In this document: positions 1-64,000 of the stretch, piece after piece | Position numbering within the stretch: the first letter of the stretch is position 1 | Layout of the letters: each line of letters begins with the position of its first letter | Sequence record: MW882907 | Origin: Escherichia phage vB_EcoM_SQ17 | DNA: 64,000 bases | Reading direction: 5' to 3' (one strand) | Position numbers and translations under genes: made by a program | The notes under the pieces: generated by a model | Told to the model about the DNA's origin: nothing | The model's database searches: none | The model's input: only the letters and a program-made list of their open reading frames with translations

Positions 1-2214
1 TTATTTGGCCGCTTCCACGGCCTTCATGAATTTAACGATTTGAGCGACCTGTTCTTTAGAAAGAGTACCACGTCGTCCCATGTATTCTGACACAATATGA
101 TAATTGGTTTCAAATTCAATAACCATTTTATCATCATTATCGTAAGCATTATCTTTAAGCTTATCGAAAATTTTAGCACACAATTCTAACTTCCTGTTCA
201 GTTCTCTGTTAGTAGCACCTGAGAATCGATTCCATCCCCAACGATTATTTACTGTTGAAAGTTTTGCAAAATCTTTACTGATTTCTTTGTTCTTAGAGCT
301 AAAATACTTACTAAGGAAGTTAAGCTCTTCATTACGAGTAATATGATTCAAATAAGGCTGTGCTCTACGACTTGGTGATACATACTCATCATAATCCACT
401 TTATCAATTAGCGTAATATAGTCATTAATTGATTTTTCGAACAAGCATTCTACTTCGCCAAGTTTACGAACTTTCTTAGCAATCTGTGGACGGACCACAG
501 TGAACTCTTTAATACCTGACAAATCAGCAATACGGGTCAAGAAATTGGAGTCATAGTTCAACCAACCTTTATCTGCGTCAAGACATTCAGCATTAGAACG
601 ATTACGAACTATAGCATAACCTTGGATTTCATCAGCTTCACTCGCTGGAATAAAGAGATCTTCTGATACCCAAACATCGTTTTCATTCTTAAAGAACCGA
701 TGAGCACTTGGGGATTTAGGACGAGGCCCATTAGAACGAGTTTTGACTTCAATCCATGGCTTAACGATTTGTAAAAGCTCTGAAGTCTTGTACATGTTAA
801 TGTTGTCGCCATCAAAGATAACTTTAAGGCGTTCCAGAAGTTTCATTGCATCTTCGTCTGTAGGGTCAACGAATAGTACGCTTTTACCAAAACCGCGTGG
901 AACTTTACCGGTTAATTTAACCTCGTCTTTAGACATTTCAATTGAATTAAGAGCTCGCATTAATGGAACACGTCCCTTAACGTCGTCAATAACAATTTCA
1001 ACGTTTTTAATATTGATGCCAATCAGACTGTTAATTGAAATAGTTGCAGATGAGCTACCACTTTCACGAATACGACGAAGACGAGGGTCTTCAATGATAT
1101 CGTATACGACGCCGAGATTACACCATTCGGGTCCCATTTTAAAACGTTTGTACAACTCAGAATAAGTTAGTTGTTCTTTAGAATATTTCAGAGATTCAAT
1201 ATTAGACCCAGCCTTTTCCATGTATTTACGAGCGGTATAGCCAAGAGAATCAATTTCACGGAACACATGACGCGGGTATTTACAATCAATCCATTTCTTA
1301 GAATCTTCAGCAAATAATTTTGCATCGATTTCTGCAACGCGTTTATGGATATTTGCTACTGTACGTTTATCAAATGACAATGCTTCACGAGACGGGGCTA
1401 CATCTAGTTCACCCATAGGGAATTTAATATAAGCTGTAGTGCATCGCGTCATCATCCATGTTTGTTCTTTAATAACACTTCCGATTGGATATACAATACC
1501 ACCATAAACAGCCATGATATTACCACGTTCACCCCATGGAGCTTCCTTGGCTAAATAAACATCATCGAATTCCGGGAAGTATTTGATATCTTTAACACCA
1601 CGAACTTCTGCAATATCGCCGAGAGGACGCATAACATAAGCAATTTCGGATGCGAACTTTTCAAAATCTTCTGGGTTAACTGGTACAACTACTTCTACAC
1701 CCGTACGGTCATCAGGACCCATCTTATCTACGAAGGTTGGCTTAATCTGTGGACCGCTGTCATCTTGATAAATTACATAACCACGAACTTCACCATTGTG
1801 ATAAGACGTAAGGTTAAACGTATCGGTATATGCTAGTGGAGCTTTAGAGCCGAGTCCGAATCCACCAATGAAATCGTTACTCGATGTTTTAGTTGAAGCA
1901 AAATATGAGTTATAAATTCCTGGCTCTTCGTCATTACCTCGAATGGTGAAATCACTCATACCAGGACCAAAGTCTCGAACTACAAAACGTGGGTCTAAAC
2001 GACCTGGAGCCTGAACAATAAACTTATCAGTGCAACCATTAAGAATTTGACCATCGATACAGTTTGTGATTAATTCACGTACACAAGCCAATTCTTTGTT
2101 TGTATAAAGGTCATTAGACAAAATCTTATAAACTTTGCTATTGCCTTGAATAGTAAATGCTGTGCTCTTACCGCCTGAACCAATAATCGTTTCTTTAGCC
2201 GTTTCAATAATCAT
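1..2214 (-). CDS. rIIA: rIIA protein (GHKL/Bergerat-fold ATPase-like N-terminus)
   Basis: 737 aa; translation aligns along its length with remembered T4 rIIA (MIITTEKETILGNGSK..., ...GGFGLGSK...); TAA stop at 1-3, ATG at 2212-2214; followed by rIIA.1-like ORF and gene 39 as in T4. Confidence 0.9.
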   Translation of the reverse strand: MIIETAKETIIGSGGKSTAFTIQGNSKVYKILSNDLYTNKELACVRELITNCIDGQILNGCTDKFIVQAPGRLDPRFVVRDFGPGMSDFTIRGNDEEPGIYNSYFASTKTSSNDFIGGFGLGSKAPLAYTDTFNLTSYHNGEVRGYVIYQDDSGPQIKPTFVDKMGPDDRTGVEVVVPVNPEDFEKFASEIAYVMRPLGDIAEVRGVKDIKYFPEFDDVYLAKEAPWGERGNIMAVYGGIVYPIGSVIKEQTWMMTRCTTAYIKFPMGELDVAPSREALSFDKRTVANIHKRVAEIDAKLFAEDSKKWIDCKYPRHVFREIDSLGYTARKYMEKAGSNIESLKYSKEQLTYSELYKRFKMGPEWCNLGVVYDIIEDPRLRRIRESGSSSATISINSLIGINIKNVEIVIDDVKGRVPLMRALNSIEMSKDEVKLTGKVPRGFGKSVLFVDPTDEDAMKLLERLKVIFDGDNINMYKTSELLQIVKPWIEVKTRSNGPRPKSPSAHRFFKNENDVWVSEDLFIPASEADEIQGYAIVRNRSNAECLDADKGWLNYDSNFLTRIADLSGIKEFTVVRPQIAKKVRKLGEVECLFEKSINDYITLIDKVDYDEYVSPSRRAQPYLNHITRNEELNFLSKYFSSKNKEISKDFAKLSTVNNRWGWNRFSGATNRELNRKLELCAKIFDKLKDNAYDNDDKMVIEFETNYHIVSEYMGRRGTLSKEQVAQIVKFMKAVEAAK

Positions 2215-2226
2215 ATTTTTCTCTCA

Positions 2227-2427
2227 TCACAAGTTACGTTTAAAAATTTCTGCTACTTCAAGAAGTTCTTCTTTAGTAGCTGTATCGGTTTGTATTTTAT
2301 ATCGAATTTCTTTAAAGCGTTCTTTAAAGGACTCTGCTGACTCGATATCAAAAAATCTTTGGATAAGCCGGAATTCCCGGAGCACAGCTTTATCAAAAAG
2401 TTCCAAGTCCACGTTATATGTTCTCAT
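2227..2427 (-). CDS. small conserved protein, rIIA.1-like by position
   Basis: 66 aa ORF immediately downstream of rIIA on the same strand; size and position match T4 rIIA.1. Confidence 0.45.
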   Translation of the reverse strand: MRTYNVDLELFDKAVLREFRLIQRFFDIESAESFKERFKEIRYKIQTDTATKEELLEVAEIFKRNL

Positions 2428-2519
2428 AATATTCTCTTCAGTAGATTCCTAGGGCACTATTACTAAAGACCATATAATCCATCATCTTATGTGTAATAGT
2501 ACCTCAGGCTATTCAGGAT

Positions 2520-3620
2520 TTACGCTGTGAAGATTTTATCCCACATCGCAACAACTGCATCTCGGTTATACTTCTTCCATACTGCTTCAGCACGTTTAAC
2601 TCGAGCTTCGTATGTGTCGGTGAATTCTAATACAGCTTTTGTGTAAAGCGCAACTACTTCTTTCTTAGGAGTAGAGGAATCAATTTCTACACGCACAGTA
2701 TCTGGGTCGTATTCGAATGTCGCATGAGGATAATCCTTAAAAACTAACTGGATTACAGGGACACCTTTAGAGATGGCTTCAATAGAACTATTCTCTACTG
2801 TACCTGTGTCAGGACATGTATTAATAAGTGCTTTAGCTGTTTTAAGACGTTCCATGATTTCACTGTGTGGAGCATCAATAATAACAGGATATTTAGCTGG
2901 TGGGGCCCATTTACTAGGACAGTATCCTACACCATTTTCGCCTAGTGCTTTAATAGCTTCAAGAGCAACATCAGTACGACGCATTTTAGTGTCATAACGT
3001 TGTGCACTAATAATCAGATCAGTCGCCGGGAGAACTTCAGGTTTCTCATTCAAACAAATAACCGGATAATCTTCGGCTTCAAACAAAGGATTTGCTCGCC
3101 AATAATCATAATCAATTTTGTCAGTCAGAGCTGAAGTCATATGGCAATATTTACGTTCAAATTCACGGAAGGCTTTAGTAGGAGCATAACTCTTACCACC
3201 ATTCTTATGAATTTGAATAGTCTGGTCCCAAATTTGAACAATGCCACGAGATACCGGTTCAAATGGTGTTGCCATAAAATTCTTATGAACTTTAGAGAGA
3301 CCTGCGTCTTTAATTGCCTGAACGGTTAGTTTAGTCGGTTCCATAGTAACAACAAAATCGTATTCATGGATGCCGGCTAGTTCAACAATCTTACGAGCCA
3401 TAGTATAACTCATACCTAGACTGAATTTAGTCAGATGACCAACAGGATGGTGTGTAACTTTCCAGTCACCAAACGTGTCATTATCAAAGCCGATATAATC
3501 AATATCAGCACCGATGGACACAAGATATTTTAACACATTTAAATGTACTGCTTCAAGGCCACCTTGTACACGGTCAGGATTAAATGGGACTGCACGAGAT
3601 GGGATAAACATAACTTTCAT
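2520..3620 (-). CDS. GT-B fold glycosyltransferase; candidate hydroxymethylcytosine-DNA arabinosyltransferase
   Basis: 366 aa; N-terminus MKVMFIPSRAVPFNPDRVQGGLEAVHLNVLKYL resembles GT4-type N-terminal nucleotide-sugar fold; C-terminal TGTVENSSIEAISKGVPVI resembles the GT4 ExxxxxxxE region; sits where T4 carries gene 60/mobA; transferase substrate is inference. Confidence 0.6.
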   Translation of the reverse strand: MKVMFIPSRAVPFNPDRVQGGLEAVHLNVLKYLVSIGADIDYIGFDNDTFGDWKVTHHPVGHLTKFSLGMSYTMARKIVELAGIHEYDFVVTMEPTKLTVQAIKDAGLSKVHKNFMATPFEPVSRGIVQIWDQTIQIHKNGGKSYAPTKAFREFERKYCHMTSALTDKIDYDYWRANPLFEAEDYPVICLNEKPEVLPATDLIISAQRYDTKMRRTDVALEAIKALGENGVGYCPSKWAPPAKYPVIIDAPHSEIMERLKTAKALINTCPDTGTVENSSIEAISKGVPVIQLVFKDYPHATFEYDPDTVRVEIDSSTPKKEVVALYTKAVLEFTDTYEARVKRAEAVWKKYNRDAVVAMWDKIFTA

Positions 3621-3629
3621 AATTAAGCC

Positions 3630-3665
3630 TTATTAAAATTAAAATGAAGCTCCCGAAGGAGCTTA
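3630..3665 (-). terminator. putative rho-independent terminator (hairpin AAGCTCC-TTCG-GGAGCTT, then U-rich tract on minus strand)
   Basis: inverted repeat at 3646-3664 read on minus strand, followed by cattttaatttt; overlaps stop of the HNH gene. Confidence 0.4.
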
Positions 3666-4475
3666 GGACATCCAACACATTTTATAACCTTTGCAGGTTC
3701 TATTAGGATTATTTAATGCTTTCAATATATTAGAAGACCCTATATCTAAATACTCCCTTAATTCATAAAGATAGTTAAAATCAATAGTTTCGCCTGTTTT
3801 TACACTTGTGATTCTTATAGGCCTTCTTTCATATTTAGATTTATACAACTCTCTAGTCTTGGCTTTAGTTTCTTCTGACCTAGGAGTGTATGGTTTAAAT
3901 CCTTTTGTTTTAAATGTTTCCATTCTTGATTTAGTTATTTTATCCTGGTGTTCTTTTGTTTTTACAGGTGCTTTTCGCCCATTCTCCCAAGATAACTTGT
4001 TGGCCTGTATTATTTTATCTATTGCTTCTTGCGTATGAGTTTTACCATAAAATGGATTTAATTCGCCTATACGTTGTGAAGCAATATGTGACATTAATTC
4101 TCTTGTTGCTTTAGTATGTTTTTTACCTTTAAACGGGTTGCCATTTTTAGCAATCCATTCTTTCATAAATCTAGAGTGCTCTTTAGAGAATTCTTGTTTA
4201 AGCCAATCATAATCTCTAGAATTTCTAGCTCCCATGTAAAAAGCTCTAATAGCCATAAGCATAGAACGGTTCTTATGAATTTTATAAAGCAATAAATGGG
4301 CGATAAAATGCTCTCTAGGGGTCATTTTAACTAGATTTGATTTAGCATTACTCCCGCCCATAGATTTAGGCAAAATATGGTGAGTTTCAGTATAATTAGG
4401 AATAATGCTGCGGTTTTTAGCCGCAGCGATAAGTTTATCATAAATTTTACGGTAATTCATTATCCTAGCATCCAA
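3663..4475 (-). CDS. HNH homing endonuclease, Mob-like, free-standing
   Basis: 270 aa; HHILPKSMGGSNAKSNLVKMTPREHFIAHLLL is a typical HNH core; lies between the glycosyltransferase and gene 39 where T4 has mobA; true start may be the internal ATG at 4458-4460. Confidence 0.75.
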   Translation of the reverse strand: MDARIMNYRKIYDKLIAAAKNRSIIPNYTETHHILPKSMGGSNAKSNLVKMTPREHFIAHLLLYKIHKNRSMLMAIRAFYMGARNSRDYDWLKQEFSKEHSRFMKEWIAKNGNPFKGKKHTKATRELMSHIASQRIGELNPFYGKTHTQEAIDKIIQANKLSWENGRKAPVKTKEHQDKITKSRMETFKTKGFKPYTPRSEETKAKTRELYKSKYERRPIRITSVKTGETIDFNYLYELREYLDIGSSNILKALNNPNRTCKGYKMCWMS

Positions 4476-6280
4476 TCTTTACGGAGTTCAGGGTCGTTAC
4501 CCATGAGCATTTCAAATAGTTCTTTCCAATTTTCAGGAAGTTTAACTACGTCGTACACAGGGTTTTGAATCATTTCTTTATATTCATCCCGCTGAAGTGA
4601 GCCCAATCCCTTGATGTATCGAATACTATGCTTAGGCAGTGTATCTTTAGCTTCTTCATACTCAGCTACAGTATAAAACCATTTTTGAGTTTTGCCAATT
4701 TGTGCAATAATTACAGGCGTTTTAACAAAGCGAATACGTCCTTGTTCAAACAATTCAGGCCAATTACTAAAGAAAGCAAGCAAAGCCGGGTAAATACTTC
4801 CAAGACCATCATGATCGGCATCGGTCATAATTGCAATATTACGATAGTTCGTATTCTCAGCCTTTTCACCAAGAATAAGACCTGTGATAGCACAGATATC
4901 AAAGAGCTCTTTGTTCTTCATCATATCAGCATATGACATACCCCAGCTATTCATCACCTTACCACGTAATGGGAATCCGCCGTGTAGTTCACGGTCACGA
5001 ACATCAATGAGATAACCAATTGCCGAATCACCTTCTGTTAAAAACAATGTCGTATCTGCATCTTTACCGCATTGGTTAGCTTTAATATGCTTATGAACCT
5101 TAGCTTTAGTTGCCTTTTTAGCTGCTTTAGTTTCTGCAGCCTTTTCTGCCGCCAATTTACGAGCTAATGCTGCTTCAACAATAGGCATAATCAAGGCTTC
5201 GTTTTTAAGAAGTGCCTGAGCAATTTTCTTAGCATCTAATTGGATATGATTACGAATATCACCATACGTCGACGTTAAACGTTCTTTAGTCTGAGAATCA
5301 AAACGCATGTTGCTCATGTCTCTAATAAACATCAACATTGTGAGGCATTCTTTAACACGAGCTTTAGTGACTTCAATACCCTTATATTTCTTTTTAATGC
5401 CGGGCAAAAGATGTTCGCAGATATCATCCATTACACATTCAACATGATGACCACCATTTTTAGTATGAATGTTATTCACATAAGTTAAATGACGGAAGCC
5501 GTCTGGTGATGTTGTGAATGCTATAGAGACTTTATCATTTTCTTGAATGATGTTATCTTCGCCAAATTGTTTAGCAAATCGTTTAAAATTACCATCAACC
5601 TTTTTACCATTAAATGTGAACTTGATATCAGGATAAACGACTGCCAATGTTTGAAGTCGGTCCAAAGTAATATCTAAATAAATTTGAGATAAATTATGCT
5701 CTTCAAATGAAGAGAAATCAGGAGTGAAGATTACTTTAGTGCCTTTACCTTTAGATTTCTTAGAAGACCATGATTTGTTTTCCATTCCGTTTGAACAGTT
5801 AACAGTGATTTCATTTTCGCCATCTGATGTGATGCCTGTAAACAACGTAGAGAAGATATTAGTTAAACTACTCCCGACGCCGTTCATACCACCGGTCTTA
5901 CGTTCAGAGTCATCACCAAAGTTACCACCGGCCTTTGGAATAGTCCAGGCAGCTACAGGACCTGGAATCTGTTCACCATTTTGGTCGGTGACCATTGCTT
6001 GAGGAATACCACGTCCGTTATCTTCAACAGAAACTTGATTATTTTTAATTTGCACATCAATTTTATTTGCAAACTTAAATGATGTACGAATAGCTTCATC
6101 AACCGAGTTGTCAATAATCTCATCGATTAATTTAACCAGACCAGGAACATATTCAACTTGTTGATATTTACCAAACAAAAAACGCTCGTGGGCTTCTTTA
6201 GCAGAAGAACCAATATACATACCACTACGTTTCTTAATATGTTCTACATCCGACAATACCTTAATTTCATTTTTAATCAT
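4460..6280 (-). CDS. 39: DNA topoisomerase II large subunit (GyrB-like), uninterrupted 39+60 fusion
   Basis: 606 aa; N-terminal KKRSGMYIGS GyrB signature, GHKL ATPase region, Toprim FLTEGDSAIGYL; length equals T4 gp39 plus gp60 without the bypass element. Confidence 0.9.
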   Translation of the reverse strand: MIKNEIKVLSDVEHIKKRSGMYIGSSAKEAHERFLFGKYQQVEYVPGLVKLIDEIIDNSVDEAIRTSFKFANKIDVQIKNNQVSVEDNGRGIPQAMVTDQNGEQIPGPVAAWTIPKAGGNFGDDSERKTGGMNGVGSSLTNIFSTLFTGITSDGENEITVNCSNGMENKSWSSKKSKGKGTKVIFTPDFSSFEEHNLSQIYLDITLDRLQTLAVVYPDIKFTFNGKKVDGNFKRFAKQFGEDNIIQENDKVSIAFTTSPDGFRHLTYVNNIHTKNGGHHVECVMDDICEHLLPGIKKKYKGIEVTKARVKECLTMLMFIRDMSNMRFDSQTKERLTSTYGDIRNHIQLDAKKIAQALLKNEALIMPIVEAALARKLAAEKAAETKAAKKATKAKVHKHIKANQCGKDADTTLFLTEGDSAIGYLIDVRDRELHGGFPLRGKVMNSWGMSYADMMKNKELFDICAITGLILGEKAENTNYRNIAIMTDADHDGLGSIYPALLAFFSNWPELFEQGRIRFVKTPVIIAQIGKTQKWFYTVAEYEEAKDTLPKHSIRYIKGLGSLQRDEYKEMIQNPVYDVVKLPENWKELFEMLMGNDPELRKDWMLG

Positions 6281-6323
6281 GTTGTCTCCTCGTTATGAAG
6301 GTATTCTATCATCCGAAATCTAA

Positions 6324-6346
6324 AGCAAAAAGGGCCGAAGCCCTTA
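6324..6346 (-). terminator. rho-independent terminator (AAGGGC-TTCG-GCCCTT + U-run on minus strand)
   Basis: perfect 6-bp stem with GNRA-like loop at 6330-6345 followed by T-run when read on minus strand; directly after stop of ORF 6344-6769. Confidence 0.5.
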
Positions 6347-6769
6347 TTTAAATTTAATTTTCTGAAGTGCATCAATTGCAGCCAAACGCCCTTGTTCACT
6401 TTTAACTGTAATGACCACATCACCTGATACGATCACCGAACCATCAACGAATTCTATAGAGCCTTTTTTGAAATCGACAGTTGTATCTGGTTCCGGAACT
6501 TCTTCAAAGAATTTAAATTCTGCACCATAAAGCAGAATATCACCTTGCATACTATGAATAGTTCGGCCATAATCGCCTACGGCTTCTACAGCAATAATCG
6601 AAACGCCGTAACCAATCATCTCTTCCACAATAAAATCTTTGGACAATAAAGTAGTATGCAGATTAGTATTAAGACGTTTACCAGTCGTATTAAGAAGTCT
6701 CAAGAAATTATCTTCCTGTCCTTTGATAATACGATATTTCTTACCAACTTCAAAACCTTTAAAAGCCAT
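6344..6769 (-). CDS. hypothetical protein (T4 goF/39.x region)
   Basis: 141 aa ORF in the conserved minus-strand array; no motif recognised. Confidence 0.5.
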   Translation of the reverse strand: MAFKGFEVGKKYRIIKGQEDNFLRLLNTTGKRLNTNLHTTLLSKDFIVEEMIGYGVSIIAVEAVGDYGRTIHSMQGDILLYGAEFKFFEEVPEPDTTVDFKKGSIEFVDGSVIVSGDVVITVKSEQGRLAAIDALQKIKFK

Positions 6770-6771
6770 AA

Positions 6772-6951
6772 TTAACCCTTCTTAAGTAAGTCGTAAAAAC
6801 CACCGTTCACATGTTTAGGAGCAGAAACCCGACGAGTAGACAGACGATGACATTCAGGGCAAACATCGTTTTCTCGTTCAGAAATCCTTTTAATTTTTTC
6901 ATATTCATGACCACAATCTTCAGATTGACATTTATAGTCGTATAACGGCAT
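6772..6951 (-). CDS. small zinc-ribbon protein (CxxC-x17-CPxC), 59 aa, absent from the ORF track
   Basis: hand translation MPLYDYKCQSEDCGHEYEKIKRISERENDVCPECHRLSTRRVSAPKHVNGGFYDLLKKG; fills the gap between two annotated ORFs; FmdB-like zinc ribbon pattern. Confidence 0.5.
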   Translation of the reverse strand: MPLYDYKCQSEDCGHEYEKIKRISERENDVCPECHRLSTRRVSAPKHVNGGFYDLLKKG

Positions 6952-6953
6952 TA

Positions 6954-7364
6954 TTATTCCTTAAAATGTGCTTTCAACATTTGATACAAAGACCATGCCT
7001 GGTCGTTATTTTCGATAGTAATCGTCATCACCGGAAATTCAGACAATTCGTCAAGTTCACTAGAATCTTGCTCTTCAGACGCTTGATATGGATTTTCAAC
7101 TTCGTCAAAGAACTCTGCTTCATTCGTGGAGAGCCAGATAAAGTTTTCATCAAGGATATCACCGCCTGTTGCGTATCCAACCGTGCCAGTAGATGTTAAA
7201 ATTTTAGTAGGACGTCCGAGATGGTCAACATCTAAAATTTTAAAAGGTTCCATACCTAAACGTCGTGCATAAATCCCATTATCAGTGTGGTCTTTAATAA
7301 ACTCTTCTTGGGCACGTTTATCTATAAATTGGTACCATGAGTTAACGCGGAATTTATTAGCCAT
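6954..7364 (-). CDS. hypothetical protein
   Basis: ORF track start at 7382 is a TTG; ATG at 7362-7364 is preceded by GGAAGGAAAC and overlaps the upstream stop as TAATG. Confidence 0.5.
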
Positions 7365-7591
7365 TAGTAAGTTTCCTTCCAATAAGTTGTACCGTTTTCA
7401 GTGATTTCACGGAAGATACCATAGATAGGCATTTCATCGCCGAGTTTTTCGTAAACGTAAACCACTTCAGTGTAGCATAAAAATTCGGTCCAGTTTTTCT
7501 GTACAACAACTAAATCAGGATTAAACAGAACATCTTCAAACTCATCGATGTTTGAATCAGTAGTTACGTTTTTAATGATTTGACGTTTCAT
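7364..7591 (-). CDS. hypothetical protein (75 aa)
   Basis: start reassigned to internal ATG at 7589-7591 preceded by AAGAGGAGAA; the longer ORF-track N-terminus reads through the promoter. Confidence 0.5.
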
Positions 7592-7648
7592 AATATTCTC
7601 CTCTTGTTTTGATAGGTCTATAGTATCATAGACCATAGTTGTTGTACA

Positions 7649-8173
7649 TCATTTTAGCAAAATAAAATCAACTTGTTCTGCCAATGAACGTCTAAACATT
7701 AATTGACAACTTCCGAGGATGAAATCAGGTGCTTCATAGACCGCGATGTAGTATCCTTTAGCTTTCAAGAGTTCAACATCCACCTGGTCATCAAACCATG
7801 CATAAACCGCGTCAACACTTTCAAATCCAAAATAGAACCCTTGAGCCCAATCTTCACTCAATTCAAATGTGTGCTCAATTCTATAGTATCTTAAGATATT
7901 TTGTTCAAGGAGTTTGTCTTCATTTACTGTAGGACGATTAGGGACATTATAGTTGTCGCCGTGATGGTAGAAGTTACCTGAGAGTATTCCATGCTTATCA
8001 AGGAACTCCCATGTTTCTTCAGAGTTGTCGGTGCCCGACCAACCATACGGCGAACGAGGTTCTTTATTCCAAGAGGTTTCCCAAATTCTGACGGCTTTAC
8101 CATCTTCGATAGCAATTCCTGGTAATGATTCACGTTGAGTACAAAAACTACGTTCTACGCGGTAAACTAACAT
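7649..8173 (-). CDS. hypothetical protein
   Basis: 174 aa; ATG at 8171-8173 preceded by CAACCAGAGGAGAA and an early promoter. Confidence 0.55.
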   Translation of the reverse strand: MLVYRVERSFCTQRESLPGIAIEDGKAVRIWETSWNKEPRSPYGWSGTDNSEETWEFLDKHGILSGNFYHHGDNYNVPNRPTVNEDKLLEQNILRYYRIEHTFELSEDWAQGFYFGFESVDAVYAWFDDQVDVELLKAKGYYIAVYEAPDFILGSCQLMFRRSLAEQVDFILLK

Positions 8174-8199
8174 ATTATTCTCCTCTGGTTGATATGGTT

Positions 8200-8228
8200 A
8201 TAATATCAAAACCGGAGGAGAAGTAAAC
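8200..8228 (-). promoter_or_regulatory. T4-type early sigma70 promoter (-35 GTTTAC, 17-nt spacer, -10 TATTAT)
   Basis: minus strand reads GTTTAC-ttctcctccggttttga-TATTAT; about 30 nt upstream of the ATG at 8173. Confidence 0.55.
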
Positions 8229-8232
8229 AACT

Positions 8233-8652
8233 TTATGCAAAAGATGCTGGACAATATTTTTTGATTTGGAACTCAGGAACTACCATGAACTGCCCAGCGA
8301 AAACAATGTTATAAAGCTTAACACCATCTTCTACCCATTGGTCCGAAATAAAACCAGCAACTTGATTCGTTGTCCACGGTGTTCCATCTGTCGCAGCGGC
8401 AATGGTGAACTCGTAGTCTTTTACAACTAAAACTGATCTGCCCAGTTTCCATTTGAACGCTTTTTCTTCTGGTTCAATAAATTGGCTTTTAACGTAACCA
8501 ATGTTACCATCGGCGTCACGAACTTTAACTTGGTTACGACCAAAAACCGGATCACTCACAGAAAGAACTTCAACCAACTTCCCGGCAACTTTAGAGCGAG
8601 AAGCAACAGATACATATACGTAATCACCTGTAGAGAGATTTACAATATTCAT
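8233..8652 (-). CDS. hypothetical protein, member A of a tandem paralog triplet
   Basis: 139 aa; C-terminal GFISDQWVEDGVKLYNIVFAGQFMVVPE shared with the two ORFs upstream. Confidence 0.6.
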   Translation of the reverse strand: MNIVNLSTGDYVYVSVASRSKVAGKLVEVLSVSDPVFGRNQVKVRDADGNIGYVKSQFIEPEEKAFKWKLGRSVLVVKDYEFTIAAATDGTPWTTNQVAGFISDQWVEDGVKLYNIVFAGQFMVVPEFQIKKYCPASFA

Positions 8653-8661
8653 AATAATTCC

Positions 8662-9117
8662 TTAAGCTTTACGAGGAGACACATAACGAGTGATTTCAGA
8701 TTCTTTAACAACTCGGAAGTCACCTAAGAATACGATATTGTATAACTTTTCACCATCTTCAACCCATTGGTCACTAATGAAGCCACACATAGTATCAGTT
8801 TTGCTTGGATAACCGTATTCATCGATGAAGTCAAATTCTTTATCAGTCTGGAATTCAACACCTTTACACAAGGCCCATTTGAACTGTGCATTAGGTTCAG
8901 TAGAAGCAAAATGAGCGCTCACAGGAGTTTCCAAGAATTTAGGACTTACGTAAGCGTGCTGAGTATCCTGACGTCCAAAACTAGGAATGATTCGAACTTT
9001 AACTTCTTTAATGCGTCCCATGCCATTTGTGCGAAGTCCTACCACTTCAACCAGACGACCTGCGGCTTTAGACCGGGATGCAGTTGATACACGCTTAATT
9101 TCACCAATAGTAATCAT
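8662..9117 (-). CDS. hypothetical protein, member B of a tandem paralog triplet
   Basis: 151 aa; GFISDQWVEDGEKLYNIVFLGDFRVVKE; N-terminal STASRSKAAGRLVEV also similar to member A. Confidence 0.6.
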   Translation of the reverse strand: MITIGEIKRVSTASRSKAAGRLVEVVGLRTNGMGRIKEVKVRIIPSFGRQDTQHAYVSPKFLETPVSAHFASTEPNAQFKWALCKGVEFQTDKEFDFIDEYGYPSKTDTMCGFISDQWVEDGEKLYNIVFLGDFRVVKESEITRYVSPRKA

Positions 9118-9146
9118 AATTTTTCTCTCTTTGTTAAATTGAATTC

Positions 9147-9176
9147 ATTATACTCCATCCATCCTTGGATGTACAA
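9147..9176 (-). promoter_or_regulatory. early promoter with inverted-repeat spacer (-35 TTGTAC, -10 TATAAT)
   Basis: minus strand TTGTAC-atccaaggatggatgga-gTATAAT upstream of ORF 8662-9117. Confidence 0.5.
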
Positions 9177-9178
9177 CA

Positions 9179-9673
9179 TTAATTTAGAATATTAACTACT
9201 GCACTACGTGGAACCACACTAAAATCACCGGCATGAACAACGTTCAGAAGTTCAACCCCATCTTCAATCCACTGGTCAGTTACCCATCCATTTACTGGAC
9301 CATCGAATGGGCGTCGAATTGAAACATATTTACACAATAAATCAGTAGGCTCAATAGGCTTAATCAGAGTACCGTACATACAAACGATATCCATATCAAA
9401 GTGGAGACCATCTTTAACAGGTGCTTCTTCAATCAACAGTTCAAAGTCGGTGCTTGGGATGGCAGTAGTAGAAATTGTACCGTATGAATTTTTAATTTCT
9501 AAGAATAACCAAGGGCCTTCAACTTGTTTAATGAAGTTAACAATAGTGAAACTATTACCTTGAGTGGCACCTAAAATTTCACAAAACTTTTCATAAGCTC
9601 GCACTGAAGCACCGTACCAGTTGATTTGTTTTTCGTCTTTCAGGATGTAAGTAGCCATAGTATTGATATTCAT
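9179..9673 (-). CDS. hypothetical protein, member C of a tandem paralog triplet
   Basis: 164 aa; GWVTDQWIEDGVELLNVVHAGDFSVVPR matches the shared C-terminal motif. Confidence 0.6.
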   Translation of the reverse strand: MNINTMATYILKDEKQINWYGASVRAYEKFCEILGATQGNSFTIVNFIKQVEGPWLFLEIKNSYGTISTTAIPSTDFELLIEEAPVKDGLHFDMDIVCMYGTLIKPIEPTDLLCKYVSIRRPFDGPVNGWVTDQWIEDGVELLNVVHAGDFSVVPRSAVVNILN

Positions 9674-9704
9674 AATGTTTTTCCTGTTTGGTTAAGATAG
9701 AAAG

Positions 9705-9734
9705 ATTATACTCCAACCATCCTTGGTTGTAAAC
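9705..9734 (-). promoter_or_regulatory. early promoter (-35 GTTTAC, -10 TATAAT) with CAACCA-N4-TGGTTG inverted repeat in spacer
   Basis: minus strand GTTTAC-aaccaaggatggttggag-TATAAT; about 48 nt nearly identical to the cassette at 52405-52455. Confidence 0.55.
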
Positions 9735-9739
9735 TGGTT

Positions 9740-10417
9740 TTATCGCTGTTTTACACTTAACGGGTCAGGATTCTCAGGGACATCTTCAAGGCCAAGCGCA
9801 TAACGCTGAGCATATTTTAACATCAAAATATCTTTAGCACAATCATGAATACTATCATGGGCAACGAATCCTTTTAGCGTACCCATCGGTAATGGACACA
9901 TACTTAATCCTCGTGTCAACGAGTAAGCTTCGATTGCCGTACGAATATCACGTTGAGCCCAGAATTTAACCGGTTCTAATTTATCAGTATCAATCTCTGG
10001 TTCAGGAACACCTTCATCACGATAGAGGTCACGAATCAAATCGACCAATATCGGGAAGTCAAAGCTCATACCACGGCACCACATCTGTGATTTCCATTGG
10101 TCAACTTTATTAGCTCGGCAATAATCTAAAAAGATTTTAATGCCTTCAAGCGTAGTGACATCGTCTTCAGACGGAGCCAAGTTTTTACGTGCTTCAGCCG
10201 ATTGTTCTTTCCACCATTTCATAGTGGATTTAGCGAAAACTCGCTTACCTTTCTGAGAAGCTAAATTAAATTTAATTCGCTTACCTCGTTGAACAAGTTC
10301 TTCAAATGATTCAACAACTTCAGGGTCGGAATTATATGCAATAACCGCAAGGTCAATAACAGCCGCTTTTGATGTATTGCCGAATGTTTCAAAATCTATA
10401 ATAACATCAGTGCTCAT
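9740..10417 (-). CDS. dexA: exonuclease A (DEDDh 3'-5' exonuclease)
   Basis: 225 aa; N-terminal VIIDFETFG exonuclease motif I; size and position immediately downstream of dda match T4 DexA. Confidence 0.85.
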   Translation of the reverse strand: MSTDVIIDFETFGNTSKAAVIDLAVIAYNSDPEVVESFEELVQRGKRIKFNLASQKGKRVFAKSTMKWWKEQSAEARKNLAPSEDDVTTLEGIKIFLDYCRANKVDQWKSQMWCRGMSFDFPILVDLIRDLYRDEGVPEPEIDTDKLEPVKFWAQRDIRTAIEAYSLTRGLSMCPLPMGTLKGFVAHDSIHDCAKDILMLKYAQRYALGLEDVPENPDPLSVKQR

Positions 10418-10426
10418 AATTTTCTC

Positions 10427-11740
10427 TCAAATAAAATGGACGTCAAACCGACCACGAGTTGTGCCAACATACAATAACTGTTTAGCTAATTCTGAATCAG
10501 CGTAATGGATACACGGTGTATAAACAAAGGCCGTGTCAACAGACATACCCTGGGCCTTATGGAAGGTTGATACTGGTAGTGCCTTCACCTTAGTGAACAT
10601 ACGTTTAGCATCCCAGAATTCGCTCCATGGGGCTTTACCACCTTTATTCCAAAATTTGTATGTTTCTGCGGTCTTAGCCAAAAACAAATTGAATTTATAA
10701 AGCTCTTCTTCAGAAGAAATAACCTTTATATCTTCGCGGATGTATTCTTCATCATCCCCATATGTTTCTACTGTAAGATTCCAGTATCGTATCATATATT
10801 CGCCTGAAACACCACGTGCTTTAACGAATGTAGACGTTTCTACAGCATCTCGAATACGAACGAATTGGCCGTTATTGAAAAGCATTTCGGTCATATTTTT
10901 ACCATCTAGCTTATATGTCTTAGTAAACGGCTCTTGTAGAACAATGACTTCGTCTTTAATAAATGGTTTTTCTGTTTCAAGAAGTTTTCGGCGAATAATT
11001 GAATTTAACTTGTCCACCGACTTATTTGTGAATGCCATCATTCGATTTTCGAAAAGGTCTTCAGGAGTTTTAACGACGTTAAAATAGTTCATCATATACG
11101 ATTTAAGGTCTGTATATCCGTGAACACCATGTCCATCAACTACTTTATCATAAATCCATTTGCCATTACGAATATCAGTCGCAACATCAATAATCGGTGC
11201 ATTGCTACGTTTAACTTCTGTAAGGTTGCATTGCACGAAGTCTTTGTGGGTGAAGAAAGGACTTAGATACGCAGTTGATTCACCTGGGTCTACCGGACGA
11301 ATCTGGCATCGGTCGCCGATTCCAATTACTGTACACCATTTAGGGATACTAGCTAACATTATTTTAAACAGAGAACGGTCGCACATTGACGCTTCATCAA
11401 ATAACAGTACACGGCACAAGGCTAAGTCGGGAACCTTTTTCTGTTCAAACAGTACGTTTTCTTCGTATGTAGTTGGGTTGATTTTAAGAATGCTATGAAT
11501 AGTCGATGCTTCTTGACCCGCAAGTTTGCTTAGAACCTTTTTAGCAGCATGTGTAGGGGCTGCTAAAATAATACCTGATTCTCCAGAAGAAATAAGGGCT
11601 TCAACGATGAATCTAGTAAGGGTTGTTTTACCTGTACCAGCAGGTCCATTAATAGTTACATGATGTTTCTTTTCTTTAATAGCTTCCATAACAACGTTGA
11701 AGGCGTTTTTCTGGCCTTCAGTCAAATCATCAAATGTCAT
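10427..11740 (-). CDS. dda: Dda DNA helicase (SF1B)
   Basis: 437 aa; Walker A GPAGTGKTT, Walker B LLFDEASM; N-terminus matches remembered T4 Dda. Confidence 0.9.
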   Translation of the reverse strand: MTFDDLTEGQKNAFNVVMEAIKEKKHHVTINGPAGTGKTTLTRFIVEALISSGESGIILAAPTHAAKKVLSKLAGQEASTIHSILKINPTTYEENVLFEQKKVPDLALCRVLLFDEASMCDRSLFKIMLASIPKWCTVIGIGDRCQIRPVDPGESTAYLSPFFTHKDFVQCNLTEVKRSNAPIIDVATDIRNGKWIYDKVVDGHGVHGYTDLKSYMMNYFNVVKTPEDLFENRMMAFTNKSVDKLNSIIRRKLLETEKPFIKDEVIVLQEPFTKTYKLDGKNMTEMLFNNGQFVRIRDAVETSTFVKARGVSGEYMIRYWNLTVETYGDDEEYIREDIKVISSEEELYKFNLFLAKTAETYKFWNKGGKAPWSEFWDAKRMFTKVKALPVSTFHKAQGMSVDTAFVYTPCIHYADSELAKQLLYVGTTRGRFDVHFI

Positions 11741-12048
11741 CGTAAAGTCCCTGCAATTGGAATACTAACAATACGTCCTGTGTCCAGGATTCGTTGATAC
11801 AATTTTTGCGTCTCCGCATCTAGTTTAACGTGTTTCATTTCAAGCTTATTAAACCAGAACTTACGCGGAGTTTCGACCATTCTTAGAACTCCCATTTTTA
11901 AATCCGTTTTATACTGTGTTTTCAAAGTATCGAAAACTTTATCTGCAATATCTTTTCTAAAAAATACTGCAGGACGATGCTCATCAAGTGGAACCGGGAC
12001 AGTAAATCCTTCCATATCTCGATAAACTATTGCATATACATAAACCAT
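11737..12048 (-). CDS. hypothetical protein (dda.1 position)
   Basis: 103 aa ORF, start overlapping the dda stop. Confidence 0.5.
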   Translation of the reverse strand: MVYVYAIVYRDMEGFTVPVPLDEHRPAVFFRKDIADKVFDTLKTQYKTDLKMGVLRMVETPRKFWFNKLEMKHVKLDAETQKLYQRILDTGRIVSIPIAGTLR

Positions 12049-12050
12049 AA

Positions 12051-12797
12051 TTAACCTTTAATCAGTTGGAATAATGATGCGCTAAGTGGTAAGCCACGTT
12101 TCAATTTTAATTTACCAATGAAACCAATCTTTTTAAAACGTTGCAGACCTTGGATAACTTTATCATATGTATCGAAAAGCGATTCAGCGTCAGTTAATTT
12201 AGTTTTAGTTTTCCAGTCAGAGCCTTTAAGAAGAACGTTGAGTTTAGTAAGTTCATGGCCTTCTGCTTGATGTGAGCCATTAATGCGTGCTTTCAAAGCA
12301 ACAATTCTAAGTTTAGATTCGTTAGATAAAGGTTGATTTTTCATCATGTTTGCCATATGCTTAACACGATTTTCACGTTTTGCTCGGATTTTTAAAATAG
12401 TACCATAAACCTTTTTAATTTGGGCCCATTTCTTCTCGTCGAGATTAAGTTTCTCTACTTTACGGGCAGAAGGATTAGCGATACGTCTTGCAATGGCATC
12501 ACGTTTCTCAATAAGTTCTTCTAATGTTAAATCAGAACGAGCCGTGTTATATTTTTTCTTAACTGGGATAACATTACCTTTAATGTAGCCGATATCATTA
12601 TTAAAACGTTCTAAGGATAATTTCTCACCTTCAACAGAGTTATTAAAAGATTCACCTGAGTAAGCGCAGACCTTTTGATCAAGAATGTTTTTAAGGTAAT
12701 TAAAGTCTAAGTTAAAATCCTTAGAGCGTCTCTTCGCAGAAGCTCTGGTGTGGTCAAGACGACGATTGATTTTGTTAATTTTATTATTTGACAACAT
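12051..12797 (-). CDS. basic hypothetical protein; Srd-like by size and position
   Basis: 248 aa, Lys/Arg-rich; T4 carries srd (about 251 aa) between dda.1 and modA; sequence identity not verified; weak HNH-like LERFNNDIGYIKGNV pattern noted. Confidence 0.4.
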   Translation of the reverse strand: MLSNNKINKINRRLDHTRASAKRRSKDFNLDFNYLKNILDQKVCAYSGESFNNSVEGEKLSLERFNNDIGYIKGNVIPVKKKYNTARSDLTLEELIEKRDAIARRIANPSARKVEKLNLDEKKWAQIKKVYGTILKIRAKRENRVKHMANMMKNQPLSNESKLRIVALKARINGSHQAEGHELTKLNVLLKGSDWKTKTKLTDAESLFDTYDKVIQGLQRFKKIGFIGKLKLKRGLPLSASLFQLIKG

Positions 12798-12949
12798 AAT
12801 ATTTTCCTCTGTCTTACGGACGTTAGGTCATTTAGCTGATAAGCTTATAATATCATGCCCTCAGGTAGTGTACACTCTTTTTTCATAAAATGCTTTAATT
12901 TTTTATGTGTTATAATGGTTCTGAGTTCCATCCGGTTATTCCAATTCAG

Positions 12950-13558
12950 TCAGTAACTGACAATAGACAGATTCCAGATTGTATAACGTCCATCTTGAAT
13001 AATAGAATCTACACGCAGTGTAGTCCCTATAGGGAGCATAAATTCACATTCGTCAGATATAAGTCTAGCATTAGACCGTCTTGTCGCTTCAGGGAAAGCT
13101 CCATTGAACTCACAAGATGGTGCAGCCAGAATCATATTAAGCATATGTTCACGGAAGTTGAAAGCAAATGGTGCATCTTTGATGCAGAACATATTAAATG
13201 TTCCGTAAAAATTATACGAAGCAAAGTTACGTGCTACACCGAACACTGGGCTGAAGCTCATTACTCTGTCAAATTTAATAATACTACCAATACCTTTATC
13301 ATCGAGTGTGGCCATAGTTTTCTTAGAGATTCCACGATACATTGTCTCAGGAACAGAAGACGTCCAATTTCTACGAACGATTGAACTTAACTCCTGTTGA
13401 ATACAGTCTGGCTTGTTTTCCATACACTGCCACAGTACACTTTGTTCAATGTCGCTGAATTGACTATCAATTTCGTACTGCAATACATCTTGATATTCGG
13501 GGTTTTGAGCACGACGAACCATTTCTTCAATTTCACACTCGTTATACGGCATAAACAT
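12950..13558 (-). CDS. modA: ADP-ribosyltransferase, ModA/ModB family (ModA position)
   Basis: 202 aa; paralog of the adjacent ORF; conserved YRG arginine motif and S-x-S region typical of R-S-E ADP-ribosyltransferases; ATG at 13556-13558 preceded by CCAGAGGAGAA. Confidence 0.6.
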   Translation of the reverse strand: MFMPYNECEIEEMVRRAQNPEYQDVLQYEIDSQFSDIEQSVLWQCMENKPDCIQQELSSIVRRNWTSSVPETMYRGISKKTMATLDDKGIGSIIKFDRVMSFSPVFGVARNFASYNFYGTFNMFCIKDAPFAFNFREHMLNMILAAPSCEFNGAFPEATRRSNARLISDECEFMLPIGTTLRVDSIIQDGRYTIWNLSIVSY

Positions 13559-13615
13559 TTAGGTTTCTCCTCTGGTTGATAAAAGTATAGTATCATCGTC
13601 GGTAGAGTTTGTACA

Positions 13616-14197
13616 CTAAAAATTCAACATTTTTAAATGAATGATTTTGTATAACCGAGATAAAGGGTCATATTCTAAGTCTTCAATTTCCACAATCTCA
13701 AATCTAGAGATACCTGAGACCATGTACTCTTGTTCAGATTCAATCATATCTAGGACGTCAACACGCTTTTCTTCCATAACATGCTTAGGGTTCTTCCCGG
13801 CAAGTACAATGTTAACCATGTTTTGGTAGTAATCAAAAATGAATGGAGCATTCCTGAGACTAAGAATAGTGTACGTCTGATATTCCCATCTCCCAGAGAA
13901 TTGACGAGCTGTACTGAAATCAGTTGTGAACGATGTTACTCGTCCAGGAGACCAATGACATCCAACAGAAAGAAGGGAAAGACGTTCTACTTCTTCTGGA
14001 GTTACACCACGGTAGAGTTCTACTGGTACTGTAGAAGTCATATGCTTACGAACAAGATGGTCTAATTCATAGTGGAAATCCGGGTCTTCCTTAGAATCGG
14101 TGCAAGCCCAGAGAATGTTTTGTTCTTGGCGGGTGAATTTGCTATCAATCAGATTTGTTAGGTATTCGCGTTCTTGAAGTTCAGATTGACATGTCAT
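13616..14197 (-). CDS. modB: ADP-ribosyltransferase, ModA/ModB family (ModB position)
   Basis: 193 aa; ELYRGV and FSTARQF motifs; paralogous to 12950-13558; A versus B assignment is positional only. Confidence 0.6.
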   Translation of the reverse strand: MTCQSELQEREYLTNLIDSKFTRQEQNILWACTDSKEDPDFHYELDHLVRKHMTSTVPVELYRGVTPEEVERLSLLSVGCHWSPGRVTSFTTDFSTARQFSGRWEYQTYTILSLRNAPFIFDYYQNMVNIVLAGKNPKHVMEEKRVDVLDMIESEQEYMVSGISRFEIVEIEDLEYDPLSRLYKIIHLKMLNF

Positions 14198-14413
14198 GAT
14201 AGACCTCCATTTAAAGATAAGCCTATCATAACACGAGAGGAGGGAATGTAAACTACTTTTTAAGCTTTCCTACTAAAGGTCCATCAGGACCAGGTTGTTC
14301 TAACATGAATAAGGATGCTTTAAAAAGCAATGTCAACCCTTTCACCATTCGATACCATGTCTCAAAGTCTTTTTCCTTGATTTCTAGTAAGAATTTCTCT
14401 TTAAATTTCTCTT

Positions 14414-14602
14414 TCATTTCCAAGGACTCCATGGTGGAGGGTCGTCATAATAAGAGGCAAGGTCTTTCAGGGCTTCAACAGGTAAACTAAAGCCGTGACG
14501 TTGTATAATACTATCTAGTTCATCAACAAGTTCACTACGATGCACTTTAGGAGCCTCAACTTCAGGCTCATCAAACATACTCATCAAGTCCATATTATTC
14601 AC
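14414..14602 (-). CDS. hypothetical protein
   Basis: 62 aa acidic ORF in the array. Confidence 0.4.
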   Translation of the reverse strand: MNNMDLMSMFDEPEVEAPKVHRSELVDELDSIIQRHGFSLPVEALKDLASYYDDPPPWSPWK

Positions 14603-15059
14603 CGAGATAAAAACTAGCAGGTTCAGAGAATGTTTCTAGTGCTACACCTTTTGTCTTAAAAAATTTCCAAATAGCCCGTTGCAAGTGGATTAAATCTGCT
14701 AATGATGTAATAAAGTATTTTTTGGCAAAATACTTATGGTCTCGCTTTTCAAACAAGTCTAAACGCTTTTCAGGATTCACATAAACTGCATTTTCCGTGG
14801 ATTCATAACCTAAGTCCTTTATGCCTTCTTCAAGACTAAACGGAGAATTTTTAGAATGAGTAATAGCTCCAACTCGCTCTACACGAATTTTGTAACCTTT
14901 AGGAATCTGCAATTTGCAGAATTCTTCTACGATATATTGCGGATTATTTAGACTTTTGTTAATGAGAATAGCTATTTCTAGTGGAGTCTTATCTTCCACT
15001 GGTATATGTTTAAATGACTTGGCTTCAAGCAAATACATTTTAAATAGCATAGCATCCAT
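14595..15059 (-). CDS. hypothetical protein (mrh region by position)
   Basis: 154 aa ORF; positional analogy to T4 mrh only. Confidence 0.45.
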   Translation of the reverse strand: MDAMLFKMYLLEAKSFKHIPVEDKTPLEIAILINKSLNNPQYIVEEFCKLQIPKGYKIRVERVGAITHSKNSPFSLEEGIKDLGYESTENAVYVNPEKRLDLFEKRDHKYFAKKYFITSLADLIHLQRAIWKFFKTKGVALETFSEPASFYLGE

Positions 15060-15265
15060 TATAATTTCCTCGATGGTTCACCCATATAAAGTTTTACAAT
15101 ACGTTCGCCTTCATCTTCGACGAGCTTTTCTTCATGTTTCTGGAATTCTTTAGCCATATTCTCTTCAAGAACATCCAACCAATCTTCTGGTTCGACTCCA
15201 TCATTCCAGCTTTTAAACCATCTTACCACTCTGTTCATTCGCAGCTCCCTGAGCTTGAACCACAA
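15059..15265 (-). CDS. hypothetical protein (srh region by position)
   Basis: 68 aa ORF. Confidence 0.4.
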   Translation of the reverse strand: MWFKLRELRMNRVVRWFKSWNDGVEPEDWLDVLEENMAKEFQKHEEKLVEDEGERIVKLYMGEPSRKL

Positions 15266-15483
15266 TCAGAATAACTTGACCCAGAATCACCAGGCCAAGA
15301 CGATACGTATGAATGATTATAATCGGAAGAGCTTGAAGCATTAACCTGTTTTGTTTTTGGACGAACAACTTCTTCCATCATTCCATCACCGATATATTCC
15401 CAACTTTTTTCGTGTGTATCAGGAATAGGCACCATGCCTTCGCCTGGTTTAGCAGCAAACAACTTCTTCAGTATCGTAAGCAT
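15235..15483 (-). CDS. hypothetical protein
   Basis: start reassigned to ATG at 15481-15483 preceded by GAGGAA; the longer ORF-track version overlaps the upstream gene by 110 nt. Confidence 0.4.
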   Translation of the reverse strand: MLTILKKLFAAKPGEGMVPIPDTHEKSWEYIGDGMMEEVVRPKTKQVNASSSSDYNHSYVSSWPGDSGSSYSDCGSSSGSCE

Positions 15484-15676
15484 TAATTGTTCCTCGAACA
15501 AAACGAACACCGCCGTCGTCCCAACGGATTTCGGCGTTAAATTTGATGTCTTCACCATCCATCATGAATGAGTGTACGACTACATCATCATAATATCCAA
15601 GACCGTATTTCAACGAAACTTCTTGAGCAATTAAAGCACCTAATGTGTTATTAGGTTTAATCCAACGATTTAACAT
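15449..15676 (-). CDS. hypothetical protein (75 aa)
   Basis: start reassigned to ATG at 15674-15676 preceded by CAAGAGGAGAA; early promoter -35 GTTTAC at 15729-15734. Confidence 0.45.
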   Translation of the reverse strand: MLNRWIKPNNTLGALIAQEVSLKYGLGYYDDVVVHSFMMDGEDIKFNAEIRWDDGGVRFVRGTINAYDTEEVVCC

Positions 15677-15743
15677 ATTGTTCTCCTCTTGAGTAAGTAA
15701 GAATATCTTAACACAGTTTTTAGTGGTTGTAAACTGTAGAAAC

Positions 15744-15772
15744 AAAAAAAAAAAGGAATCCCGAAGGATTCC
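15744..15772 (-). terminator. rho-independent terminator (GGAATCC-TTCG-GGATTCC + U11)
   Basis: perfect 7-bp stem with tetraloop followed by an 11-nt T-run on minus strand, directly downstream of soc. Confidence 0.65.
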
Positions 15773-15780
15773 TTGAATTA

Positions 15781-16017
15781 TTAACCACCTATTTGTGTAG
15801 GCGTAAACATTGCTGCGTTCTTGGTCTTCCAGTCAGCAGCATCAGAAACTACAGTAGAATATGCTGCCTTTTCTGATGGAAAGATTTGGTAATGAGAATC
15901 CGCAATCCGATGTTCGTTTGAATAAATCTCAAACGGCACAGAAACTTCCATACCTTTAACTTCTTTGCCTTCACCGGCAGGATGCGTAAAGGTTTTGATG
16001 TTTACATAACCACCCAT
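15781..16017 (-). CDS. soc: small outer capsid protein Soc
   Basis: 78 aa; GYVNIKTF ... HYQIFPSEKAAYSTV matches remembered T4 Soc. Confidence 0.85.
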   Translation of the reverse strand: MGGYVNIKTFTHPAGEGKEVKGMEVSVPFEIYSNEHRIADSHYQIFPSEKAAYSTVVSDAADWKTKNAAMFTPTQIGG

Positions 16018-16048
16018 AATTAACTCCTTTGTTGTTTAATTACAGGTG

Positions 16049-16056
16049 TATTTATA
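16049..16056 (-). promoter_or_regulatory. T4 late promoter TATAAATA upstream of soc
   Basis: minus strand TATAAATA about 32 nt upstream of the soc ATG, followed by AAAGGAG ribosome-binding site. Confidence 0.5.
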
Positions 16057-16062
16057 ACTTAA

Positions 16063-16584
16063 TCAGTAACCATTATCTTGGCGTTCAAAGTTGTGTTGGT
16101 TTTTCAAGTAGTAAAGTTTAAAGATTTCTTCAGCAGTAAGACCCAGACCTTGGAACATATTTAGAACGAAATGTAGGATATCAATCATCTCGAATTTAAT
16201 TTCAAGCTGGTCTTCAGGAGACAGTTCATCGATACGACGATTTCGATATTCAGCATGTTGTGCCTTCCATGGCTTCCATACAGAGCTAGCGGCTTTTTCA
16301 CCATTGCTCATACCACCAAGTGAAGTCAGCAGTTCACGGAATTCATCATCAATATAATCTTTCTGATTACGCAGCCAATCAACAACATCACCAGCAGTAG
16401 CCAATTCATCAGGATGTTTGTTATGTTCAGGCTTGTCATTTGCCAGACGAACCTGTAAAGATTTCTGCATATCAAGCATTACCTGCAGTGGGTCTTTATC
16501 TTCGTGAATCAGAGCATTAAAATAAGCTTCTTCTGCTTTATCAACACCAGAAATAAGTTGTGAACATTCGTTAAAGTGCGCCAT
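16063..16584 (-). CDS. 56: dCTP pyrophosphatase (MazG-like dCTPase/dUTPase)
   Basis: start reset to MAHFNEC (ATG 16582-16584, upstream AAAGGAAA); N-terminus and DPLQVMLDMQ block match remembered T4 gp56. Confidence 0.85.
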   Translation of the reverse strand: MAHFNECSQLISGVDKAEEAYFNALIHEDKDPLQVMLDMQKSLQVRLANDKPEHNKHPDELATAGDVVDWLRNQKDYIDDEFRELLTSLGGMSNGEKAASSVWKPWKAQHAEYRNRRIDELSPEDQLEIKFEMIDILHFVLNMFQGLGLTAEEIFKLYYLKNQHNFERQDNGY

Positions 16585-16673
16585 TATTTTTCCTTTCAAT
16601 TCAGTATAAGAGAGTTTAATTCTAACATTAATTTTATAAAGCGTAATAAATAATAGGTAACTAAGGAGATATT

Positions 16674-16871
16674 ATGTTTAAACTTCCATCGTTAATCAAC
16701 GCTATTAAAGGCAATAAAAAGAAAACTGCTATCGCTGCAATAGTTGTAGGTGGCATTATTTCATGGAACTTCGGGATTGCGCCATTGTTAGTTGCCCATG
16801 GTGTTATGGTTCCTTCTGTTCCATTGGATACTGTAGTTGATTTGGCCTTTGCTATTATAGGGCTTGTTTAA
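16674..16871 (+). CDS. small hydrophobic protein, the only convincing plus-strand gene
   Basis: 65 aa with two predicted membrane-spanning segments; AAGGAG six nt upstream of ATG; lies in the minus-strand intergenic gap between gene 56 start and gene 61 stop. Confidence 0.45.
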   Translation: MFKLPSLINAIKGNKKKTAIAAIVVGGIISWNFGIAPLLVAHGVMVPSVPLDTVVDLAFAIIGLV

Positions 16872-17890
16872 ATCTTCGAATAACGAGATAATCTCATTTT
16901 AGCATGCAACCCACTTGAAATATTCTGTTTCATATATTCTAAAATTTCTTGTGGTGTTGCATTTTCTTTCATTACCATATCATTCACATCCTTTGATCTC
17001 CATGGAGCTCGGTCCCAGAACATGACACGTTCGCCTGCATCAACTAATCGCTTCATGCGAGCTATAGTATCCGGATGCCTAGGTTCATTATCCATTACCC
17101 ATACCCGACGTTCTTTAAATGGTACCACATCTAAATCTATTGAGCCGCCTGTAATAGCGATTGCATTGGGTATGAATAAACTATCAATAGGGCCTTCCAT
17201 TACCCAGACGTCTCCTTCCTTAACACGTTCAACACCATAAATTTTTGTTGCAGACTCAAACGCTTTAATAGTGATATATTTCTGAGGAGCATCTTTACGA
17301 AGTGCACGTCCTTGGAATGACTCGGCCTTCCCGTCTTTATTAAAAATAGGAATCACTAAACGTGGTTCGGGAATCTCTTTCTTATACGTACCAGGTTGAA
17401 TCTTATTGACCAATTTAGGCCATTCTAATGTGAACCATAGTCTATTCCATGATTCTTTAGGAATACACCGAGACTTAACATATTTCACAATAGGATGCTC
17501 TTCAGGCAGTTTGTCCAGACGAGAACAAGACGGCAAAGAATTTATAGTCTTTTTCTCTGGCTCCGGCTTAGCTTCAGGAACCTTTTCAATCTTTGGTTCC
17601 ATTCTAGTTTTTTCTTTACGGACTTCCATTAGATATTCGCGATAAAGCTCTTCATCATACTCTTTTAAGTATCCTGAAATTGTATTGTGGTATTGACAGT
17701 TATAGCAATGTACATTACCAGGAGTACCGCCATAATACCATCCACGAGCTTTCATTGCATCTGTCTGGGAGTCGCCACAAACTGGACATCGAAATGTTAA
17801 TTTAAATGTGCTTGAATTATTGATTTGTCTAAAACGAGGTAGGTGAGAAAACGCACGATAAGCAAATTCATTATCTATCCATTCAGCCAT
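16868..17890 (-). CDS. 61: DNA primase
   Basis: 340 aa; zinc finger CPVCGDS...CYNC and Toprim region; collinear with remembered T4 gp61. Confidence 0.9.
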   Translation of the reverse strand: MAEWIDNEFAYRAFSHLPRFRQINNSSTFKLTFRCPVCGDSQTDAMKARGWYYGGTPGNVHCYNCQYHNTISGYLKEYDEELYREYLMEVRKEKTRMEPKIEKVPEAKPEPEKKTINSLPSCSRLDKLPEEHPIVKYVKSRCIPKESWNRLWFTLEWPKLVNKIQPGTYKKEIPEPRLVIPIFNKDGKAESFQGRALRKDAPQKYITIKAFESATKIYGVERVKEGDVWVMEGPIDSLFIPNAIAITGGSIDLDVVPFKERRVWVMDNEPRHPDTIARMKRLVDAGERVMFWDRAPWRSKDVNDMVMKENATPQEILEYMKQNISSGLHAKMRLSRYSKI

Positions 17891-17929
17891 AGTATTCTCC
17901 AGAGGCCTTAAATTAATAAGGCCATCATA

Positions 17930-18424
17930 TCACAACTTATTAATATTTACTTTAATTCGCTTTCTTTTCTTGGAAGGAATTTGTTCTGGACCTTTATTTA
18001 CGACTGCACCTGTAGTTGTTCCTGATGCAATAGCTTGAGGACTACCGCCTGAATCACCAGCAACCATATCCTCAAATAAAGGGAGTTCTTTAAATATTTC
18101 TTTCTGTTGTTCTTCCGTAATGTTATAGCGTGAAGCTACAGCACTCCAGGCAGACATCATTGAGGCCATTCCATTAAGACCCGGAACAGTGCTCATCATT
18201 CGCTTCATTGAACGAACTGAAGCATGAAAAGGTGTATACGCCGCTTTCTCTTCGGGAGTAGAAGGACGTTTAAGAACACTTCCACGTTCATCGATGATTT
18301 TGGCTTCGTATGCTTTCCATTCGGTAAAAGGTTTTTGCATTAGTCGAATAAACTTATATGCATAAACAGAATCTATTGCAGTGTTAATAATACCCATAGG
18401 TACCTCCTGAGTATATTTAATCAA
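17930..18424 (-). CDS. hypothetical protein (61.1 position)
   Basis: 164 aa ORF. Confidence 0.5.
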   Translation of the reverse strand: MIKYTQEVPMGIINTAIDSVYAYKFIRLMQKPFTEWKAYEAKIIDERGSVLKRPSTPEEKAAYTPFHASVRSMKRMMSTVPGLNGMASMMSAWSAVASRYNITEEQQKEIFKELPLFEDMVAGDSGGSPQAIASGTTTGAVVNKGPEQIPSKKRKRIKVNINKL

Positions 18425-18614
18425 TTACAAAGATTGCTTTGTCACCATTTATATCTGTGACTTCATATGTAGTGCCTTCATACTGTGGAATATTCCAAAT
18501 TACACCATCATTAGCTTTTACGCTAATATGGCATTGGTGTTTTGAAACAACTTCATAATCTTCAAAACTTGTAAAAACACTAATTTTAGAACCAGTGCAA
18601 ATTGCAGTAGTCAT
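18417..18614 (-). CDS. hypothetical protein
   Basis: 65 aa ORF. Confidence 0.4.
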   Translation of the reverse strand: MTTAICTGSKISVFTSFEDYEVVSKHQCHISVKANDGVIWNIPQYEGTTYEVTDINGDKAIFVID

Positions 18615-18615
18615 T

Positions 18616-19275
18616 TTAACCTCGATTCATAAATGCATTAAATATTTGGTCATCAACAGAAATTTCTAATTCGACTTCAATTGCTTCAGCCTTTTCTTCA
18701 GGTGGTAATTCGTATCCACACACTACAATTTTTTCATCGATATCAAAATACACAGAAGCAATATGATTAATGTTATTTTCGGTTAAGTCTAAATCAACAT
18801 CAACATCTTTTTGACCTACACTTAAAGGATAACTAATACGGGTTATTTTATTATCTTTAACAAAGAGTCCACCAACATACTCTGTACTACGTTTGAAGTT
18901 TACACGTTTCCGAAATGAAAGATATGATGCATCTTTACCGTGAGCTCGGCTCATAGGACATAATGAATAACTAGAATAAGAGATGTCAAATCCTACACCT
19001 TCAATATGAGCCAACGTGTCATGATTAAACCAATTATAATCATATGCCAAATCCATTATATTGTAATATGTGAAAGGCACCGGATTAACATCATATGTTG
19101 TACCTTTAAAATCTGCCCAGGCAACGATTTCGTTATCTTTAACAATTACAAAAATTACACCAATATGATATCCGTTATTATTTTCATTCGGCGTTATATT
19201 ATAACATTGTGCATTAGGAAATTTACCATATTTAAATGGCGCATTTTTGTGCATATAATAAATCATATTATTCAC
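18616..19275 (-). CDS. hypothetical protein (61.2 position)
   Basis: 219 aa ORF. Confidence 0.5.
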   Translation of the reverse strand: MNNMIYYMHKNAPFKYGKFPNAQCYNITPNENNNGYHIGVIFVIVKDNEIVAWADFKGTTYDVNPVPFTYYNIMDLAYDYNWFNHDTLAHIEGVGFDISYSSYSLCPMSRAHGKDASYLSFRKRVNFKRSTEYVGGLFVKDNKITRISYPLSVGQKDVDVDLDLTENNINHIASVYFDIDEKIVVCGYELPPEEKAEAIEVELEISVDDQIFNAFMNRG

Positions 19276-19561
19276 CTGTGATTTCGGTTACGATATCTTT
19301 GTTATCGAAATTAGGGTCACAATACAAAACATAATTGTACTGCATGATACCGCCAGACTTAAGTTGTTCAACAACTTTATTAACCATATTAGGACGGTCT
19401 CGTTTAGTGATGTTCATGATATCAGAGAAGATTTGTTGTTCAACATCTTCTTGATTTGCAGTCATTGACCACTCACAGAGGTCTTTATCATAACCTGCCG
19501 TAACTGGAGCTGGTGCACATGATACTGCGAGTAAGATTGCTGCCAATGATAACCTTTTCAT
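19268..19561 (-). CDS. sp: Spackle periplasmic protein (superinfection exclusion, gp5 lysozyme inhibitor)
   Basis: 97 aa; signal peptide then AGYDKDLCEWSMTA ... SGGIMQYNYVLYCD matching remembered T4 Sp. Confidence 0.85.
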   Translation of the reverse strand: MKRLSLAAILLAVSCAPAPVTAGYDKDLCEWSMTANQEDVEQQIFSDIMNITKRDRPNMVNKVVEQLKSGGIMQYNYVLYCDPNFDNKDIVTEITGE

Positions 19562-19624
19562 TTTAACTCCTTAGTTGATTTGATAGGACTACTATACTAT
19601 AGTCCATCTATAATGTAAACAAGT

Positions 19625-19873
19625 TTATTCTTTTTCGCGAATAATAATTACTTGTTGAGGCTGCTGAGCAGATTTCTTTTCGGCAACGATAGACCAAATT
19701 AAAGTTCCAATCCAACCAACCATCGTCCAGTTAAAGAGTAAAGCTACAAAGAAGATTGCTGTTGTGCTTTTTGTGCCACGAATAAGTGCGATTACCCAAG
19801 GCAACATGTAAATGATGATTGAACCAATACCTGCGATTAAAACTGCTACTGAACTAGCCACGAATAATTCCAT
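19625..19873 (-). CDS. small integral membrane protein
   Basis: 82 aa with three hydrophobic segments. Confidence 0.5.
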   Translation of the reverse strand: MELFVASSVAVLIAGIGSIIIYMLPWVIALIRGTKSTTAIFFVALLFNWTMVGWIGTLIWSIVAEKKSAQQPQQVIIIREKE

Positions 19874-19934
19874 GTTAATTTCCTCTTGATTTGTTATGTT
19901 TATAGTATCTTATTTTAACTTTGGTGTAAACCAA

Positions 19935-20303
19935 TTAATTAAATTTGTTTAAACGTTCAATACACTGGACGTAGCTATTTGCGATTTGTTTCTGGGTAGG
20001 CTCTTTACCAGTTGTTTCAACATAGCGAATGAATGCGATTTCAGTAGCCTGTAGACAATGTTCTTTAACGCGTTGTTCTTTTGACAATGCTACAGTATCA
20101 GAATCACGATAACGTTGAGCATGGGCATCAGCTTGAATCATTCGATTACCTACAGTAACCGGGTCTTCCACTTCAACTTTAGGTTGTTCATATTGTTTAA
20201 CATTCGGATTGTAAATCAGTTGGCCGACGTTATTAGGAATAAAGCCGTGGGCACCACATCCGGTTAATCCAAATACCATTGCTAAAGCGATTAATTTTTT
20301 CAT
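19935..20303 (-). CDS. predicted lipoprotein
   Basis: 122 aa; signal peptide with lipobox LTGC. Confidence 0.55.
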   Translation of the reverse strand: MKKLIALAMVFGLTGCGAHGFIPNNVGQLIYNPNVKQYEQPKVEVEDPVTVGNRMIQADAHAQRYRDSDTVALSKEQRVKEHCLQATEIAFIRYVETTGKEPTQKQIANSYVQCIERLNKFN

Positions 20304-20373
20304 TTCAATTTCCTCTGTAGTTGATAGAAAGATAGTAACACAGTATGTGGTGCTTGTAAACAGTTATTTAAAA

Positions 20374-20562
20374 TTATTGAAAATCTGCTTCGAAAACTTT
20401 CTCGTCATTAACAAATGCTTTAACTAATGCGTTGTTCACTTCAGCAAGTTGTACCGTAACCCACTCGATTTCTTCGCGATCACCTGATAACATGATATCT
20501 TTAGTGAACATCTCACCGCTTTTAAACCAACCGATAAAAGTAACTTTAGTTAATTTGTTCAT
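20374..20562 (-). CDS. dmd: Dmd, antitoxin against RnlA/LsoA mRNA endoribonucleases
   Basis: 62 aa; VTFIGWFKSGEMFTKDIM ... NNALVKAFVNDEKV matches remembered T4 Dmd (gene 61.5). Confidence 0.8.
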   Translation of the reverse strand: MNKLTKVTFIGWFKSGEMFTKDIMLSGDREEIEWVTVQLAEVNNALVKAFVNDEKVFEADFQ

Positions 20563-20876
20563 ATTTCCTCACAAAATGCCCATTCAGCGTGATAAACTGT
20601 AGCACCTTTAGTATTATTCATTTGAACTACGTCTACCGGAGAAATTACTCGATAGAGACGTGGTTCACCTCCATAAGAGCGTGCTGCTCGTCCTGCATAA
20701 ATCTTTGCTAAACCGATATCTTCAGTAAAGAATACACGATCCAAGTTTTTCTTACGTCCGGTTTCAGACAGAACTCCTGTTTCCTCAGGAGGACAAAGCA
20801 TGTTTTCGATGTTAGCTGAACTACTTGAACCGTGATAAAAAATCTTAAATTCTGCTTTACAATCGATGGTTTTCAT
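20559..20876 (-). CDS. hypothetical protein
   Basis: 105 aa; contains FYHGSSS motif; ATG preceded by CCAAGAGGAGAA. Confidence 0.5.
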   Translation of the reverse strand: MKTIDCKAEFKIFYHGSSSSANIENMLCPPEETGVLSETGRKKNLDRVFFTEDIGLAKIYAGRAARSYGGEPRLYRVISPVDVVQMNNTKGATVYHAEWAFCEEI

Positions 20877-20964
20877 TTTGTTCTCCTCTTGGTTGGTGTA
20901 AGTACATCATATCATGCCTAGAGGAAGATGTAAACCCCGAAAGGAGACCGAAGTCTCCTTTTTA

Positions 20965-22407
20965 TTAAAATTTTAACTCATTGGCTAAGCTATCTAGGTC
21001 AGCACGTGTTGCTTTGGCTTTACCTACGCGTTCCGTACGATTCATCTCTGCCTGACGCATCTGAGCACCTGCGTTTTCATTTACTGTGTTAGATGTGTTC
21101 ATGCCTTCTTGCTCAATCTCAATCCATTTTTGGTTGCCTTTACGTACACCCATCAGGAATTTATTCCACTTATTCTTATCACCGTATCGTGATTTGATTT
21201 GTTTGATAAGTTGTTGTTCAGCTTGTGCAAGTTCTTCGGTTTCAATTACAGCCAACATGAAATCTGCTGTTGCTGGTAAACCTGCTGATTCTGCAATATC
21301 GCTCATGTTCATATCCGAAGCATCCCATGCTGCACGTCCTACTTGAGCTGCAGTCCATAGAACTGTTTCAGATTCTACTGCTAATGCACGAAGTTCTTCT
21401 GCGATAGCTTTAACTAATGTGTAGCTATTTTCAGTGTAAACTCTGATACGACAAGACCCACAAATACCTAAGTAATCAACCATGATTACAGATGGCACAA
21501 AGTTCTTCTTGAGTTTCAATTCATTAAGCAATGCACGGAATGTATTAGCATTAGCTCCGCCAGTAGGATACTGTTTAACTACTAAACGTCCTAATGTTGT
21601 TTTTGAACGCCATTTTTCCATCTTGGCTTTATATTCGGCATAAGATACGTTACCATCATCGATATCATCGAGCGATACGTCAAGCATGTTTGCATCTATA
21701 CGCTTAGCACAAACTTCTTCAGCCATTTCCATGGAAATATAAAGAACATTATGGCCTGTTTGAAGATAATCTGCAGCAAGTGAACAAAGGCCTAAAGATT
21801 TACCGACGTTAACACCAGCCATTAAAACGTTTAGTGTACCGGTTTCAGCACCACCTTTAGTGATTTTATTCAAAATGTTTAATTTGAACGGGACCTTACG
21901 TGCTTTGTTCAGATAAGAAAGCCAGCGGGCTTCATAGTCTTCCATCCAGTCATGTCCAACATAACTATCAAACGAAATTGAAAGTGCTTGACGCATAATA
22001 TCAGGAATAGCTCCTACATCAGGCATTTTCTTGTTACGTTGTTCTGGAGGTAGTTCAGCATTAGACTGAATCTCAATGATTTTGGATGTAGCATTATACA
22101 TCGCTTTTTGCTGGACGTATTTCTCAGTTTCTTTAACCAACCATTCGTGGTCTTCAGGAGTATCAGCCAATTTTTCAATTAGGTCTGAAGTTCCTTTATA
22201 TTCGGCTTCAGTTAAAGAACTGTTATCTAAAGCCACCTTTAATGCGTTGATAGACGGCATTGCATTATATTCGTTAACGTGGCTCTTTATAATTTTAAAG
22301 ACATTTTTTGCCGGTCCACGCTCAAAATACTCAGAATCCATATAAGGCCAGACCTTAGAAAAATAAGCCTGGTCATATACTAGATGAGACAAAATAATTT
22401 CTACCAC
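20965..22407 (-). CDS. 41: replicative DNA helicase (DnaB-like)
   Basis: 480 aa; Walker A GVNVGKS, DnaB-family architecture; position between gene 40 and dmd as in T4. Confidence 0.9.
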   Translation of the reverse strand: MVEIILSHLVYDQAYFSKVWPYMDSEYFERGPAKNVFKIIKSHVNEYNAMPSINALKVALDNSSLTEAEYKGTSDLIEKLADTPEDHEWLVKETEKYVQQKAMYNATSKIIEIQSNAELPPEQRNKKMPDVGAIPDIMRQALSISFDSYVGHDWMEDYEARWLSYLNKARKVPFKLNILNKITKGGAETGTLNVLMAGVNVGKSLGLCSLAADYLQTGHNVLYISMEMAEEVCAKRIDANMLDVSLDDIDDGNVSYAEYKAKMEKWRSKTTLGRLVVKQYPTGGANANTFRALLNELKLKKNFVPSVIMVDYLGICGSCRIRVYTENSYTLVKAIAEELRALAVESETVLWTAAQVGRAAWDASDMNMSDIAESAGLPATADFMLAVIETEELAQAEQQLIKQIKSRYGDKNKWNKFLMGVRKGNQKWIEIEQEGMNTSNTVNENAGAQMRQAEMNRTERVGKAKATRADLDSLANELKF

Positions 22408-22416
22408 GATAACTCC

Positions 22417-22779
22417 TTAAAAGAATTTAAATTTTTTCTTGGTCCGTTCATTAAAAGCTTGTTGTACTTGCATTGTAACACATTTTTCAACATGTGGCGC
22501 AAGTTCTGCTTTTCTGTCCTGGTCAAGAACTGCAAAGTCCATTACGATTTTACCATCAACCCAGTCTAGTTTTGTAATATAGACTATATGATGGGAACCG
22601 TCTTCAAGTGTAATCAGAATCTCTTGAATGACATTTTCCATTGCTGAACGGACAATTTTAAGAGATTCATTAAACACTCGTTCTTTGCGAATGTCCTCCC
22701 CTTCCAAAGAAGGGGATTCATCAACGATTTCTAGATTTAAATCATCGAGATTATTCATCGAAATCTTCCATTTCGTCAA
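22417..22779 (-). CDS. 40: head vertex assembly chaperone gp40 (by size and position)
   Basis: 120 aa ORF between uvsX and 41. Confidence 0.6.
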   Translation of the reverse strand: MTKWKISMNNLDDLNLEIVDESPSLEGEDIRKERVFNESLKIVRSAMENVIQEILITLEDGSHHIVYITKLDWVDGKIVMDFAVLDQDRKAELAPHVEKCVTMQVQQAFNERTKKKFKFF

Positions 22780-23923
22780 GGTCGTTTTCTATATCTGCTG
22801 CAGACGGAGCATCAGAAGTTTTAACCGGAACTTTAGTTGTTGCTTTGCAATTAATAAGGTCGTTAACAGCGTCATCAACTTCTTTAATAGAAGAGATAGC
22901 ACCTAGTTTATATTTAGTTTCAATTGCATCTCGGAAAGGTTTGTGTTTAAACAACGGTCCCCAGAATTCTACACAATCAGTAGCTTTAGCACGCCATGAT
23001 TTTTCTTCACGAATCATTTCGCCTGTTTCTTCGTCAAGGAATTCTCGAGCATACCACCCTGCTTTAGGCTTAACTACAAAACCAATTTCAGTTGCCATTT
23101 CTAACAAGCCACTGAATGGGTCAATACCGCCATCAAAATTAACCGTGATCGGGAAAGTAGATTTTTCTTTAACGGTGCGAGATTTTTCTGCTTTCAACGT
23201 GAAGTCATAACCGGTCAATTCTGTACCTTCTTTAACCTGACGTTTAGAGATAAAGAATACAGTGTTAGCAGAGTAAAGAATACCTGTGCCACCGCCCATA
23301 ATCTCTTTAGGATATAGTCCGCCGATTTCCATTGCTGTATGGTTGATTGCAACACATGGAATATCTTTAATAGTCAGATAAGGAGTCACAATGCGGAACA
23401 GAGATTTAAGTGCCTTAGCACGAGACATATCACCTACAACTTTCTCGTTCAACGCATCTTCGGTTTCTTTCTTAGATGCAGTATTACCAATCGAGTCGAT
23501 AAAGATAATAACTTTATCACCGCGTTCAATCGCGTCAAGCTGATTAGTCATATCAACTTTAAGTTGTTCGACAGATTGAATCGGAGTATGAACTACACGG
23601 TCTAAATCAACACCCATTGAACGAAAATAAGATTCTGAAGCACCAAATTCTGAATCATAGAACAAACAAATTGCATCTTTATATTTCTTCATATACGCTG
23701 CAACCATAGTTAGTCCAAACAACGTTTTAAAGTGTTTAGAAGGAGCAGCAAAAATAGTTAAGCCTGATTGCAACCCGGCATTCAGTGCACCACCTAATGC
23801 AATATTCAACATCGGAATACGAGTAGGGACTTCATCGCGATTATTAAACAACTTAGACTTAGTCAAGTCTGCAGTCATTTTAGAAGTAGAAGCTTTAATC
23901 AGACGAGATTTTAAATCAGACAT
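22751..23923 (-). CDS. uvsX: UvsX recombinase (RecA-like)
   Basis: 390 aa; N-terminus MSDLKSRLIKASTSK... matches remembered T4 UvsX; RecA core motifs present. Confidence 0.9.
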   Translation of the reverse strand: MSDLKSRLIKASTSKMTADLTKSKLFNNRDEVPTRIPMLNIALGGALNAGLQSGLTIFAAPSKHFKTLFGLTMVAAYMKKYKDAICLFYDSEFGASESYFRSMGVDLDRVVHTPIQSVEQLKVDMTNQLDAIERGDKVIIFIDSIGNTASKKETEDALNEKVVGDMSRAKALKSLFRIVTPYLTIKDIPCVAINHTAMEIGGLYPKEIMGGGTGILYSANTVFFISKRQVKEGTELTGYDFTLKAEKSRTVKEKSTFPITVNFDGGIDPFSGLLEMATEIGFVVKPKAGWYAREFLDEETGEMIREEKSWRAKATDCVEFWGPLFKHKPFRDAIETKYKLGAISSIKEVDDAVNDLINCKATTKVPVKTSDAPSAADIENDLDEMEDFDE

Positions 23924-24022
23924 TGTATTTTTCCATAGGCATCATTATATTTTACTCATGTTTAAAAGATAAGACGATTATATACTAAGGGTTATACAGC
24001 ATTTAAAACTTTAAACAGGCTC

Positions 24023-24571
24023 TTAACGAGCCCATTTGATAATTTCTGTAATCAAATAATTACGTTCGCTTGCATTAAATCCTATAACTTTGTTAGCACC
24101 GTCATGATTAAGTAATTGATACGTTTGGATTTTGTTATGAATTGCAAACTCTTCAAAATATGAAATGACTGTATTAAAACCGAATGAAGACAAAGTAATA
24201 AGGTCGTCTTCAAAACTTTCAGTCATTTCGTTACGTGTTAAAATAATTGTGAACACATCATGGTTTTGGCAAAGACGAACATAATCCTGTTCATAAACGT
24301 CAAGAACCGAGTCCGCATCTTGTCGAATACGTCCATAAACCCAGTTACTAATATATCCACGGTCTAACAGATAAATCTTAGTAGAGTCTAAATAATTCAA
24401 CATCGTTTCGAAACAGCCAACTTCATTTCGAGACTTAACATCGAAACGTCCATCAACTGTTCGTTTAGGGAAATCAATCTTTATATATCTTTCACTAATT
24501 TCCATTATGTCATTAATGAAAGTTGTTTTACCAGCATTATCCGGGCCATCTACTAAAATAATTTTAGCCAT
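24023..24571 (-). CDS. P-loop nucleoside/nucleotide kinase-like protein at the beta-gt locus
   Basis: 182 aa; Walker A GPDNAGKTT and LLDRGYIS resembling the thymidylate-kinase DRY motif; occupies the position of T4 beta-glucosyltransferase. Confidence 0.55.
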   Translation of the reverse strand: MAKIILVDGPDNAGKTTFINDIMEISERYIKIDFPKRTVDGRFDVKSRNEVGCFETMLNYLDSTKIYLLDRGYISNWVYGRIRQDADSVLDVYEQDYVRLCQNHDVFTIILTRNEMTESFEDDLITLSSFGFNTVISYFEEFAIHNKIQTYQLLNHDGANKVIGFNASERNYLITEIIKWAR

Positions 24572-24572
24572 T

Positions 24573-25472
24573 TTATTCCTCGATTACGACATCTTCATAT
24601 TTAGGTATATTATACGGTGAAGAAATTAAAGCGTTAAAGTAGATGAACTCGCCAAGACCTGGATGGAATACTTCTTCAGGATTTTCGAAATATTGAATCT
24701 TCGGCCGTCCTTTAAGAATTTGATAGTACTCAGTTTTAGTTGGATTAAAAATTCGAATCAGCGCTTCTTCAGGATACTTATTTCTGTCGAAGCTATTATT
24801 TGGATCGGTTATATAAAGCGGTTGACCTAATTGAATTGCACATTCAACCACTTGTTCAAAACGATAACACGGGTCACTAATTCGAAATGGATGAAAAATA
24901 CCATCTAGATGAATAGGAGCCAAATCACCTACAAGACGCTGCATGATGGAAGGACGTATAACTTTCTGCGTTACGATAATCTTATTACCATCTGCACCTG
25001 CGTTAACCAGCACTTCTTTTTGACGTTCATTCAACACAGTAGTTTGAAGTGAACGATTAACAGACAACATGTCGGTTTTTAAGAATTCGTCAATATAAAA
25101 ACGTGGTTTATTAGGGTCTGCAGTGATATTGAAATTGAATTCTACGTCAAAAGTGCCGTCATATCCAGTGATATCTGTGATTAGAAAATCACAATCATAA
25201 TAATCAATTAATGAATCAACCACAAATTCATTTTCAGACCAGAAATATTTACGAGTGTTATATGCGTTATCTTTATACCATAATGGAACAAACTTAAATT
25301 CTGGGAAAAGACGTTCACATTCTTTAATATCAGATGCATTACGTGGATATGTAATCACATCACCCGGATTAGCACGGTGCAAATGAAGTTGGAAGTTGCC
25401 ATCCTTAAGGATAGCATACTGTCCAGTTTCATAAGACCGCATACTCAAGATAGGTACGCGGAAAATAGCCAT
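24573..25472 (-). CDS. hypothetical protein at the beta-gt locus
   Basis: 299 aa ORF with no recognised motif. Confidence 0.5.
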   Translation of the reverse strand: MAIFRVPILSMRSYETGQYAILKDGNFQLHLHRANPGDVITYPRNASDIKECERLFPEFKFVPLWYKDNAYNTRKYFWSENEFVVDSLIDYYDCDFLITDITGYDGTFDVEFNFNITADPNKPRFYIDEFLKTDMLSVNRSLQTTVLNERQKEVLVNAGADGNKIIVTQKVIRPSIMQRLVGDLAPIHLDGIFHPFRISDPCYRFEQVVECAIQLGQPLYITDPNNSFDRNKYPEEALIRIFNPTKTEYYQILKGRPKIQYFENPEEVFHPGLGEFIYFNALISSPYNIPKYEDVVIEE

Positions 25473-26188
25473 TAGTCAAGGAATCCTTTAACATAATCAA
25501 AATCACGTTCAAACACATGGGCACTTACCATGGTATGAGTATAATCACCAACTTCTACACCACATTCGTTAGCGATATAATGAAGTAATTTTCCTTGGAG
25601 ATAAAAATCCAGCTGCATAACAACAGCACAGTTCTGAGAACGCATATGACAGTGGGTATAAAGCTTACCATCACGAATATAATAAGTCACTGAGTCAGTA
25701 CATGGATATTCAAGCGTTTCATCCGAATCAAGCAAAGCCTGATCTGAACTTTCTAGAATTTGGAACACAACTCTTCGAGAGTTAGGTTTCTCTTTAAGTT
25801 CTTTGAGAAGAGCTGGTAACTGGGCCGCAATTCGTGGACCATAGAAAGTGTTGAAGTTTGCAGGCAAAGCATCTGATTTAGGTTTAGAAATAAATTTAGC
25901 AACGTTAGGATATGCCTTAAATGCTTCTTCTGCATCAGTACCACCAGAAATCATAAACTTCCAGAAATCTTCAGCATATCCATAAGAGATGCGATTAATA
26001 CGTGGGTCGGTCATTTTGAATGATGATGGAGTGTCAACAACTACTGTCATAGACCCAATTTCATTACAACGTCCAATACGAGAATCAGTTACGAATTCCG
26101 GGTTTTCTAAAATTTCACGATTGACTGCTTTAAATGCGGTTTGAAAATCTGCGGCTTTGATATATTTCATTGTGTTATGTTTTCCCAT
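25472..26188 (-). CDS. 42: dCMP hydroxymethylase (thymidylate-synthase family)
   Basis: 238 aa; EYPCTDSVTYYIRDGKLYTHCHMRSQNCAVVMQLDFY aligns with remembered T4 gp42 active-site region DFMCTNTVQYLIRDKKINAVVNMRSNDVVFGFRNDY. Confidence 0.8.
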   Translation of the reverse strand: MGKHNTMKYIKAADFQTAFKAVNREILENPEFVTDSRIGRCNEIGSMTVVVDTPSSFKMTDPRINRISYGYAEDFWKFMISGGTDAEEAFKAYPNVAKFISKPKSDALPANFNTFYGPRIAAQLPALLKELKEKPNSRRVVFQILESSDQALLDSDETLEYPCTDSVTYYIRDGKLYTHCHMRSQNCAVVMQLDFYLQGKLLHYIANECGVEVGDYTHTMVSAHVFERDFDYVKGFLD

Positions 26189-26204
26189 GTTTACCTCAAT
26201 ACAA

Positions 26205-26232
26205 TTTATTATATACTCAATTCGTAAAGCTT
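26205..26232 (-). promoter_or_regulatory. possible MotA-type middle promoter upstream of gene 42
   Basis: minus strand AGCTTTAC about 11 nt upstream of TATATAAT; approximates the MotA box TGCTTtA plus -10 geometry. Confidence 0.3.
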
Positions 26233-26466
26233 ATTTGAATTTCTTGACAATGTTGATATAACGTAAAGCTTCAGCATCGATACTTCCAAGAACACTATGA
26301 AGAAATGCATCAGCGTAGTATTCCAATTAAACAGGTTCTTTAATCACTTTAGCCGCTTTAGTTTCAAACAGGCCCATCAGGGCCTTTTTAAGAATTTGTT
26401 CGTTGCTGTTAATTTTCGTAGTCAAAATCTCTTCATTAAGTTGGTGGTTAAAAGTTTTTCTAGAAA

Positions 26467-27627
26467 TCATTCTGGGTACCTCAAAGCGTCGTCAGAGTTA
26501 GTTATATCAATAATAGATATAGAGTTTTCTGATAACCCATTTTTAGATAACTGACGTTTATAATATCTTTCACAATATGTACACGTCGTCCCGCAGATTT
26601 CATTAGCACAATCGAAATCTGGATGTTTGAACCACCTTTTTTCTAAAAAGCCATCTAACAAAGAGGTTTCAATATTTACCGTATGTGAAAACTCAGTCTC
26701 ATTTTCAAGAGTGAAAATGGTCTCTAAAGGCTTCCATAATTCTAACAAATTACCTTCAAATTTTTCAGAAGCATAAGCTTCAAGAACTTTCAAAATGTAG
26801 TCTGTGCTACCTGTACGTCCTGAAACTTTGAATTGAGTGATACCAATATCATTATAAAGTTTCAAATCTTGAGGACGAACAAAACGAGTTCTCAACCAGT
26901 TAAATGGGTCTGTATCACGAGCTTTAATACAATGTTGCATTGGATATCCATTTAAAGATTTGGCATCATCTACTGTAACATCGGTGCTATGGAAAATATA
27001 GCAAGAGTCACGATAACTACAATGTGTTGTATACCCTTTACCAGCATTAGAACAGAACTCATTTACAAGAACTTCAAATATTATATTGTTCTTATTACAA
27101 AACTCTGCTGCACGCTTCAGGAAAGAAACTGAACGGTTCTTATGAATTCCGCAGCAGACCTTTTTGATATTATACTGGTCATGCAAGTATTTGATTTGAG
27201 TTACAGCATCGACATGTAGAATTGTTGAAACTTCAATCTCAATGTCTTTATTGACTTCACGAACAATTTCCATAACAACAGGGTTAGCGATAGTAATACG
27301 CCATACGCCTATTGACCAAAGATACTGAACATAATCCTGAATAGCTTTCTTCTTCCACTCAACTAGTTCTCTTTTTGAACCAGGATTTATCGTGTTGAGT
27401 GTATAGTTAAAGCAAATACCTAATTCGTTACAACGTTTAACGTAATCTTCTAACATCTTTTTGTCAACGTCAGGAAGCCTAAAATCAGGTCTGGCTGCTA
27501 CAAAAGCCATTTCTCTTGTAGAGCCGTATACTTCGTTTATCAAGCTATTAGGATAAGTTTTATTGAGCTCTACGATTTTATCAAGAAGAGCTAAATCAAA
27601 ATTCGTTCCGATTTTAAAAGTATTCAT
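26467..27627 (-). CDS. Cys-rich protein of unknown function, first gene of the sugar-nucleotide cassette
   Basis: 386 aa; clusters NEFCSNAGKGYTTHCSYRDSC and FDCANEICGTTCTYC suggest metal or Fe-S binding; faint resemblance to peptidase U32 signature; no T4 counterpart here. Confidence 0.55.
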   Translation of the reverse strand: MNTFKIGTNFDLALLDKIVELNKTYPNSLINEVYGSTREMAFVAARPDFRLPDVDKKMLEDYVKRCNELGICFNYTLNTINPGSKRELVEWKKKAIQDYVQYLWSIGVWRITIANPVVMEIVREVNKDIEIEVSTILHVDAVTQIKYLHDQYNIKKVCCGIHKNRSVSFLKRAAEFCNKNNIIFEVLVNEFCSNAGKGYTTHCSYRDSCYIFHSTDVTVDDAKSLNGYPMQHCIKARDTDPFNWLRTRFVRPQDLKLYNDIGITQFKVSGRTGSTDYILKVLEAYASEKFEGNLLELWKPLETIFTLENETEFSHTVNIETSLLDGFLEKRWFKHPDFDCANEICGTTCTYCERYYKRQLSKNGLSENSISIIDITNSDDALRYPE

Positions 27628-27682
27628 TTTTTACATCTCGCGTTAATTGATGCGATGGTTTTTGCAGGTCTTACTTAAATTA

Positions 27683-28084
27683 TTATAGATTCGGTTTATA
27701 TGATTTAAATGTTTCGAATTCGCCTTTATTCATAAGAGCTTTGAATTCGTCAGGACGCATAGCTTTGTCATCGATAATCCAATCATATACTGGTTTATGT
27801 GTTAGCAAATTATGGTACTTCAATCCAATGTTTGCCAAGTTCTGAATCAGACTCGGGAGAATGTCAATTGCTATACGACCAGGACCGACTGACTTCATAC
27901 CGCGAGCAGTGTAAAGCGTTATTGTATGCCCTGCATCATACAGGGCATTAATGGCAGACACCATTTCGACGTCTGGTTTGAAGTTCACGTAATCACGATT
28001 GTTATTCCACTCTGTTATACAATCATCGACATCAAAACAAAGATTAAGCATGTTTTCTACACGGTGCATTAGATTCGTTCCCAT
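27683..28084 (-). CDS. HAD-superfamily phosphatase (KdsC/GmhB-like small sugar-phosphate phosphatase)
   Basis: 133 aa; motif I FDVDDCIT (DxDxT), motif II TLYTARG, C-terminal DWIIDDK; alternative ATG at 28067-28069. Confidence 0.65.
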   Translation of the reverse strand: MGTNLMHRVENMLNLCFDVDDCITEWNNNRDYVNFKPDVEMVSAINALYDAGHTITLYTARGMKSVGPGRIAIDILPSLIQNLANIGLKYHNLLTHKPVYDWIIDDKAMRPDEFKALMNKGEFETFKSYKPNL

Positions 28085-29754
28085 TGATGAGTGATATCGC
28101 CACCGATTGGACGATAGGAAACACCAGTTTCTTTATCAGTTAGTACCCATTTACCAGGATTTTTTGTAATCAGAGTAGCCGTTACAGGTTCTGCTACGTC
28201 ATAACTAATAGAACCGTCCTGAAGTACACGGCCCATGTTACGTAATTGCTTAGTCAGAAGTTCCATACCTTTATAATATGCGGCTACCGCTTTAAGTGGA
28301 TTATTCTTGAAATAACCACCTAATGCAATCCAGATAATTGCTACAGCCAAATGATGATACTCGTTAAACGAACTCATCTTTCCATATTTGTAAACTAATG
28401 GATTGATGTTAATAGTCACATTACAAGTTGTTTCATCAATAGTAAACTGCCCCCAGGTCGGATTAGCGTTGAATTCATCATAACCTGAAACAGCATAAAG
28501 CACTTTAGCTTCATCATACAATTTTGGCCCATAAATCTTGGTTTCGCCAAAATATCCACGAGGGTCGATAAACTTGACTTCGCCATTATCAGTAATCATA
28601 GTATTACTGAAGTTCGGGTCACCATGAATAACAGAGTACTGTCCCTGAGAACGGTTATGATAACGAATAAGGTGTTCTAAAGCTTGTTTCAGCATTGGCT
28701 TCAGACGCCCAATCTTAGTGTAGTTCACATGTGTGATTTTACCAAATGAATCAATCAATGGTTGAATACTTTCACAACGATCAATAACTTTAGTATAGAA
28801 TTCTTTAGTGAAATCACGACGAACAGTTTCAGGACTTACAAAATAAGTGTCTGTGCTGAATTTCAGTGCATCTAAAATTGCATCAACAATTTGTGGACGA
28901 GCAAGACTCGATTTGGATTTAATATATTCAAATGCCGGCTTACCTTTAATGCGTTCCATTTCAAAGTTATTTTCATTAACAGAAACTAACTGAGGAACTG
29001 AATCTGATTTCACTTTAAGATACCATGAAATCTCATCTTTCTGAAGAGCTCGGCCTTGTTCGGTTAATGCGAATTTAGTTACAGTTTCTTCACCAATTTC
29101 AACGGCATTAAAACTACGATTAAGTTCACGAACTTCATGAGCCTTTTCAAGTTTAGGCATATCACCTAAATCAATTAGATTCATAAGCTCTGATTTATTG
29201 AATGCGCTGCCGTAAAGGAATTCTACGAAATCACGTCCTTTGCAGTATTCATGAATTTCCTCATCAGTAGAACCCATATAGAATTCCCAGTCTTTGAACT
29301 GATAAATTCCTACAACATTACCACCTGTTGAACCTACGTTAGTGATATTTTCGCCGTCGAAATTATATCGACATTCGTCACCCTTAACATAGATTGCGTT
29401 AACATTCCAAGACCATGAACCAAAATCAGGAATAATATCACACCAGTTAACAATTACATTATGGCCGTCTAAATCTTTGTGTAATTTAGCAAGAGCATAA
29501 GCAGAACCATACGCTTCATCAACTGTACGAATAGTCACATTGAACCCTTCTTGCTCACAATAAGCTCGAACAGTTTCAGCAAATTTTGAATGAACTACTA
29601 CAATAATTTCATCTGCGCCAAGGTCAGAATAAATTGTATACAAATTGCTCAGAATAGTGTCTTGTTTATAGTTAACAAGCACCTTAGGAATATGATGCGT
29701 TATTGGATACAAACGAGTTGCCAGTCCAGCACCAAGAATAACAGCTTTTTTCAT
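28069..29754 (-). CDS. bifunctional sugar-1-phosphate nucleotidyltransferase (N-terminal) and APH/choline-kinase-like sugar kinase (C-terminal)
   Basis: 561 aa; N-terminal ILGAGLATRL sugar nucleotidyltransferase signature; C-terminal IHGDPNFSNTMITDNGEVKFIDPRG kinase catalytic loop (HGD...N, IDxx). Confidence 0.75.
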   Translation of the reverse strand: MKKAVILGAGLATRLYPITHHIPKVLVNYKQDTILSNLYTIYSDLGADEIIVVVHSKFAETVRAYCEQEGFNVTIRTVDEAYGSAYALAKLHKDLDGHNVIVNWCDIIPDFGSWSWNVNAIYVKGDECRYNFDGENITNVGSTGGNVVGIYQFKDWEFYMGSTDEEIHEYCKGRDFVEFLYGSAFNKSELMNLIDLGDMPKLEKAHEVRELNRSFNAVEIGEETVTKFALTEQGRALQKDEISWYLKVKSDSVPQLVSVNENNFEMERIKGKPAFEYIKSKSSLARPQIVDAILDALKFSTDTYFVSPETVRRDFTKEFYTKVIDRCESIQPLIDSFGKITHVNYTKIGRLKPMLKQALEHLIRYHNRSQGQYSVIHGDPNFSNTMITDNGEVKFIDPRGYFGETKIYGPKLYDEAKVLYAVSGYDEFNANPTWGQFTIDETTCNVTININPLVYKYGKMSSFNEYHHLAVAIIWIALGGYFKNNPLKAVAAYYKGMELLTKQLRNMGRVLQDGSISYDVAEPVTATLITKNPGKWVLTDKETGVSYRPIGGDITHQWERI

Positions 29755-29795
29755 GTTGTGGTCCTCATTGGTAAGTAGGAGTATTGTACACTATT

Positions 29796-29939
29796 CTAGT
29801 TAAAGCATTCATACTTTGCTTGTAGTCCAATCATAATCCATCCGATTACAAGTGTTGGAATCATTACTGGAGCCGTTAAGCTCCAGTAGATAGTCATGAC
29901 AAGCATCAATAGTAAAAGTCCTATTGTTATTGCTTTCAT
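29796..29939 (-). CDS. small membrane peptide (47 aa), translationally coupled, absent from ORF track
   Basis: ATG overlaps the TAA of the isomerase gene (TAATG); translation MKAITIGLLLLMLVMTIYWSLTAPVMIPTLVIGWIMIGLQAKYECFN is strongly hydrophobic. Confidence 0.35.
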   Translation of the reverse strand: MKAITIGLLLLMLVMTIYWSLTAPVMIPTLVIGWIMIGLQAKYECFN

Positions 29940-30571
29940 TATTCGCCTCGTAACATGGCACCTAGTGCACCACCAGGGTGGAACTTAAGGAAGTCATTAG
30001 AGGTAAATCCACGCTCAGATGAAAGGTTGATAGCAAAAGTATCGATAAGCGCTAACAACAATGTAGTGGACATGGTCGGAGCCAGAGAATTCTCATCAAC
30101 CTCTACTGCGATGCCTGTACAGAAAGAGTAATCAAAAAGGGCTTCATTTTCTTGTGGAATGTCTGGGTTACAATGCAACAGAATCTGTTTGACGTTCGGA
30201 CGAATCATTTTAAGATGCTTAGCCACGCCTATCATTTCTTCAGTTTTACCGGAACGACTAATATGAATCAACACATCATTAGGCGCAATGAATCCTGCAT
30301 CACCGTGAGAATAATGCCCAGTGTTCAAGTACATACTCGGGATACCGAGTGAAGCAAATGTCTCAGAAGCTTTAGTTGCAATATTAGCATTCTTACCAAC
30401 ACCTGTAATAATTACTCGGCTTTCATAATTACTAAGTCCTGGGCGTCGAAGAGTTTCTAGAATAGCATTATAACGAGCAGGGTTTTGACTAATTACTTTG
30501 GCCATAGCGGCCAAAGAAGAAGCTTGTTTTATGATTGCGTCAATAGCGATAGTAATAGGAGTAGTTTTCAT
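29939..30571 (-). CDS. D-arabinose-5-phosphate isomerase, KdsD/GutQ-like single SIS domain
   Basis: 210 aa; ITGVGKNANIATKASETFASLG, HISRSGKTEE, LAPTMSTT and FHPGGALG align with the KdsD SIS domain hallmarks (GxGKSG, SNSG, LAPTSSTT, HPGGALG). Confidence 0.8.
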   Translation of the reverse strand: MKTTPITIAIDAIIKQASSLAAMAKVISQNPARYNAILETLRRPGLSNYESRVIITGVGKNANIATKASETFASLGIPSMYLNTGHYSHGDAGFIAPNDVLIHISRSGKTEEMIGVAKHLKMIRPNVKQILLHCNPDIPQENEALFDYSFCTGIAVEVDENSLAPTMSTTLLLALIDTFAINLSSERGFTSNDFLKFHPGGALGAMLRGE

Positions 30572-30611
30572 ATTTCTCTCATTTAATTAGTTTACCGTCC
30601 ATGTCATTATA

Positions 30612-33323
30612 TCAAAAATCGAACATATCGAACAGAGATGCTTTCTTCTCGTAATCGAGTTTCGCTGCTGATGTGAATCCTTCAAGTGGTTTAATAAATG
30701 TTTTCTCAAGGAGAACAGTGTAGTCCATCCAATGAAGTACATCGTCTTTAATTAAATCTGTGATTTCAGTACCAGAAGGCCATGCGATACATTTATCACC
30801 GAATGGGTTTCCTTCACGTAAAGGCAGAACATATACTTTTTCACCTTCTACAACTTGCGGTGCATCGATATTACCTTTGATAGCCCGGTTATACGTCAGA
30901 ATTCCACGAATATGGAACGGGCATTTGGGACCAGGGAATCCACCTACATCATATTTAGCAATGTTATTCGCAGAAGATACCGACGCGATGCTAATATAAT
31001 TCAATTGACGGAATTCTTTTTCAAACTCTTTAAAATATTCTTGTAATGATTCTTCACCTTCTTGAAGCATACGACGAATACATTCTTTAAGAGCTTTCTG
31101 TACTGCTTTAGGAGTCGAAGATTTCTGAGTCTCTAGACCCATGATTTTGAGTTTAGGCTCAGCGTAACGAGTACCTTCCATATCCCACACGTTTAATGCA
31201 TAACGTTTCTTACCAGTCCAGAATCCACCAATACCTTTAGAACCGAGTGGAGGCCCAGCGATAGCTTCTCGGTCCATGAACATTAAGTGTTGTTTATTGT
31301 TCATGTATTCACACATTTCACGGAAACCTCTATCAATAGCAGGTTCCATACGTTCACGTGCAAACTTATCTAAGAAGTCTACCCAATGGTTGGTATCACG
31401 GAATTTAGATTCACCAACCTTATCGATAATTTTATCAGCAGATACGTAAATAGAGTCTGTATCACCATAAAGAACGAAAGCTTCACCTTCTGTACCGCAA
31501 ACTTCATTCAGATATTCATTAACTTTACGTTCAATCCACTGTAAAGCCATTTGCCCGAATGTTGTGATTGCAGTAGCATTACGCAAATCATAATAACGGA
31601 ACCAAACGTTGCCAAGTGCACCATAAAGTGAGTTGATAAGCAATTTACGGTTAATTTGGGCAGTCATACCTGCAACTTCAGTACGTTGAGCTCTAAACAA
31701 CATTTCATTAAGAGATTTAGCAGACAACTTTTTAATCTTTTCTTTAATCTCATCGCTGAAGTCGAAACGATAATCAACATCTAATGGTTCGTCAACAGAA
31801 AGATTAGGATTATGCAATGCCTCTTTAATTATTTCACCATTACGTTGAGCTGCAAGCATGTAACCTTTATGTTCTTTACGTTGATTAAAGACTTTAGTGA
31901 TTTCAGTTGGAACTACACCATCACGGTCTTTATAATACATCATGCCGTTAGGAGAACAACTGTACACATCAGAAGGACGTTCAGCAACAGCGTTAATATA
32001 ATCATGCAATGGAGCTACTTTAAACGTTCCTGCTATTGTTTCTGGGCTAATATTCACTTGGCGAATAATACTTGGATACAGAGATGTAAGGTCGAAACTC
32101 ATTACATATTTGTATCGATTTGGAATAGGTTCCTTAACAAAAGCGCCGGGATAAGGTTGAACCGGGTGAGAACGACCTTGTGGAATCACCTTGTTCTGCT
32201 CTTTAAGGCTATTAAAAATAATAGCATCCCATGTTTTAATTGGGCTAAACACAGATTGAATCTGTATCTTAGCATAATAACCCATGTCCAAACTCAAGTT
32301 GATGAACTGACGCTTAGCATCAATTTGCAATACACGATACACGTCGATAATGTTATAAGAAATATATCGTTGGTGATTGCTTTCACGAAGCTTAGAAATA
32401 GGGCCGTCATATTTCAGTTTACCAACGTTCAATTCAAATTCTGAAATGTAATCCAGAGAATATGACGGTTGATTGGTAAAAGAGAATTTTTTGTAAAGGT
32501 CAATGTAATCAAGAACAGAGATACCGAACAATGTAATGATTTCACGAGAACCATACATGTTTTCAATAACTTTAACACGAGTTTTACGATGTGGTGATAA
32601 ACGTTTCGCAGTAGATTCGCCAAAAATATTCTTGATTCGGTTATACACATATGGAATATCAAATGACTCAACGTTCCATCCAGTCAAAATGACAGGAGTT
32701 TTCTGTTGCCAGAAGTTGAGATATTCCATCAACAATTCTTTTTCGTTATAGAACGGCATATAAATGATTTTATCGATAATTTCAGATGGAACTTCATCTC
32801 CACCTTGTTCTTGAAGCTTAGCCGCAATTTCGATAGACCATTCTTCTACATTACCATATGGAGAATTCAATAGATCAAATACGTAGAACCTGTCGTCAAT
32901 TGAGTCATAATGGGTGATAGCATCAATCGGATGTTTTGCTTGTGATGGCTCAGGGAACCCATCCGGAGATGTTACTTCGATGTCGAAGTTAGCCACACGA
33001 ATTTTTGTATGGTCGTATTTGATTTCATAGTTATAAGTGTCAGACAAATACGCCAATTTGAAATCGTCCATGCCAAGTGCTTCAAGACCGATATCTTCCA
33101 TGCGTTTAATCCATTGTGAGGCATCACGCATATTAGCGAACAACTTACGAGTACACGGCTTACCGTAGATATCGAAATATTTCGTAGCCTGACTTTCCGG
33201 ACAATGAGCAAACAGTGATGGTTTATATTCTACTTCACGAGTACGTTCACGGCCGTTAGAATCGATGTAACGTTCAAAAATTGAATCACCAATCTGTTCA
33301 ACCGTTAAGTAAAATTCTTTCAT
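30612..33323 (-). CDS. 43: DNA polymerase (family B) with 3'-5' exonuclease
   Basis: 903 aa; exo motifs FDIE and YNIIDV, polymerase motifs DxxSLYPS, KxxxNSxYG, YGDTDS; position upstream of regA. Confidence 0.95.
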   Translation of the reverse strand: MKEFYLTVEQIGDSIFERYIDSNGRERTREVEYKPSLFAHCPESQATKYFDIYGKPCTRKLFANMRDASQWIKRMEDIGLEALGMDDFKLAYLSDTYNYEIKYDHTKIRVANFDIEVTSPDGFPEPSQAKHPIDAITHYDSIDDRFYVFDLLNSPYGNVEEWSIEIAAKLQEQGGDEVPSEIIDKIIYMPFYNEKELLMEYLNFWQQKTPVILTGWNVESFDIPYVYNRIKNIFGESTAKRLSPHRKTRVKVIENMYGSREIITLFGISVLDYIDLYKKFSFTNQPSYSLDYISEFELNVGKLKYDGPISKLRESNHQRYISYNIIDVYRVLQIDAKRQFINLSLDMGYYAKIQIQSVFSPIKTWDAIIFNSLKEQNKVIPQGRSHPVQPYPGAFVKEPIPNRYKYVMSFDLTSLYPSIIRQVNISPETIAGTFKVAPLHDYINAVAERPSDVYSCSPNGMMYYKDRDGVVPTEITKVFNQRKEHKGYMLAAQRNGEIIKEALHNPNLSVDEPLDVDYRFDFSDEIKEKIKKLSAKSLNEMLFRAQRTEVAGMTAQINRKLLINSLYGALGNVWFRYYDLRNATAITTFGQMALQWIERKVNEYLNEVCGTEGEAFVLYGDTDSIYVSADKIIDKVGESKFRDTNHWVDFLDKFARERMEPAIDRGFREMCEYMNNKQHLMFMDREAIAGPPLGSKGIGGFWTGKKRYALNVWDMEGTRYAEPKLKIMGLETQKSSTPKAVQKALKECIRRMLQEGEESLQEYFKEFEKEFRQLNYISIASVSSANNIAKYDVGGFPGPKCPFHIRGILTYNRAIKGNIDAPQVVEGEKVYVLPLREGNPFGDKCIAWPSGTEITDLIKDDVLHWMDYTVLLEKTFIKPLEGFTSAAKLDYEKKASLFDMFDF

Positions 33324-33404
33324 TTAATTTCCTTTAGACGAGTTATTGTCTTTTGTTTGTTGATGAACTTATTATACTCCAAATGGGACCGAAGTCCCAT
33401 TGCT

Positions 33405-33773
33405 TTAATTACCAATTGTATATTTTGCTTTCAAAGTCCAGTCATCTTTCTGTTTAAAAGAGATAACACGGAAGTTATTAGTCAGGCCAAACAGATCTTC
33501 ACGAGCAGAGTCTTCAATAACAATCAATCCCCAGTCTTCAAGCAACTGAGCAATCGAATCACGTCGCTGATAGTCTTCACCGTCAATATCAACCTGACGT
33601 CCGTCCATACGCAACATTTCTTTAAAGTGGACGATGTAATATTTACCCTGCTTTTGGAGGATATGACAAGACTGGTAAAGGACTTTATCCTTGTTATTAG
33701 CGATGCCCATACGGGTCAAAGTCTCTTTGACTTTCAGAAAATCTTCAGGGTTCTTCAATTTAATTTCAATCAT
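33405..33773 (-). CDS. regA: RegA translational repressor
   Basis: start set to MIEIKLK (ATG at 33771-33773); near-identical to remembered T4 RegA across most of its length. Confidence 0.9.
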   Translation of the reverse strand: MIEIKLKNPEDFLKVKETLTRMGIANNKDKVLYQSCHILQKQGKYYIVHFKEMLRMDGRQVDIDGEDYQRRDSIAQLLEDWGLIVIEDSAREDLFGLTNNFRVISFKQKDDWTLKAKYTIGN

Positions 33774-33775
33774 TT

Positions 33776-34339
33776 TTACCATTCCAATGCTAATTTTTTA
33801 AATTGTTTTTGTTCTTTCACATTTTTTGTAACTTCTTTGAGAAACTCATCAGTGACCATGGCCTTCAGTTCTTTAAGGACTATTGGCAACTTGTTATTTT
33901 TTTCAAGGAGCCGCTTATACTCAGTAGCATCATTCATGTTGATTGTGTAATGTTTCATCAACAGTTTGATAACTAGTAACTCTGAAGTGTCTTCGACTAG
34001 TTTAGCCCATTTAGAGAATCGACGACCACGTGGAATTGCCGCCATCATATAGTTGAAGTGCGCTTCATCACTTAATTCAGAACCGACTAAGTTCATCATG
34101 TAAACAGCTGGCATACATTCTGGGAACTGGGATAATGAGTTCTCAACCATAAATTTTGAGTAGTCGACCTGAGCAATTGACATAGATTTCTTTTCATTAA
34201 TAGCATTAATGATTTTAAAGAATTCATTCTCAGGTTTTTCTTTAAACATATCAGCACATTTTTGAATCGCATCAGCGTCATTAGACTTCCATGCAATTTG
34301 GTGCTCGTTAAGCTGGACGTCATCATCGAATAAGTTCAT
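33776..34339 (-). CDS. 62: clamp loader small subunit
   Basis: 187 aa, same length as T4 gp62; position between 44 and regA. Confidence 0.8.
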
Positions 34340-34340
34340 A

Positions 34341-35303
34341 TTATTTCCAAGTCAGTTCGCAGGTCAGTTGAAGAAGCATATACATAACATGTAATTCAAT
34401 ATTACTTGCTAATCCATGAAACTTATTGTTTTCGCCTGCAATTTCGTAAAGCGAAATAATACTTTTACCAGGTGCAACTTGGTCATAACATTCTGAAACT
34501 AATTTATCGATGAACCATGAATAATCTGCGGCATATTTTGGAGCTAATGCACGAAGTTGTTTGATATCTTTGTTCTTCATTGCTTCGATAACATCAGAGA
34601 CTGTGCCACGGTCATTAGTTACGATAGACAAAATACCCGCATCAAGAACACCTTTAGACGAGTACTGGTCTAATTGACCAATTGTACGACGAAAGTCCGG
34701 GAAGTTCTTTTTAACCAGAGCTGCAACAACTTTCATATCAGCGATTTCGATATTTTCATTCTTACAGATTTCAACCATACGATGAATCATTTTCTTCATC
34801 ATCGAGATTTTATCTTCTTCGGTTGGACGACCGAATTCGATAACTCGGCAACGACTACGTAATGGTTCAATAATTCCATCGATGTTGTTAGCAGTAATAA
34901 CAATAGAGCAGTTACTAGAGAATTCTTCCATAAACGTACGAAGGTGACGTTGTGATTCGGCGAGGCCACTACGGTCAAATTCATCAATAACAATAACTTT
35001 AGGCTTGCCTTCCATTGAGACTGAACGAGCGAATGCAGTTAACGGTCCCCGTACAAAATCAATCTTACAATCAGAACCGTTGACGAACATCATTTCAGCG
35101 TTGATATCATTACATAATGCTTTTGCTACGGTTGTTTTACCTGTACCAGGAGAAGGAGAGTGCAAAATAATATGAGGAAGTTTTCCTTTAGATACTAAAG
35201 ACTTGAATGTTTCATGGTCATACGCAGGCAGAATACATTCGTCAATGGAAGAAGGACGATATTTCTGTTCTAGAATGTGTTCTTTGGAATTGATAGTAAT
35301 CAT
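34341..35303 (-). CDS. 44: clamp loader ATPase subunit (AAA+)
   Basis: 320 aa; Walker [11 protein letters not shown], Walker B IVIDEFD, SRC motif LRSRCR. Confidence 0.9.
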
Positions 35304-35378
35304 GTAATTTTCCTCATTATCATTAAACTGGAGGATTTCTCCTCCATAATCGTATCACAATAAACGTAAAGCTTTGAC

Positions 35379-36065
35379 TTAGAAGTCGTGAGTAGAATCG
35401 GCTTCCATCGCAATAACATAACTTACTTGAGAGCTTTCAAACTTGGCTGCAACTTTATCACCAGCTCCCCACAACATTACTTTATAGTTACCTGGCTGGA
35501 TTTTCATATTAGCCATATTGATTACGAAGTTAAAATTGTTAGAACCGTCATAATCGGTAAGAGTCAAAGAATACTTAGGACGAGTTAGTCCAGAATCTTC
35601 AACTTTATTGTAACCATTGATAACAATTTTACCATCTTTATTTGTAATAGCAATTGTATCAATCTGAAGACCACGTGAAACTCGAAGCAATTGTTGAAGG
35701 TCTTCAGCTTTAATTTCAGTAATCACAGAAGCCACTGGGAATTGAATTGGCTTATTAGGAAAAACAATGGTGCTCTTGTCAGCGGCAGGCCAATAAACCG
35801 TGGAACGTGTATCTGCAATTTTAATATTGCCATCAGTGTGCATTGAAATTTCAGCATCATCAGACACTAGACTCAAAATGCTTAAGAAGCTATTCAAATC
35901 ATAAAGTGCTACGTCAAAATCAATTTCATCAGAGATATTTGCTTCCGCATAAGTGGTGCCATTAACTGCACGAGTCATAATAAATTTACCTTGACTCAGC
36001 AGAATGCCGGAGTTAATAGAGGCAAAGTTTTTCAGAATAGCGATAGTATCTTTAGACAGTTTCAT
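35379..36065 (-). CDS. 45: sliding clamp
   Basis: start set to MKLSKDT (ATG at 36063-36065); 228 aa closely matching remembered T4 gp45. Confidence 0.9.
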   Translation of the reverse strand: MKLSKDTIAILKNFASINSGILLSQGKFIMTRAVNGTTYAEANISDEIDFDVALYDLNSFLSILSLVSDDAEISMHTDGNIKIADTRSTVYWPAADKSTIVFPNKPIQFPVASVITEIKAEDLQQLLRVSRGLQIDTIAITNKDGKIVINGYNKVEDSGLTRPKYSLTLTDYDGSNNFNFVINMANMKIQPGNYKVMLWGAGDKVAAKFESSQVSYVIAMEADSTHDF

Positions 36066-36107
36066 TTTATTTCCTTTCAAGACAATTCAAAGTTTATAAC
36101 AAATTTA

Positions 36108-36524
36108 TTATGCAGCAACCATCTGCTTTTTAATAGCTTCAGGCAGTGATTCAATATATTCTGGAATTTTAGAAGCAACAATTTCACCAGCTGCAATTAG
36201 TTGTTCGTCGGCATCAACACAGTAGAAATCTTCCAGACGCTCAGAACCATCTTTATCAAGAACGATTTTTCCGCCAGCTTCAATAGAATCTTTATAGTGC
36301 TTACGCATCAGATGAATCCACATATCAGATACATCGTTATCAATAAAACCATAAATCATAAAACGAGTTTCTTGTGGCAAAGATTGGAGTTTTTTGGCAC
36401 TTGCGTCATCACAATGCAGGACCCATGCTTTACGAACACGATTATGGTTATGTGGGTTAGCGTCAGTACGGATAGAAGTAACTTTCAGATCAGCAGCAGT
36501 GAAACCTTTAGCAGTAGTAAACAT
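36108..36524 (-). CDS. rpbA: RpbA-like RNA polymerase-binding protein (by position)
   Basis: 138 aa ORF between genes 46 and 45. Confidence 0.5.
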   Translation of the reverse strand: MFTTAKGFTAADLKVTSIRTDANPHNHNRVRKAWVLHCDDASAKKLQSLPQETRFMIYGFIDNDVSDMWIHLMRKHYKDSIEAGGKIVLDKDGSERLEDFYCVDADEQLIAAGEIVASKIPEYIESLPEAIKKQMVAA

Positions 36525-36536
36525 ATTATTTCTCTC

Positions 36537-36737
36537 TTATTCGTAGAAGTCGGTAACTGTCCATGCGGAATTGCGATTAGACATTATTTTATTATACTCA
36601 TCTTTAAAAGCAGATTTGAGCATTTGTTCAGTAACAATATGTTCTTCACCTGAAAACGTATTGGTCAAAACATATTTTTTAATTTCAGGGACAACGAGAA
36701 GATGTTGTCCGGTTGAATACTCCATGTTGTTCTCCAT
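36537..36737 (-). CDS. hypothetical protein (45.2 position)
   Basis: 66 aa ORF. Confidence 0.45.
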   Translation of the reverse strand: MENNMEYSTGQHLLVVPEIKKYVLTNTFSGEEHIVTEQMLKSAFKDEYNKIMSNRNSAWTVTDFYE

Positions 36738-36779
36738 TTAATTTGATGTGGTCATTATAACCACATCGTGTTAAAGCGT

Positions 36780-38468
36780 TTATGAAACAGTCATTACAGT
36801 AAATCGTCCAACTTTGCTCATTTGAAGATGTTGTCCATAAGCTTGTGGGTCATGGTCTCTGTGACTAATTATAAACACGTTTGCATCGGTTAGAGAGTTA
36901 AGAATTGTTGAAATAGCTTTAATACCTTCAGAATCAGTCGCGGAATCCATGACTTCGTCCATAATTAATGTATTGATTCTAACACCAGAGACCTTTTCAG
37001 CAATATCTCGCCATGTAAACAACAATGCGATATCGATACGCGCTTTTTCGCCTTGACTAAATGAAGCATAACTGAACTCTTCACGGCCACGTGATTTTAT
37101 AGATTCATTGAATTCTTCATCAATAGAAAACACGTAATCAGCTTCCATGATTTTAAGATAATGGTTAATCTGCTTGTTGAACAGAGGCACATATTTTTTA
37201 ATGATAGCACCTTTAATACCAGAATCTTTTAACATATCTGTGATAATACCACGATGGTATTTTTCAAGAACGATATCAGATTTTGTTTTAATGATTTTAT
37301 CAAGTTCTTTTTGAAGCAAAGCTATCTCATCGGCATGGTCGATAAATTCCGCTGAGGCTTGTTCTATTGCAGCTTTAACTTTCTTAGCTTTATCAATAGT
37401 GGCAATCATTGCTTGTTTCTTGGTACGAATATCAGATGCAAGGTCCTGTTTAGTCTTAACATTAGCTCTATATTCGTCCACTAGGACACTCAGATTATCT
37501 CTGTGACATGTAAGTTGCTCGAATGAGTGATTACATTCGTGAAGCTTATCGGTAATCTTAGAGACAATAGGATCACCCTGGTGCAACTGTGATGCACAAG
37601 TAGGACATGTGCCACCGTCATGATACATCTTAATAACTTTGTTATATGAGTCGATTTTAGATTTAATCAAGAATGCTTCTTGTCCGATCTTGTTGAATGC
37701 CTCAGTAGGGTCTTCATCAAGAACGATATTAAGTAGACGCTCGTTAGCTTCTTCGATTTCTGCTTTTAATGAACGAGCTTCTTTGGCTAGGTCGTCATAC
37801 ATATTCTGTAGACGCGCTACATTATCACCAGATAATTTCTTTTGACGTTCGATATTCTCGTTATAAATCTTAATTTGTTGGATAATACCATCTTTCTTGG
37901 CGTCGAGAACTTGTCCCTGGGAATTAAGTTCTCGAACTTGAGACTTATTGATTTTATCCATTTCAGCGAGTGTGCCGACTTCTAAAAGGTCTTCGACAAG
38001 TTTTCTACGAGCAGGGGTGCTAAGAGCCATGAAAGGGGTATACCCTGCCGTCCCAAGCACAACGATTTGTTTAAAAGACGCGTATGACATTCCGATGCTA
38101 CGTTCAAATTCTTCTTGGAAGTCACGACTGCTGGCAGATTCATCGAGACGAACACCGTCAACGGAGATTTCGAAAATATTGGGCTTTTGGCCACGTTTAA
38201 TGAAGTATTTTTTACCATCGAATTCCATCCAAAGCTCAACTAAGAGCTCTTTCTTGTTCGTGCTATTAATGATTTGCCCTTTCTTAACATCACGAAATGG
38301 TTTACCGAAAAGTCCGAAAGTAATGGCTTCTAACATCGTAGATTTACCACCACCATTTTTACCTGTGATTAAGGTCTTTTGGACTTTATCTAATTGGATA
38401 TCGATAAAATTTTGCCCAACAGACATTATATTTTTATAACGAACACGATTTAATTTAAATGTTTTCAC
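36780..38468 (-). CDS. 46: recombination endonuclease subunit (Rad50/SbcC-like ATPase)
   Basis: 562 aa; Walker A GKNGGGKST, coiled-coil middle with CPTC zinc hook, C-terminal signature and Walker B LIMDEV. Confidence 0.9.
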   Translation of the reverse strand: MKTFKLNRVRYKNIMSVGQNFIDIQLDKVQKTLITGKNGGGKSTMLEAITFGLFGKPFRDVKKGQIINSTNKKELLVELWMEFDGKKYFIKRGQKPNIFEISVDGVRLDESASSRDFQEEFERSIGMSYASFKQIVVLGTAGYTPFMALSTPARRKLVEDLLEVGTLAEMDKINKSQVRELNSQGQVLDAKKDGIIQQIKIYNENIERQKKLSGDNVARLQNMYDDLAKEARSLKAEIEEANERLLNIVLDEDPTEAFNKIGQEAFLIKSKIDSYNKVIKMYHDGGTCPTCASQLHQGDPIVSKITDKLHECNHSFEQLTCHRDNLSVLVDEYRANVKTKQDLASDIRTKKQAMIATIDKAKKVKAAIEQASAEFIDHADEIALLQKELDKIIKTKSDIVLEKYHRGIITDMLKDSGIKGAIIKKYVPLFNKQINHYLKIMEADYVFSIDEEFNESIKSRGREEFSYASFSQGEKARIDIALLFTWRDIAEKVSGVRINTLIMDEVMDSATDSEGIKAISTILNSLTDANVFIISHRDHDPQAYGQHLQMSKVGRFTVMTVS

Positions 38469-39330
38469 TTAAATTTTTCCTCATGAATTCAGAAACTAAA
38501 GCCTGTAAAGAACTTTGTATAGGATATCCTAAATTGACTAAATTTTTAGAAAAAGTCACATATTTAGGTTTGTTCATTTTAACCCATTCAACGTAAAGCA
38601 TATCAAAATTTTCCCAATGATATCCTTTTCTTCTAGATTTCAAATGAGTGTCTCTAACTTTAGGATTTTTCCAACTGCGTGAAACTCCAGCCGATAATGA
38701 TTCTCTATATTCGGCTGTTTTAGATATTTTACGACAAGCATCCAAATGTTTTTGTTTATTAATAGGGTCACTAAACCACTTTTGGGTCATAATAGAGACG
38801 GTTTCTTTAAATTCCTTTGAACTTGTCATAATTCTGTGTTTCTTTAAATTTTCCGGATTTTTAAACCATGCTTTTAAAGCTTGACTAATCTTAATTCTAT
38901 TATCCTGATTGGAATAGTATAATGTCATTTTTATAGAATTAACTTTACAAACATTTTCGAATTCTAAAGAATACACCTCGGCTATATTATTTAGTTCATG
39001 CGTTGTACAATTTAAATTAAATCGCCCGGTATACATTCTTTGAAGCGCGTTAATCATCTTGTGGTTGCCAGTTTTTGCCAAAATGCTATGTGCAATAAAA
39101 TGGTTATAATGACTTAAATGACACAAGTTCCATTTACATGTTTTAAAATCTGGAAAAATAGATTTTGGTAGTATATGGTGAACCTGAGTCAGTCCTTTTA
39201 CTTTATTAGTGGAATTAGTTTTTATAAAGTTTAAATACTCATCAAGTCCTTCCCACGAAGGGAAGGAGGTTTTAAGAATTTTATAAATTTGAGTTTCATA
39301 ATCAGTCTTCGTCATTATACGCGTCCTCAA
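38455..39330 (-). CDS. HNH homing endonuclease with NUMOD-like repeats, inserted between genes 47 and 46
   Basis: 291 aa; VHHILPKSIF ... NHFIAHSILA HNH core; repeated basic modules (KNPENLKKH, KWFSDPINKQKH, SWKNPKVRDTH). Confidence 0.75.
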   Translation of the reverse strand: MRTRIMTKTDYETQIYKILKTSFPSWEGLDEYLNFIKTNSTNKVKGLTQVHHILPKSIFPDFKTCKWNLCHLSHYNHFIAHSILAKTGNHKMINALQRMYTGRFNLNCTTHELNNIAEVYSLEFENVCKVNSIKMTLYYSNQDNRIKISQALKAWFKNPENLKKHRIMTSSKEFKETVSIMTQKWFSDPINKQKHLDACRKISKTAEYRESLSAGVSRSWKNPKVRDTHLKSRRKGYHWENFDMLYVEWVKMNKPKYVTFSKNLVNLGYPIQSSLQALVSEFMRKNLSENI

Positions 39331-39559
39331 TACATGCTTCAGCCATTTTAAGAATAGAGCCAGGAGTATCGTTGTCCATTATATTAAAGCTAAATTCAAT
39401 AGCCCAGTCGGTGCAGACATGAACTGCTTTAACTTCATTGCCTTCAACGCGTAATGGCTCAATCCAATACTTGATAGTGTTCTCGAATCCATCATCGTCT
39501 TTAACGTCCATTTCAACTTCAAGTCGAAGCCCAGCATTATTAAATTCATCTAAAGTCAT
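39302..39559 (-). CDS. hypothetical protein
   Basis: 85 aa acidic ORF between gene 47 and the HNH gene. Confidence 0.45.
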   Translation of the reverse strand: MTLDEFNNAGLRLEVEMDVKDDDGFENTIKYWIEPLRVEGNEVKAVHVCTDWAIEFSFNIMDNDTPGSILKMAEACIEDAYNDED

Positions 39560-40575
39560 TGTGTTGCCTCAATATAAAGTTCGTTGGAATATTTGACCAG
39601 CGCTTCTCTGTCTTCGTCTGAGATATCTGGAATCGCGTCAATATATTCTTTAATGATATCTTGAAGTGATTTAATCTCGATTTCCTGGTCGTCATCAGAT
39701 TCAACACTGTTATCAACTTTAGAAACCATACGAAGAGAGTGAACTACTTTTTCAAGTTCGGATTCAAACTTAGTCAACTCTAAATCAATTTCTGATACTA
39801 TAACACGTAAGGCTAGATTAGTATAATCAGAATAATTGATTTTGCCTTTAAACGGATAAGTGATTCGTCGATGCCATGTTGTTTCATTAGGAATAAATTC
39901 CATACGTTCAACATCAGTGTCAAATACCCAGAATCCGCGTGGGTCGTTTTCATCACCTGCAGTAAGGGTCCATGGTGTCCCAATATATTTAACGTTAGCA
40001 GCTTCAGAGATTGTGTGGAAGTGGCCGGACCAGACTTGTTTATAGGTCTTTAAGAAATCAGGTTCAAGCCCATGAGACTTCATTCCTTTATAGAAATAAA
40101 AACCATTCAGTTCCCAGTGCCCAACACAATACGCTGCGGAAGAAGTCTTGATGTGCTCTAAGATTTCACCTGTATTTTCTTCGCACATCCATGGAACGAT
40201 ATCAATCAGACATCCGTCAAAATCTACGGTAGTTGGATGCTCGTAAATAGTAAAGTTTTCAAATTGAGTTAACAATTCAGAAACAGTGTTAGGTGTTATT
40301 GTATTCTTAAACGCCATGTCATGGTTTCCTATCGTGACATGAACGTGAATGCCTGCTTTAGAAATCATATCAACGATTTCACGATTGAATTCCATTGTAC
40401 GATGTGTTATTGCTTTACGGACGTCAAACCAATCACCGTACTGAATCCAAGTTTTAATCCCGTGTTTCTTAGAGTATTCAATTGCTTGACGAATACCATC
40501 ACGTTGAATATCTTGAACCCATGGGTCATCTTGTTTGACTCCGATATGGAAGTCGCCTAAGTGCAAAATTTTCAT
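39556..40575 (-). CDS. 47: recombination endonuclease subunit (Mre11/SbcD-like phosphoesterase)
   Basis: 339 aa; calcineurin-like motifs LGDFH, GDWFD, GNHD, GHWE..GH. Confidence 0.9.
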   Translation of the reverse strand: MKILHLGDFHIGVKQDDPWVQDIQRDGIRQAIEYSKKHGIKTWIQYGDWFDVRKAITHRTMEFNREIVDMISKAGIHVHVTIGNHDMAFKNTITPNTVSELLTQFENFTIYEHPTTVDFDGCLIDIVPWMCEENTGEILEHIKTSSAAYCVGHWELNGFYFYKGMKSHGLEPDFLKTYKQVWSGHFHTISEAANVKYIGTPWTLTAGDENDPRGFWVFDTDVERMEFIPNETTWHRRITYPFKGKINYSDYTNLALRVIVSEIDLELTKFESELEKVVHSLRMVSKVDNSVESDDDQEIEIKSLQDIIKEYIDAIPDISDEDREALVKYSNELYIEATQ

Positions 40576-40621
40576 ATTATTTCCTCATTAGTTAATTCAT
40601 TCTATCATCCGTTTATAAAGC

Positions 40622-40646
40622 AAAAAAAGGAACTCCGAAGAGTTCC
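40622..40646 (-). terminator. rho-independent terminator (GGAACTC-TTCG-GAGTTCC + U7)
   Basis: perfect 7-bp stem and tetraloop followed by a T7 run on minus strand, upstream of gene 47. Confidence 0.55.
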
Positions 40647-40858
40647 TATCCACATAGTACACCGTACAGAGGCTCATTTGAACTTTTAAATCGAATGGGC
40701 TTGTATGTAATAGTTCCTTCGGCTTTAGCTTTATCATAAGACTCTTTAAAACGTCTCATTCTTTCTGCTTTGCCTTTACGGATTTTATCGAAATTTTCAG
40801 AAGTCGGGATGTTCGTCATGCATAAGCACCTCTCAGAAAATACCTAAATCGATTTCTC

Positions 40859-41080
40859 TCATCGTTTCCACCATTTCTTAACTTGAAATGAATCAACCCA
40901 CACGAGTTGTTTTGGGTCTGCCTTTACAATAGGCGGACAAATTTCTGTAATAGAACCGTCGTGATATTCCTTTTCAGAGATTTTAACACAAAGAGGACCT
41001 CCCAATTTAAGGGTGAACCCTGCGTTCAGCTTCAGTCGTTTAAACTTTGTTTGAACTAGCGCCATTAATGATGTCCTCAA
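40859..41080 (-). CDS. hypothetical protein
   Basis: 73 aa ORF in the region where T4 carries alpha-gt. Confidence 0.4.
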   Translation of the reverse strand: MRTSLMALVQTKFKRLKLNAGFTLKLGGPLCVKISEKEYHDGSITEICPPIVKADPKQLVWVDSFQVKKWWKR

Positions 41081-41363
41081 TAGCCTGACGAGTAGTAACC
41101 CACTGGATTTTAATTAACTTGTCATTGTATGGTTGTCGTAGAATATCCCGAGATTTCTTAATAGCATATTCGTAAGCTTCGAAGTTGTTTTGAATTGCTG
41201 CTTCTTGAGCATGAGCATAAAGACGGTTTAGTTCAAAACGATTCTTTTTAAGAATCTTTTCGGATTTTTTACGTGCTTCAGCTTCATTTTTCTTTTGGAT
41301 TTCTTGTAGCATTTTAGCTACTGCATCTTCTGCTTCTTTATTTTCAATAATCTCGGTAGTCAT
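41040..41363 (-). CDS. hypothetical protein
   Basis: 107 aa ORF, Lys/Glu-rich. Confidence 0.4.
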   Translation of the reverse strand: MTTEIIENKEAEDAVAKMLQEIQKKNEAEARKKSEKILKKNRFELNRLYAHAQEAAIQNNFEAYEYAIKKSRDILRQPYNDKLIKIQWVTTRQAIEDIINGASSNKV

Positions 41364-41364
41364 A

Positions 41365-41574
41365 TTATCTCATTAAATTAAAATAAAAACGTCCATCCTC
41401 TTCAATACAGAACTCATACTCAACCGGAGTCCCATTTATCGAAAATGACACGTCATGTGGGTTCAAAGGGTCGATGTCAAAATTAATTTTAAATTCACGA
41501 CCCAACAGTTTTACCAAATAAGGGATTGCTTCGTCAAAAGGTTCTTCTAAGTAGTTAGAGATGTCAATTGTCAT
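41365..41574 (-). CDS. hypothetical protein
   Basis: start moved to internal ATG to limit overlap with gene 55. Confidence 0.4.
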
Positions 41575-42139
41575 CCTCATATAAAAAATCCAAACTAGGC
41601 GAATCGCTAACAACTTCCTTCTTTTCAGCCCCAGGAGCTTTATAAGCGGATTCTTCATAATGCGTCATTTTATCGTAGATGTCTTGAATAAACGTTTCAT
41701 CTACCAACGCTACCATATCATCGTCATGACTGTCGTAGACATTATGAACGAAGTAACTATATTTCTTTGCAACTTCCTTACGTTCTTTTTTGATACGTTG
41801 GACAAAAGCATTAAAACAAGCTCGAGTTATGTATGCATGTGGGTTATTGTACTTAGTTTCGTCGAAATTATGAAGTCCCTTAATAGAGGCTTCAATCCCA
41901 TCTGCAATCATCTCCTGCTTCCAAGACTGGGTATATCCTGAAAAGTTGAAACGTTTGGACAGGCCTTCGGCGATAAGCATAATTGCTAAACCGATGGTAT
42001 CATTCTGACGAATAATTTTGTTTGGGTCTTTATTATTTAAGAGCTCCTTTTTCCACTCGATTATAGCGGCGAGAAGCTCTTTATTATTCACATAGTTATT
42101 TTTAGGTTTTTGTTCAGTCATAAGTACCTCTTGGCTCAA
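41564..42139 (-). CDS. 55: late-transcription sigma factor
   Basis: 191 aa; NYVNNKELL ... [33 protein letters not shown] matches remembered T4 gp55. Confidence 0.85.
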
Positions 42140-42193
42140 TTCATAGGTCTATTATATCATAATATTTAGAGACCTATCTTAAAGCACGAGATA

Positions 42194-42463
42194 CTATCGG
42201 AGCAAACAATAAGCCTGAAACACTTTTTCCATTAAACGTTTGAACTCATGGATATCGATATAAAGCTCAGTAAGACCGGCATTATAAAGAAAATCTAAAA
42301 AGTTCTCATGTGTTTCGTTATAGTCGCCTTCGTTTAATTGAGATACATGAGTTTCCCAAAAACCAACACCTTTAACGAATGGAAAATACGTGACTTTCAT
42401 GTATTCGTCAACATAAAATTCGCCCAGCTTTTCTTCAGTTATACTGATTCGAGTTAATTTCAT
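42194..42463 (-). CDS. hypothetical protein
   Basis: 89 aa ORF in the array. Confidence 0.4.
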   Translation of the reverse strand: MKLTRISITEEKLGEFYVDEYMKVTYFPFVKGVGFWETHVSQLNEGDYNETHENFLDFLYNAGLTELYIDIHEFKRLMEKVFQAYCLLR

Positions 42464-42687
42464 TCTAGTTCCTTTGCTGCTTCAAGAGCAGCATCCAACG
42501 AATCAAATTGGTCAACGAAATCAATATTCAACGCATCGTCAACCGTAGCATATAACCACCATTGTTTGAATTCGTATTCTAGAATAAATCCAGGACCTTC
42601 AATCTGAGGAAGACCTAGACTATTTGTACCAACTTCGTAACCAGCTAGACGCAGGTCATTAATCAAAGTTTCTGTTAATACGCTCAT
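42460..42687 (-). CDS. hypothetical protein
   Basis: 75 aa ORF; start overlaps upstream stop. Confidence 0.4.
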   Translation of the reverse strand: MSVLTETLINDLRLAGYEVGTNSLGLPQIEGPGFILEYEFKQWWLYATVDDALNIDFVDQFDSLDAALEAAKELE

Positions 42688-43055
42688 TTTACCGCCTTAA
42701 CAATTTTCAGGTCAACGAATTTTTTCTTACGTTGATTTTTCATACGACGGATAGTTTTTTCAGAGATTTCATGTTTCTGATAAGCTTTAGATTCAACACC
42801 AAATGCAGCAACGTCAAATTCAGAAAGAATATATTGTACTAGAATTTCGCGAATAGAATTACGTCCAATTTTCTGGTCGTGTTTTTGCATGATTTCATAA
42901 AGACGGAATTCCCACGCGTCAAGAACTTGAGGAGTAACAATATTGCCGGATTCAAGAAGAGCAACAACTTTATCGAAAGCGAAAGAATTAACTACATTTT
43001 TGATTTTAGTAGACATATTATTTTCCTCGGTTGTTTTATTATCCAATGAGAGCAT
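42684..43055 (-). CDS. hypothetical protein
   Basis: 123 aa ORF. Confidence 0.4.
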   Translation of the reverse strand: MLSLDNKTTEENNMSTKIKNVVNSFAFDKVVALLESGNIVTPQVLDAWEFRLYEIMQKHDQKIGRNSIREILVQYILSEFDVAAFGVESKAYQKHEISEKTIRRMKNQRKKKFVDLKIVKAVK

Positions 43056-43082
43056 TATACTCTGCTCTCAAGAGTTTGTGCA

Positions 43083-43322
43083 TTATTTCGTGATAAGATA
43101 ATGTAAATAGTTTGCTTGACGAACACTGATATCAACACCCATATCAAAGATACCTTTATAGAACGGGTATTTGTTTTCAGTAGAATCTAGACTAAAAGCC
43201 TTTCCACCACAACTAACGGTAATAGCATCAGTTAAAGTGTCATATACAAACTTAATAGTTGAACCATTCACTACGACTTCAAGACGTTTTTTCGATGTAG
43301 TAATGTCTAATTCTTGTTCCAT
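43083..43322 (-). CDS. hypothetical protein
   Basis: 79 aa ORF. Confidence 0.4.
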   Translation of the reverse strand: MEQELDITTSKKRLEVVVNGSTIKFVYDTLTDAITVSCGGKAFSLDSTENKYPFYKGIFDMGVDISVRQANYLHYLITK

Positions 43323-43385
43323 GATATTTTCCTCATTTTAAGACGATAGGAAGATAATAACATGTCTTCCTATCGTTGTACATTA

Positions 43386-43598
43386 TTAACCGAACTTTTT
43401 AGCGCCTTTCCAGCCTTCGTACATAACTGCACAAGTCAGTAATACAGCGTGCTGGCATTCTTTGTATTTGTAAATCCAGAACCAGCGTAAGAAGTCTTCG
43501 TCCTCAACGCCGTTGAGTTTCATATTGGCAAAGAATTCGGCACGTTCTTCACGAAGTTGCCATGACACAATATTTTCAGGATTCATTTTGTGTTCCAC
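43386..43598 (-). CDS. hypothetical protein
   Basis: 70 aa ORF. Confidence 0.4.
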   Translation of the reverse strand: MEHKMNPENIVSWQLREERAEFFANMKLNGVEDEDFLRWFWIYKYKECQHAVLLTCAVMYEGWKGAKKFG

Positions 43599-43810
43599 GC
43601 CCCATTTTCATCGATGAACTTAATCCAGTCATTTACAGACCATTTAGTTGTATCACCCTTTGGATTAGCATTTAAAGTATATAATCCCTGCTTAAAAAGC
43701 ATTCGTTTGATATTCATAATTTCCTCAACTGTAACGATAACATTCGTTAGCTTTACGTTTGGCTTCAGTATGAGAAGTATTATAATCATAATCTTCTTTA
43801 CTGTAAACAT
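43583..43810 (-). CDS. hypothetical protein
   Basis: 75 aa ORF. Confidence 0.35.
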   Translation of the reverse strand: MFTVKKIMIIILLILKPNVKLTNVIVTVEEIMNIKRMLFKQGLYTLNANPKGDTTKWSVNDWIKFIDENGAWNTK

Positions 43811-44045
43811 CCTTTTTCAACTTACGAACTTCTTTGCGAAGTTGTCGATTCATTTCATTCTTGACTTCAGAATCAACGCCTTTCATACGTTTCCATTTAT
43901 CTGAGCGGAAAATGTTTTCAACCATGTCTTTGTGGCTAACACCGTCAGGAGCTTTACGTTTACCAAAATAGTCGTAATCACGAACTTTCAAATCTTTACG
44001 ACGATACGTTTTACCCATAAGTACCTCAGAGGTTGATTGATACAA
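43725..44045 (-). CDS. basic hypothetical protein
   Basis: 106 aa Lys/Arg-rich ORF; likely starts at an internal Met. Confidence 0.35.
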   Translation of the reverse strand: MYQSTSEVLMGKTYRRKDLKVRDYDYFGKRKAPDGVSHKDMVENIFRSDKWKRMKGVDSEVKNEMNRQLRKEVRKLKKDVYSKEDYDYNTSHTEAKRKANECYRYS

Positions 44046-44394
44046 TGCGTTTGATAAAATTCACTTCACTTACTGAAAGGTCTTTAAGACCGATTGATTC
44101 TAAACGCTGAGTAAGCGTCAACATTGGGATATAGTCCCAATGTGTTTTAGACGTTTGATAAGTACGGACGCCATTAGCAATTTCAACGTTCAAATCAGAA
44201 ATGGTAATGAACACCAGACGTTCGTTGTTTACATTAAGAGTTAGAACAACTTTCTTTGAATCCAAACTAATCATTTTATTTTCCTCTATAGTAGATGGTT
44301 TAATCTTAACACATCTATTGAGGATGTAAACTGTTTTATGAAAATATTTTCGATTTGAGAGGGGCACAAGGAGATAGTGAAGTGAAGATTCCAA
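44026..44394 (-). CDS. hypothetical protein
   Basis: 122 aa ORF. Confidence 0.4.
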   Translation of the reverse strand: MESSLHYLLVPLSNRKYFHKTVYILNRCVKIKPSTIEENKMISLDSKKVVLTLNVNNERLVFITISDLNVEIANGVRTYQTSKTHWDYIPMLTLTQRLESIGLKDLSVSEVNFIKRIVSINL

Positions 44395-44439
44395 TGGATT
44401 ATATTAGAAGTGAGATAAAGAAGACCAGGCGGCACCTGG

Positions 44440-44766
44440 TCAATCTTCTATGATATCAGAGTCATATCCTAATGAAATCAAGGACTTTTTAAACTCTGCA
44501 ATATTCTTTTGTTTCTTATCATTTAAAAATATGACAGGATAACGAATATTAAGTGAAGTGAATCCTGCACGTTTAGCAAGAGATACGATTAAAGGACGGT
44601 CATATTCAATCTTACCATTATTAGTGAGGACTTTATAAAATGTATAAGGAGCATTGAGCTCCTTTAAAAGTTTTGTAACAGTATAACATCCTGGACAACG
44701 TCCTACTTCTTCAGGGATGCCATAAATTTCAATCTTGTTCTTTAAGTTCGAGTTTTGTTCCACGAG
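44440..44766 (-). CDS. glutaredoxin/NrdH-like redoxin with CPGC active site
   Basis: redoxin fold motif IEIYGIPEEVGRCPGCY; no in-frame ATG anywhere in the domain; proposed GTG start at 44764-44766 preceded by AAGGA; overlaps upstream ORF. Confidence 0.5.
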   Translation of the reverse strand, partial: LVEQNSNLKNKIEIYGIPEEVGRCPGCYTVTKLLKELNAPYTFYKVLTNNGKIEYDRPLIVSLAKRAGFTSLNIRYPVIFLNDKKQKNIAEFKKSLISLGYDSDIIED

Positions 44767-45046
44767 AAATAATTCCTTGGTAAGCCCAATAAGGAGGATT
44801 AACAGAATCCTCGCCAGAGTTTTCTTCAGGAAAATAAACCTGGATAACAAATCCGGATTCATCAAAGGTAAAATAAACCGTAGGCAGTTCACCTAACAAT
44901 TCGGCACGAGCATTAATTTCTTCGAGATCTCGTTCACGTCCGGCCCAAAAACTAGGATTTAGACTACATTCATAAAAATAATAGTCATTACCGAACATAT
45001 CAAAACCTTTCCAACTCTCTACCACATACTGCTCAAAACTAATCAT
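44729..45046 (-). CDS. hypothetical protein
   Basis: 105 aa acidic ORF. Confidence 0.45.
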   Translation of the reverse strand: MISFEQYVVESWKGFDMFGNDYYFYECSLNPSFWAGRERDLEEINARAELLGELPTVYFTFDESGFVIQVYFPEENSGEDSVNPPYWAYQGIISRGTKLELKEQD

Positions 45047-45048
45047 AA

Positions 45049-45264
45049 TTAAGCCTTTTTATCAAGAACAGAATTCAGTTTATTAGTAATTTTGTCCAAA
45101 CGTTCATTGAATTCGCTGGAGGATAAACCCTTTTCAGGAGAAATTAAACTAATCACGAAAAATACAGCAGTAAAAGGAATAAGAAAAATAGCTCCAACTG
45201 CCATAAACAGAAAGAATGTTACAGTTGTAAGAAAATCAGCTAAACCTTTACGAAATTTATACAT
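45049..45264 (-). CDS. small membrane protein
   Basis: 71 aa with two hydrophobic segments. Confidence 0.4.
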   Translation of the reverse strand: MYKFRKGLADFLTTVTFFLFMAVGAIFLIPFTAVFFVISLISPEKGLSSSEFNERLDKITNKLNSVLDKKA

Positions 45265-45374
45265 ATTTACCCTTAATTAACTAAGCATTGATAAGCACTA
45301 AACTATATTGCGAATAAAATTCTGGACCAAAACGAAAAATCATATCATTTATAGTATCCATAATGTAATTCAAT

Positions 45375-45845
45375 TTAATCATGTTTCCACACCCCATCGG
45401 TATTTGACCAAAGTCGCTGATTATCTGATCCTCGCCACAGCTTTTTAGTCGGAAGATTTTTCTCATACTTCCCATCAATAATAACATCAACATATTTAAG
45501 CATTTCTAGTTGTTTAATATCTTCAAACTTATATCCTGTCCACAACCAAATGCTTTTATTAGGATAAAGATTTTTTACTGTTTGAACGATGCAATGAACA
45601 ACATCTCGGTTATCAGGATAGAGAGGGTCACCTCCGGTTATAGTCAATCCTTCTATATAATCATTATTCAAGCATTCAATTAATTGTTCTAGTGTCTCTC
45701 CAGTGAATGGAATGCCATTTCTAGCATTCCATGTTGATTTATTATAACACCCTTCGCATTTATGCAAACAACCTGTAACGAAAAGAACGACCCTGCATCC
45801 AGGGCCATTCACAAAATCGCAAGGATAAAATCTATCATAATTCAT
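45375..45845 (-). CDS. nrdG: anaerobic ribonucleotide reductase activating protein (radical SAM)
   Basis: 156 aa; CDFVNGPGCRVVLFVTGCLHKCEGCYN with the CxxxCxxC radical-SAM cluster motif; directly downstream of nrdD. Confidence 0.85.
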   Translation of the reverse strand: MNYDRFYPCDFVNGPGCRVVLFVTGCLHKCEGCYNKSTWNARNGIPFTGETLEQLIECLNNDYIEGLTITGGDPLYPDNRDVVHCIVQTVKNLYPNKSIWLWTGYKFEDIKQLEMLKYVDVIIDGKYEKNLPTKKLWRGSDNQRLWSNTDGVWKHD

Positions 45846-47150
45846 TGGTGTTTAACCCTATGCATGATTTCTTTATTTTTACCGAGATTAAATCCGCGTT
45901 CGTTCGGATTTCCCAAATAACCGCATGTTCTTCTTATAGTATTCATCTTTTTAGGATCACTTTCTCCACAAACTGAACAAACAAATCCGTTTTCAGTAGG
46001 AGTCATTTCATGGGTACTTCCACATGTAAAACATTTATCTACTGGCATATTAACACCAAAATAATCTAAATGTTGTGCAGCATAATCCCACACGGCCTCA
46101 AGACCTTTTAGGTTATTTTTCATATCAGGAAGTTCAACATAAGAAATGTGACCGCCTGTCGCAATGAAATGATATGGGGCTTCGCGAGAAATCTTTTCAA
46201 ACGGAGTAATATTTTCTTCTACTGAAACATGGAAACTATTAGTGTACCAGCCTTTATCAGTAACATCTTTTACACTTCCATATTTTTCGGTATCAAGTTT
46301 ACAGAAGCGATAGCACAGGTTTTCAGCAGGAGTAGAATACAAACTAAAAGCGAATCCGGTTCTTTCAGTCCATTGTTTAAGATGAATATTCATTTTAGTT
46401 AAAATTTCTTGTCCAATATCACGACCGACAAGAATATTCAATTCGTGAATACCAATGTATCCCAAAGACACTGAACTTCTACCGTTTTTAAATAACTCAA
46501 TTATATCGTCATCAGGTTTAAGACGAACACCGAATGCACCTTCTTGGTAAAGAATAGGAGCAACAGTAGCTTTAACACCCTTTAAAGAACTAATTCTGCA
46601 CATCAATGCTTCAAAACACAGATCCATTCGTTCATTGAATAATTCAACAAATTTCTGTTCATTGAATTGTGTTCCAATATAAGAATCTAACGCAATACGA
46701 GGAAGATTCAGTGTTACAACACCAAGATTATTACGTCCATCAAGAATTTCATTACCAGTCGAATCTTTCCATACACTCAAGAAACTACGGCAACCCATTG
46801 GAGAAACAGGAACAGATGAACCAGTGATAGCTTTATTATTCTTAACTGAAATAATATCAGGATACATTCTTTTGCTTGCACACTCTAGAGCAAGCTGCTT
46901 AATATCGTAGTTCGGGTCGTCTTTATAAAGATTGACACCCTCTTCAACGAACATAACAAGTTTAGGGAAAATAGGAGATATCCCATTGCGACCAAGACCT
47001 TTAATACGATTTTTCAGAATTGCTTTTTGAATCATTCGTTCAGTCCAGTCAGTTCCCGTACCAAATGTAATTGTTACAAAAGGCGTTTGTCCATTAGAGC
47101 TGAAAAGTGTATTTACTTCATCATTATATTCAGCATGAGTCGCAAATTCA
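45842..47150 (-). CDS. nrdD: anaerobic ribonucleotide reductase NrdD, exon 2 (3' splice boundary approximate)
   Basis: about 440 aa of class III RNR C-terminal region including the C-terminal zinc site CFTCGSTHEM...CSVCGE and glycyl-radical tail RTCGYLGNP; upstream limit set near the homing endonuclease stop. Confidence 0.7.
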
Positions 47151-47918
47151 TGCCCGTTTATATGAAACAACAAAATTTGGATAGTCCATAGATATGCAAC
47201 GTTCTTTTATAGTGCTAGGATGAAAATTTAGCGCTTTAGCTGCTTCTATATAAGACGTATACTTAATACCGTCAACAACCACATATTCAGGAACTTTATG
47301 AATAGTAGTCTTAATACTCAAAACAAGAGGATGAGTTTCGACTTCACTTTCAGTGCAATTTAAATATTCCGCTGCTTTTTTAAAACTTCTAAAAGTTTTA
47401 TTTTTAAGCTTTATCGATACTTGTTTTTTACTTTTTCGACTATTGATATTATTTTGCACATGTTCCTTAGATCTTCCGTTTTTAGCATAATATTCAGCTA
47501 CAGAAGATTTTATATTGTTTTTATGAGATTCGGATAACACTTTACCCTTATGAGCATCTCTTAATTTTTGAATATGTTCTTCAGTATCCGGATGCTTATA
47601 AAACTTTTTACCGCCTATGGATTTATTTAAACACTTTTTGCTATAAAAATATTTACGTATGACCTCTTCTTCATGTTTTAATGCATCTTTATAACTATCA
47701 AATGTTTTTAAAATTATCCATTTAGTAGGTGTATCAGTTTTTAAGCGTTCATTTATATACTTAGATGACGTTGTGTAAGTTTTCCAGTTTGTGGGCTTGT
47801 TTTTAATTGTTCTAAATTTTTTATAACCGATATAAATGTCACCATTAGAAAACTTAACTAAGTATGTAAATGCGTCTTTATCTTTTATTTTAGTACAACG
47901 TCTTTTTATCCATTTCAT
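47148..47918 (-). CDS. GIY-YIG homing endonuclease encoded within the nrdD group I intron (I-TevII-like)
   Basis: 256 aa; YLVKFSNGDIYIGY GIY-YIG motif; NUMOD3-like basic repeats; ATG preceded by GAGGTGAAACA; T4 has an intron ORF of similar size at this position. Confidence 0.75.
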   Translation of the reverse strand: MKWIKRRCTKIKDKDAFTYLVKFSNGDIYIGYKKFRTIKNKPTNWKTYTTSSKYINERLKTDTPTKWIILKTFDSYKDALKHEEEVIRKYFYSKKCLNKSIGGKKFYKHPDTEEHIQKLRDAHKGKVLSESHKNNIKSSVAEYYAKNGRSKEHVQNNINSRKSKKQVSIKLKNKTFRSFKKAAEYLNCTESEVETHPLVLSIKTTIHKVPEYVVVDGIKYTSYIEAAKALNFHPSTIKERCISMDYPNFVVSYKRA

Positions 47919-48165
47919 TGTTTCACCTCGTATTCATAAGATAATCTTATTTATACAAGATGACTGCTGCATGTCGCCATGCAGATTAGACTATATCTTC
48001 ATCTTTCGATGCCGGCCGTTTCGAATAGCATTAGCTTCTATTCTACACCGCTACATTCATCACGGTTAGTCGTTAGGCATTTAGTTCAAAAGAACATTTA
48101 GCACGGGATTGTCTACTAGAGAGGTTCCCCGTTTAGACCGGTTTTACATGAGCCTGAATTAAATT
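47150..48165 (-). mobile_element. group I self-splicing intron interrupting nrdD (boundaries approximate)
   Basis: nrdD reading frame is split into two ORFs separated by about 1 kb that contains about 240 nt of non-coding structured sequence (47920-48160) plus a homing endonuclease ORF; same arrangement as the T4 nrdD intron. Confidence 0.6.
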
Positions 48166-48704
48166 AACTCATACGCCTGGAATGCATCGTATACGTCTTT
48201 TTCTGTTTTAGATTGGGCGTAATTCAACGCATCAGCGATTTGCCATTTTTCTGCATCTTCAACATGTTTAGCGTATGTGCGTTTAACATAAGGAGAAAGT
48301 ACTTTATCTACATTAGCAAATGTAGTTCCGCCGTACTGGTGTGAAGCAACTTGTGCAGTAATTTGTGCCATAATTGCAGTAGCAACACCAATCGATTTAG
48401 GCGTTTCAATTTGAGCATTACCTAGCTTAAATCCGTTTTCAAGCATTCCTTTTAAATCTACTAAACAACAATTAGTAAATGGAAGAGCAGGGGAATAATC
48501 AATATCATGGAAATGGATAATTCCACTTTCATGTGCTTTCATAATAAAAGACGGGACCATATTTTTGGCAATGTGCTTAGACACAATACCAGCCATAAGG
48601 TCCCGTTGAGTTGGAAAAACACGAGAATCTTTATTAGCATTCTCGTTCAAAAGATCTTTATTAGTTTTATGAATTAATCCTTCAATTTCTTTTTCAATTT
48701 TCAT
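48159..48704 (-). CDS. nrdD: anaerobic ribonucleotide reductase NrdD, exon 1 (5' splice boundary approximate)
   Basis: 181 aa N-terminal segment; in-frame stop at 48159-48161 lies inside the intron; start abuts gene 49 stop. Confidence 0.7.
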   Translation of the reverse strand: MKIEKEIEGLIHKTNKDLLNENANKDSRVFPTQRDLMAGIVSKHIAKNMVPSFIMKAHESGIIHFHDIDYSPALPFTNCCLVDLKGMLENGFKLGNAQIETPKSIGVATAIMAQITAQVASHQYGGTTFANVDKVLSPYVKRTYAKHVEDAEKWQIADALNYAQSKTEKDVYDAFQAYELI

Positions 48705-49174
48705 TTTAAACTCTTTTTAAGCTGCTTTTTGAATGAAGCTATTAATTGTGTTTTGGTATCAGATTCATTATATTCAAATCCTCTTTGAAGCATCTCAGCC
48801 ATCATTTCCTCTTTACCTAGTCTTGAGAACTCTTTAGTTTTGTCTGGAACAAAATTAGGATGGATATTATTATCAGAATAATCTTGTTTCAAATAAGCAA
48901 GAAGAGCTTCAAGCCATTCGAGGTAGTCGACATCACGTCCTTTAAGACCGGAACGGTTGAACTTATGCTTCATTTGACCTTCTGCTGCATTGCACAGATT
49001 ACAGAGTAACCCACGAACTCTACCTGCTTTTGGCCCGTTTAATTCATGGTCGTGGTCAAGATGGTTACCTTGAACATCAGGGTCTAATTCACGGTGGCAA
49101 ATAGGACACTTACCATTCTGTGCATCATAAAATTTTTGTTTTTCTTCTTTGTATAATTTGCCAGATAATAACAT
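48701..49174 (-). CDS. 49: endonuclease VII (Holliday junction resolvase)
   Basis: 157 aa; nearly identical to remembered T4 gp49 (MLLTGKLYKEEKQKFYDAQNGKC..., zinc-binding CxxC pairs). Confidence 0.9.
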   Translation of the reverse strand: MLLSGKLYKEEKQKFYDAQNGKCPICHRELDPDVQGNHLDHDHELNGPKAGRVRGLLCNLCNAAEGQMKHKFNRSGLKGRDVDYLEWLEALLAYLKQDYSDNNIHPNFVPDKTKEFSRLGKEEMMAEMLQRGFEYNESDTKTQLIASFKKQLKKSLK

Positions 49175-49202
49175 AATAAACCCTTACCATATTAGATAAG
49201 GG

Positions 49203-49210
49203 TATTTATA
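49203..49210 (-). promoter_or_regulatory. T4 late promoter TATAAATA upstream of gene 49
   Basis: minus strand TATAAATA about 30 nt upstream of the gene 49 ATG. Confidence 0.45.
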
Positions 49211-49212
49211 AT

Positions 49213-49392
49213 TTAATAAATGTTATAAAAGTCACGATGGAAACGTTTGTATTGGCGAATCATTCTTTTAGTAGGACGTGTTACCGAAATGATTGAAGTC
49301 CTCATGTTCGGATTGTTTGGAGCACCAATTATAACAAATTTCCAAGATTTTTGTCCGTTTGTTCTTTCGCCAAAAAATAATGCAGTTTTCAT
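49213..49392 (-). CDS. small basic protein (59 aa), paralog of 49817-49987; absent from ORF track
   Basis: hand translation MKTALFFGERTNGQKSWKFVIIGAPNNPNMRTSIISVTRPTKRMIRQYKRFHRDFYNIY; shares TNG/KNG ... RPTKR..R..KR.HR.FY with its paralog. Confidence 0.45.
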   Translation of the reverse strand: MKTALFFGERTNGQKSWKFVIIGAPNNPNMRTSIISVTRPTKRMIRQYKRFHRDFYNIY

Positions 49393-49401
49393 AATAAGCC
49401 C

Positions 49402-49815
49402 TTAACTTAAACGTCTTTCTAAATATTCAATGTATTCCGCTGCGGCTTGCATCAGATTACCTTCATAACCGTCATTATTTTCTTGGGCGGCTAATTTAGC
49501 TAAAGCATAAGAAATACGTTCACCTTCGAATTCGCCAAGTCCACCATCACAAACTACTTGGTCAATTTCTTCGAGTTCATCTATTGAATGGGATTCCCAG
49601 AAGCACCAAAGAGAAGTATCACGGTCATAGATGCAAAGTTTCTCACCTGTGTTCAACATCACTTCGATAATGCCATGGTCGCCATAACCATCTTCGGTAG
49701 TAGTACCAATTACCTTGATGATCGTATCTTTCTTTAATTCAGGAAACTTATCTTGGAGTTCTTCGTCTTCTTTAACAATCTTGAACCATTTACCGCGAGT
49801 TTCAGAAATATTCAT
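49402..49815 (-). CDS. hypothetical acidic protein
   Basis: start set to internal ATG at 49813-49815 (MNISETRGKWFK...); flanked by the two small basic paralogs. Confidence 0.5.
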   Translation of the reverse strand: MNISETRGKWFKIVKEDEELQDKFPELKKDTIIKVIGTTTEDGYGDHGIIEVMLNTGEKLCIYDRDTSLWCFWESHSIDELEEIDQVVCDGGLGEFEGERISYALAKLAAQENNDGYEGNLMQAAAEYIEYLERRLS

Positions 49816-49816
49816 A

Positions 49817-49987
49817 TCAATATTCTCTATAAAAGTTACGATGAGAACGTTTAGCTTTGCGAAGCTGACGTTTAGTAGGACGAACTGTAAATGGTTGTCC
49901 AGAGAAAAAATTCGGATCGGTTTTAATAAGCAAATACCAATCATGCTTGCCATTTTTTAATAAACGGTATAATAATTTAACTTGCAT
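49817..49987 (-). CDS. small basic protein (56 aa), paralog of 49213-49392
   Basis: start set to ATG at 49985-49987 (MQVKLLYRLLKNGKHDWYLLIKTDPNFFSGQPFTVRPTKRQLRKAKRSHRNFYREY). Confidence 0.45.
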   Translation of the reverse strand: MQVKLLYRLLKNGKHDWYLLIKTDPNFFSGQPFTVRPTKRQLRKAKRSHRNFYREY

Positions 49988-50115
49988 AATAATCTCTTCC
50001 CATTTCCATATCAATTAATTCATTTATTGAAGGTTCATCATAACACGTTTCTTCGTCATTGTAAACTGTTTCGACGTCTGGCTCGACTGTCTCCCATCGA
50101 GCCGAATACCACGGT

Positions 50116-50472
50116 TTAACCCCGGAGTTTATTGAGCTCTTCATAATCAATCCAGGATTCTAGCCCTGACGGCAGGTCACATTCAATGTTCCACAGAAGC
50201 TCTTCAATGGCTTGCAGGCGATTATATTCTTCAACGGTAATGGTAACCATTGGTGCAACCGGTTCTGCCTTTTTAACCATCATATCGTTCATCAGGACGT
50301 AAAGGTCATCACGAACAACAGTGTCGCTCCAACCCCATGATTTGGCTTCGTAAGCTAATGATGAAGGGAGCACATTTAAAACTTCAATAATAGTTGGAGC
50401 ATCAGGACCAAGTTCATTGGCACAAACTTCGTATACATCTTGGAAATCTTTAAGATTTAATGAATATGTCAT
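50116..50472 (-). CDS. hypothetical protein
   Basis: 118 aa ORF directly downstream of nrdC. Confidence 0.5.
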   Translation of the reverse strand: MTYSLNLKDFQDVYEVCANELGPDAPTIIEVLNVLPSSLAYEAKSWGWSDTVVRDDLYVLMNDMMVKKAEPVAPMVTITVEEYNRLQAIEELLWNIECDLPSGLESWIDYEELNKLRG

Positions 50473-50732
50473 TTAAAATATTCTCGTAGTTGGTCAAAGC
50501 CACCGATCGAAGTTCCATCAGGAGCAAACACTTGAGGCATAGTCAATCCGACTTGTGATTCACGTCCAAGCTTAACCAGAAGCTCAGCAATTTTCTCATC
50601 ATCAAAAACACCTTTTTCCGGCATAACATTAATGAATTCGAATGGTTGTTTCTTAACAGTCAGCAATCGTTTCGCATTATCACAATAAATGCATTTATGA
50701 ATAGTAGAGTCATACCCGTACACTTTAAACAT
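50469..50732 (-). CDS. nrdC: phage thioredoxin/glutaredoxin NrdC
   Basis: start set to MFKVYGYD; near-identical to remembered T4 NrdC including the CIYC active site. Confidence 0.85.
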   Translation of the reverse strand: MFKVYGYDSTIHKCIYCDNAKRLLTVKKQPFEFINVMPEKGVFDDEKIAELLVKLGRESQVGLTMPQVFAPDGTSIGGFDQLREYFK

Positions 50733-51138
50733 TATTTTTCCTTTCATCGATTAAATATGCAATGCCAAATACAATACATGTAATAAAACCTGTGATACAG
50801 ATAGAAACCAACAACACTGTACCAAAGAACCAAATCAAGTTATCTTTAGTAGTTTGTTTGATATCCATCTCACGAATTTCTATAGCTATCGTATCACCTT
50901 TATTCAGAAGCGTATAAAACGATGGCGATACACGCATGTCAAAAACTCGTCCTTGCTCATCTTTATAGACTGCAATAAATTCTAATTTAGAATATTTTCC
51001 TGTAGATTGGCCTGAGATTAATTCCACTACCTCCACAGGAATTACTTTAGTTTCCATGTAAGTATTCTGGCTGTTCCAAATGAATGGAATGATGGCAAAA
51101 ACTAAAGCTGCAATAAAACAACGAAGGCTATATCTCAT
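50725..51138 (-). CDS. membrane protein
   Basis: 137 aa with N- and C-terminal hydrophobic segments. Confidence 0.5.
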   Translation of the reverse strand: MRYSLRCFIAALVFAIIPFIWNSQNTYMETKVIPVEVVELISGQSTGKYSKLEFIAVYKDEQGRVFDMRVSPSFYTLLNKGDTIAIEIREMDIKQTTKDNLIWFFGTVLLVSICITGFITCIVFGIAYLIDERKNNV

Positions 51139-51443
51139 TATAATGTTCTCTCAAATTTGTGGAAGCATTTACGGCATTTCAATTTCAAGTTATCGGTGGT
51201 CCAGTTAACCAGCTGGACTTGGATAGTTCCACATTCCGGGCATGGATGTTTTGCTGCCGATTTGGCAGCATTTTCACGTCGTTCAACCATTTTCATTATT
51301 TCGTTCCATGCCGGAGGAACGAACTCTTCTTCACCGTGGATTTTATCTCGCTGAACAAATTCAATCTTTGAACTATCGTCAATAAACTTAACCAAGCCAT
51401 GATTAGTGCTCATATCAATATCCTCTAAAAGACGTAGTTTCAT
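51138..51443 (-). CDS. zinc-ribbon protein
   Basis: 101 aa; CPECG ... CRKC four-cysteine ribbon at the C-terminus. Confidence 0.5.
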   Translation of the reverse strand: MKLRLLEDIDMSTNHGLVKFIDDSSKIEFVQRDKIHGEEEFVPPAWNEIMKMVERRENAAKSAAKHPCPECGTIQVQLVNWTTDNLKLKCRKCFHKFERTL

Positions 51444-52393
51444 TATAACACCTCAATGACATTTCGTAAACCATCAGCTTTTGCATTCAGAGCTTTTAAT
51501 GATTTAGTTTGTTTTGCAATCTGGGCTTCGACTTCTTTCAGACGAGATTTGAGATATTCGCGTTCTTCTCTTAAATTATCAACTTTTTCTACTTTAGGTT
51601 CTTTAATAGGCTTAGGCTTATACTCGTTAGGGTTCTTCAACTTAATTTGAATGCGAGAACTGTATAACATTGAATCGTTATCTTCGGATTCGTCGAACGT
51701 TTCAACAACATCCATAGTCTCTAACAATGTAATAAGTTTATAAGACAACGAACGAATAGTTTTGTTGTGCTTATTAATTTCTTCGGCTTTCATGGTACCG
51801 AGATTACGTGAGTAGTAATAAGGAACCTGGATATCAATTGACAATGATGCGTTACCATTACCAGTTGGTTTGAATACTGCAGTAACCCAATCTTTAACAT
51901 GAACTTTATTTGTACGACCATCACCGCCTGTGAATAATTTACGTGAATGTTTAAAAAGCATATTCACTTGATTATTAAATTCACAAGCAAATTTATCAGC
52001 AAATTTAGTTTCAGGAATGGTAGATAACCAATCAGCCAAATGAGTCTTTTTAACATCATTAACAATAGTGAATTCAACCAAATCGGTTTTAGATGTCACA
52101 GATTTAATAAAGCTCGGCTTCATAAAGTTTTTAATGTTATCGCGAGCTACAGTAGAAGATAATAAACGAGAACGTTTGAACCATTGAAGCAGTGTCCCTA
52201 ATGAATGAGAATATGCATTCTGAGTATCTTTACAGATATGATTTTCTTGGCCTGTGTATGTACCAAAATCGCGAAGAATACCACTTACTACAACTCGGTG
52301 TGGAACATCAAATCCTAATGAACCAGAAGCACGTTGGGCATGAACGTTAGCGATAAGACCTGCAAAATAATCAATGTAATGTGAACGTGTCAT
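51443..52393 (-). CDS. hypothetical protein with C-terminal coiled coil
   Basis: 316 aa; heptad-rich C-terminal 60 aa; own early promoter. Confidence 0.5.
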   Translation of the reverse strand: MTRSHYIDYFAGLIANVHAQRASGSLGFDVPHRVVVSGILRDFGTYTGQENHICKDTQNAYSHSLGTLLQWFKRSRLLSSTVARDNIKNFMKPSFIKSVTSKTDLVEFTIVNDVKKTHLADWLSTIPETKFADKFACEFNNQVNMLFKHSRKLFTGGDGRTNKVHVKDWVTAVFKPTGNGNASLSIDIQVPYYYSRNLGTMKAEEINKHNKTIRSLSYKLITLLETMDVVETFDESEDNDSMLYSSRIQIKLKNPNEYKPKPIKEPKVEKVDNLREEREYLKSRLKEVEAQIAKQTKSLKALNAKADGLRNVIEVL

Positions 52394-52420
52394 AATATTT
52401 TCCTCTCGTTAAGATAGAAA

Positions 52421-52450
52421 GATTATACTCCAACCATCCTTGGTTGTAAA
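52421..52450 (-). promoter_or_regulatory. early promoter cassette, near-identical copy of 9705-9734
   Basis: minus strand GTTTAC-aaccaaggatggttggag-TATAAT with the same flanking leader as the copy at 9.7 kb. Confidence 0.55.
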
Positions 52451-52455
52451 CTGAT

Positions 52456-53391
52456 TTATGATTTTAATGCATTCATTGCGTTAAAAAGTTTAGAGTACTG
52501 CAACTGGAGCTTGGTAACTACTTGTTGAGCATCACGAAGCTTAGCTTGTGCTTTGTCAAGTTCAACAGACAGTTGGTCCACAGTGGCTTTGATTTGATTA
52601 TAATAGTAATCTTCGGCAGGAAGAAGACCGTTAGAGATTTCCAGTTTAGTCGACGGTGAAGTGTATATAGATGGAGCAGTAAAATATGCACCTTGAACTT
52701 CAGCATTGCCAATTGGGGTTGTAGTAATTGACGCTTCGAACGTTGCATTTTCCTTTTTAAGATTTTGATAGTATTCAGAGTCTTTGTGCCACCATGGCGC
52801 AGGAACCTTTTTACCAATAGATACACGAGCCTGGATAGCGATATGGCCCTTATTCTTGATAGGGTTGATAATATTAAGCTCACGAGAATAAATTGCTTTA
52901 ATCTGGTGGATATTATCACCTAACACTTCCAACGCTTGGTGGAATACACGAGCAACGTTATCATTCTTAGGTTTATACGTAAGAGTGAACTCGTTCTCAC
53001 TGATAACCATGATTTCTAACTTATCGTAAGTATATTTCAAATGTTTCATGTTAATTGCTTGAGGACGAATACGAGAAGCAATGGCCATCAGATTGTTAAG
53101 GTTATTCCTGAACTGCTTAGCGAAATATTGTCCTTCACCGCCAATACAAAAATTACGAAGTTTCTGTTTGGCTAATAAACGGCTGAACTCACCATTTTTA
53201 ATGAACTCTTTAACGGGTGTGTTAGTAACGCATTCAAATTGAGTAAACTTACGAGAATTAATCCCATAATATGAACAGATTTCCTCAATCTCTTCAGGAG
53301 TCTTTACAGGCATACGGATAGGATTAGGTCCTGGGGTATATGCGTTCGAGGTAAATTCTTTGATAAGTTCTCTACGTGTAATAGAAGCCAT
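52456..53391 (-). CDS. hypothetical protein with C-terminal coiled coil
   Basis: 311 aa; C-terminal VDQLSVELDKAQAKLRDAQQVVTKLQLQYSKL. Confidence 0.5.
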   Translation of the reverse strand: MASITRRELIKEFTSNAYTPGPNPIRMPVKTPEEIEEICSYYGINSRKFTQFECVTNTPVKEFIKNGEFSRLLAKQKLRNFCIGGEGQYFAKQFRNNLNNLMAIASRIRPQAINMKHLKYTYDKLEIMVISENEFTLTYKPKNDNVARVFHQALEVLGDNIHQIKAIYSRELNIINPIKNKGHIAIQARVSIGKKVPAPWWHKDSEYYQNLKKENATFEASITTTPIGNAEVQGAYFTAPSIYTSPSTKLEISNGLLPAEDYYYNQIKATVDQLSVELDKAQAKLRDAQQVVTKLQLQYSKLFNAMNALKS

Positions 53392-53417
53392 TTTATATTC
53401 CTCATGTTGAAAAATTT

Positions 53418-53446
53418 ATTATACTCCAACCATCCTTGGTTGTACA
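53418..53446 (-). promoter_or_regulatory. early promoter cassette with inverted-repeat spacer (-35 TGTACA, -10 TATAAT)
   Basis: minus strand TGTACA-accaaggatggttggag-TATAAT upstream of ORF 52456-53391. Confidence 0.5.
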
Positions 53447-54442
53447 TCATTCCTTAAGAAGTTTTACTACTTGAATAAGATTAGCTCGTTCCGTTTTATT
53501 TTTACCATTTAAGCCTGCTAATCGTGAGATTTCATCGTCAGTCTGTTGAATAGTTACATTAAGTTCGTTAATCAAAGCTTCAAAGTATTTGATTTGCTCA
53601 GCATGTTTTGATTCAAATTTCTGAACCGGAATAACGTCTTGGTTTAGTTCATCAATAAGGTCTTTAAGAGCATCTTCTTGGTTGATATCATATTCAACTT
53701 CTTTTATTTCTTCAACGAGCTCGTCTTTATATCTAACGTCTTTTAGTCCTGGTGCTGGTCCTGAAATCTCTTCTTTAAGAGTACAAACATATCCAATACG
53801 GTATCCAATGCCGTCTCGCTTGATAACAACTTCGTCGATAAATCCACAATGTTTAAGACCAGAGCCGATTAGGTCAAAATATCCTTGACGTCGTCCTTCA
53901 AACGTTACACGAACTACTAAGACAGTTTTACCTGCAACCTTTTGAAGCTCACATTTATAAAAGTCTGTTGAACCTGAATAACGTGGATGAGTTTTAAAGT
54001 TCATCTGACGATCTAGGCCCATTTGTAAGCGTGCTGATACGGCCATAAAACGTGTTTGGTTCTCGTTAAGATGAGCAACAATCCATTTCAAAGGCATTTT
54101 ACACTGTTCACGACCGAACAAATCAGTACGTCCTAGATTACGCAGAATGTTGTTAGAGTTAATCATCGACAGAACGTTAAGTTTATTCAGCGCGCTGAAG
54201 ATTCCATCGGCCATTGATTTTCCGTAACCTTTACACGCTTTAATAAGCGCTCGCGGTAGATTAGTATAAATTTCAGACGGCATATGAAAATCAAATTTAC
54301 TAGTCAGTAATTGATGAACTTGGATAGCAATTTGCTCATAATTAAGTGCTCTGCGATCATTATGGTCTTTAAACCATACTTTAATCTGTGAAGCACATAA
54401 ACCGTTAATTTCATGTTTTACCGCATCAGATGTAATGCTCAT
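53447..54442 (-). CDS. hypothetical protein with C-terminal coiled coil
   Basis: 331 aa ORF. Confidence 0.5.
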   Translation of the reverse strand: MSITSDAVKHEINGLCASQIKVWFKDHNDRRALNYEQIAIQVHQLLTSKFDFHMPSEIYTNLPRALIKACKGYGKSMADGIFSALNKLNVLSMINSNNILRNLGRTDLFGREQCKMPLKWIVAHLNENQTRFMAVSARLQMGLDRQMNFKTHPRYSGSTDFYKCELQKVAGKTVLVVRVTFEGRRQGYFDLIGSGLKHCGFIDEVVIKRDGIGYRIGYVCTLKEEISGPAPGLKDVRYKDELVEEIKEVEYDINQEDALKDLIDELNQDVIPVQKFESKHAEQIKYFEALINELNVTIQQTDDEISRLAGLNGKNKTERANLIQVVKLLKE

Positions 54443-54504
54443 AACTATTTCCTCAGATTGAATTGGAACTCAAAACCATTATAACCCGTCCTTGGGTAAA
54501 GCGT

Positions 54505-55032
54505 TTATGCGTGAACCGTCTTTAAACGTTCTTCAAATTTCCGAAGAGTACTAATACGTTCTGCTTTCTGTTTTGTATAGTTTGCAATACGTTCTGAAGT
54601 GAGAGCGTATCGTTCATTTACTGTTTCTTTCATGAAGTCAGGGATTTCACGAGAAGCTTTAATTTCATCAAACTTATCGAGTACTGCCTGGTCTTCAGCG
54701 ATTAAATTTTCGTACATCTCGATATCTTTCTTGATAAACTCGATATCTTCCTGTGTTACTTTGGATAAACGAGATGCTTTATCCTTTTTGTACTGCTCGT
54801 TAGTTTCACGAGACCAGAATAATGTACGTTTTTTGTTAGTGTTTTTGTAGACTTCCACAATTCCAACTGAATCGATGATAGCAATCCAATTCCAGCGAGA
54901 TTTGAAAATCTGACCTCCGTCCACGGTAATCTCGTTACCATAAGCAACGTCATTAAAGAACTTGCTTTGTGCTTCAGATTTAAATTTACCGTCGTTATAA
55001 TTTACCAGGTTGAAAATATCTTTAGCGTTCAT
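54505..55032 (-). CDS. hypothetical protein
   Basis: 175 aa ORF. Confidence 0.5.
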   Translation of the reverse strand: MNAKDIFNLVNYNDGKFKSEAQSKFFNDVAYGNEITVDGGQIFKSRWNWIAIIDSVGIVEVYKNTNKKRTLFWSRETNEQYKKDKASRLSKVTQEDIEFIKKDIEMYENLIAEDQAVLDKFDEIKASREIPDFMKETVNERYALTSERIANYTKQKAERISTLRKFEERLKTVHA

Positions 55033-55090
55033 GTTTTACCTCCAGTAGTTGATAGGTCTATAATAACATAACCATAGACCTTGTAAACAA

Positions 55091-55480
55091 CTAAAAGAAA
55101 CTTTTTTCGGTATTTTTTCCACTGAACCAAACCGATTTAGGAATTTTCTGTAATTTTTCAGATTTAAGTTTCTCTTCCTGTTCTTTCTTGTATGCATCCT
55201 TGTCGTACTGGAACAACTCTAGGGCATTCTTTTGTAGACGGTCTAAGGTAATTAAGGCTTTAGTTTTTCCTTTCAAGGAAGAGTCCTGGCGAACCTCCTC
55301 GCTATATTGCATCGTAGAACTAACCATACGATGAGCATACAGTTCGACTGCGGCTTTAATTTTTTGCATAAAATCCATAACATAGCCCTCTTTGATTTGT
55401 ACAACATTATTTTTAAATATTTCTATGCCCTCAGTAGGTTCCTGGTGTCCTTCTTTGAGGTAAGCCATATGATTATTCAT
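55091..55480 (-). CDS. hypothetical protein
   Basis: 129 aa ORF. Confidence 0.45.
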   Translation of the reverse strand: MNNHMAYLKEGHQEPTEGIEIFKNNVVQIKEGYVMDFMQKIKAAVELYAHRMVSSTMQYSEEVRQDSSLKGKTKALITLDRLQKNALELFQYDKDAYKKEQEEKLKSEKLQKIPKSVWFSGKNTEKSFF

Positions 55481-55517
55481 CTTTATGGCTTTTGTTACCT
55501 CAGAACTTCCTATAAGC

Positions 55518-56519
55518 TTATTTCAGTAAAGTAACTTCAGAGATTTCCTCCCAACCATCTTTATCAGTTGAAATAAAATCTGCTACGTAAAGAGCCGTAC
55601 GTAATGATACATTGCGAAGACGAGATACGTTAGCCTTCATCCAGGACAATGCTTTATACGTTTCTGCATCTGTCAGACCACGTTTCTGCATCATGTCAGT
55701 AGATAATATTACATCTTCAACTCGAACCATAATCTCTTCATTAGAGTGTACTCCAAGGTCGAGATACACTGAACGAGATACTAAAGCTTGAAGGTGTGGG
55801 GCAAGTTTCGAACCGCGTTCTAACTCTTTATCGATATCAACGTTTGTAATGAAAACGATAGTACCTTCAAACTCAAATTCTTTATCAATACCCTTATCAT
55901 CGAGATAAGATGACGCAGTGCTCCAACAAACTTTGCGTTTATCTCCAGTATCTAATGCTGCTTTAAGAAGGTTCAAGATGTCCATATCTGAGAATACGTC
56001 AACGTCGTCGATTAAGAGAACGCTGTCTGCATCACGGTTGAGCCAAAGTTGTTCGTAAAGGCCAATACCAGAGATTTTACCATTAATGCTTTTGTATTTG
56101 ATGAAACCGTTATCATTAGCATTATTAAGTGCTTTATCCAGAGAATACGTCTTACCAATACCAGCTGCACCTGAAATAATGAGTGAACGAATTTTGCCAT
56201 CGATAATGCCATTCGTCATCATGTTCATTACTTTAAAGCGTTTGTTGATACGAGTTTTCATATCTTCAGTGCTTTCAACAACTGCAACTGGTGATGTCTC
56301 AGCTCCTTCCATTATGATGTCTGATTTGAAGACCCATACTCCACGTTCAGAACCATCGATCATAACGAAAATTTTACCGTCACCTAAGTGGGAACATTCA
56401 GGATTAAGCTTTGCCGGGAACCATGTCTTTGTGGCAACATAAGAACCAGAGATTTCGTTATTACGATAGATACCTTTTTTGATTTGAACGTTGAACATTT
56501 TATTCTCCAATTTACTCAT
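55518..56519 (-). CDS. P-loop ATPase (AAA-like)
   Basis: 333 aa; Walker A GAAGIGKT and Walker B LLIDDVD. Confidence 0.6.
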   Translation of the reverse strand: MSKLENKMFNVQIKKGIYRNNEISGSYVATKTWFPAKLNPECSHLGDGKIFVMIDGSERGVWVFKSDIIMEGAETSPVAVVESTEDMKTRINKRFKVMNMMTNGIIDGKIRSLIISGAAGIGKTYSLDKALNNANDNGFIKYKSINGKISGIGLYEQLWLNRDADSVLLIDDVDVFSDMDILNLLKAALDTGDKRKVCWSTASSYLDDKGIDKEFEFEGTIVFITNVDIDKELERGSKLAPHLQALVSRSVYLDLGVHSNEEIMVRVEDVILSTDMMQKRGLTDAETYKALSWMKANVSRLRNVSLRTALYVADFISTDKDGWEEISEVTLLK

Positions 56520-56567
56520 TTCGTTTCGATAGGTCTATAATAACATGTTTAAAGCAAAAGTAAACAA

Positions 56568-56783
56568 TTATTTGCGACGAGATTTTTTGGTAAGAGGTTG
56601 AAAGAACACTGCTTTACCTGCAGGAGTCAAAGTAACTCGTAATGCATTACCTATTCCCAAGGATGCTTTAACTAAACCTTTAGCTTTCAGTTCACCGAAT
56701 GCTTGACGCTGGTCTGCATCACGAGTGTTAACCATAAGACCTTTATCACCTGCTTCACGAATCATTTCTAACATTTTGGTTTT
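56568..56783 (-). CDS. hypothetical protein (71 aa)
   Basis: start set to internal ATG (MKTKMLEMIREAG...) preceded by CAAGAGGAGAA; the ORF-track extension runs through the promoter. Confidence 0.45.
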   Translation of the reverse strand, partial: KTKMLEMIREAGDKGLMVNTRDADQRQAFGELKAKGLVKASLGIGNALRVTLTPAGKAVFFQPLTKKSRRK

Positions 56784-56871
56784 CATTTTGTTCTCCTCTT
56801 GTTTTGATAGGTCTATAATAACATATCCTAAAAGCATGTACACTACTTTTTAAAAATATTTTGACCCCCTA

Positions 56872-56889
56872 AAGGGCCCGAAGGCCCTT
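56872..56889 (-). terminator. terminator-like hairpin (AAGGGCC-TTCG-GGCCCTT) without an immediate U-run
   Basis: perfect 7-bp stem and tetraloop immediately after the stop of ORF 56891-57880. Confidence 0.35.
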
Positions 56890-56890
56890 A

Positions 56891-57880
56891 TCATTTATAG
56901 TATGAATTGTGGTTTTCTAAGTAGACTTGCTCAAGGAAATCATCCCAGAAACTCATATCTACTTTTTGTTGCATACAGTTCTTAGCGGCTTGTTCTGACG
57001 CATGTTCAACTTGGTCAACTATATCTTCTAAGAATTCCTGTACGGTTTTAAACGTATGTTTACCAAGCTTAACATCGAGAATAAATGGAGCATCCTGAAG
57101 TGGGTAAACCAGGTCTCCGGTTTTGTAAATTTCCAATAGTTGAAGTCCACCGCGACATGCATGACTCAGTGCTTTCCAGTCAATACCTTCGTTAGCTTCT
57201 GCCTTACGAGCACGTTCACCATAGTTCTCTTCTAGTTTAACAAGGATGGCATTGAACTCTTTATTGGTTAACGTGTCTTGGAATTTACGGTCCAACAGAT
57301 TATAGAATGTTTGCTTACCTGTTTTCTCGTTTTCGGTTTCAACCCATGAAGCAAATTCACCTACAGGCAGAACATTCTTCATATGTGATAAACGAATTAC
57401 TGCACCATTATCAAAGTATTGTCCCCATTCATTAGAACGTTTAAGGGCTTGACGAAGAACAGCCAGTCGAGAACCCTTGACACCGTATTTAGAAGCTTGC
57501 TTACGGACATACCCTAAATAAGATTTCATGTTAGTGGTATAGAAACGAGACCTGTTATCTTGAATATACTTCCATACATCAGGCAAATCAGATTTAACTA
57601 CTAAACTTGGTGGAGTGTGAAGCATATCTAATGCGACAGTTTCGCCATCCGCAGCTAGTTTAAAGAAATATTTGAGACTATACAACTCATGGTCCACGTC
57701 GTCTTTTGTGTTCTTCGAAGCGGTGTTGTTAGTGTTCTTGCTCATATGTTCTTTAACGTTACCTGTCAAGATATCACGAGCATGAGGGACGTAAATTTCT
57801 TTAAAATCAACGTCAGATTCAGGAGTAGACGTTCCATAAAGGTGGCTACCAAAGTAGCCTTTCATAATTGTTTTCATCAT
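56891..57880 (-). CDS. Pol-beta-superfamily nucleotidyltransferase of unknown specificity
   Basis: 329 aa; N-terminal GS-x9-SDVDF nucleotidyltransferase motif (FGSHLYGTSTPESDVDFKEIYV). Confidence 0.55.
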   Translation of the reverse strand: MMKTIMKGYFGSHLYGTSTPESDVDFKEIYVPHARDILTGNVKEHMSKNTNNTASKNTKDDVDHELYSLKYFFKLAADGETVALDMLHTPPSLVVKSDLPDVWKYIQDNRSRFYTTNMKSYLGYVRKQASKYGVKGSRLAVLRQALKRSNEWGQYFDNGAVIRLSHMKNVLPVGEFASWVETENEKTGKQTFYNLLDRKFQDTLTNKEFNAILVKLEENYGERARKAEANEGIDWKALSHACRGGLQLLEIYKTGDLVYPLQDAPFILDVKLGKHTFKTVQEFLEDIVDQVEHASEQAAKNCMQQKVDMSFWDDFLEQVYLENHNSYYK

Positions 57881-58350
57881 TTAGCCTTATATTCAAGAGT
57901 AGGACAGACTTTTTCTTTACGAGCTTTAAGGTATTCACCTATTAATGATTTCTTACGTTCAATAGGCTCTAGTCCATTTTTAATTCGTTCTTGGTTTTGT
58001 GCAATGAACTCAATTTCTTTATAATATTTTCTGTCGTTATATTTGTCTAACAACCAAGACGGACCAATTACCAACCCGGCAGCAATAAAAGCCATGACTG
58101 CTACAATTAAAATGCCTACACCAATTGAGGCTGGAACTAATGTCCATAGACTGCTAAAAACAAAGAATTTAGTTAAAATTTCCTGGCCAATGATTACGAC
58201 TGCTGCTAAAATCGCAAATCCAATAATTGAAACAGCCAATACTGGGATTAACGTTTTCCAAAAATAAGCACACAATGTTTTCGGGCGATTCCATGTACTA
58301 TTGAACGCGGCATAAATTTTAAAGTGCCAAGAGTTTTCATTGATAATCAT
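57877..58350 (-). CDS. integral membrane protein
   Basis: 157 aa with about four hydrophobic segments. Confidence 0.5.
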   Translation of the reverse strand: MIINENSWHFKIYAAFNSTWNRPKTLCAYFWKTLIPVLAVSIIGFAILAAVVIIGQEILTKFFVFSSLWTLVPASIGVGILIVAVMAFIAAGLVIGPSWLLDKYNDRKYYKEIEFIAQNQERIKNGLEPIERKKSLIGEYLKARKEKVCPTLEYKAK

Positions 58351-58359
58351 AATAATTCC

Positions 58360-58902
58360 TTATTTCAAAGTCGGGATAATAGAATCAAGATAAGCTTTAA
58401 GAGCAACTGCTTCATCTTTGTCTAATGTAATGATATGTTGACGAAGGTCATCAATTTGACGAATAACTACGACATCACCATCTTCATAAGAAGGATTAAC
58501 GCCTAGGACTGTTGTAGAGTCAGGGTTGGCCAGATTTGTAATAAAAGCATTACGGCATTTAGCCCATTGAAGTTTGGCCTTTTTGGCTGTTTCAGATTCC
58601 ATTAATTCTTTCACCTTAGTGACGAATGTTTTCCAATTATTAATAGAAAAACATTCGTCTTCAGTTTCGATATTAACCCCACTATAAAGTCCATGATAAA
58701 AACGAACTTGAAGGTCTTCGTCAATGTTAATTACAGATGCATGGCCCGGTGGATTGAGTTTCAAAATCTTGTCCAGTTCCATAGGAAGAATAGTAACCGC
58801 ATCATCTTCTTGTGTCAGAACGTAAGCACAACCACGTTTTTCTATACATAAATCACCAAACAACTCAGTCGTTTCAATTACAGTTTTCATATTATTCACC
58901 AA
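58360..58902 (-). CDS. hypothetical protein
   Basis: 180 aa ORF. Confidence 0.5.
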   Translation of the reverse strand: MVNNMKTVIETTELFGDLCIEKRGCAYVLTQEDDAVTILPMELDKILKLNPPGHASVINIDEDLQVRFYHGLYSGVNIETEDECFSINNWKTFVTKVKELMESETAKKAKLQWAKCRNAFITNLANPDSTTVLGVNPSYEDGDVVVIRQIDDLRQHIITLDKDEAVALKAYLDSIIPTLK

Positions 58903-59235
58903 TTAAAGTTTCAACAAAATTCACCAAAGCATTCTGGCAAGCATCAACCTGATTTTCATAAAAGTCTCCGCTATCATTTACCGCATGATAAGCTACATCA
59001 TTCAAATCTGAATCGGCTTCACGTAAGTCACGGATAAGGTCCATCAATTTATTAGCTTGTTCACGGGTCATTTTACCATACTCGTTTCAATAAGATTCAC
59101 CATGCCGTTTACCATGTTATAAGTAAACATCGGATAATTGTATTGTACTACAATATAAGCGATAAGCAAAAGTTTCATTTTGTTCTCCATTTGTTTTGGT
59201 AGGACTACTATAACATAGTCCTATCAAGTTGTAAA

Positions 59236-59469
59236 CTACCGATTATGTTTTAAATGTTGATAAAGTTCTTCAACTTGTTTAGGGTCCAAAACAATTAAGT
59301 CATTTTCTTGGCGAAGATAAATCCATCCCTTATCCCCAGGACCATTTTTACAAAACATCACCACCATATCATCATCTTCAGCGCTTTCAGGTAAAAGTTC
59401 AAGTACACCGTCTTCAGATTTTCCAGTATAATCGTAAAGCATAATGTCCTCACATAATCTCGTTAACAT
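59236..59469 (-). CDS. hypothetical protein
   Basis: 77 aa acidic ORF. Confidence 0.45.
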   Translation of the reverse strand: MLTRLCEDIMLYDYTGKSEDGVLELLPESAEDDDMVVMFCKNGPGDKGWIYLRQENDLIVLDPKQVEELYQHLKHNR

Positions 59470-59629
59470 ACATTTGCAATTCAGTGTGCGTATCAGCCAT
59501 CTTTTTCATAGCTCTGTTAATATCGATGTCTCCATCTTCGCAACCATGAGCATTTTCCCAATCAGACACCGCATTAGCATACTCTTCAATCAAAAACATT
59601 AACTTAGAAATTTTTTCTTTACGTGACAT
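59450..59629 (-). CDS. hypothetical protein (60 aa)
   Basis: start set to ATG at 59627-59629 preceded by GGAGAA. Confidence 0.4.
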   Translation of the reverse strand: MSRKEKISKLMFLIEEYANAVSDWENAHGCEDGDIDINRAMKKMADTHTELQMYVNEIM

Positions 59630-59656
59630 AACGTTCTCCTCTAGTAAGTAAGGTCT

Positions 59657-59685
59657 ACTATAACACAACCTGAGGAGAAGTAAAC
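59657..59685 (-). promoter_or_regulatory. early promoter (-35 GTTTAC, -10 TATAGT)
   Basis: minus strand GTTTAC-ttctcctcaggttgtgt-TATAGT upstream of ORF 59450-59629. Confidence 0.45.
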
Positions 59686-59693
59686 TGCTAAAT

Positions 59694-59724
59694 GCAAAAA
59701 AGCCCCAACCTTTCGGAAGGGGCA
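59694..59724 (-). terminator. rho-independent terminator downstream of rI
   Basis: minus strand GCCCCTTCC-gaaa-GGTTGGGGC hairpin followed by TTTTTT. Confidence 0.5.
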
Positions 59725-59730
59725 GGTAAA

Positions 59731-60033
59731 TTAGATAGATTTAGGCTCTAATTTTATTTTCATGAACTCTGCAAATTGTCTGGCAGTTTTTATGCCTTGT
59801 TCATGACATTCAAATGCATCATCACAGGGGCTATTTTTGTAATGCTTTGCCATATACTTATAAAATTTTTCAGAATTCTCAACATTTTGAATTTCGAACA
59901 AAGTATATACGTTTTTAATCCCTGATTCCATAAAGTTGTCAAAGTACGGGTCTACATATGCAGTGCCAACGATAGGAGTTGTTGCTGCAAAAAACCCCAG
60001 CATCGCCACAATGGCTATCGCTCTTAAGGCCAT
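59731..60033 (-). CDS. rI: RI lysis-inhibition regulator (antiholin partner)
   Basis: 100 aa; N-terminal signal-anchor then DPYFDNFMESGIKNVYTLFE ... SPCDDAFECHEQG matching remembered T4 RI. Confidence 0.85.
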   Translation of the reverse strand: MALRAIAIVAMLGFFAATTPIVGTAYVDPYFDNFMESGIKNVYTLFEIQNVENSEKFYKYMAKHYKNSPCDDAFECHEQGIKTARQFAEFMKIKLEPKSI

Positions 60034-60045
60034 ATAGGCCTCCTG

Positions 60046-60258
60046 TTAATTTTGGCCAGTATTTATTTTTCGCCTTTGGACGGCCTTAACATCTGCGAGG
60101 TATTTTTCCAGCTTGCGCTTGCGTGTATAATCTGCTTTAGAACCGGTTTGACGGATATCCTCATTTAAATGAGAAATAGAATGTCCTAATTCTCTTCGGA
60201 TTTCATCCAATTGGGTTACAGTAAGATTACGAAGTTGTCTTTCGTTTAATTGCTGCAT
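60046..60258 (-). CDS. hypothetical protein
   Basis: 70 aa basic ORF. Confidence 0.45.
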
Positions 60259-60285
60259 ATATACCTCTTGGTTAGATATTAGTAT

Positions 60286-60867
60286 TTATAACAACCCTGT
60301 CAAATCATTCCAATGCTTCCGGCATAATGACACATATCTATCGGTGTCACCAATTTCAATTTGACTGCCATCTGTAATTGGAAGTCCGTCTTCCGTGACT
60401 CTAGCTACCATTGTGGCCTTTTTACCACAATGACAGACACCTTTAAGTTCAACAAGCTTATCAGCAATAGCCATTAATGCTTGAGAACCTTCAAATAGAT
60501 TACCTTTAAAATCTGTTCGTAGTCCATATGCCATTACCGGCACATTGTATACGTCAACAATACGACTAAGTTGATACACCTTTTCAGTAGTTAAGAACTG
60601 AGCTTCGTCAACAAATACACAATGAATATCCTTTTGTGCTGCAGCCCATTTATAGAATTCAAAGATATCCATGTCTTTTGTAATTATATTGGCGTCCTGA
60701 CGAATACCAATACGGGAGACTATTTCACCTTTTGAATCGCGAGTATCAATAGCCGGTTTAAGAACTAATACACCCATGCCACGTTCTTTATAGTTATGTG
60801 CGGCAGTAAGTAATGAAGCAGACTTACCAGCGTTCATAGCGGCATATGTAAAAATTAAACTAGCCAT
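60286..60867 (-). CDS. tk: thymidine kinase
   Basis: 193 aa; near-identical to remembered T4 Tk; P-loop AAMNAGKS and C-terminal zinc ribbon. Confidence 0.9.
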   Translation of the reverse strand: MASLIFTYAAMNAGKSASLLTAAHNYKERGMGVLVLKPAIDTRDSKGEIVSRIGIRQDANIITKDMDIFEFYKWAAAQKDIHCVFVDEAQFLTTEKVYQLSRIVDVYNVPVMAYGLRTDFKGNLFEGSQALMAIADKLVELKGVCHCGKKATMVARVTEDGLPITDGSQIEIGDTDRYVSLCRKHWNDLTGLL

Positions 60868-61057
60868 AAGAGTCCTTAGTTAAATTTTCTAAATATGTTT
60901 CTAAATCATTTTCAGCTTTATCGATAGATTTTACTAATTCGTAGTATGTTTCAGCATCTCCATAATCCGAAGCCAATTCAAAAGATAAATCTCGTTCTAA
61001 ACTAATAATTTCGCTGATTAAAAATCGTATTTCATTCTTTTGTTCGCGAGTAATCAT
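60860..61057 (-). CDS. hypothetical protein
   Basis: 65 aa acidic ORF. Confidence 0.4.
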   Translation of the reverse strand: MITREQKNEIRFLISEIISLERDLSFELASDYGDAETYYELVKSIDKAENDLETYLENLTKDSYG

Positions 61058-61260
61058 AAGGAATTTATATAATCAATAAGTTCTTGTTCTTTATCGTCGA
61101 AATCTTTACACAGTTCTTCGTATTCGTCGGTATTAAAAGGACCGCATTCATCGCAAACTTTTTCCAATTCACTATTTTTATCCATAACTTCGTGAATAAG
61201 AGAAAATAGTCTGTCTTTTTGTTCTTTACTTAAACTCATAACCATGTAACCTTTAAGCAA
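61054..61260 (-). CDS. hypothetical protein
   Basis: 68 aa acidic ORF. Confidence 0.4.
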   Translation of the reverse strand: MLKGYMVMSLSKEQKDRLFSLIHEVMDKNSELEKVCDECGPFNTDEYEELCKDFDDKEQELIDYINSL

Positions 61261-61463
61261 TATTCTTCTACATGTTGTTTACGACCTTTCTTATCAATAA
61301 AGGTATATTCAACGAATGTTCCGATGTAGTCTTTATCTACATCATGTGGACTATTAATTGGGCATTTAGTACGGCAAATGCGTTCCCATTGACGAATAAT
61401 TACTGCCTTATTCTTTGGGTCATATGGATGTGGATAATGTATATTCATAATAATGGTTCCCAA
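61236..61463 (-). CDS. hypothetical protein
   Basis: 75 aa ORF. Confidence 0.4.
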   Translation of the reverse strand: MGTIIMNIHYPHPYDPKNKAVIIRQWERICRTKCPINSPHDVDKDYIGTFVEYTFIDKKGRKQHVEEYCLKVTWL

Positions 61464-61942
61464 TCAACAATCACAATTTCTAGTTTAGTGGAATACGTAT
61501 CTAAAATCTCTTCGATGATATCCCAGTTTCCGCCACCGATACCTGCACCAATTCTTGGCATATAAATTACAGGCTTTGTTATCTTATTCTTTCCGAATTC
61601 ATTTAATTCTATTATACAATTCATTAAAGCAGAGTACTCAAAATTAGGTCCTGGCTCAAACTGTGTATAAAGATTAAAGCAATAAGCTTTATGTGTCTTA
61701 AAATATTTTTCATAAACCGAATAAGTCCCGAGTTTAGACTCGTCTCCGAATTCGGTTTGAAGTTTATCGGCTTCCAGAATTTTTGGATAAGCCTTTGCTA
61801 ATTGTCCTGCCACACCAGCGCCCATTGTATGAAAACAATTACACCCATGAGCGATATTATTACCTTTAGAAAACAGGGCGACAATATCGCCCTTGATATA
61901 GTTTTTAATCACTTGCTGCAAGTCCTCTAGTATAAGAGTCAA
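61445..61942 (-). CDS. macro-domain protein (ADP-ribose binding or hydrolysing)
   Basis: 165 aa; HGCNCFHTMGAGVAGQLA and RIGAGIGGGNW match macro-domain signature blocks. Confidence 0.6.
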   Translation of the reverse strand: MTLILEDLQQVIKNYIKGDIVALFSKGNNIAHGCNCFHTMGAGVAGQLAKAYPKILEADKLQTEFGDESKLGTYSVYEKYFKTHKAYCFNLYTQFEPGPNFEYSALMNCIIELNEFGKNKITKPVIYMPRIGAGIGGGNWDIIEEILDTYSTKLEIVIVDWEPLL

Positions 61943-62252
61943 CTAGGCGGTCCACCATAGAATTGCATGCTGCCTTATCTTTAGGTTCCGCCACCGAGCA
62001 TTCTAATATTTGCCATTTTTTATAGTATCTTTTAATTAAGGTAGACGCCTTGAACCTACTAGACGCCCCATCTTTTTCTCCGTCTTTATACGCATATAAC
62101 AATTTTTGTGAAAAATCTACTTTACACTCTTGACTTTTACCACAATAATCAGACGCTGTTCTGTTTGTATACTCCGTTACATCAGTATATGTAGTATTAG
62201 CAAGAGCGTTAAATGAAACCAAGCCAACTATTAAAGCCAACATTTTGGTCAT
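61905..62252 (-). CDS. secreted or periplasmic protein
   Basis: 115 aa with N-terminal signal peptide. Confidence 0.45.
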   Translation of the reverse strand: MTKMLALIVGLVSFNALANTTYTDVTEYTNRTASDYCGKSQECKVDFSQKLLYAYKDGEKDGASSRFKASTLIKRYYKKWQILECSVAEPKDKAACNSMVDRLVDSYTRGLAASD

Positions 62253-62791
62253 TCTTTTATTTCCAGTAGTTTGGTTGATTTAAGGTAATTAGCCTTTTCT
62301 AGGACTTCAGAAGCATATTTACTTCCAGCACTTGTCTTCCATCCCGCATTATATGAGGATATAGCTTTTCTTATATCCCCGTTATGTATATTTAACCAAT
62401 AAGAAAATTCGATATAAGCCCATCTGGCTGAATTAGACCGCTTAGATAGCATTTTCTTAATTTGGGCATCAGTCATATTATAACCAAGCTGGTTAATTCT
62501 TGCCCTCATTGTTGGTAGATAATTTTGGAACATTCCATACGCATGGTGACCTTTCTTATCTTTAAGATTAATACCGGCAGATGATTCCTGCCATAGTATT
62601 GCGGCCATTATGTATCCAAGTCCTTTCTTATGCATATTTTCATGCGTTTTAAATTTTCCATCCTTAGAAAACTGTTCCCCAAACTGATAAGCATAATTCA
62701 AGTTATCGAGTTGGACATTACTAAAAGTATGCTCGGAGCTATGTGCTGATAACGAAAGAGCAAATAGACCAGCGAGTAGTGCTTTTCTCAT
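62249..62791 (-). CDS. periplasmic lytic transglycosylase (SLT domain)
   Basis: 180 aa; signal peptide; catalytic ES-motif LWQESS and downstream SYNAG. Confidence 0.6.
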   Translation of the reverse strand: MRKALLAGLFALSLSAHSSEHTFSNVQLDNLNYAYQFGEQFSKDGKFKTHENMHKKGLGYIMAAILWQESSAGINLKDKKGHHAYGMFQNYLPTMRARINQLGYNMTDAQIKKMLSKRSNSARWAYIEFSYWLNIHNGDIRKAISSYNAGWKTSAGSKYASEVLEKANYLKSTKLLEIKE

Positions 62792-62799
62792 GTTTACCT

Positions 62800-63258
62800 C
62801 TAGATTTTAATCACTGCTTTAGAAGCTTTTCCTGGTAGTCGTTTACTGTTAATAATAGCCATTCTGCATTGAAGAGTCTTCATTTTGAATGCTGGATTTT
62901 CGCGACAAACTGTAAGTCCTAACCAAAGATTTCCGTCAGTTATTTCTAAACGGCCTGGACGATATTCGACACCTTCGACAAAATCTTCGTCAACATCTGG
63001 ACGTGCCGGCATTGATAAAAATTCTGCAACTTCTTTAACATGATTTTTTACTTTACGAAATAATTCAAAAACGTAGTTCTCATCTATTTCTCTCTGGATA
63101 GCACGATCTAAGAGATGTTGAGAATACTTGATATGAAAGCCTGGTAGTCCAAGAGACTTTGCAGCATCTTTTATACCGGCATTTATTTTGCGGAACTCCG
63201 TTTCAAAGATTCGACGGAGTTTATTACGGCGGATAAAAACGTCAGAATTGATAGTCAT
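62800..63258 (-). CDS. regB: RegB sequence-specific endoribonuclease
   Basis: 152 aa; near-identical to remembered T4 RegB (MTINTEVFIRRNKLRR ... RMAIINS.RLPGKASKAVIK). Confidence 0.85.
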   Translation of the reverse strand: MTINSDVFIRRNKLRRIFETEFRKINAGIKDAAKSLGLPGFHIKYSQHLLDRAIQREIDENYVFELFRKVKNHVKEVAEFLSMPARPDVDEDFVEGVEYRPGRLEITDGNLWLGLTVCRENPAFKMKTLQCRMAIINSKRLPGKASKAVIKI

Positions 63259-63287
63259 TTTTGATTTCTCCTCTAGTTGACAGGACT

Positions 63288-63316
63288 ATAGTAACACATC
63301 TAGAGGAGAAGTAAAC
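63288..63316 (-). promoter_or_regulatory. early promoter upstream of regB (-35 GTTTAC, -10 TACTAT)
   Basis: minus strand GTTTAC-ttctcctctagatgtgt-TACTAT, followed by GAGGAGA ribosome-binding site. Confidence 0.5.
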
Positions 63317-63320
63317 AACT

Positions 63321-63536
63321 TTATTGATAAAATGGAGTTAAAGCCCAAGATTCTTTAGATACCATATCGGCGAAATGCCTCATCTCTTCGATTTGGCGCC
63401 GACGCTGGTCGGCATAGTCTTCTTCGCCTTCTTCCTTACAATCTTCAAGGTCTTCTTCAAGATACTTTAAGTATTCACTACAAATTTTGTTGACCTTTTC
63501 TTGAAAGTCCAATAACCCAGTAATAGTAGAAGCCAT
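63321..63536 (-). CDS. hypothetical protein
   Basis: 71 aa acidic ORF. Confidence 0.45.
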   Translation of the reverse strand: MASTITGLLDFQEKVNKICSEYLKYLEEDLEDCKEEGEEDYADQRRRQIEEMRHFADMVSKESWALTPFYQ

Positions 63537-63802
63537 TAGTATTTTTCCTCAGGTCGAAATACTGCACGACATGCCCACATACTGGCTTCTTTTAGATGTT
63601 GCTTAGCATACTTAAGAGCCTGCACTGCATCCATATCTTCTTTGGTTTGTTGCTCTGTTTCATTTTCTTTCAAGATATACGCTTCTTCAATCAGAGCATC
63701 AAACATCAATCCAAGACGGACTTCGGCATCTTTAATAGCGTTCACTTTACCGATTTTATCGTCGGTATGCGGCTTGTAGCCTTTGATGTCTTCAATCGAC
63801 AT
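63536..63802 (-). CDS. hypothetical protein (88 aa)
   Basis: start set to ATG at 63800-63802 preceded by GAGGAA; the ORF-track N-terminal extension looks non-coding. Confidence 0.4.
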   Translation of the reverse strand: MSIEDIKGYKPHTDDKIGKVNAIKDAEVRLGLMFDALIEEAYILKENETEQQTKEDMDAVQALKYAKQHLKEASMWACRAVFRPEEKY

Positions 63803-64000
63803 AAGGAATTTCCTCATCGGTGGCAAGGTCATATTCGACCAATTGGATAGGCTCATTAATACCATATCCACGTACAGTGATATCAGTTGTCGGATAGTTT
63901 CCAGTAATATCACCCATTCTAAATGCTTCAGTGAATGATTGCTCGCCTGAGCAACTAAACCAGGCGGCAAAACATTTTAAAACATCTTCAGACCCTTCTA

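Follow-up and report, generated by a model that had tools for sequence, protein, structure and literature searches.

The nrdD gene of Escherichia phage vB_EcoM_SQ17, which encodes the class III ribonucleotide reductase (RNR), is read as two open reading frames with an endonuclease gene between them, and the question is whether this is a gene truly split in two or a single gene interrupted by a spliced and mobile intron. In the window (the whole stretch of 64,000 nucleotides analysed here, from sequence record MW882907) the ORF list places a 181-aa, a 443-aa and a 256-aa ORF on the minus strand, with the sizes given in the original prediction, and the approximately 240 nt of non-coding sequence mentioned there correspond to 48158..47919, a stretch of 240 nt that separates the 181-aa ORF from the endonuclease ORF and houses the predicted ribozyme core. 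The 181-aa ORF extends 8 nt into the intron, where it ends at an in-frame TAA, while the 443-aa ORF begins with 17 codons (47173..47122) that belong to the intron and are read in the frame of exon 2. The segment to which the interruption had been assigned, 47150-48704, covers the intron region, but it takes in all of exon 1 and stops 28 nt short of the intron's 3' end.

Alignment to T4 nrdD with its 1033-nt intron was used to place the boundaries of a predicted group I intron of 1045 nt (48166..47122) that breaks the minus-strand nrdD gene, with UAAUUUAA at its 5' end, AUAUAAUG at its 3' end and a terminal G (omega-G) at 47122. Exon 1 comprises codons 1-179 and the first base of Tyr180, within whose codon the splice falls. 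Joining exon 1 (48704..48167) to exon 2 (47121..45842) yields a 605-aa NrdD, of which 596 of 605 residues are identical to T4 NrdD in the spliced translation. This protein can be aligned over its full length with PDB 1h78 and gap-free across the junction with the intronless 9d3x, and the joined exon DNA forms one unbroken alignment in 765 intronless phage records. The predicted junction consists of GCGUAUGAGU directly followed by AUGAAGUAAAU in the spliced DNA, and reads GAGU/AUGAAG in the ligated exon RNA and QAYE/YEVNTLF in the protein. Comparison of the exon translations with intronless NrdD, which had been suggested as a check, and of the joined exon DNA with intronless records confirms the junction at both the protein and the DNA level, with no gaps and with the 605-aa product. 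The exon 1 ORF matches the N-terminal part of the Pfam NRDD profile (positions 1-141) and the exon 2 ORF its C-terminal part (positions 145-562), the latter containing in addition the Gly_radical domain. Coordinates of all features are collected in the table.

Table. Features of the nrdD locus of the window (positions of the whole stretch) and the evidence for each assignment
Feature	Position	Strand	Details and evidence
nrdD exon 1	48167..48704	-	538 nt; T4 nrdD alignment, spliced translation
nrdD 5' ORF, 181 aa	48704..48159	-	ORF list
P1	48147..48173	-	minimum-free-energy fold, helix table, pair counts
Ribozyme core (predicted)	47967..48141	-	RF00028, folds, pair covariation
P3	48141..48136 with 48017..48012	-	helix table
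P4	48132..48127 with 48108..48103	-	helix table
P5, P6 and P6a	within core 47967..48141	-	folds
P7	48071..48067 with 47993..47989	-	helix table
P7.1	48066..48047	-	helix table
P7.2	48043..48023	-	helix table
P8	48011..48000	-	helix table
P9	47984..47967	-	helix table
P9.1-like hairpin	47923..47963	-	3' arm bears Shine-Dalgarno GAGG (47929..47926)
T4-style late promoter TATAAATA (putative)	47948..47955	-	agrees with T4 late-promoter consensus; endonuclease ATG 30 nt downstream
Homing endonuclease gene (putative)	47148..47918	-	256 aa and TGA stop; 3' of P9
P9.2-like terminal hairpin	47132..47154	-	GGCAUGA / UCAUGCU; folds, by-eye comparison of three
P9.0 3' strand and omega-G	47122..47124	-	AU 47124..47123 pairs with AU 47986..47985 in J7/9; omega-G = 47122
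nrdD 3' ORF, 443 aa	47173..45842	-	ORF list
nrdD exon 2	45842..47121	-	1280 nt including stop codon; opens with AUGAAGUAAAU
nrdG (activase)	45375..45845	-	Pfam Fer4_12 and Radical_SAM; overlaps nrdD stop

The original prediction proposed to search 47920-48160 for a group I core with a covariance model. Such a core was found: the first 200 nt of the intron match the Rfam family Intron_gpI (RF00028; match 48202..47967) at 70.6 bits, where the gathering score is 50. This bit score was obtained on the region alone or with laxer filters (E-value 1.7e-17 on the region and 7e-16 over the whole window), and it is far beyond chance. The RF00028 model aligns P1 and P2 poorly, and P1 is assigned from the fold and from homology with T4, in which this helix is kept. 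In P1, the exon sequence UAUGAGU and the first intron U (48173..48166) pair with GGCUCAUG (48154..48147), which serves as internal guide sequence; exon 1 ends in U48167, which forms with G the U.G wobble found at the 5' splice site. The P1 loop contributes UUCA (48158..48155) to P10, where it pairs with UGAA, nucleotides 2-5 of exon 2 (47120..47117).

When folded separately, the window and T4 sequences gave a common set of helices (P1, P3-P6a, P7.1, P7.2, P8 and P9). An alignment of the window intron with those of T4 nrdD and td, i.e. of three related introns and for a structure derived from one of them, showed 97.8% pairing over 62 pairs in 13 helices from P1 to P10, and in 18 of these pairs both partners had changed; in controls with the partners slid by 1-3 columns only 34-38% were paired and 0-2 pairs were double-changed. 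Compensatory differences between the window and T4 nrdD occur in P3, P6a, P7.1, P7.2, P8 and P9.2, while P7 (GACUA/UAGUC) is invariant among the three introns. At the 3' end, a 7-bp P9.2 hairpin in the same register was obtained from each of the three tails (window, T4 nrdD and td) on folding, with 5 of 7 pairs changed across the three yet still complementary; in the window it spans the endonuclease stop codon and lies directly 5' of the conserved 3' tail UGAAUAUAAUG. Of the P9.0 pairs (AU/AU), two in number, one has a compensatory change relative to T4. The covariation-supported helices from P1 to P10 are consistent with the splice sites placed above. Long-range pairing of the 3' tail is reported for T4 sunY; an RNAduplex search for conserved pairing of this tail with the core found none, the best duplexes differing between T4 and the window, and P9.0, P9.2 and P10 are the only tail pairings that we claim. 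Two additional helices, P7.1 and P7.2, located between P7 and P3', are reportedly what Michel and Westhof in 1990 took to define subgroup IA. Both are present here with compensatory changes, and the T4 record labels the orthologous nrdD intron as group 1A. Judged by its predicted helices, the intron is of subgroup IA architecture, of the IA2 type found in T-even phages.

The 256-aa ORF had been proposed to encode a GIY-YIG endonuclease, and its product was identified as a full-length homolog of I-TevII (144/257 residues identical, 56%, E = 1e-101) with GIY-YIG-type and NUMOD1 domains. The N-terminal match to PF19835 (SegE_GIY-YIG, residues 9-86) is marginal (26.6 bits, cut-off 25), while the NUMOD1 DNA-binding module (PF07453) scores 25.3 bits (cut-off 22.8). 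The motifs FTY...YIG and HEE...LNKS are common to this protein and I-TevII, and it belongs to PHROG 314, annotated as homing endonuclease. These comparisons support its assignment as a putative I-TevII-like GIY-YIG homing endonuclease. The gene starts at nt 249 of the intron (nt 236 in T4), and the ribosome-binding site of its own that had been noted for it is GAGG, 7 nt before the ATG. The putative late promoter TATAAATA, which occurs just 4 times in 64 kb, each time on the minus strand, is positioned as in the T4 intron, within the 5' arm of the P9.1-like hairpin predicted to sequester the ribosome-binding site (-17.3 kcal/mol, z = -5.1; T4 counterpart: -15.3 kcal/mol, z = -5.2). The corresponding mechanism of late promoter and ribosome-binding-site hairpin has been described for T4 (PMC2988022), and for T4 introns it has also been proposed that the homing site recurs upstream of the ORF in an operator-like copy (PMC2988022). 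A candidate for such a copy in the window, CTTATGAATACGAGGTGAA, agreed with the intronless site at 16/20 positions by eye, but was rejected, as pattern searches gave no match at up to 3 mismatches in 20 or up to 6 in 23.

The likeness to the T4 nrdD (sunY) intron with I-TevII, claimed in the original prediction, is borne out by the identical insertion site (after nt 538 of the same host gene, in codon Tyr180). The layout is also the same: a compact 5' core without P2, an ORF located 3' of P9/P9.1, the late promoter and ribosome-binding-site hairpin, and a terminal P9.2 hairpin followed by UGAAYAYAWUG and the omega-G. The two introns are similar in length (1045 nt in the window, 1033 nt in T4), as are their endonucleases (256 and 258 aa); 97% of the intron length aligns, with 66% nucleotide identity, compared with 94-95% in the flanking exons. 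The block from P3 to P7, however, resembles td introns rather than T4 nrdD. The T-even td intron (with I-TevI, or ORF-less, e.g. in HMD-9) has the same IA2 core and a common 3' tail (CUGAAYAUAAUG with P9.2), and in HMD-9 a 71-nt run is identical to nt 30-100 of the window intron (P4-P6a-J6/7-P7). Nonetheless, td is a different host gene and its intron has a P2 helix; the T4 td endonuclease ORF is carried by the P6a loop and not placed 3' of P9, and I-TevI is not closely related to the window endonuclease. According to these sequence comparisons, the window intron is related to the T4 nrdD intron but has diverged from it: it is ordinary in kind, yet belongs to a separate lineage that appears to have spread recently.

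Copies at least 99.2% identical to the window intron were found in 43 phage records from the genera Mosigvirus and Tequatrovirus. Among the carriers only 1-4 positions of the 1045-nt intron differ, whereas the genes flanking the intron are only 84-95% identical. Compared with the window, gene 49 of the carriers has 84% identity in Tequatrovirus and 99% in Mosigvirus, and their nrdD exons have 93-98%. The first exon mismatches are met 8-50 nt upstream of the intron and 23-95 nt downstream of it, and the exon bases adjoining it are common to the intron-bearing alleles, unlike the intronless ones. Near-identical introns with short co-converted exon tracts point to recent homing, and their presence in divergent genomes, with tracts of varied length, suggests that homing occurred repeatedly. 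The endonuclease gene decays in some carriers: it is frameshifted in 236Ecol005PP and F1/FN, and deletion derivatives leave introns of 479 and 345 nt in 215Ecol030PP and BYEP01. These derivatives are analogous to the T4 nrdB intron, a natural endonuclease deletion that left a splicing-competent core (PMC2988022), although the I-TevIII gene deleted there encodes an HNH family enzyme in another host gene, and the window copy is undeleted. In the phage collection the endonucleases form two discrete lineages without intermediates; the T4-type truncated copy of phage U5 was the only sequence from the T-even intron survey of Sandegren and Sjöberg 2004 among the matches. A search of IMG/VR viral contigs with the endonuclease peptide patterns or the exact 35-nt core pattern returned nothing. 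Introns in nrdD of Vequintavirus and Vibrio phages have core sequence in common with the window intron, but they were rejected as the same element, being inserted at other positions of the gene. The window itself contains no tRNA genes and no Rfam families besides the group I intron.

The decay seen in these carriers raises the possibility that the intron splices while its endonuclease is inactive, as a passive relic like T4 nrdB/I-TevIII or an element mobilised in trans by another nuclease. The marginal GIY-YIG score could be taken in the same sense, as could the documented trans-mobilisation of the nrdB intron by mobE (PMC2790892). Of the alternatives this one survives best, but we regard it as improbable: the ORF is intact in the window and its product is 100% identical in approximately 18 listed genomes, dN/dS relative to I-TevII is ~0.25, the expression signals are conserved, and the population pattern described above combines near-identical introns in divergent genomes with co-conversion tracts that are short and varied in length. 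Trans-mobilisation is further disfavored by the ORF list of the window, in which no free-standing endonuclease gene adjoins nrdD, in contrast to T4, where a mobC-type endonuclease is found between nrdD and nrdG.

The ribozyme core is intact in all its helices, J8/7, the guanosine-binding helix P7, omega-G, P9.0 and P10, both nrdD exons are intact, nrdG is kept, and the exons show strong purifying selection relative to T4 (dN 0.009, dS 0.27). These features make it very unlikely that the intron is splicing-defective and nrdD a tolerated pseudogene, even though class III RNR is unneeded in aerobic culture, nrdD being non-essential under such conditions, so that selection for splicing could be weak. 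Least credible of all is a nrdD truly split without RNA splicing, with an endonuclease cassette between two genes whose products assemble: the halves are annotated as separate CDSs in public records and functional split RNR genes are known in phages, as in Aeromonas phage Aeh1, where nrdA is likewise in two ORFs parted by an endonuclease gene, mobE, and the two polypeptides assemble into a functional enzyme (PMC3653736), but Aeh1 nrdA has no ribozyme, whereas the gap in the window holds a complete, covariation-supported group I core, the break lies inside a codon restored by precise excision, exon 2 lacks its own start codon and ribosome-binding site at 47121, a TTG within the endonuclease gene is where the 443-aa ORF first opens, the T4 orthologue is annotated as a joined CDS broken by a group IA intron, and the T4 crystal structure is one continuous 605-aa chain. 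The original prediction had named this split as the outcome that would contradict it.

Taken together, the sequence, the fold, the exact junction, the homology and the population signature of homing indicate that the nrdD interruption is very probably a mobile group IA2 intron, orthologous to the T4 nrdD (sunY) intron in position and layout and carrying an I-TevII-like GIY-YIG homing endonuclease. By homology with T4 we infer that the intron is self-splicing and its endonuclease active, and the same homology guides our view of catalysis, expression timing and cleavage position. Transcription of nrdD would run through the intron, whose first ~200 nt would fold into the ribozyme, with P1 displaying the U.G pair at 48167 and P7 binding guanosine. 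The distant 3' element (P9.2, P9.0, omega-G 47122 and P10) would draw the 3' splice site to the core, and ligation of the exons would produce a single 605-codon frame. In early transcripts the endonuclease's ribosome-binding site would be hidden in the hairpin, while late transcripts, beginning at TATAAATA inside the hairpin, would leave it free. During mixed infection the endonuclease would cut an intronless nrdD near the insertion site, and repair of the cut gene would copy the intron along with a few tens of bases of adjoining exon.

We speculate, with considerable reservation, that the window intron could represent a second and currently more successful nrdD intron lineage, with a possibly altered specificity and a mosaic core. 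Its endonuclease may differ from I-TevII in recognition or cleavage specificity, perhaps being tuned to the intronless alleles found in nature (GCTTATGAATATGAAGTAAATACTCT...), and could be capable of displacing the T4-type intron or keeping it out. The ribozyme core, in turn, could be a natural mosaic resulting from recombination with a td intron, as the identical 71-nt block suggests. If true, this would be a natural case of intron domain shuffling and of two homing elements competing for one site. The known workings of homing elements are not changed by the window intron, which is of the textbook kind, and its importance is mostly one of annotation: in at least 43 public T4-like genomes nrdD is entered as two genes and a "homing endonuclease", with no joined CDS or intron feature for nrdD among the sampled records, and the exact splice sites permit the correct annotation of the 605-aa NrdD. 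To the T4 nrdD intron and I-TevII our analysis adds a second lineage, with clear signs of recent cross-genus spread, natural endonuclease-deletion derivatives and a putative td-mosaic core, which should be useful for studies of the life cycle of homing elements and of endonuclease specificity.

The nrdD gene of the window, which derives from a T4-like phage, is predicted to be interrupted by a group I intron. ORFs of 181, 256 and 443 aa, claimed in the original prediction, were all found at those sizes, the last of them with a glycyl-radical domain (Pfam), and the 240 nt between the 181-aa ORF and the endonuclease ORF are indeed non-coding. The intron boundaries were set by aligning the region to nrdD of bacteriophage T4, which is recorded as a two-piece join around I-TevII, labelled "encoded by group 1A intron in nrdD". 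Exon identity to T4 nrdD is 94-95%, and the interruption falls at the same nucleotide. Exon 1 ends with ...GCGUAUGAGU at 48167 and exon 2 starts with AUGAAGUAAAU at 47121; because the exon ends are fixed by this alignment, the intron encompasses 48166..47122 (1045 nt), with the predicted splice sites defined as 48167/48166 and 47122/47121. The 181-aa ORF overruns exon 1, reading 8 nt of the intron up to a TAA, and the 443-aa ORF starts at a TTG located 52 nt within the intron.

Features of the interrupted nrdD gene and pairings added to the intron folds
Feature	Coordinates	Strand	Evidence or pairing
N-terminal nrdD ORF, 181 aa	48704..48159	minus	Pfam NRDD profile positions 1-141
Endonuclease ORF, 256 aa	47918..47148	minus	ORF list
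C-terminal nrdD ORF, 443 aa	47173..45842	minus	Pfam NRDD positions 145-562
P7 pseudoknot			GACUA/UAGUC
P9.0			J7/9 AU with the AU preceding the terminal G
P10			intron UUCA with exon-2 UGAA

The joined exons form a 605-codon frame with no internal stops, whose product is identical to T4 NrdD at 596 of 605 positions and aligns over residues 1-605 to the T4 NrdD crystal-structure chain 1h78. Alignment to the cellular intronless NrdD of 9d3x crosses the junction without a gap (QAYE/YEVNTLF versus QSLEYEINTLF), and a joined-exon DNA query of 800 nt (400 nt per exon) yielded one continuous alignment in 765 phage records, among them T2 and intronless Mosigvirus phages.

The covariance-model search for a group I core reported a match to the entire Rfam Intron_gpI model at 48202..47967 (minus strand) with 70.6 bits, above the gathering score of 50 (E-value 1.7e-17 for the region, 7e-16 for the whole window). 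A default gathering-threshold scan of all 64 kb gave no matches and missed the intron, while a region-only search or laxer filters recovered the 70.6 bits; a group I intron should not be discounted on a negative default Rfam scan. Independent free-energy folding of the 5' parts of the window and T4 introns produced the same P1, P3, P4, P5, P6, P6a, P7.1, P7.2, P8 and P9, as well as an additional hairpin covering the endonuclease's ribosome-binding site; the P7 pseudoknot, P9.0 and P10 were added by us. With the window intron aligned to its T4 nrdD counterpart and to one ORF-less td intron (only three sequences, mutually related, with the structure derived from one of them), 97.8% of the cells are standard pairs (62 pairs, 13 helices) and 18 pairs exhibit changes on both sides, mostly in P3, P6a, P7.1, P7.2 and P9.0. 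When the 3' partners were slid by 1-3 columns as a control, 34-38% remained paired, with double changes in only 0-2 pairs. The U of a U.G pair directly precedes the 5' splice site and the last intron base is G (47122). P7.1 and P7.2 place the intron in subgroup IA, for which Michel and Westhof in 1990 reportedly used these helices as a criterion. The 3' part of the intron forms a hairpin of 7 bp (47154..47132), corresponding to the helix named P9.2 in td, in which the stop codon of the endonuclease lies and after which comes UGAAUAUAAUG; the hairpin is found in the same register in T4 nrdD and td, where 5 of 7 pairs differ yet are complementary.

The 256-aa product aligns over its full length with T4 I-TevII (56% identity, E = 1e-101), belongs to a PHROG annotated as homing endonuclease, and passes the Pfam cut-offs for NUMOD1 (25.3 vs 22.8) and, marginally, SegE_GIY-YIG (26.6 vs 25). 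Comparison with I-TevII (dN 0.38, dS ~1.5 and saturated, ratio ~0.25) indicates that the ORF is under purifying selection. It has, as predicted, its own ribosome-binding site, a GAGG 7 nt upstream of the ATG, hidden by a hairpin with a folding energy of -17.3 kcal/mol (z = -5.1; T4 counterpart -15.3 kcal/mol, z = -5.2). The T4 late-promoter consensus TATAAATA, which occurs just four times in 64 kb and exclusively on the minus strand, lies at 47955..47948 within the 5' arm of this hairpin. These expression signals mirror those of the T4 nrdD intron. In T4 the promoter-in-hairpin arrangement limits translation of intron endonucleases to late transcripts (PMC2988022); by analogy, we infer that the same may apply to the window endonuclease.

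Gene, site and layout are those of the T4 nrdD intron; however, the latter measures 1033 nt and is only 66% identical in nucleotide sequence. Searching the phage collection at protein level separated the endonucleases into two discrete groups with no intermediates: 44 records share 95.9% identity or more with the window protein, and about 25, including T4 strains, PST, fPS-2, RB59 and a truncated U5 copy, stand at 56%. At synonymous sites, the intron ORF has diverged from T4 (~1.5) to a degree similar to gene 49 across the two genera (1.31), whereas the exons of nrdD lie far closer (0.27). Over 45842..49174, nrdD is unusually homogeneous between genera compared with adjacent gene 49; homing-linked gene conversion is one possible cause.

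The order gene 49 (endonuclease VII) - nrdD - nrdG is the same as in T4, and all large ORFs near nrdD are on the minus strand. Another TATAAATA copy (49203..49210, minus) lies just upstream of gene 49, adjoined by a terminator-like hairpin (49203..49180). The junction between nrdD and nrdG serves as a landing site for differing endonuclease genes, namely mobC in T4, a SegH-like gene in SYGD1 and a NUMOD3-motif ORF in BYEP01; the window has no endonuclease gene there, and nrdG overlaps the nrdD stop (45842..45845).

A 71-nt run (48137..48067, minus; intron nt 30-100), spanning P4-P5-P6-P6a-J6/7-P7, shows no difference from the td intron of Tequatrovirus HMD-9, which lacks an ORF, and a 42-nt section of the run is shared at 100% identity with the td introns found in many T-even phages. 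The P3-to-P7 block matches td in 72/75 columns and T4 nrdD in only 53/75; outside it the window intron bears no greater similarity to td, suggesting that td and nrdD introns recombined in the past. Group I introns with cores 74-85% identical to part of the window's also occur in nrdD of Vibrio phages 1.084.O and F96 and Vequintavirus EPFV3, at other positions and with other ORFs (winged helix-turn-helix or HNH); F96 nrdD is apparently in several pieces, broken by two intron insertions.

The intron recurs in 43 phage records with 99.2-99.9% identity, including Mosigvirus Escherichia phage PNJ-6, the nearest public record at the locus (98.4% over 1.8 kb), and Tequatrovirus phages SYGD1, BCH953P4, pSe_SNUABM_01, Isf-Pm2 and 236Ecol005PP. 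Carriers mismatch the window at 1-4 of 1045 intron positions, while identity is 93-98% in their nrdD exons and, in gene 49, 84% for the Tequatrovirus carriers and 99% for PNJ-6. Moving away from the intron, exon mismatches set in after 8-50 nt on the upstream side and 23-95 nt on the downstream side, with the point varying by phage, and the flanking bases are common to intron-bearing alleles (...CAGGCGTATGAGT/ATGAAGTAAATACACTTTTCAGCTCTAATGG), unlike intronless ones (...CAAGCTTATGAAT/ATGAAGTAAATACTCTCTTTAGTTCAAACGG). Such a footprint would be expected of repeated homing with short co-conversion tracts, a process well documented in T4, for its td and nrdD introns (PMC2988022). 215Ecol030PP (479 nt) and BYEP01 (345 nt) carry natural derivatives with most of the endonuclease gene deleted, in both of which the 5' core of 248 nt and the terminal element at the 3' end persist. 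The T4 nrdB intron, where I-TevIII is deleted, is an analogous case; in carriers 236Ecol005PP and F1/FN the endonuclease ORF is frameshifted.

It is conceivable that the endonuclease of the window copy is inactive, but its reading frame is unbroken, conserved and constrained, and the pattern across the population points to recent activity. That nrdD is truly a split gene without splicing is very unlikely, given the complete ribozyme, the break within a codon and the lack of a start codon at the 5' end of exon 2. The intact core, together with strong purifying selection acting on exons 1 and 2 alike (dN 0.009), contradicts a splicing-dead intron in an nrdD pseudogene.

The original observation of a group I intron with a GIY-YIG endonuclease in nrdD is confirmed, and its interpretation is supported by the ribozyme core, the junction and the I-TevII homology. 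Neither an intron feature nor a joined CDS is annotated in any carrier record sampled, and no published description of this variant was found in the literature searched, which did not reach the 2004 T-even intron survey; a 2010 review lists RB69, JS98 and JS10 without intron endonucleases (PMC2993671). We class the intron as an addition to a well-known kind of element, whose mechanism is not new; it is of value for annotating nrdD correctly and as a second lineage of the I-TevII type that has been spreading recently and whose core is mosaic.

Follow-up and report, generated by a model that had tools for sequence, protein, structure and literature searches.

The 64,000-nucleotide stretch of phage DNA analyzed here (the window) belongs to an RB69/JS09-like Mosigvirus, and the 2 kb around the genes of interest are 99.5% identical to phage vB_EcoM_JS09. 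Between nrdC and gene 49, the conserved downstream anchor of the locus, the minus strand carries a tight run of genes in the order 49.1, B, pin, A, and 49 (Table 1). The initial annotation had proposed two open reading frames of roughly 57 codons that bracket the gene of an acidic protein. Both frames are present on the minus strand, encoding 59 (A) and 56 (B) residues, and they do flank an acidic gene, a 137-residue frame with a product pI of 4.3, against 11.4 for A and 10.8 for B. The packing is close. Copy B begins within the end of 49.1 and stops 1 nt short of the pin ATG, and a gap of 9 nt separates the pin stop codon from the ATG of copy A. In RB69 and JS09 the two copies are already annotated, as the hypothetical proteins ORF087c and ORF089c. 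The neighboring gene ORF091c has a match in a PHROG family that carries an antitoxin annotation.

Table 1. Features of the nrdC–49 interval and of the dmd–imm.1 junction in the window
Feature	Position	Strand	Description	Basis
nrdC	50469-50732	minus		
ORF091c	50116-50472	minus		
49.1	49977-50144	minus		
Early-promoter-like site	50038-50067	minus	GTTTAC, 14 nt, GTGTTATGAT; inside 49.1, ~50 nt upstream of B	promoter scan
Copy B	49817-49987	minus	short TifA-like gene; 56 aa, pI 10.8; RB69ORF089c homolog	
3' block of B	49820-49882	minus	encodes RPTKRQLRKAKRSHRNFYREY; direct-repeat arm, ~604 bp from the A arm	alignments
pin	49402-49815	minus	PinA, inhibitor of host Lon protease; 137 aa, pI 4.3; PF10465, phrog_2167	
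Copy A	49213-49392	minus	short TifA-like gene between pin and gene 49; 59 aa, pI 11.4; RB69ORF087c homolog	
3' block of A	49216-49278	minus	encodes RPTKRMIRQYKRFHRDFYNIY (Pro-Thr cap and basic helix); other direct-repeat arm	alignments
Late promoter motif	49203-49210	minus	TATAAATA, T4-type; just past the A stop codon, upstream of gene 49	
Hairpin	49180-49203	minus	ACCCTTATCTAATATGGTAAGGGT; 3' arm contains the gene 49 Shine-Dalgarno sequence	
Gene 49	48701-49174	minus	endonuclease VII	
dmd	20374-20562			
Slot without tifA	20304-20373		between dmd and imm.1	
imm.1	19935-20303			

The acidic gene in the middle encodes PinA. Its product covers positions 2–136 of the 136 in the PF10465 (Inhibitor_I24) profile with an E value of 3.5e-47, it matches phrog_2167 at 3.7e-51, and the gene is annotated as Pin in the relatives JS09 and RB69. 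It is the ortholog of the T4 protein, with 50% identity, and differs from it in length; the Mosigvirus Pin has 137 residues and ends in ...YLERRLS, whereas T4 PinA has 161. The start codon is placed at 49815 because of the homology to T4 Pin. The longer 183-residue frame beginning at 49953 overlaps B and is an alternative-frame artifact. In several GenBank records, an over-extended pin ORF hides B, which calls for a correction of the annotation.

The interval has several regulatory features. The early-promoter-like site ahead of B scores 10/12 with a TG extension in the promoter scan, and SA79RD has an annotated T4-early-promoter-like site at the equivalent place; the site could drive a B–pin–A transcript. 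A late promoter is annotated in SA79RD at the same place as the motif that follows A. The hairpin beyond it is conserved in T4 and KIT03, and the NRG-P0074 and MM02 records label it a terminator. Similar DNA upstream of the two start codons had also been claimed, and this holds in the form of a 14-mer, AAGRGNTTATTATG, with only three occurrences in the window where 0.01 would be expected; they mark the starts of A, B, and also gene 49. The initiation sequence is lineage specific; outside this phage lineage, A-type genes use other sequences. The best-conserved DNA of the two copies is the 3' block encoding RPTKR...FY, where A and B have ~73% nucleotide identity as an average over the three codon positions.

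The two small proteins are clearly related to each other. They align over their full length with 36% identity (BLASTP, E 4e-11), and when either protein is compared with the whole window by tblastn, the other copy is the sole significant match (E 3e-8), which sets the number of copies at exactly two. A third copy was looked for in the 64 kb and rejected, the next-best tblastn match having an E value of 0.33. The motif described earlier, xNG..W..I..PN....RPTKR..R..KR.HR.FY, is present in A and in B, and the idea of a duplication is borne out to the extent that the two are paralogs of one family, both matching PF23945 and PHROG 3272.

Both copies are genuine, conserved protein-coding genes under purifying selection. 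The A-type gene has a median dN/dS of 0.13 across 13 orthologs, and copy B has values of 0.10–0.15 against its diverged orthologs in the mar005P1 group of Mosigvirus, in comparisons that contain 9–17 synonymous and 6–11 nonsynonymous changes. These data exclude the alternative that a duplicated promoter or terminator gave rise to the similarity, since the likeness is at the protein level, extends over the full length, and is maintained by purifying selection with few nonsynonymous changes. Tequatrovirus and Gaprivervirus records contain orthologs of A in the equivalent place, as do other T-even-type contigs. Within the variable interval, the element with the widest conservation is the A-type gene immediately upstream of gene 49. 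Relatives of B with at least 87% identity are found only in records of coliphages and Shigella phages, and all those inspected are Mosigvirus.

The initial annotation spoke of a system of unknown function, but the family to which A and B belong is not uncharacterized. It includes TifA (T4 gp61.4), a characterized RNA-binding inhibitor of ToxN. The first lead was a weak tblastn match to gp61.4 of phage T6, which aligns end to end with A and B, and the T4-type gp61.4 proteins carry the same Pfam tag as the two small proteins. Against PF23945 (DUF7279), A scores 53.8 bits and B 54.5 bits, above the family's gathering cutoff of 24.5 bits; T4 TifA and RB69 TifA score 72.7 and 63.0 bits with the same model. 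The match to phrog_3272 has E values of 1.8e-30 (A) and 5.8e-27 (B), and profile–profile alignment of the short forms with the published long TifAs (hhalign) gives a probability of 97.3% and an E value of 1.9e-11. The RPTK residues, the arginine at +4, and the lysine at +7 are invariant in 26 family members. Profile matching thereby identifies A and B as two diverged short-form paralogs of TifA. To our knowledge, TifA is the sole DUF7279 member characterized so far, and most tested homologs have no known target. The DUF7279 entry in Pfam is still labeled as of unknown function, a literature search on the name DUF7279 gave no match, and NCBIfam holds no model for A, B, TifA, 49.1, or ORF091c.

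The published work on TifA gives the residues of the small proteins a context. The gene product gp61.4 was named TifA for ToxN inhibitory factor (PMC9391042). ToxN is an endoribonuclease, and TifA traps it on cellular RNA, chiefly 16S rRNA (PMC10853763). According to an AlphaFold-based description, TifA has an N-terminal three-stranded sheet and a C-terminal basic helix capped by P53–T54 (PMC10853763). In experiments, mutants carrying P53A/T54A or K55A/R56A/R59A neither bind RNA nor neutralize ToxN (PMC10853763). In vitro, TifA binds RNA, single-stranded DNA, and double-stranded DNA without clear sequence specificity (PMC10853763). The equivalents of the Pro-Thr cap and of K55, R56, and R59 are all retained, as P37-T38-K39-R40-x-x-R43 in B and P40-T41-K42-R43-x-x-R46 in A.

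AlphaFold2 models predict, with high confidence, a TifA-like beta-beta-beta-alpha fold for both proteins. In the model of B (pLDDT 87.6), strands at residues 2–9, 15–24, and 27–33 are followed by a helix at 39–55; in that of A (pLDDT 89.5), the strands are at 2–9, 15–22, and 31–36 and the helix at 42–58. A search of solved structures gave no informative relative of A or B, the fold being a small generic beta3-alpha unit. What A and B have in common with TifA is the predicted three-strand sheet and the R-P-T-K-R-x-x-R...K-R start of the helix, along with small size, a very basic character, and an origin in T-even-type phages. The differences are equally clear. With 56–59 residues, A and B are shorter than the long forms (68–98 residues), and they lack the extra N-terminal strand residues and the C-terminal extension. 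The specificity loop of TifA, about 20 residues between strands of the sheet in which residue 41 contacts ToxN, is reduced to a two-residue turn in B and an eight-residue loop in A, with a hydrophobic residue still aligned to TifA F41 (F27 in B and M30 in A). A conserved H-R-x-F-Y tail that is absent from the long TifAs ends both short proteins. The genes are also placed differently; A and B flank pin near gene 49, ~28 kb from the dmd–tifA locus, and are not directly downstream of dmd. These two paralogs are short forms in which the RNA-binding helix appears to be kept and the target-binding surface replaced.

By sequence, the short form is found only in T-even-type phages. A word-indexed homolog search with B alone returned only two near-identical proteins, and a four-sequence profile run exhaustively with HMMER against 1.84 billion representatives returned only two clusters at E <= 1e-3.

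The order of genes upstream of gene 49 varies considerably among T-even-type phages. In Tequatrovirus KIT03 and in L012, pin is followed by the A-type gene and then by 49, and in T4, pin stands alone, neither small gene being intact. Gaprivervirus VR7 and several Dhakavirus/Gaprivervirus-like contigs have a 59-residue C-terminal fragment of Pin, an unrelated ORF, and the A-type gene. In L011, 49.1 is followed by the A-type gene and 49, without pin. B and pin occur without A in the Mosigviruses EP32B, NRG-P0074, and MM02, and a B-type gene lies directly upstream of 49, without pin, in L009 and in many Mosigviruses of the phiE142 type. The joint presence and joint loss that would mark an obligate two-component system is thus not the pattern of natural genomes.

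The phiE142-type locus is itself informative. It matches the DNA of B exactly as far as ...CATCGTAACTTTTATA and from there that of the 3' end and flank of A, after which come the late promoter, the hairpin, and gene 49. The junction lies inside the conserved 3' block common to both paralogs. This B/A hybrid is matched as a single piece in most of the best 30 matches (e.g., Shf125875, CEV1, PHB12, ST0, and SHSML-52-1); many Mosigvirus genomes carry the contiguous hybrid and are missing pin. On the simplest reading of the alignments, recombination between direct repeats ~604 bp apart removed pin together with most of A; the reverse event, an insertion of pin plus A, is conceivable as well. In either direction, pin appears as a variably present cassette bounded by a paralogous repeat. 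An origin of the genomes without A in recombination at the initiation sequences shared by A and gene 49 is rejected, since these genomes retain the late promoter and the hairpin. A is dispensable in many Mosigviruses, and the A-type gene was lost from the T4-type Tequatroviruses.

The loss in T4 left a trace. Compared with KIT03, T4 has a 134-bp deletion that fuses pin at codon 146, in frame, with the 15 final codons of the A-type gene, which accounts for a T4 PinA of 161 residues that ends in A-type sequence. Its C terminus reads ...SFSDR-MIQQYKRLHQMFYNT, and the tail is outside the Pfam Pin domain. These 15 residues are the remnant of a deleted A-type, TifA-like gene, and the T4 PinA used in biochemical studies contains them at its C terminus. 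In the database clusters, the fused Pin of 161 residues has far more member sequences than the unfused form of 148 residues.

The window also lacks the canonical member of the family. In JS09 and RB69, tifA is present between dmd and imm.1; in the window, dmd is directly followed by imm.1, and alignment with JS09 reveals a clean gap of ~207 bp that begins in the final codons of dmd and ends in those of tifA. With tifA deleted, A and B are the only DUF7279 genes in these 64 kb. The close relatives PNJ-6, JQD51, and JS09 carry tifA together with A and B, so the loss of tifA is not a systematic replacement.

Taken with what is known of TifA, these features suggest that A and B are early-expressed, RNA-binding counter-defense proteins, short paralogs that act in a TifA-like manner, a reading to which we assign a probability of roughly 60%. 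Its parts differ in strength. That the two proteins bind RNA is likely, given the retained cap and helix residues, and the odds that they serve as counter-defense factors are about even. Under this reading, A and B would be made early in infection together with PinA. The basic helix would bind RNA, and the variable sheet and turn surface would capture a host protein, most likely an RNA-cleaving defense toxin, which would then be held on bulk RNA in the way that TifA traps ToxN on 16S rRNA. The nrdC–49 interval, with the Lon-blocking PinA, would constitute a second small counter-defense islet. The model for such an islet is the group of TifA, Dmd, and gp61.2, which has been described as an anti-toxin island (PMC9391042). 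Both would be clusters of small early accessory genes that neutralize host toxins, set in a hyperplastic region shaped by short-homology recombination. The nrdC–49 interval differs in being another locus where the only known activity is that of PinA, and we infer its status as an island.

The published panel of TifA homologs contains only long, dmd-adjacent proteins (Table S2 of PMC10853763), and 6 of its 10 homologs neutralized none of the ToxN/TenpN toxins tested (PMC10853763), so that family membership does not predict the toxin target. Because A and B are only 36% identical and most of the ToxN-contact loop is missing, their targets probably differ from each other and from that of canonical TifA, and ToxN itself is an unlikely target. 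One could nevertheless imagine A, B, or both as ToxN inhibitors redundant with TifA that compensate for the tifA deletion in the window. They are of the same family with the RNA-binding residues kept, the window is without tifA between dmd and imm.1, unlike JS09 and RB69, and F27 of B and M30 of A align with TifA F41. This is improbable in view of the largely missing contact loop, the failure of even full-length divergent TifA homologs to neutralize ToxN, and the want of a complementary presence pattern, PNJ-6, JQD51, and JS09 having tifA, A, and B alike. A general nucleic-acid-binding role in housekeeping or regulation, with no host defense target, would put the emphasis elsewhere, for example on an RNA chaperone or on a translational regulator acting at the gene 49 hairpin or at the AAGRGNTTATTATG initiation sites. 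The broad binding of TifA to RNA and to both forms of DNA would fit such a role, as would the constant position of the A-type gene immediately upstream of the gene 49 regulatory hairpin and the 14-nt initiation sequence common only to A, B, and gene 49. That shared sequence, however, is restricted to the lineage of the window, the genes are dispensable in many phages, which fits an accessory rather than a core function, and the pairing of an invariant helix with a sheet surface that has diverged strongly between the paralogs points to a protein partner that varies; we regard the regulatory role as distinctly unlikely. It is scarcely credible that A and B are decaying, functionless duplicates that hitchhike in a hyperplastic region. 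Their presence is variable, A is frameshifted in the metagenomic contig L008, and the databases contain truncated fragments of the family, but dN/dS is ~0.1 in both genes, the functional motif is invariant, and the frames are intact in Mosigvirus, Tequatrovirus, and Gaprivervirus records and in further T-even-type contigs.

The initial annotation had further suggested a basic/acidic partner system. In its most specific form, A, B, or both would bind PinA or Lon and modulate Lon inhibition; the small proteins could, for instance, be Lon decoys by virtue of their C-terminal K-R-x-H-R-x-F-Y tail. The small genes adjoin pin in several genera with a spacing that fits translational coupling, and their products are opposite in charge to Pin. 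The T4-type PinA has the last 15 A-type residues fused in frame, and a metagenomic protein, P0033, is a full fusion of B and Pin. The tail of B also has a weak likeness to the Lon degron of SulA, Sul20 (RQL...K.H.N[LF]Y; sequence from PMC8087443), with 54 of 2000 shuffles scoring as high, but this likeness was noted post hoc and is not significant for A, for KIT03, or for the T4 tail (p 0.08–0.14), and the tail is predicted to lie inside a folded helix and not to be a free degron. P0033 is a single sequence with other small indels and may be an assembly error. Adjacency has little weight, as gene order is conserved in T-even phages anyway, and purified PinA inhibits Lon in vitro with no phage partner added (PMC8835725). 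Above all, co-occurrence breaks down in every direction; the small genes and pin occur independently of each other in natural genomes, and the acidic protein is PinA. A functional partnership of the flanking genes with Pin is not supported, and modulation of Lon inhibition by A or B is very unlikely.

The TifA-like counter-defense reading can be extended to a bolder one. A and B may be specificity-diversified members of a group of RNA-tethering antitoxins, each trapping its own host RNase toxin or another effector of defense and forming with PinA a second anti-toxin islet, and the A-type helix fragment in T4 PinA may have a function of its own, such as attaching PinA to RNA or to Lon. We consider this full scheme rather unlikely. 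If the T4 helix fragment is functional, the textbook Lon inhibitor of T4 would be a chimera of two counter-defense modules. RB69-like phages have up to three paralogs of the family and so offer concrete and cheap candidates for new anti-toxin specificities, and the 56-residue form provides a minimal scaffold for structure–function work. Similar proteins of 54 residues are present in BFVD from phages Merlin and S16.

Short TifA-like genes around pin have been fused, merged and lost in related phages, and the T4 Lon inhibitor PinA carries one such trace. T4 PinA ends in 15 residues, MIQQYKRLHQMFYNT, that derive from the 3' end of a TifA-like gene of the A type, joined to pin by a 134-bp in-frame deletion in T4 relative to KIT03-type phages. 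Database clusters of this 161-aa fused PinA contain far more member sequences than do clusters of the unfused protein of 148 aa. A different merger is found in many Mosigviruses, where a single B/A hybrid gene lies directly upstream of gene 49 without pin; comparison of a phiE142-type locus with the corresponding parts of the window places the hybrid junction within the conserved 3' block common to both paralogues. The starts of A, B and gene 49 also have in common a 14-nt translation-initiation sequence, AAGRGNTTATTATG, which occurs nowhere else in the whole window (expected 0.01).

The canonical tifA gene (gp61.4) has been deleted from the window phage. Between dmd and imm.1, where the tifA of JS09 and RB69 encodes 70 aa, the window has a gap of ~207 bp with the junction GATTTT|CAATAA, and the deletion also altered the last residues of Dmd. 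Two Dhakavirus/Gaprivervirus-like contigs (loci L019 and L020) encode two long TifA homologues, of 98 aa and 73 aa, in the dmd-61.x region, and the same source contigs (also represented by L016 and L013) have an A-type gene near gene 49 too. Three TifA family members per genome are therefore not confined to RB69-like phages.

Copies of A, B and pin can also be hidden, broken or fused. In the window, the pin frame runs on upstream across copy B as a 183-aa ORF, and because this long form is annotated in several GenBank records (e.g., EP32B and ESh15-type, as a 180-184-aa "protease inhibitor"), copy B is hidden there. In VR7-type phages (Gaprivervirus), pin is cut down to a 59-aa ORF matching the Pin C terminus, and an unrelated ORF of 90 aa separates it from the A-type gene downstream. 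In a metagenomic Mosigvirus contig, copy A is frameshifted by an additional T within a run of Ts; the gene there is a pseudogene, or the homopolymer was misread in sequencing. In an ENA metagenome protein of 191 aa (P0033), B and Pin are fused whole and in frame (PF23945 plus PF10465) through the loss of one nucleotide at TATTGATATG; the fusion is seen in this one sequence, which has further small indels, and may therefore be an assembly error.

Features of the window and related phage loci
Feature	Location	Strand	Remark
imm.1	19935-20303	-	flank of tifA gap
Site of tifA deletion	20304-20373	-	
dmd	20374-20562	-	flank of tifA gap
AAGRGNTTATTATG	49172-49185	-	gene 49 start
AAGRGNTTATTATG	49390-49403	-	A start
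AAGRGNTTATTATG	49985-49998	-	B start
Long pin ORF	49402-49953	-	
ORF091c	50116-50472	-	
MobE-like matches	39034-39291; 4281-4406	-	E 1e-22; E 9e-5
Hybrid comparison	L009 2540-2730		vs window 49160-49290, 49765-49898
Fused pin/A-type tail	L003 (AF158101.6) 1201-1257		T4
Unfused reference	L004 1193-1377		KIT03
Long TifA homologues	L019 2408-2704, 3860-4081		
Long TifA homologues	L020 1314-1610, 2399-2620		
Reduced-pin locus	L005 1056-1501		VR7; also L010, L016, L018
Frameshifted A	L008 3087-3267		

The C-terminal 55 residues of ORF091c match PHROG 3402 (E 1e-32), annotated as "antitoxin from a toxin-antitoxin system," and weakly match the Pfam family of T7 gp5.9, a RecBCD inhibitor (E 0.016). 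This domain is a separate ORF of 46-56 aa in KIT03 and EP32B and may be a further counter-defence module adjoining B. Elsewhere in the window, tblastn matches to a VR7 MobE-like homing endonuclease suggest homing-endonuclease genes or their remnants.

What the first reader, a model, noticed from the sequence alone, without database searches (positions are those of the whole stretch)
51443..54442. Three consecutive genes for 310 to 330-aa proteins ending in coiled coils, each with its own early promoter
N-terminal domains differ but all three end in heptad-rich helices and are separately promoted by the repeated promoter cassette. Independent promoters and a shared architecture suggest a diversifying family of host-interaction proteins.
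Basis: inference. Interest (0 to 1): 0.4.

Follow-up and report, generated by a model that had tools for sequence, protein, structure and literature searches.

The report
Tandem NrdC.3/5/6 accessory genes, T4-like phage
These three neighbouring phage genes are very diverged copies of one gene family, known in phage T4 as nrdC.3, nrdC.5 and nrdC.6; T4 nrdC.5 is already known to disarm a bacterial anti-phage defence, so this is probably a small set of host-range genes and not a new kind of system.

Summary
The window comes from an RB69/JS09-like T-even phage (Mosigvirus). The three minus-strand ORFs exist exactly as described: 316, 311 and 331 aa. They correspond to T4 nrdC.3 (56% identity), nrdC.5 (Pfam DUF7235, full length) and nrdC.6.

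They are in fact homologous. Profile-profile comparison gives 97.6% probability (E 3e-12) for NrdC.3/4 vs NrdC.5, and 84% (E 8e-6) for NrdC.6 vs NrdC.5. Both signals lie in the N-terminal part. They persist when the last 65 residues are removed and are absent from control families and decoys.

All three proteins end in a long helix with a heptad pattern. The pattern is clear in two and shorter and interrupted in the third.

Only two genes carry the identical 26-nt early-promoter cassette. The third has a shortened derivative that fits the MotA middle-promoter consensus.

The three proteins are 23-56% identical to their T4 counterparts, against 77-90% for flanking genes. Copy number ranges from 1 to 4 across T4-like genera.

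T4 nrdC.5 is published as counteracting the defence sirtuin Dsr1. A diversifying family of host-interaction proteins is therefore the best reading, but it is an inference for these three genes. The GenBank label 'thioredoxin' is an artefact.

The parts
51443..52393 (-). wA: 316-aa protein, ortholog of T4 NrdC.3 (family NrdC.3/NrdC.4, phrog_1435)
   Evidence: ORF. 56% identity to T4 NrdC.3 over the full length. phrog_1435 E 7e-103; T4 NrdC.3 and NrdC.4 match the same family.
52456..53391 (-). wB: 311-aa protein, Mosigvirus NrdC.5 (Pfam DUF7235, phrog_2351)
   Evidence: DUF7235 E 1.2e-112, 376.8 bits against a cut-off of 30, profile positions 1-307 of 307. T4 NrdC.5 matches the same model at 5e-126. 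The RB69 homolog is named NrdC.5. 23% identity to T4 NrdC.5.
53447..54442 (-). wC: 331-aa protein, NrdC.6 family (phrog_2257)
   Evidence: phrog_2257 E 8.5e-127. T4 and JS98 NrdC.6 are in the same family. tblastn 29-34% identity to Tequatrovirus nrdC.6.
52422..52450 (-). Early-type promoter cassette upstream of wA: TTTACA-N17-TATAAT, with a small hairpin in the spacer
   Evidence: 11 of 12 consensus match. Exact 26-nt cassette. 98% identical over 50 nt to the copy at 9691-9740. Hairpin -6.9 kcal/mol.
53418..53446 (-). Early-type promoter cassette upstream of wB: TGTACA-N17-TATAAT, same 26-nt core
54478..54503 (-). Shortened cassette upstream of wC: CGCTTTA-N13-TATAAT, candidate MotA-dependent middle promoter
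   Evidence: Sequence. Consensus (a/t)3TGCTTtA-N11-13-TataAT from PMC1524935. The same arrangement (CGCTTTA-N12-TATAAT) precedes T4 nrdC.7/nrdC.6 and JS98 nrdC.6.
51446..51601 (-). C-terminal heptad-repeat helix of wA (residues 265-316)
   Evidence: Heptad score above 95% of shuffles. AF2 helix 275-315.
52459..52611 (-). C-terminal heptad-repeat helix of wB (residues 261-311)
   Evidence: Heptad score above 95% of shuffles. T4 NrdC.5, the T4 member of wB's family, gives weak sub-threshold matches to the coiled-coil families CENP-F_leu_zip and DUF4164.
53450..53602 (-). C-terminal helices of wC (residues 281-331): about 3.5 heptads, a Gly-rich break, then a second helix
   Evidence: AF2 helices 281-309 and 316-330. 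Best 28-residue heptad window of the protein starts at residue 283, marginal against shuffles. Weak hits to Mer2 and zf-C4H2.
9705..9730 (-). Further exact copy of the 26-nt cassette, upstream of ORF 9179-9673
9147..9172 (-). Further copy of the cassette (2 mismatches that keep the hairpin paired), upstream of ORF 8662-9117

Best explanation
The three genes are the Mosigvirus versions of T4 nrdC.3, nrdC.5 and nrdC.6. They are old, strongly diverged tandem paralogs of one T4-like-phage superfamily.

Architecture. Each protein has an N-terminal helical region with two conserved motifs: (S/N)xLLSxxxAxxxLxNF, and F..N....L...A.RL..G.D. This is followed by a small alpha/beta region, a variable linker and a C-terminal amphipathic heptad helix that probably drives oligomerisation.

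Expression. They are non-essential accessory genes in the nrdC-to-nrdC.10 stretch, a region whose gene content differs between phage genera. wA and wB are transcribed from their own copies of a repeated early-promoter cassette. wC is transcribed by read-through and probably from a MotA-type middle promoter.

Likely mechanism (inferred). These are non-enzymatic binding proteins made before late proteins appear, and they neutralise host defence sensors. The NrdC.5 lineage, which includes wB, counteracts the SIR2-type NADase Dsr1. It plausibly does so by occupying the Dsr1 sensor before the late capsid protein can trigger it. wA and wC would be aimed at other host targets, or at other variants of the same one.

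Shown here: gene identity, paralogy, architecture, promoter anatomy and fast divergence.
Shown elsewhere, for T4 only: nrdC.5 rescues infection of a Dsr1-carrying host.
Inferred: anti-defence activity of wA, wB and wC; direct binding; oligomerisation.
For: Identity.

Paralogy.
- hhalign, NrdC.3/4 family vs NrdC.5 family: 97.6% probability, E 3e-12, 237 columns.
- The same comparison with the last 65 residues removed: 96.7%, E 4e-10.
- NrdC.6 family vs NrdC.5 family: 83.7%, E 8e-6, covering wC residues 27-147.
- Control families (NrdC.10, NrdC.11, phrog_4750): probability below 1%, P at least 0.06.
- N-terminal-only jackhmmer against a database with 6 decoys per protein recovered all NrdC.3.4.5 and .6 family members before the first decoy.
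- An N-terminal superfamily HMM built without wB or wC ranked them at 6e-7 and 2e-6 among 83 window ORFs. The next hit scored 3e-3.
- The low-confidence AF2 models of wA and wC show the same order of secondary-structure elements. Their Foldseek hits in BFVD overlap: NrdC.3 of phage fPS-65, the 346-aa protein of Serratia phage CBH8, and E5EYP0.

No conserved catalytic-type residues. Conserved positions are hydrophobic plus a G-D pair.

Fast divergence. Identity to T4 is 56%, 23% and 29% for the three proteins, against 77-90% for gp49, NrdC, NrdC.8 and NrdC.10.

Variable copy number across genera.

Function of the T4 homolog. See PMC9391042. The Dsr1 sensor recognises the major capsid protein (PMC12803255).
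Against: - wB is only 23% identical to T4 NrdC.5, so anti-Dsr1 activity cannot be transferred with confidence.
- Nothing is known about the function of NrdC.3, NrdC.4 or NrdC.6.
- The wA-to-wC link is only transitive. The direct profile comparison gives P 0.04.
- The AF2 models are poor (pLDDT about 54), and there is no similarity to any solved structure.
- The N-terminal parts are basic (pI 8.4-9.4), which would also fit nucleic-acid binding.
- The coiled coil is a prediction. For wC the heptad signal is weak.
Confidence: 0.6

Rival explanations
1. The three genes are paralogs as described, but they are general host-takeover or nucleic-acid-binding early proteins (acting on DNA, RNA or the transcription machinery) and not inhibitors of defence systems. 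The anti-Dsr1 effect of T4 NrdC.5 would then be indirect.
For: - The N-terminal parts are basic (pI 8.4-9.4).
- Expression is early or middle.
- The eLife study shows genetic rescue only, not binding.
- The N-terminal region is helical.
Against: - No match to any DNA- or RNA-binding family in Pfam, NCBIfam or PDB.
- The genes are dispensable.
- Divergence is extreme and copy number varies, which is more typical of arms-race genes than of conserved takeover functions.
Confidence: 0.25
2. The three genes are unrelated ORFans that merely share a convergent C-terminal coiled coil, as in the first reader's picture of different N-terminal domains.
For: - Pairwise BLAST between wA, wB and wC finds nothing.
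- Shallow profiles find nothing.
- PHROGs and Pfam keep the three families separate.
Against: Deeper profiles link the N-terminal regions with the coiled coil removed, collinearly and through the same two motifs. Controls and decoys stay at background.
Confidence: 0.07
3. They are thioredoxin or glutaredoxin-like redox proteins, as many GenBank records label them.
For: 'thioredoxin' appears as the product name in many phage records.
Against: - No thioredoxin, glutaredoxin or other redox-family match in Pfam or NCBIfam.
- No CxxC motif in any of them.
- The same label sits on every nrdC.x gene, including an AAA ATPase and a nucleotidyltransferase. It is therefore propagated from the gene names, which only record map position next to nrdC.
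Confidence: 0.01

Closest known systems
T4 NrdC.5 (Pfam DUF7235 / phrog_2351), the T4 gene that overcomes the defence sirtuin Dsr1 (Srikant et al., eLife 2022, PMC9391042)
   Same: wB matches the same Pfam model over its full length. It has the same position in the nrdC-nrdC.10 interval, the same architecture with a C-terminal heptad helix, and early expression.
   Different: Only 23% identity. wB is 29 residues shorter, with a different and variable linker (residues about 223-250). Anti-Dsr1 activity has not been tested for the Mosigvirus protein. A single-sequence search of 1.8 billion proteins does not even reach the T4 protein.
T4 NrdC.3 and NrdC.4 (phrog_1435) and T4 NrdC.6 (phrog_2257), uncharacterised early ORFs
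   Same: wA is the NrdC.3 ortholog (56% identity). wC belongs to the NrdC.6 family. Gene order is the same.
   Different: The window phage has no NrdC.4 copy, so three paralogs against four in T4. wC is 56 residues longer than the T4 reference NrdC.6, which is frameshifted at its C-terminus.
DSAD1, the phage inhibitor of DSR2 (PMC10981675, PMC11087589 and others listed)
   Same: A possible functional analogy only: a phage protein that binds a defence sirtuin and blocks activation by a late structural protein.
   Different: No sequence or structural relationship was tested or is claimed. DSAD1 acts on DSR2 of Bacillus. The mechanism of NrdC.5 is unknown.
PeSL cassettes (promoter-early stem-loops) of T4-type phages (Arbiol et al. 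2010, PMC2839356; Comeau et al. 2014, PMC4122927)
   Same: Repeated early promoters of the form TTTACW-N17-TAYWAT combined with a small stem-loop. They sit in front of variable accessory genes in hyperplastic regions. Middle-promoter versions (PmSL) are also described.
   Different: Here the hairpin lies inside the -35/-10 spacer, not just upstream of the promoter. It has a conserved AAGGAY loop and a covarying stem. Terminator or recombination activity was not tested.

Membership tests
Pfam DUF7235 (NrdC.5 family) | Full-length match to PF23882 above the gathering score | tested here: met
   wB: 376.8 bits against a cut-off of 30, profile positions 1-307 of 307. T4 NrdC.5: 420.6 bits. wA and wC do not match this model.
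Pfam DUF7235 (NrdC.5 family) | Counteracts Dsr1, the only experimentally known property (shown for T4 NrdC.5) | not testable with these tools
   Needs plating or complementation on a Dsr1-carrying host (PMC9391042).
phrog_1435 (NrdC.3/NrdC.4) | Full-length HMM match | tested here: met
   wA E 7e-103, residues 1-316 against profile 1-333 of 334. T4 NrdC.3 5.5e-101 and NrdC.4 5.6e-168.
phrog_2257 (NrdC.6) | Full-length HMM match | tested here: met
   wC E 8.5e-127, residues 1-331 against profile 1-303 of 303. T4 NrdC.6 6.4e-126.
Single NrdC.3-NrdC.6 superfamily (proposed here) | Homology of the N-terminal regions, independent of the coiled coil | tested here: met
   NrdC.3/4 vs NrdC.5: 97.6%, E 3e-12. 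NrdC.6 vs NrdC.5: 83.7%, E 8e-6. N-terminal-only and decoy controls. The direct NrdC.3/4 vs NrdC.6 comparison is weak (P 0.04), so that link is transitive.
Single NrdC.3-NrdC.6 superfamily (proposed here) | The same three-dimensional fold | tested here: inconclusive
   The AF2 models have pLDDT 53.8 and 53.9. They show the same order of helices and hairpins and share BFVD hits, but TM-scores are 0.15-0.34.
Coiled-coil proteins | Heptad a/d hydrophobic periodicity in a long helix | tested here: met
   wA and wB exceed 95% of shuffles. wC is marginal and interrupted. Long terminal helices in AF2.
Coiled-coil proteins | Oligomerisation through the helix | not testable with these tools
   Needs SEC-MALS, crosslinking or multimer modelling.
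Thioredoxin/glutaredoxin (GenBank label) | Thioredoxin-fold family match and CxxC active site | tested here: not met
   No thioredoxin, glutaredoxin or other redox-family match in Pfam or NCBIfam. No CxxC motif.
PeSL (promoter-early stem-loop) cassette | Repeated TTTACW-N17-TAYWAT promoter with an associated stem-loop in front of accessory genes | tested here: met
   Four copies in the window against 0 expected. Promoter match. Hairpin of -5 to -8 kcal/mol with a covarying stem. The hairpin lies inside the spacer, unlike the published layout.
PeSL (promoter-early stem-loop) cassette | Terminator activity and a role in recombinational shuffling | not testable with these tools
   No T-run follows the hairpin. 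The terminator scan found none in the three intergenic spaces.
MotA-dependent middle promoter | (a/t)3TGCTTtA, then 11-13 nt, then TataAT | tested here: inconclusive
   Upstream of wC: aaaCGCTTTA-N13-TATAAT. The GCTT core is present, with one mismatch. It is conserved upstream of T4 nrdC.7 and JS98 nrdC.6. Activity was not tested.
DSAD1-like anti-DSR proteins | Sequence or structural similarity to DSAD1 | not tested
   The DSAD1 sequence was not retrieved. PDB-wide Foldseek with the wC model gave no hit at E of 0.001 or better.

The most novel reading that the evidence does not exclude
The whole NrdC.3-NrdC.6 superfamily, with 1-4 tandem copies in T4-like phages from enterobacterial to Acinetobacter hosts, is an array of oligomeric decoy inhibitors. 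Each paralog would be tuned to a different host immune sensor; Dsr1 is the one example known. The array would be expanded, contracted and reshuffled by recombination at the repeated promoter-hairpin cassettes. Those cassettes also flank a second paralog trio at 8233-9673.
Probability: 0.3. Interest if true: 0.6.

Novelty: new member of a known kind. Interest (0 to 1): 0.35.

Why it matters
Showing that NrdC.3, NrdC.4, NrdC.5 and NrdC.6 are one family turns a single published observation (T4 nrdC.5 defeats Dsr1) into a testable set of candidate anti-defence genes. That set is present in hundreds of therapeutic-type coliphages. It suggests which genes to delete or swap when host range on defence-rich E. 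coli matters.

The work also corrects a widespread 'thioredoxin' misannotation.

It remains an incremental result. The genes, their Pfam and PHROG families, the promoter cassettes and the anti-Dsr1 phenotype were all already on record.

Tried and rejected
- Pairwise BLAST among the three proteins found nothing.
- hhalign with shallow, close-homolog profiles (Neff 1.1-1.5) found nothing. The signal appeared only after profiles were deepened with homologs from 12 phage loci.
- The search for homologous proteins returned only close relatives.
- phmmer of wB against 1.84 billion representatives found only its own cluster, a 67-aa fragment of it (P0057), and a spurious 16-fold match to a repetitive 3071-aa protein, P0058. 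That match is low-complexity and helical and was rejected.
- A MAFFT alignment of all three families together put wA out of register with the two motifs. It was therefore not used for structure prediction.
- AlphaFold2 of wA (17 sequences) and wC (12 sequences) gave pLDDT of about 54. Only the order of secondary-structure elements and the terminal helices were used.
- Foldseek against the PDB gave no hit at E of 0.001 or better. The small LAGLIDADG and GyrA motif matches fall in the low-confidence part of the model and were dismissed.
- PDB sequence searches gave nothing.
- NCBIfam gave only sub-threshold coiled-coil noise.
- The phrog_4750 family occupies the nrdC.6 slot in Karamvirus, Jiaodavirus, Winklervirus and Gelderlandvirus and in the unclassified Citrobacter phage Ursula. 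It shows no relationship to the superfamily.
- A superfamily-HMM hit to ORF 47148-47918 (E 3e-3) was treated as noise.
- Papers mentioning nrdC.8 (DRT1 study) and nrdC.10/nrdC.11 carried no information on these three genes.
Full report
**Context.** The window is 95-98% identical over the region to Mosigvirus (RB69/JS09-like) coliphages. The finding lies in the minus-strand early region nrdD - 49 (endonuclease VII) - pin - nrdC - nrdC.x - nrdC.10 - nrdC.11.

**Observation.** The three ORFs are exactly as described: 51443-52393 (316 aa, called wA here), 52456-53391 (311 aa, wB) and 53447-54442 (331 aa, wC). Each has a GAGG-type ribosome-binding site. tblastn finds wA in 653 phage records, wB in 132 and wC in 741. 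They are real, conserved genes.

**Identity.**
- wA is the ortholog of T4 NrdC.3 (56% identity, full length). It matches phrog_1435, and so do both T4 NrdC.3 and T4 NrdC.4.
- wB matches Pfam DUF7235 end to end (E 1e-112), as does T4 NrdC.5 (E 5e-126). Both match phrog_2351. RB69 calls its copy NrdC.5.
- wC matches phrog_2257 together with T4 and JS98 NrdC.6.
- The 'thioredoxin' product name in many GenBank records also sits on an AAA ATPase and a nucleotidyltransferase. None of the three proteins has a CxxC motif or a match to any thioredoxin, glutaredoxin or other redox family. The label is propagated from the map-position names 'nrdC.N'.

**Are the three related?**

Pairwise BLAST and shallow profiles say no. 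By eye, however, two motifs recur in the same order in all of them:
- motif 1: SRLLSSTVARDNIKNF / FSRLLAKQKLRNF / LSMINSNNILRNL;
- motif 2: FNNQVNMLFKHSRKLFTGGD / FRNNLNNLMAIASRIRP / LNENQTRFMAVSARLQMGLD.

I fetched the nrdC.10-to-nrdC interval from 12 T4-like phages and built deeper family profiles. The phages were T4, AR1, mogra, JS98, CHI14, JD18, Ursula, EnA02, VPA32, a Proteus phage, an Acinetobacter phage and a Cronobacter phage.

With the session's own hhalign tool:
- NrdC.3/4 family vs NrdC.5 family: 97.6% probability, E 3.1e-12, 237 columns.
- NrdC.6 family vs NrdC.5 family: 83.7%, E 8e-6, covering wC residues 27-147 and wB residues 11-113, that is, the N-terminal region with both motifs.
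- NrdC.6 vs NrdC.3/4 directly: weak (P 0.043), although the top local alignment is motif 1 in the correct register.

Local controls:
- Removing the last 65 residues (the coiled coil) leaves the results unchanged: 96.7%, E 4e-10, and 54%, P 1.3e-4.
- Three unrelated neighbouring families give probability below 1% and P of at least 0.06.
- N-terminal-only jackhmmer in a database with six decoys per protein recovers every NrdC.3.4.5 and .6 family member, plus the Karamvirus and Acinetobacter homologs, ahead of the first decoy.
- An N-terminal superfamily HMM that contained neither wB nor wC ranks them 2nd and 3rd among all 83 window ORFs of at least 100 aa, at 6e-7 and 2e-6. The next hit scores 3e-3.

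The homology is in the N-terminal part. wA and wB are securely linked. wB and wC are probably linked. wA and wC are linked through wB.

**Structure.** The AlphaFold2 models are poor (pLDDT 53.8 and 53.9). They nevertheless show the same order of elements:
- four to five N-terminal helices (pLDDT 70-87);
- a long helix at about 128-150;
- a beta-hairpin at about 162-180;
- a helix, then a second hairpin;
- a disordered linker;
- a long C-terminal helix.

In BFVD, each model's hits, after its own family, include members or positional equivalents of the other families. The wC model hits NrdC.3 of phage fPS-65 (E 4.5e-3) and the 346-aa protein of Serratia phage CBH8 (1.9e-2). The wA model hits the same CBH8 protein (1.2e-4). 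Both hit E5EYP0. TM-scores are low, so this is supportive only. Nothing in the PDB resembles them. Positions conserved across the superfamily are hydrophobic plus a G-D pair, with no catalytic-looking residues. That fits a binding protein.

**Coiled coils.** wA 265-316 and wB 261-311 exceed 95% of shuffles in an a/d heptad score. wC has about 3.5 heptads (284-308), a Gly-rich break and a further helix. Its signal is marginal, although its best window is again at the C-terminus. Weak sub-threshold Pfam hits to coiled-coil families (Mer2 and zf-C4H2 for wC; CENP-F leucine zipper and DUF4164 for T4 NrdC.5) agree. Oligomerisation is inferred.

**Promoters.**
- The exact 26-nt cassette ACAACCAAGGATGGTTGGAGTATAAT precedes wA and wB. 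It occurs twice more in the window, against 0 expected.
- It is a T4-type early promoter, T(T/G)TACA-N17-TATAAT.
- Upstream of wC the same core is shortened. TTTACC and TATAAT are 11 nt apart, which rules out sigma-70 -35 recognition.
- aaaCGCTTTA-N13-TATAAT instead fits the T4/RB69 MotA consensus (PMC1524935). The same layout precedes T4 nrdC.7/nrdC.6 and JS98 nrdC.6.
- No terminators lie between the genes, so read-through transcripts are also expected.
- These cassettes belong to the published class of repeated promoter/stem-loop modules (PeSL, PmSL) associated with variable genes in T4-type phages (PMC2839356, PMC4122927).

**Evolution.** Identity between this phage and T4 is 56%, 23% and 29% for the three proteins. 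It is 90%, 90%, 83% and 77% for gp49, NrdC, NrdC.8 and NrdC.10. Copy number varies:
- T4 and AR1 have four copies (.3, .4, .5, .6).
- This phage has three (.3, .5, .6).
- JS98 has three (.4, a .5-like copy, .6).
- Winklervirus, Jiaodavirus, Gelderlandvirus and Karamvirus have one superfamily member plus an unrelated ~260-aa gene.
- An Acinetobacter phage has one copy.

Within Mosigviruses, the linker of wB (about residues 223-250) is replaced or carries indels.

**Function.** The only experimental datum comes from Srikant et al. (PMC9391042). A T4 deletion mutant lost the ability to plate on ECOR17 because of that strain's dsr1, and nrdC.5 supplied in trans restored plating on MG1655 carrying dsr1. 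A 2026 preprint reports that the Dsr1 TPR sensor recognises phage major capsid protein (PMC12803255). An inhibitor made early, before the late trigger appears, fits the promoter arrangement.

I therefore favour the view that these are oligomeric, non-enzymatic anti-defence or host-range proteins. wB would be the candidate anti-Dsr1 factor of this phage, and wA and wC would have other targets. This is an inference. wB shares only 23% identity with the T4 protein. The basic N-terminal parts leave a nucleic-acid-binding or host-takeover role open.

**Verdict.** The 'different N-terminal domains' and 'three early promoters' statements need correction. The genes, their families, the cassettes and the T4 phenotype are all on record. 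What is added here is the unification of NrdC.3, .4, .5 and .6 into one superfamily, plus the promoter details. Interest is modest.

Noticed in passing
window 52422-52447, 53418-53443, 9705-9730, 9147-9172, 54484-54496 (minus strand); L003 (T4) upstream of nrdC.3, nrdC.4 and nrdC.7; L004 (JS98) upstream of nrdC.4 and nrdC.6: The promoter cassettes contain a small hairpin between the -35 and -10 elements. Its loop core (AAGGAT or AAGGAC) is constant, while the stem changes with compensation: AACCA/TGGTT, ATCCA/TGGAT, ACCC/GGGT, GCC/GGC, CCACA/TGTGG and TACCA/TGGTA. Free energy is -5 to -8 kcal/mol, and for most copies it is lower than 97-98% of shuffles. It lies upstream of the cassette's own transcription start, so it would be transcribed only by read-through. 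Its role (RNA processing or stability, a DNA-level signal, or recombination) is unknown.
   Followed up: partly
window 8233-8652, 8662-9117, 9179-9673 (minus strand): A second trio of tandem paralogs (139, 151 and 164 aa) shares a C-terminal motif, GFISDQWVEDG.KLYNIVF.G.F.VV. It lies just downstream of an ORF (9740-10417) that I take, from memory only, to be the T4 dexA exonuclease. Two of the three are preceded by the same 26-nt promoter cassette as wA and wB, which links the cassette to tandem gene families.
   Followed up: partly
L003 (T4 NC_000866) 9997-10066, between nrdC.6 and nrdC.5: The T4 reference nrdC.6 (275 aa) is frameshifted at its C-terminus relative to AR1, JS98 and this window. 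The 70-nt 'intergenic' stretch encodes SKAKSEREKLIKIVDLLKS*, which matches the terminal helix of the longer homologs. T4 NrdC.6 therefore lacks the last helix, or the record carries an error.
   Followed up: partly
window 50725-57880, and GenBank records such as MN850579: Every nrdC.x gene is labelled 'thioredoxin' in many deposited genomes, including the AAA ATPase nrdC.10 and the nucleotidyltransferase nrdC.11. This is a name-propagation artefact. Only nrdC itself (50469-50747) is a glutaredoxin/thioredoxin.
   Followed up: yes
window 54505-55032 (minus strand): The next gene upstream, the NrdC.8 ortholog (175 aa, 83% identical to T4), also has its best heptad window at its C-terminus and has its own early promoter (TTTACA-N16-TATTAT). 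Only noise-level similarity to the superfamily was seen.
   Followed up: partly
window 49213-49392 and 49817-50014 (minus strand); repeat at 49224-49278 and 49828-49882: Two small ORFs (59 and 65 aa), 600 nt apart, share a 55-nt repeat (78% identity) that encodes a basic C-terminal tail, RPTKR..R..KR.HR.FY..Y. One overlaps the 5' part of the 183-aa pin-like ORF region.
   Followed up: no
window 55091-55480 (minus strand): The first-ATG ORF for the NrdC.9/DUF7203 homolog is 129 aa. The DUF7203 match covers only residues 36-129, and relatives annotate about 95 aa, so the true start is probably the internal ATG near 55378.
   Followed up: no
protein P0058: A 3071-aa repetitive metagenomic protein matches wB residues 223-283 sixteen times (E 1e-18 summed). 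The repeats are T/A/N/G-rich followed by a short helical segment. This was judged compositional, not homology.
   Followed up: partly
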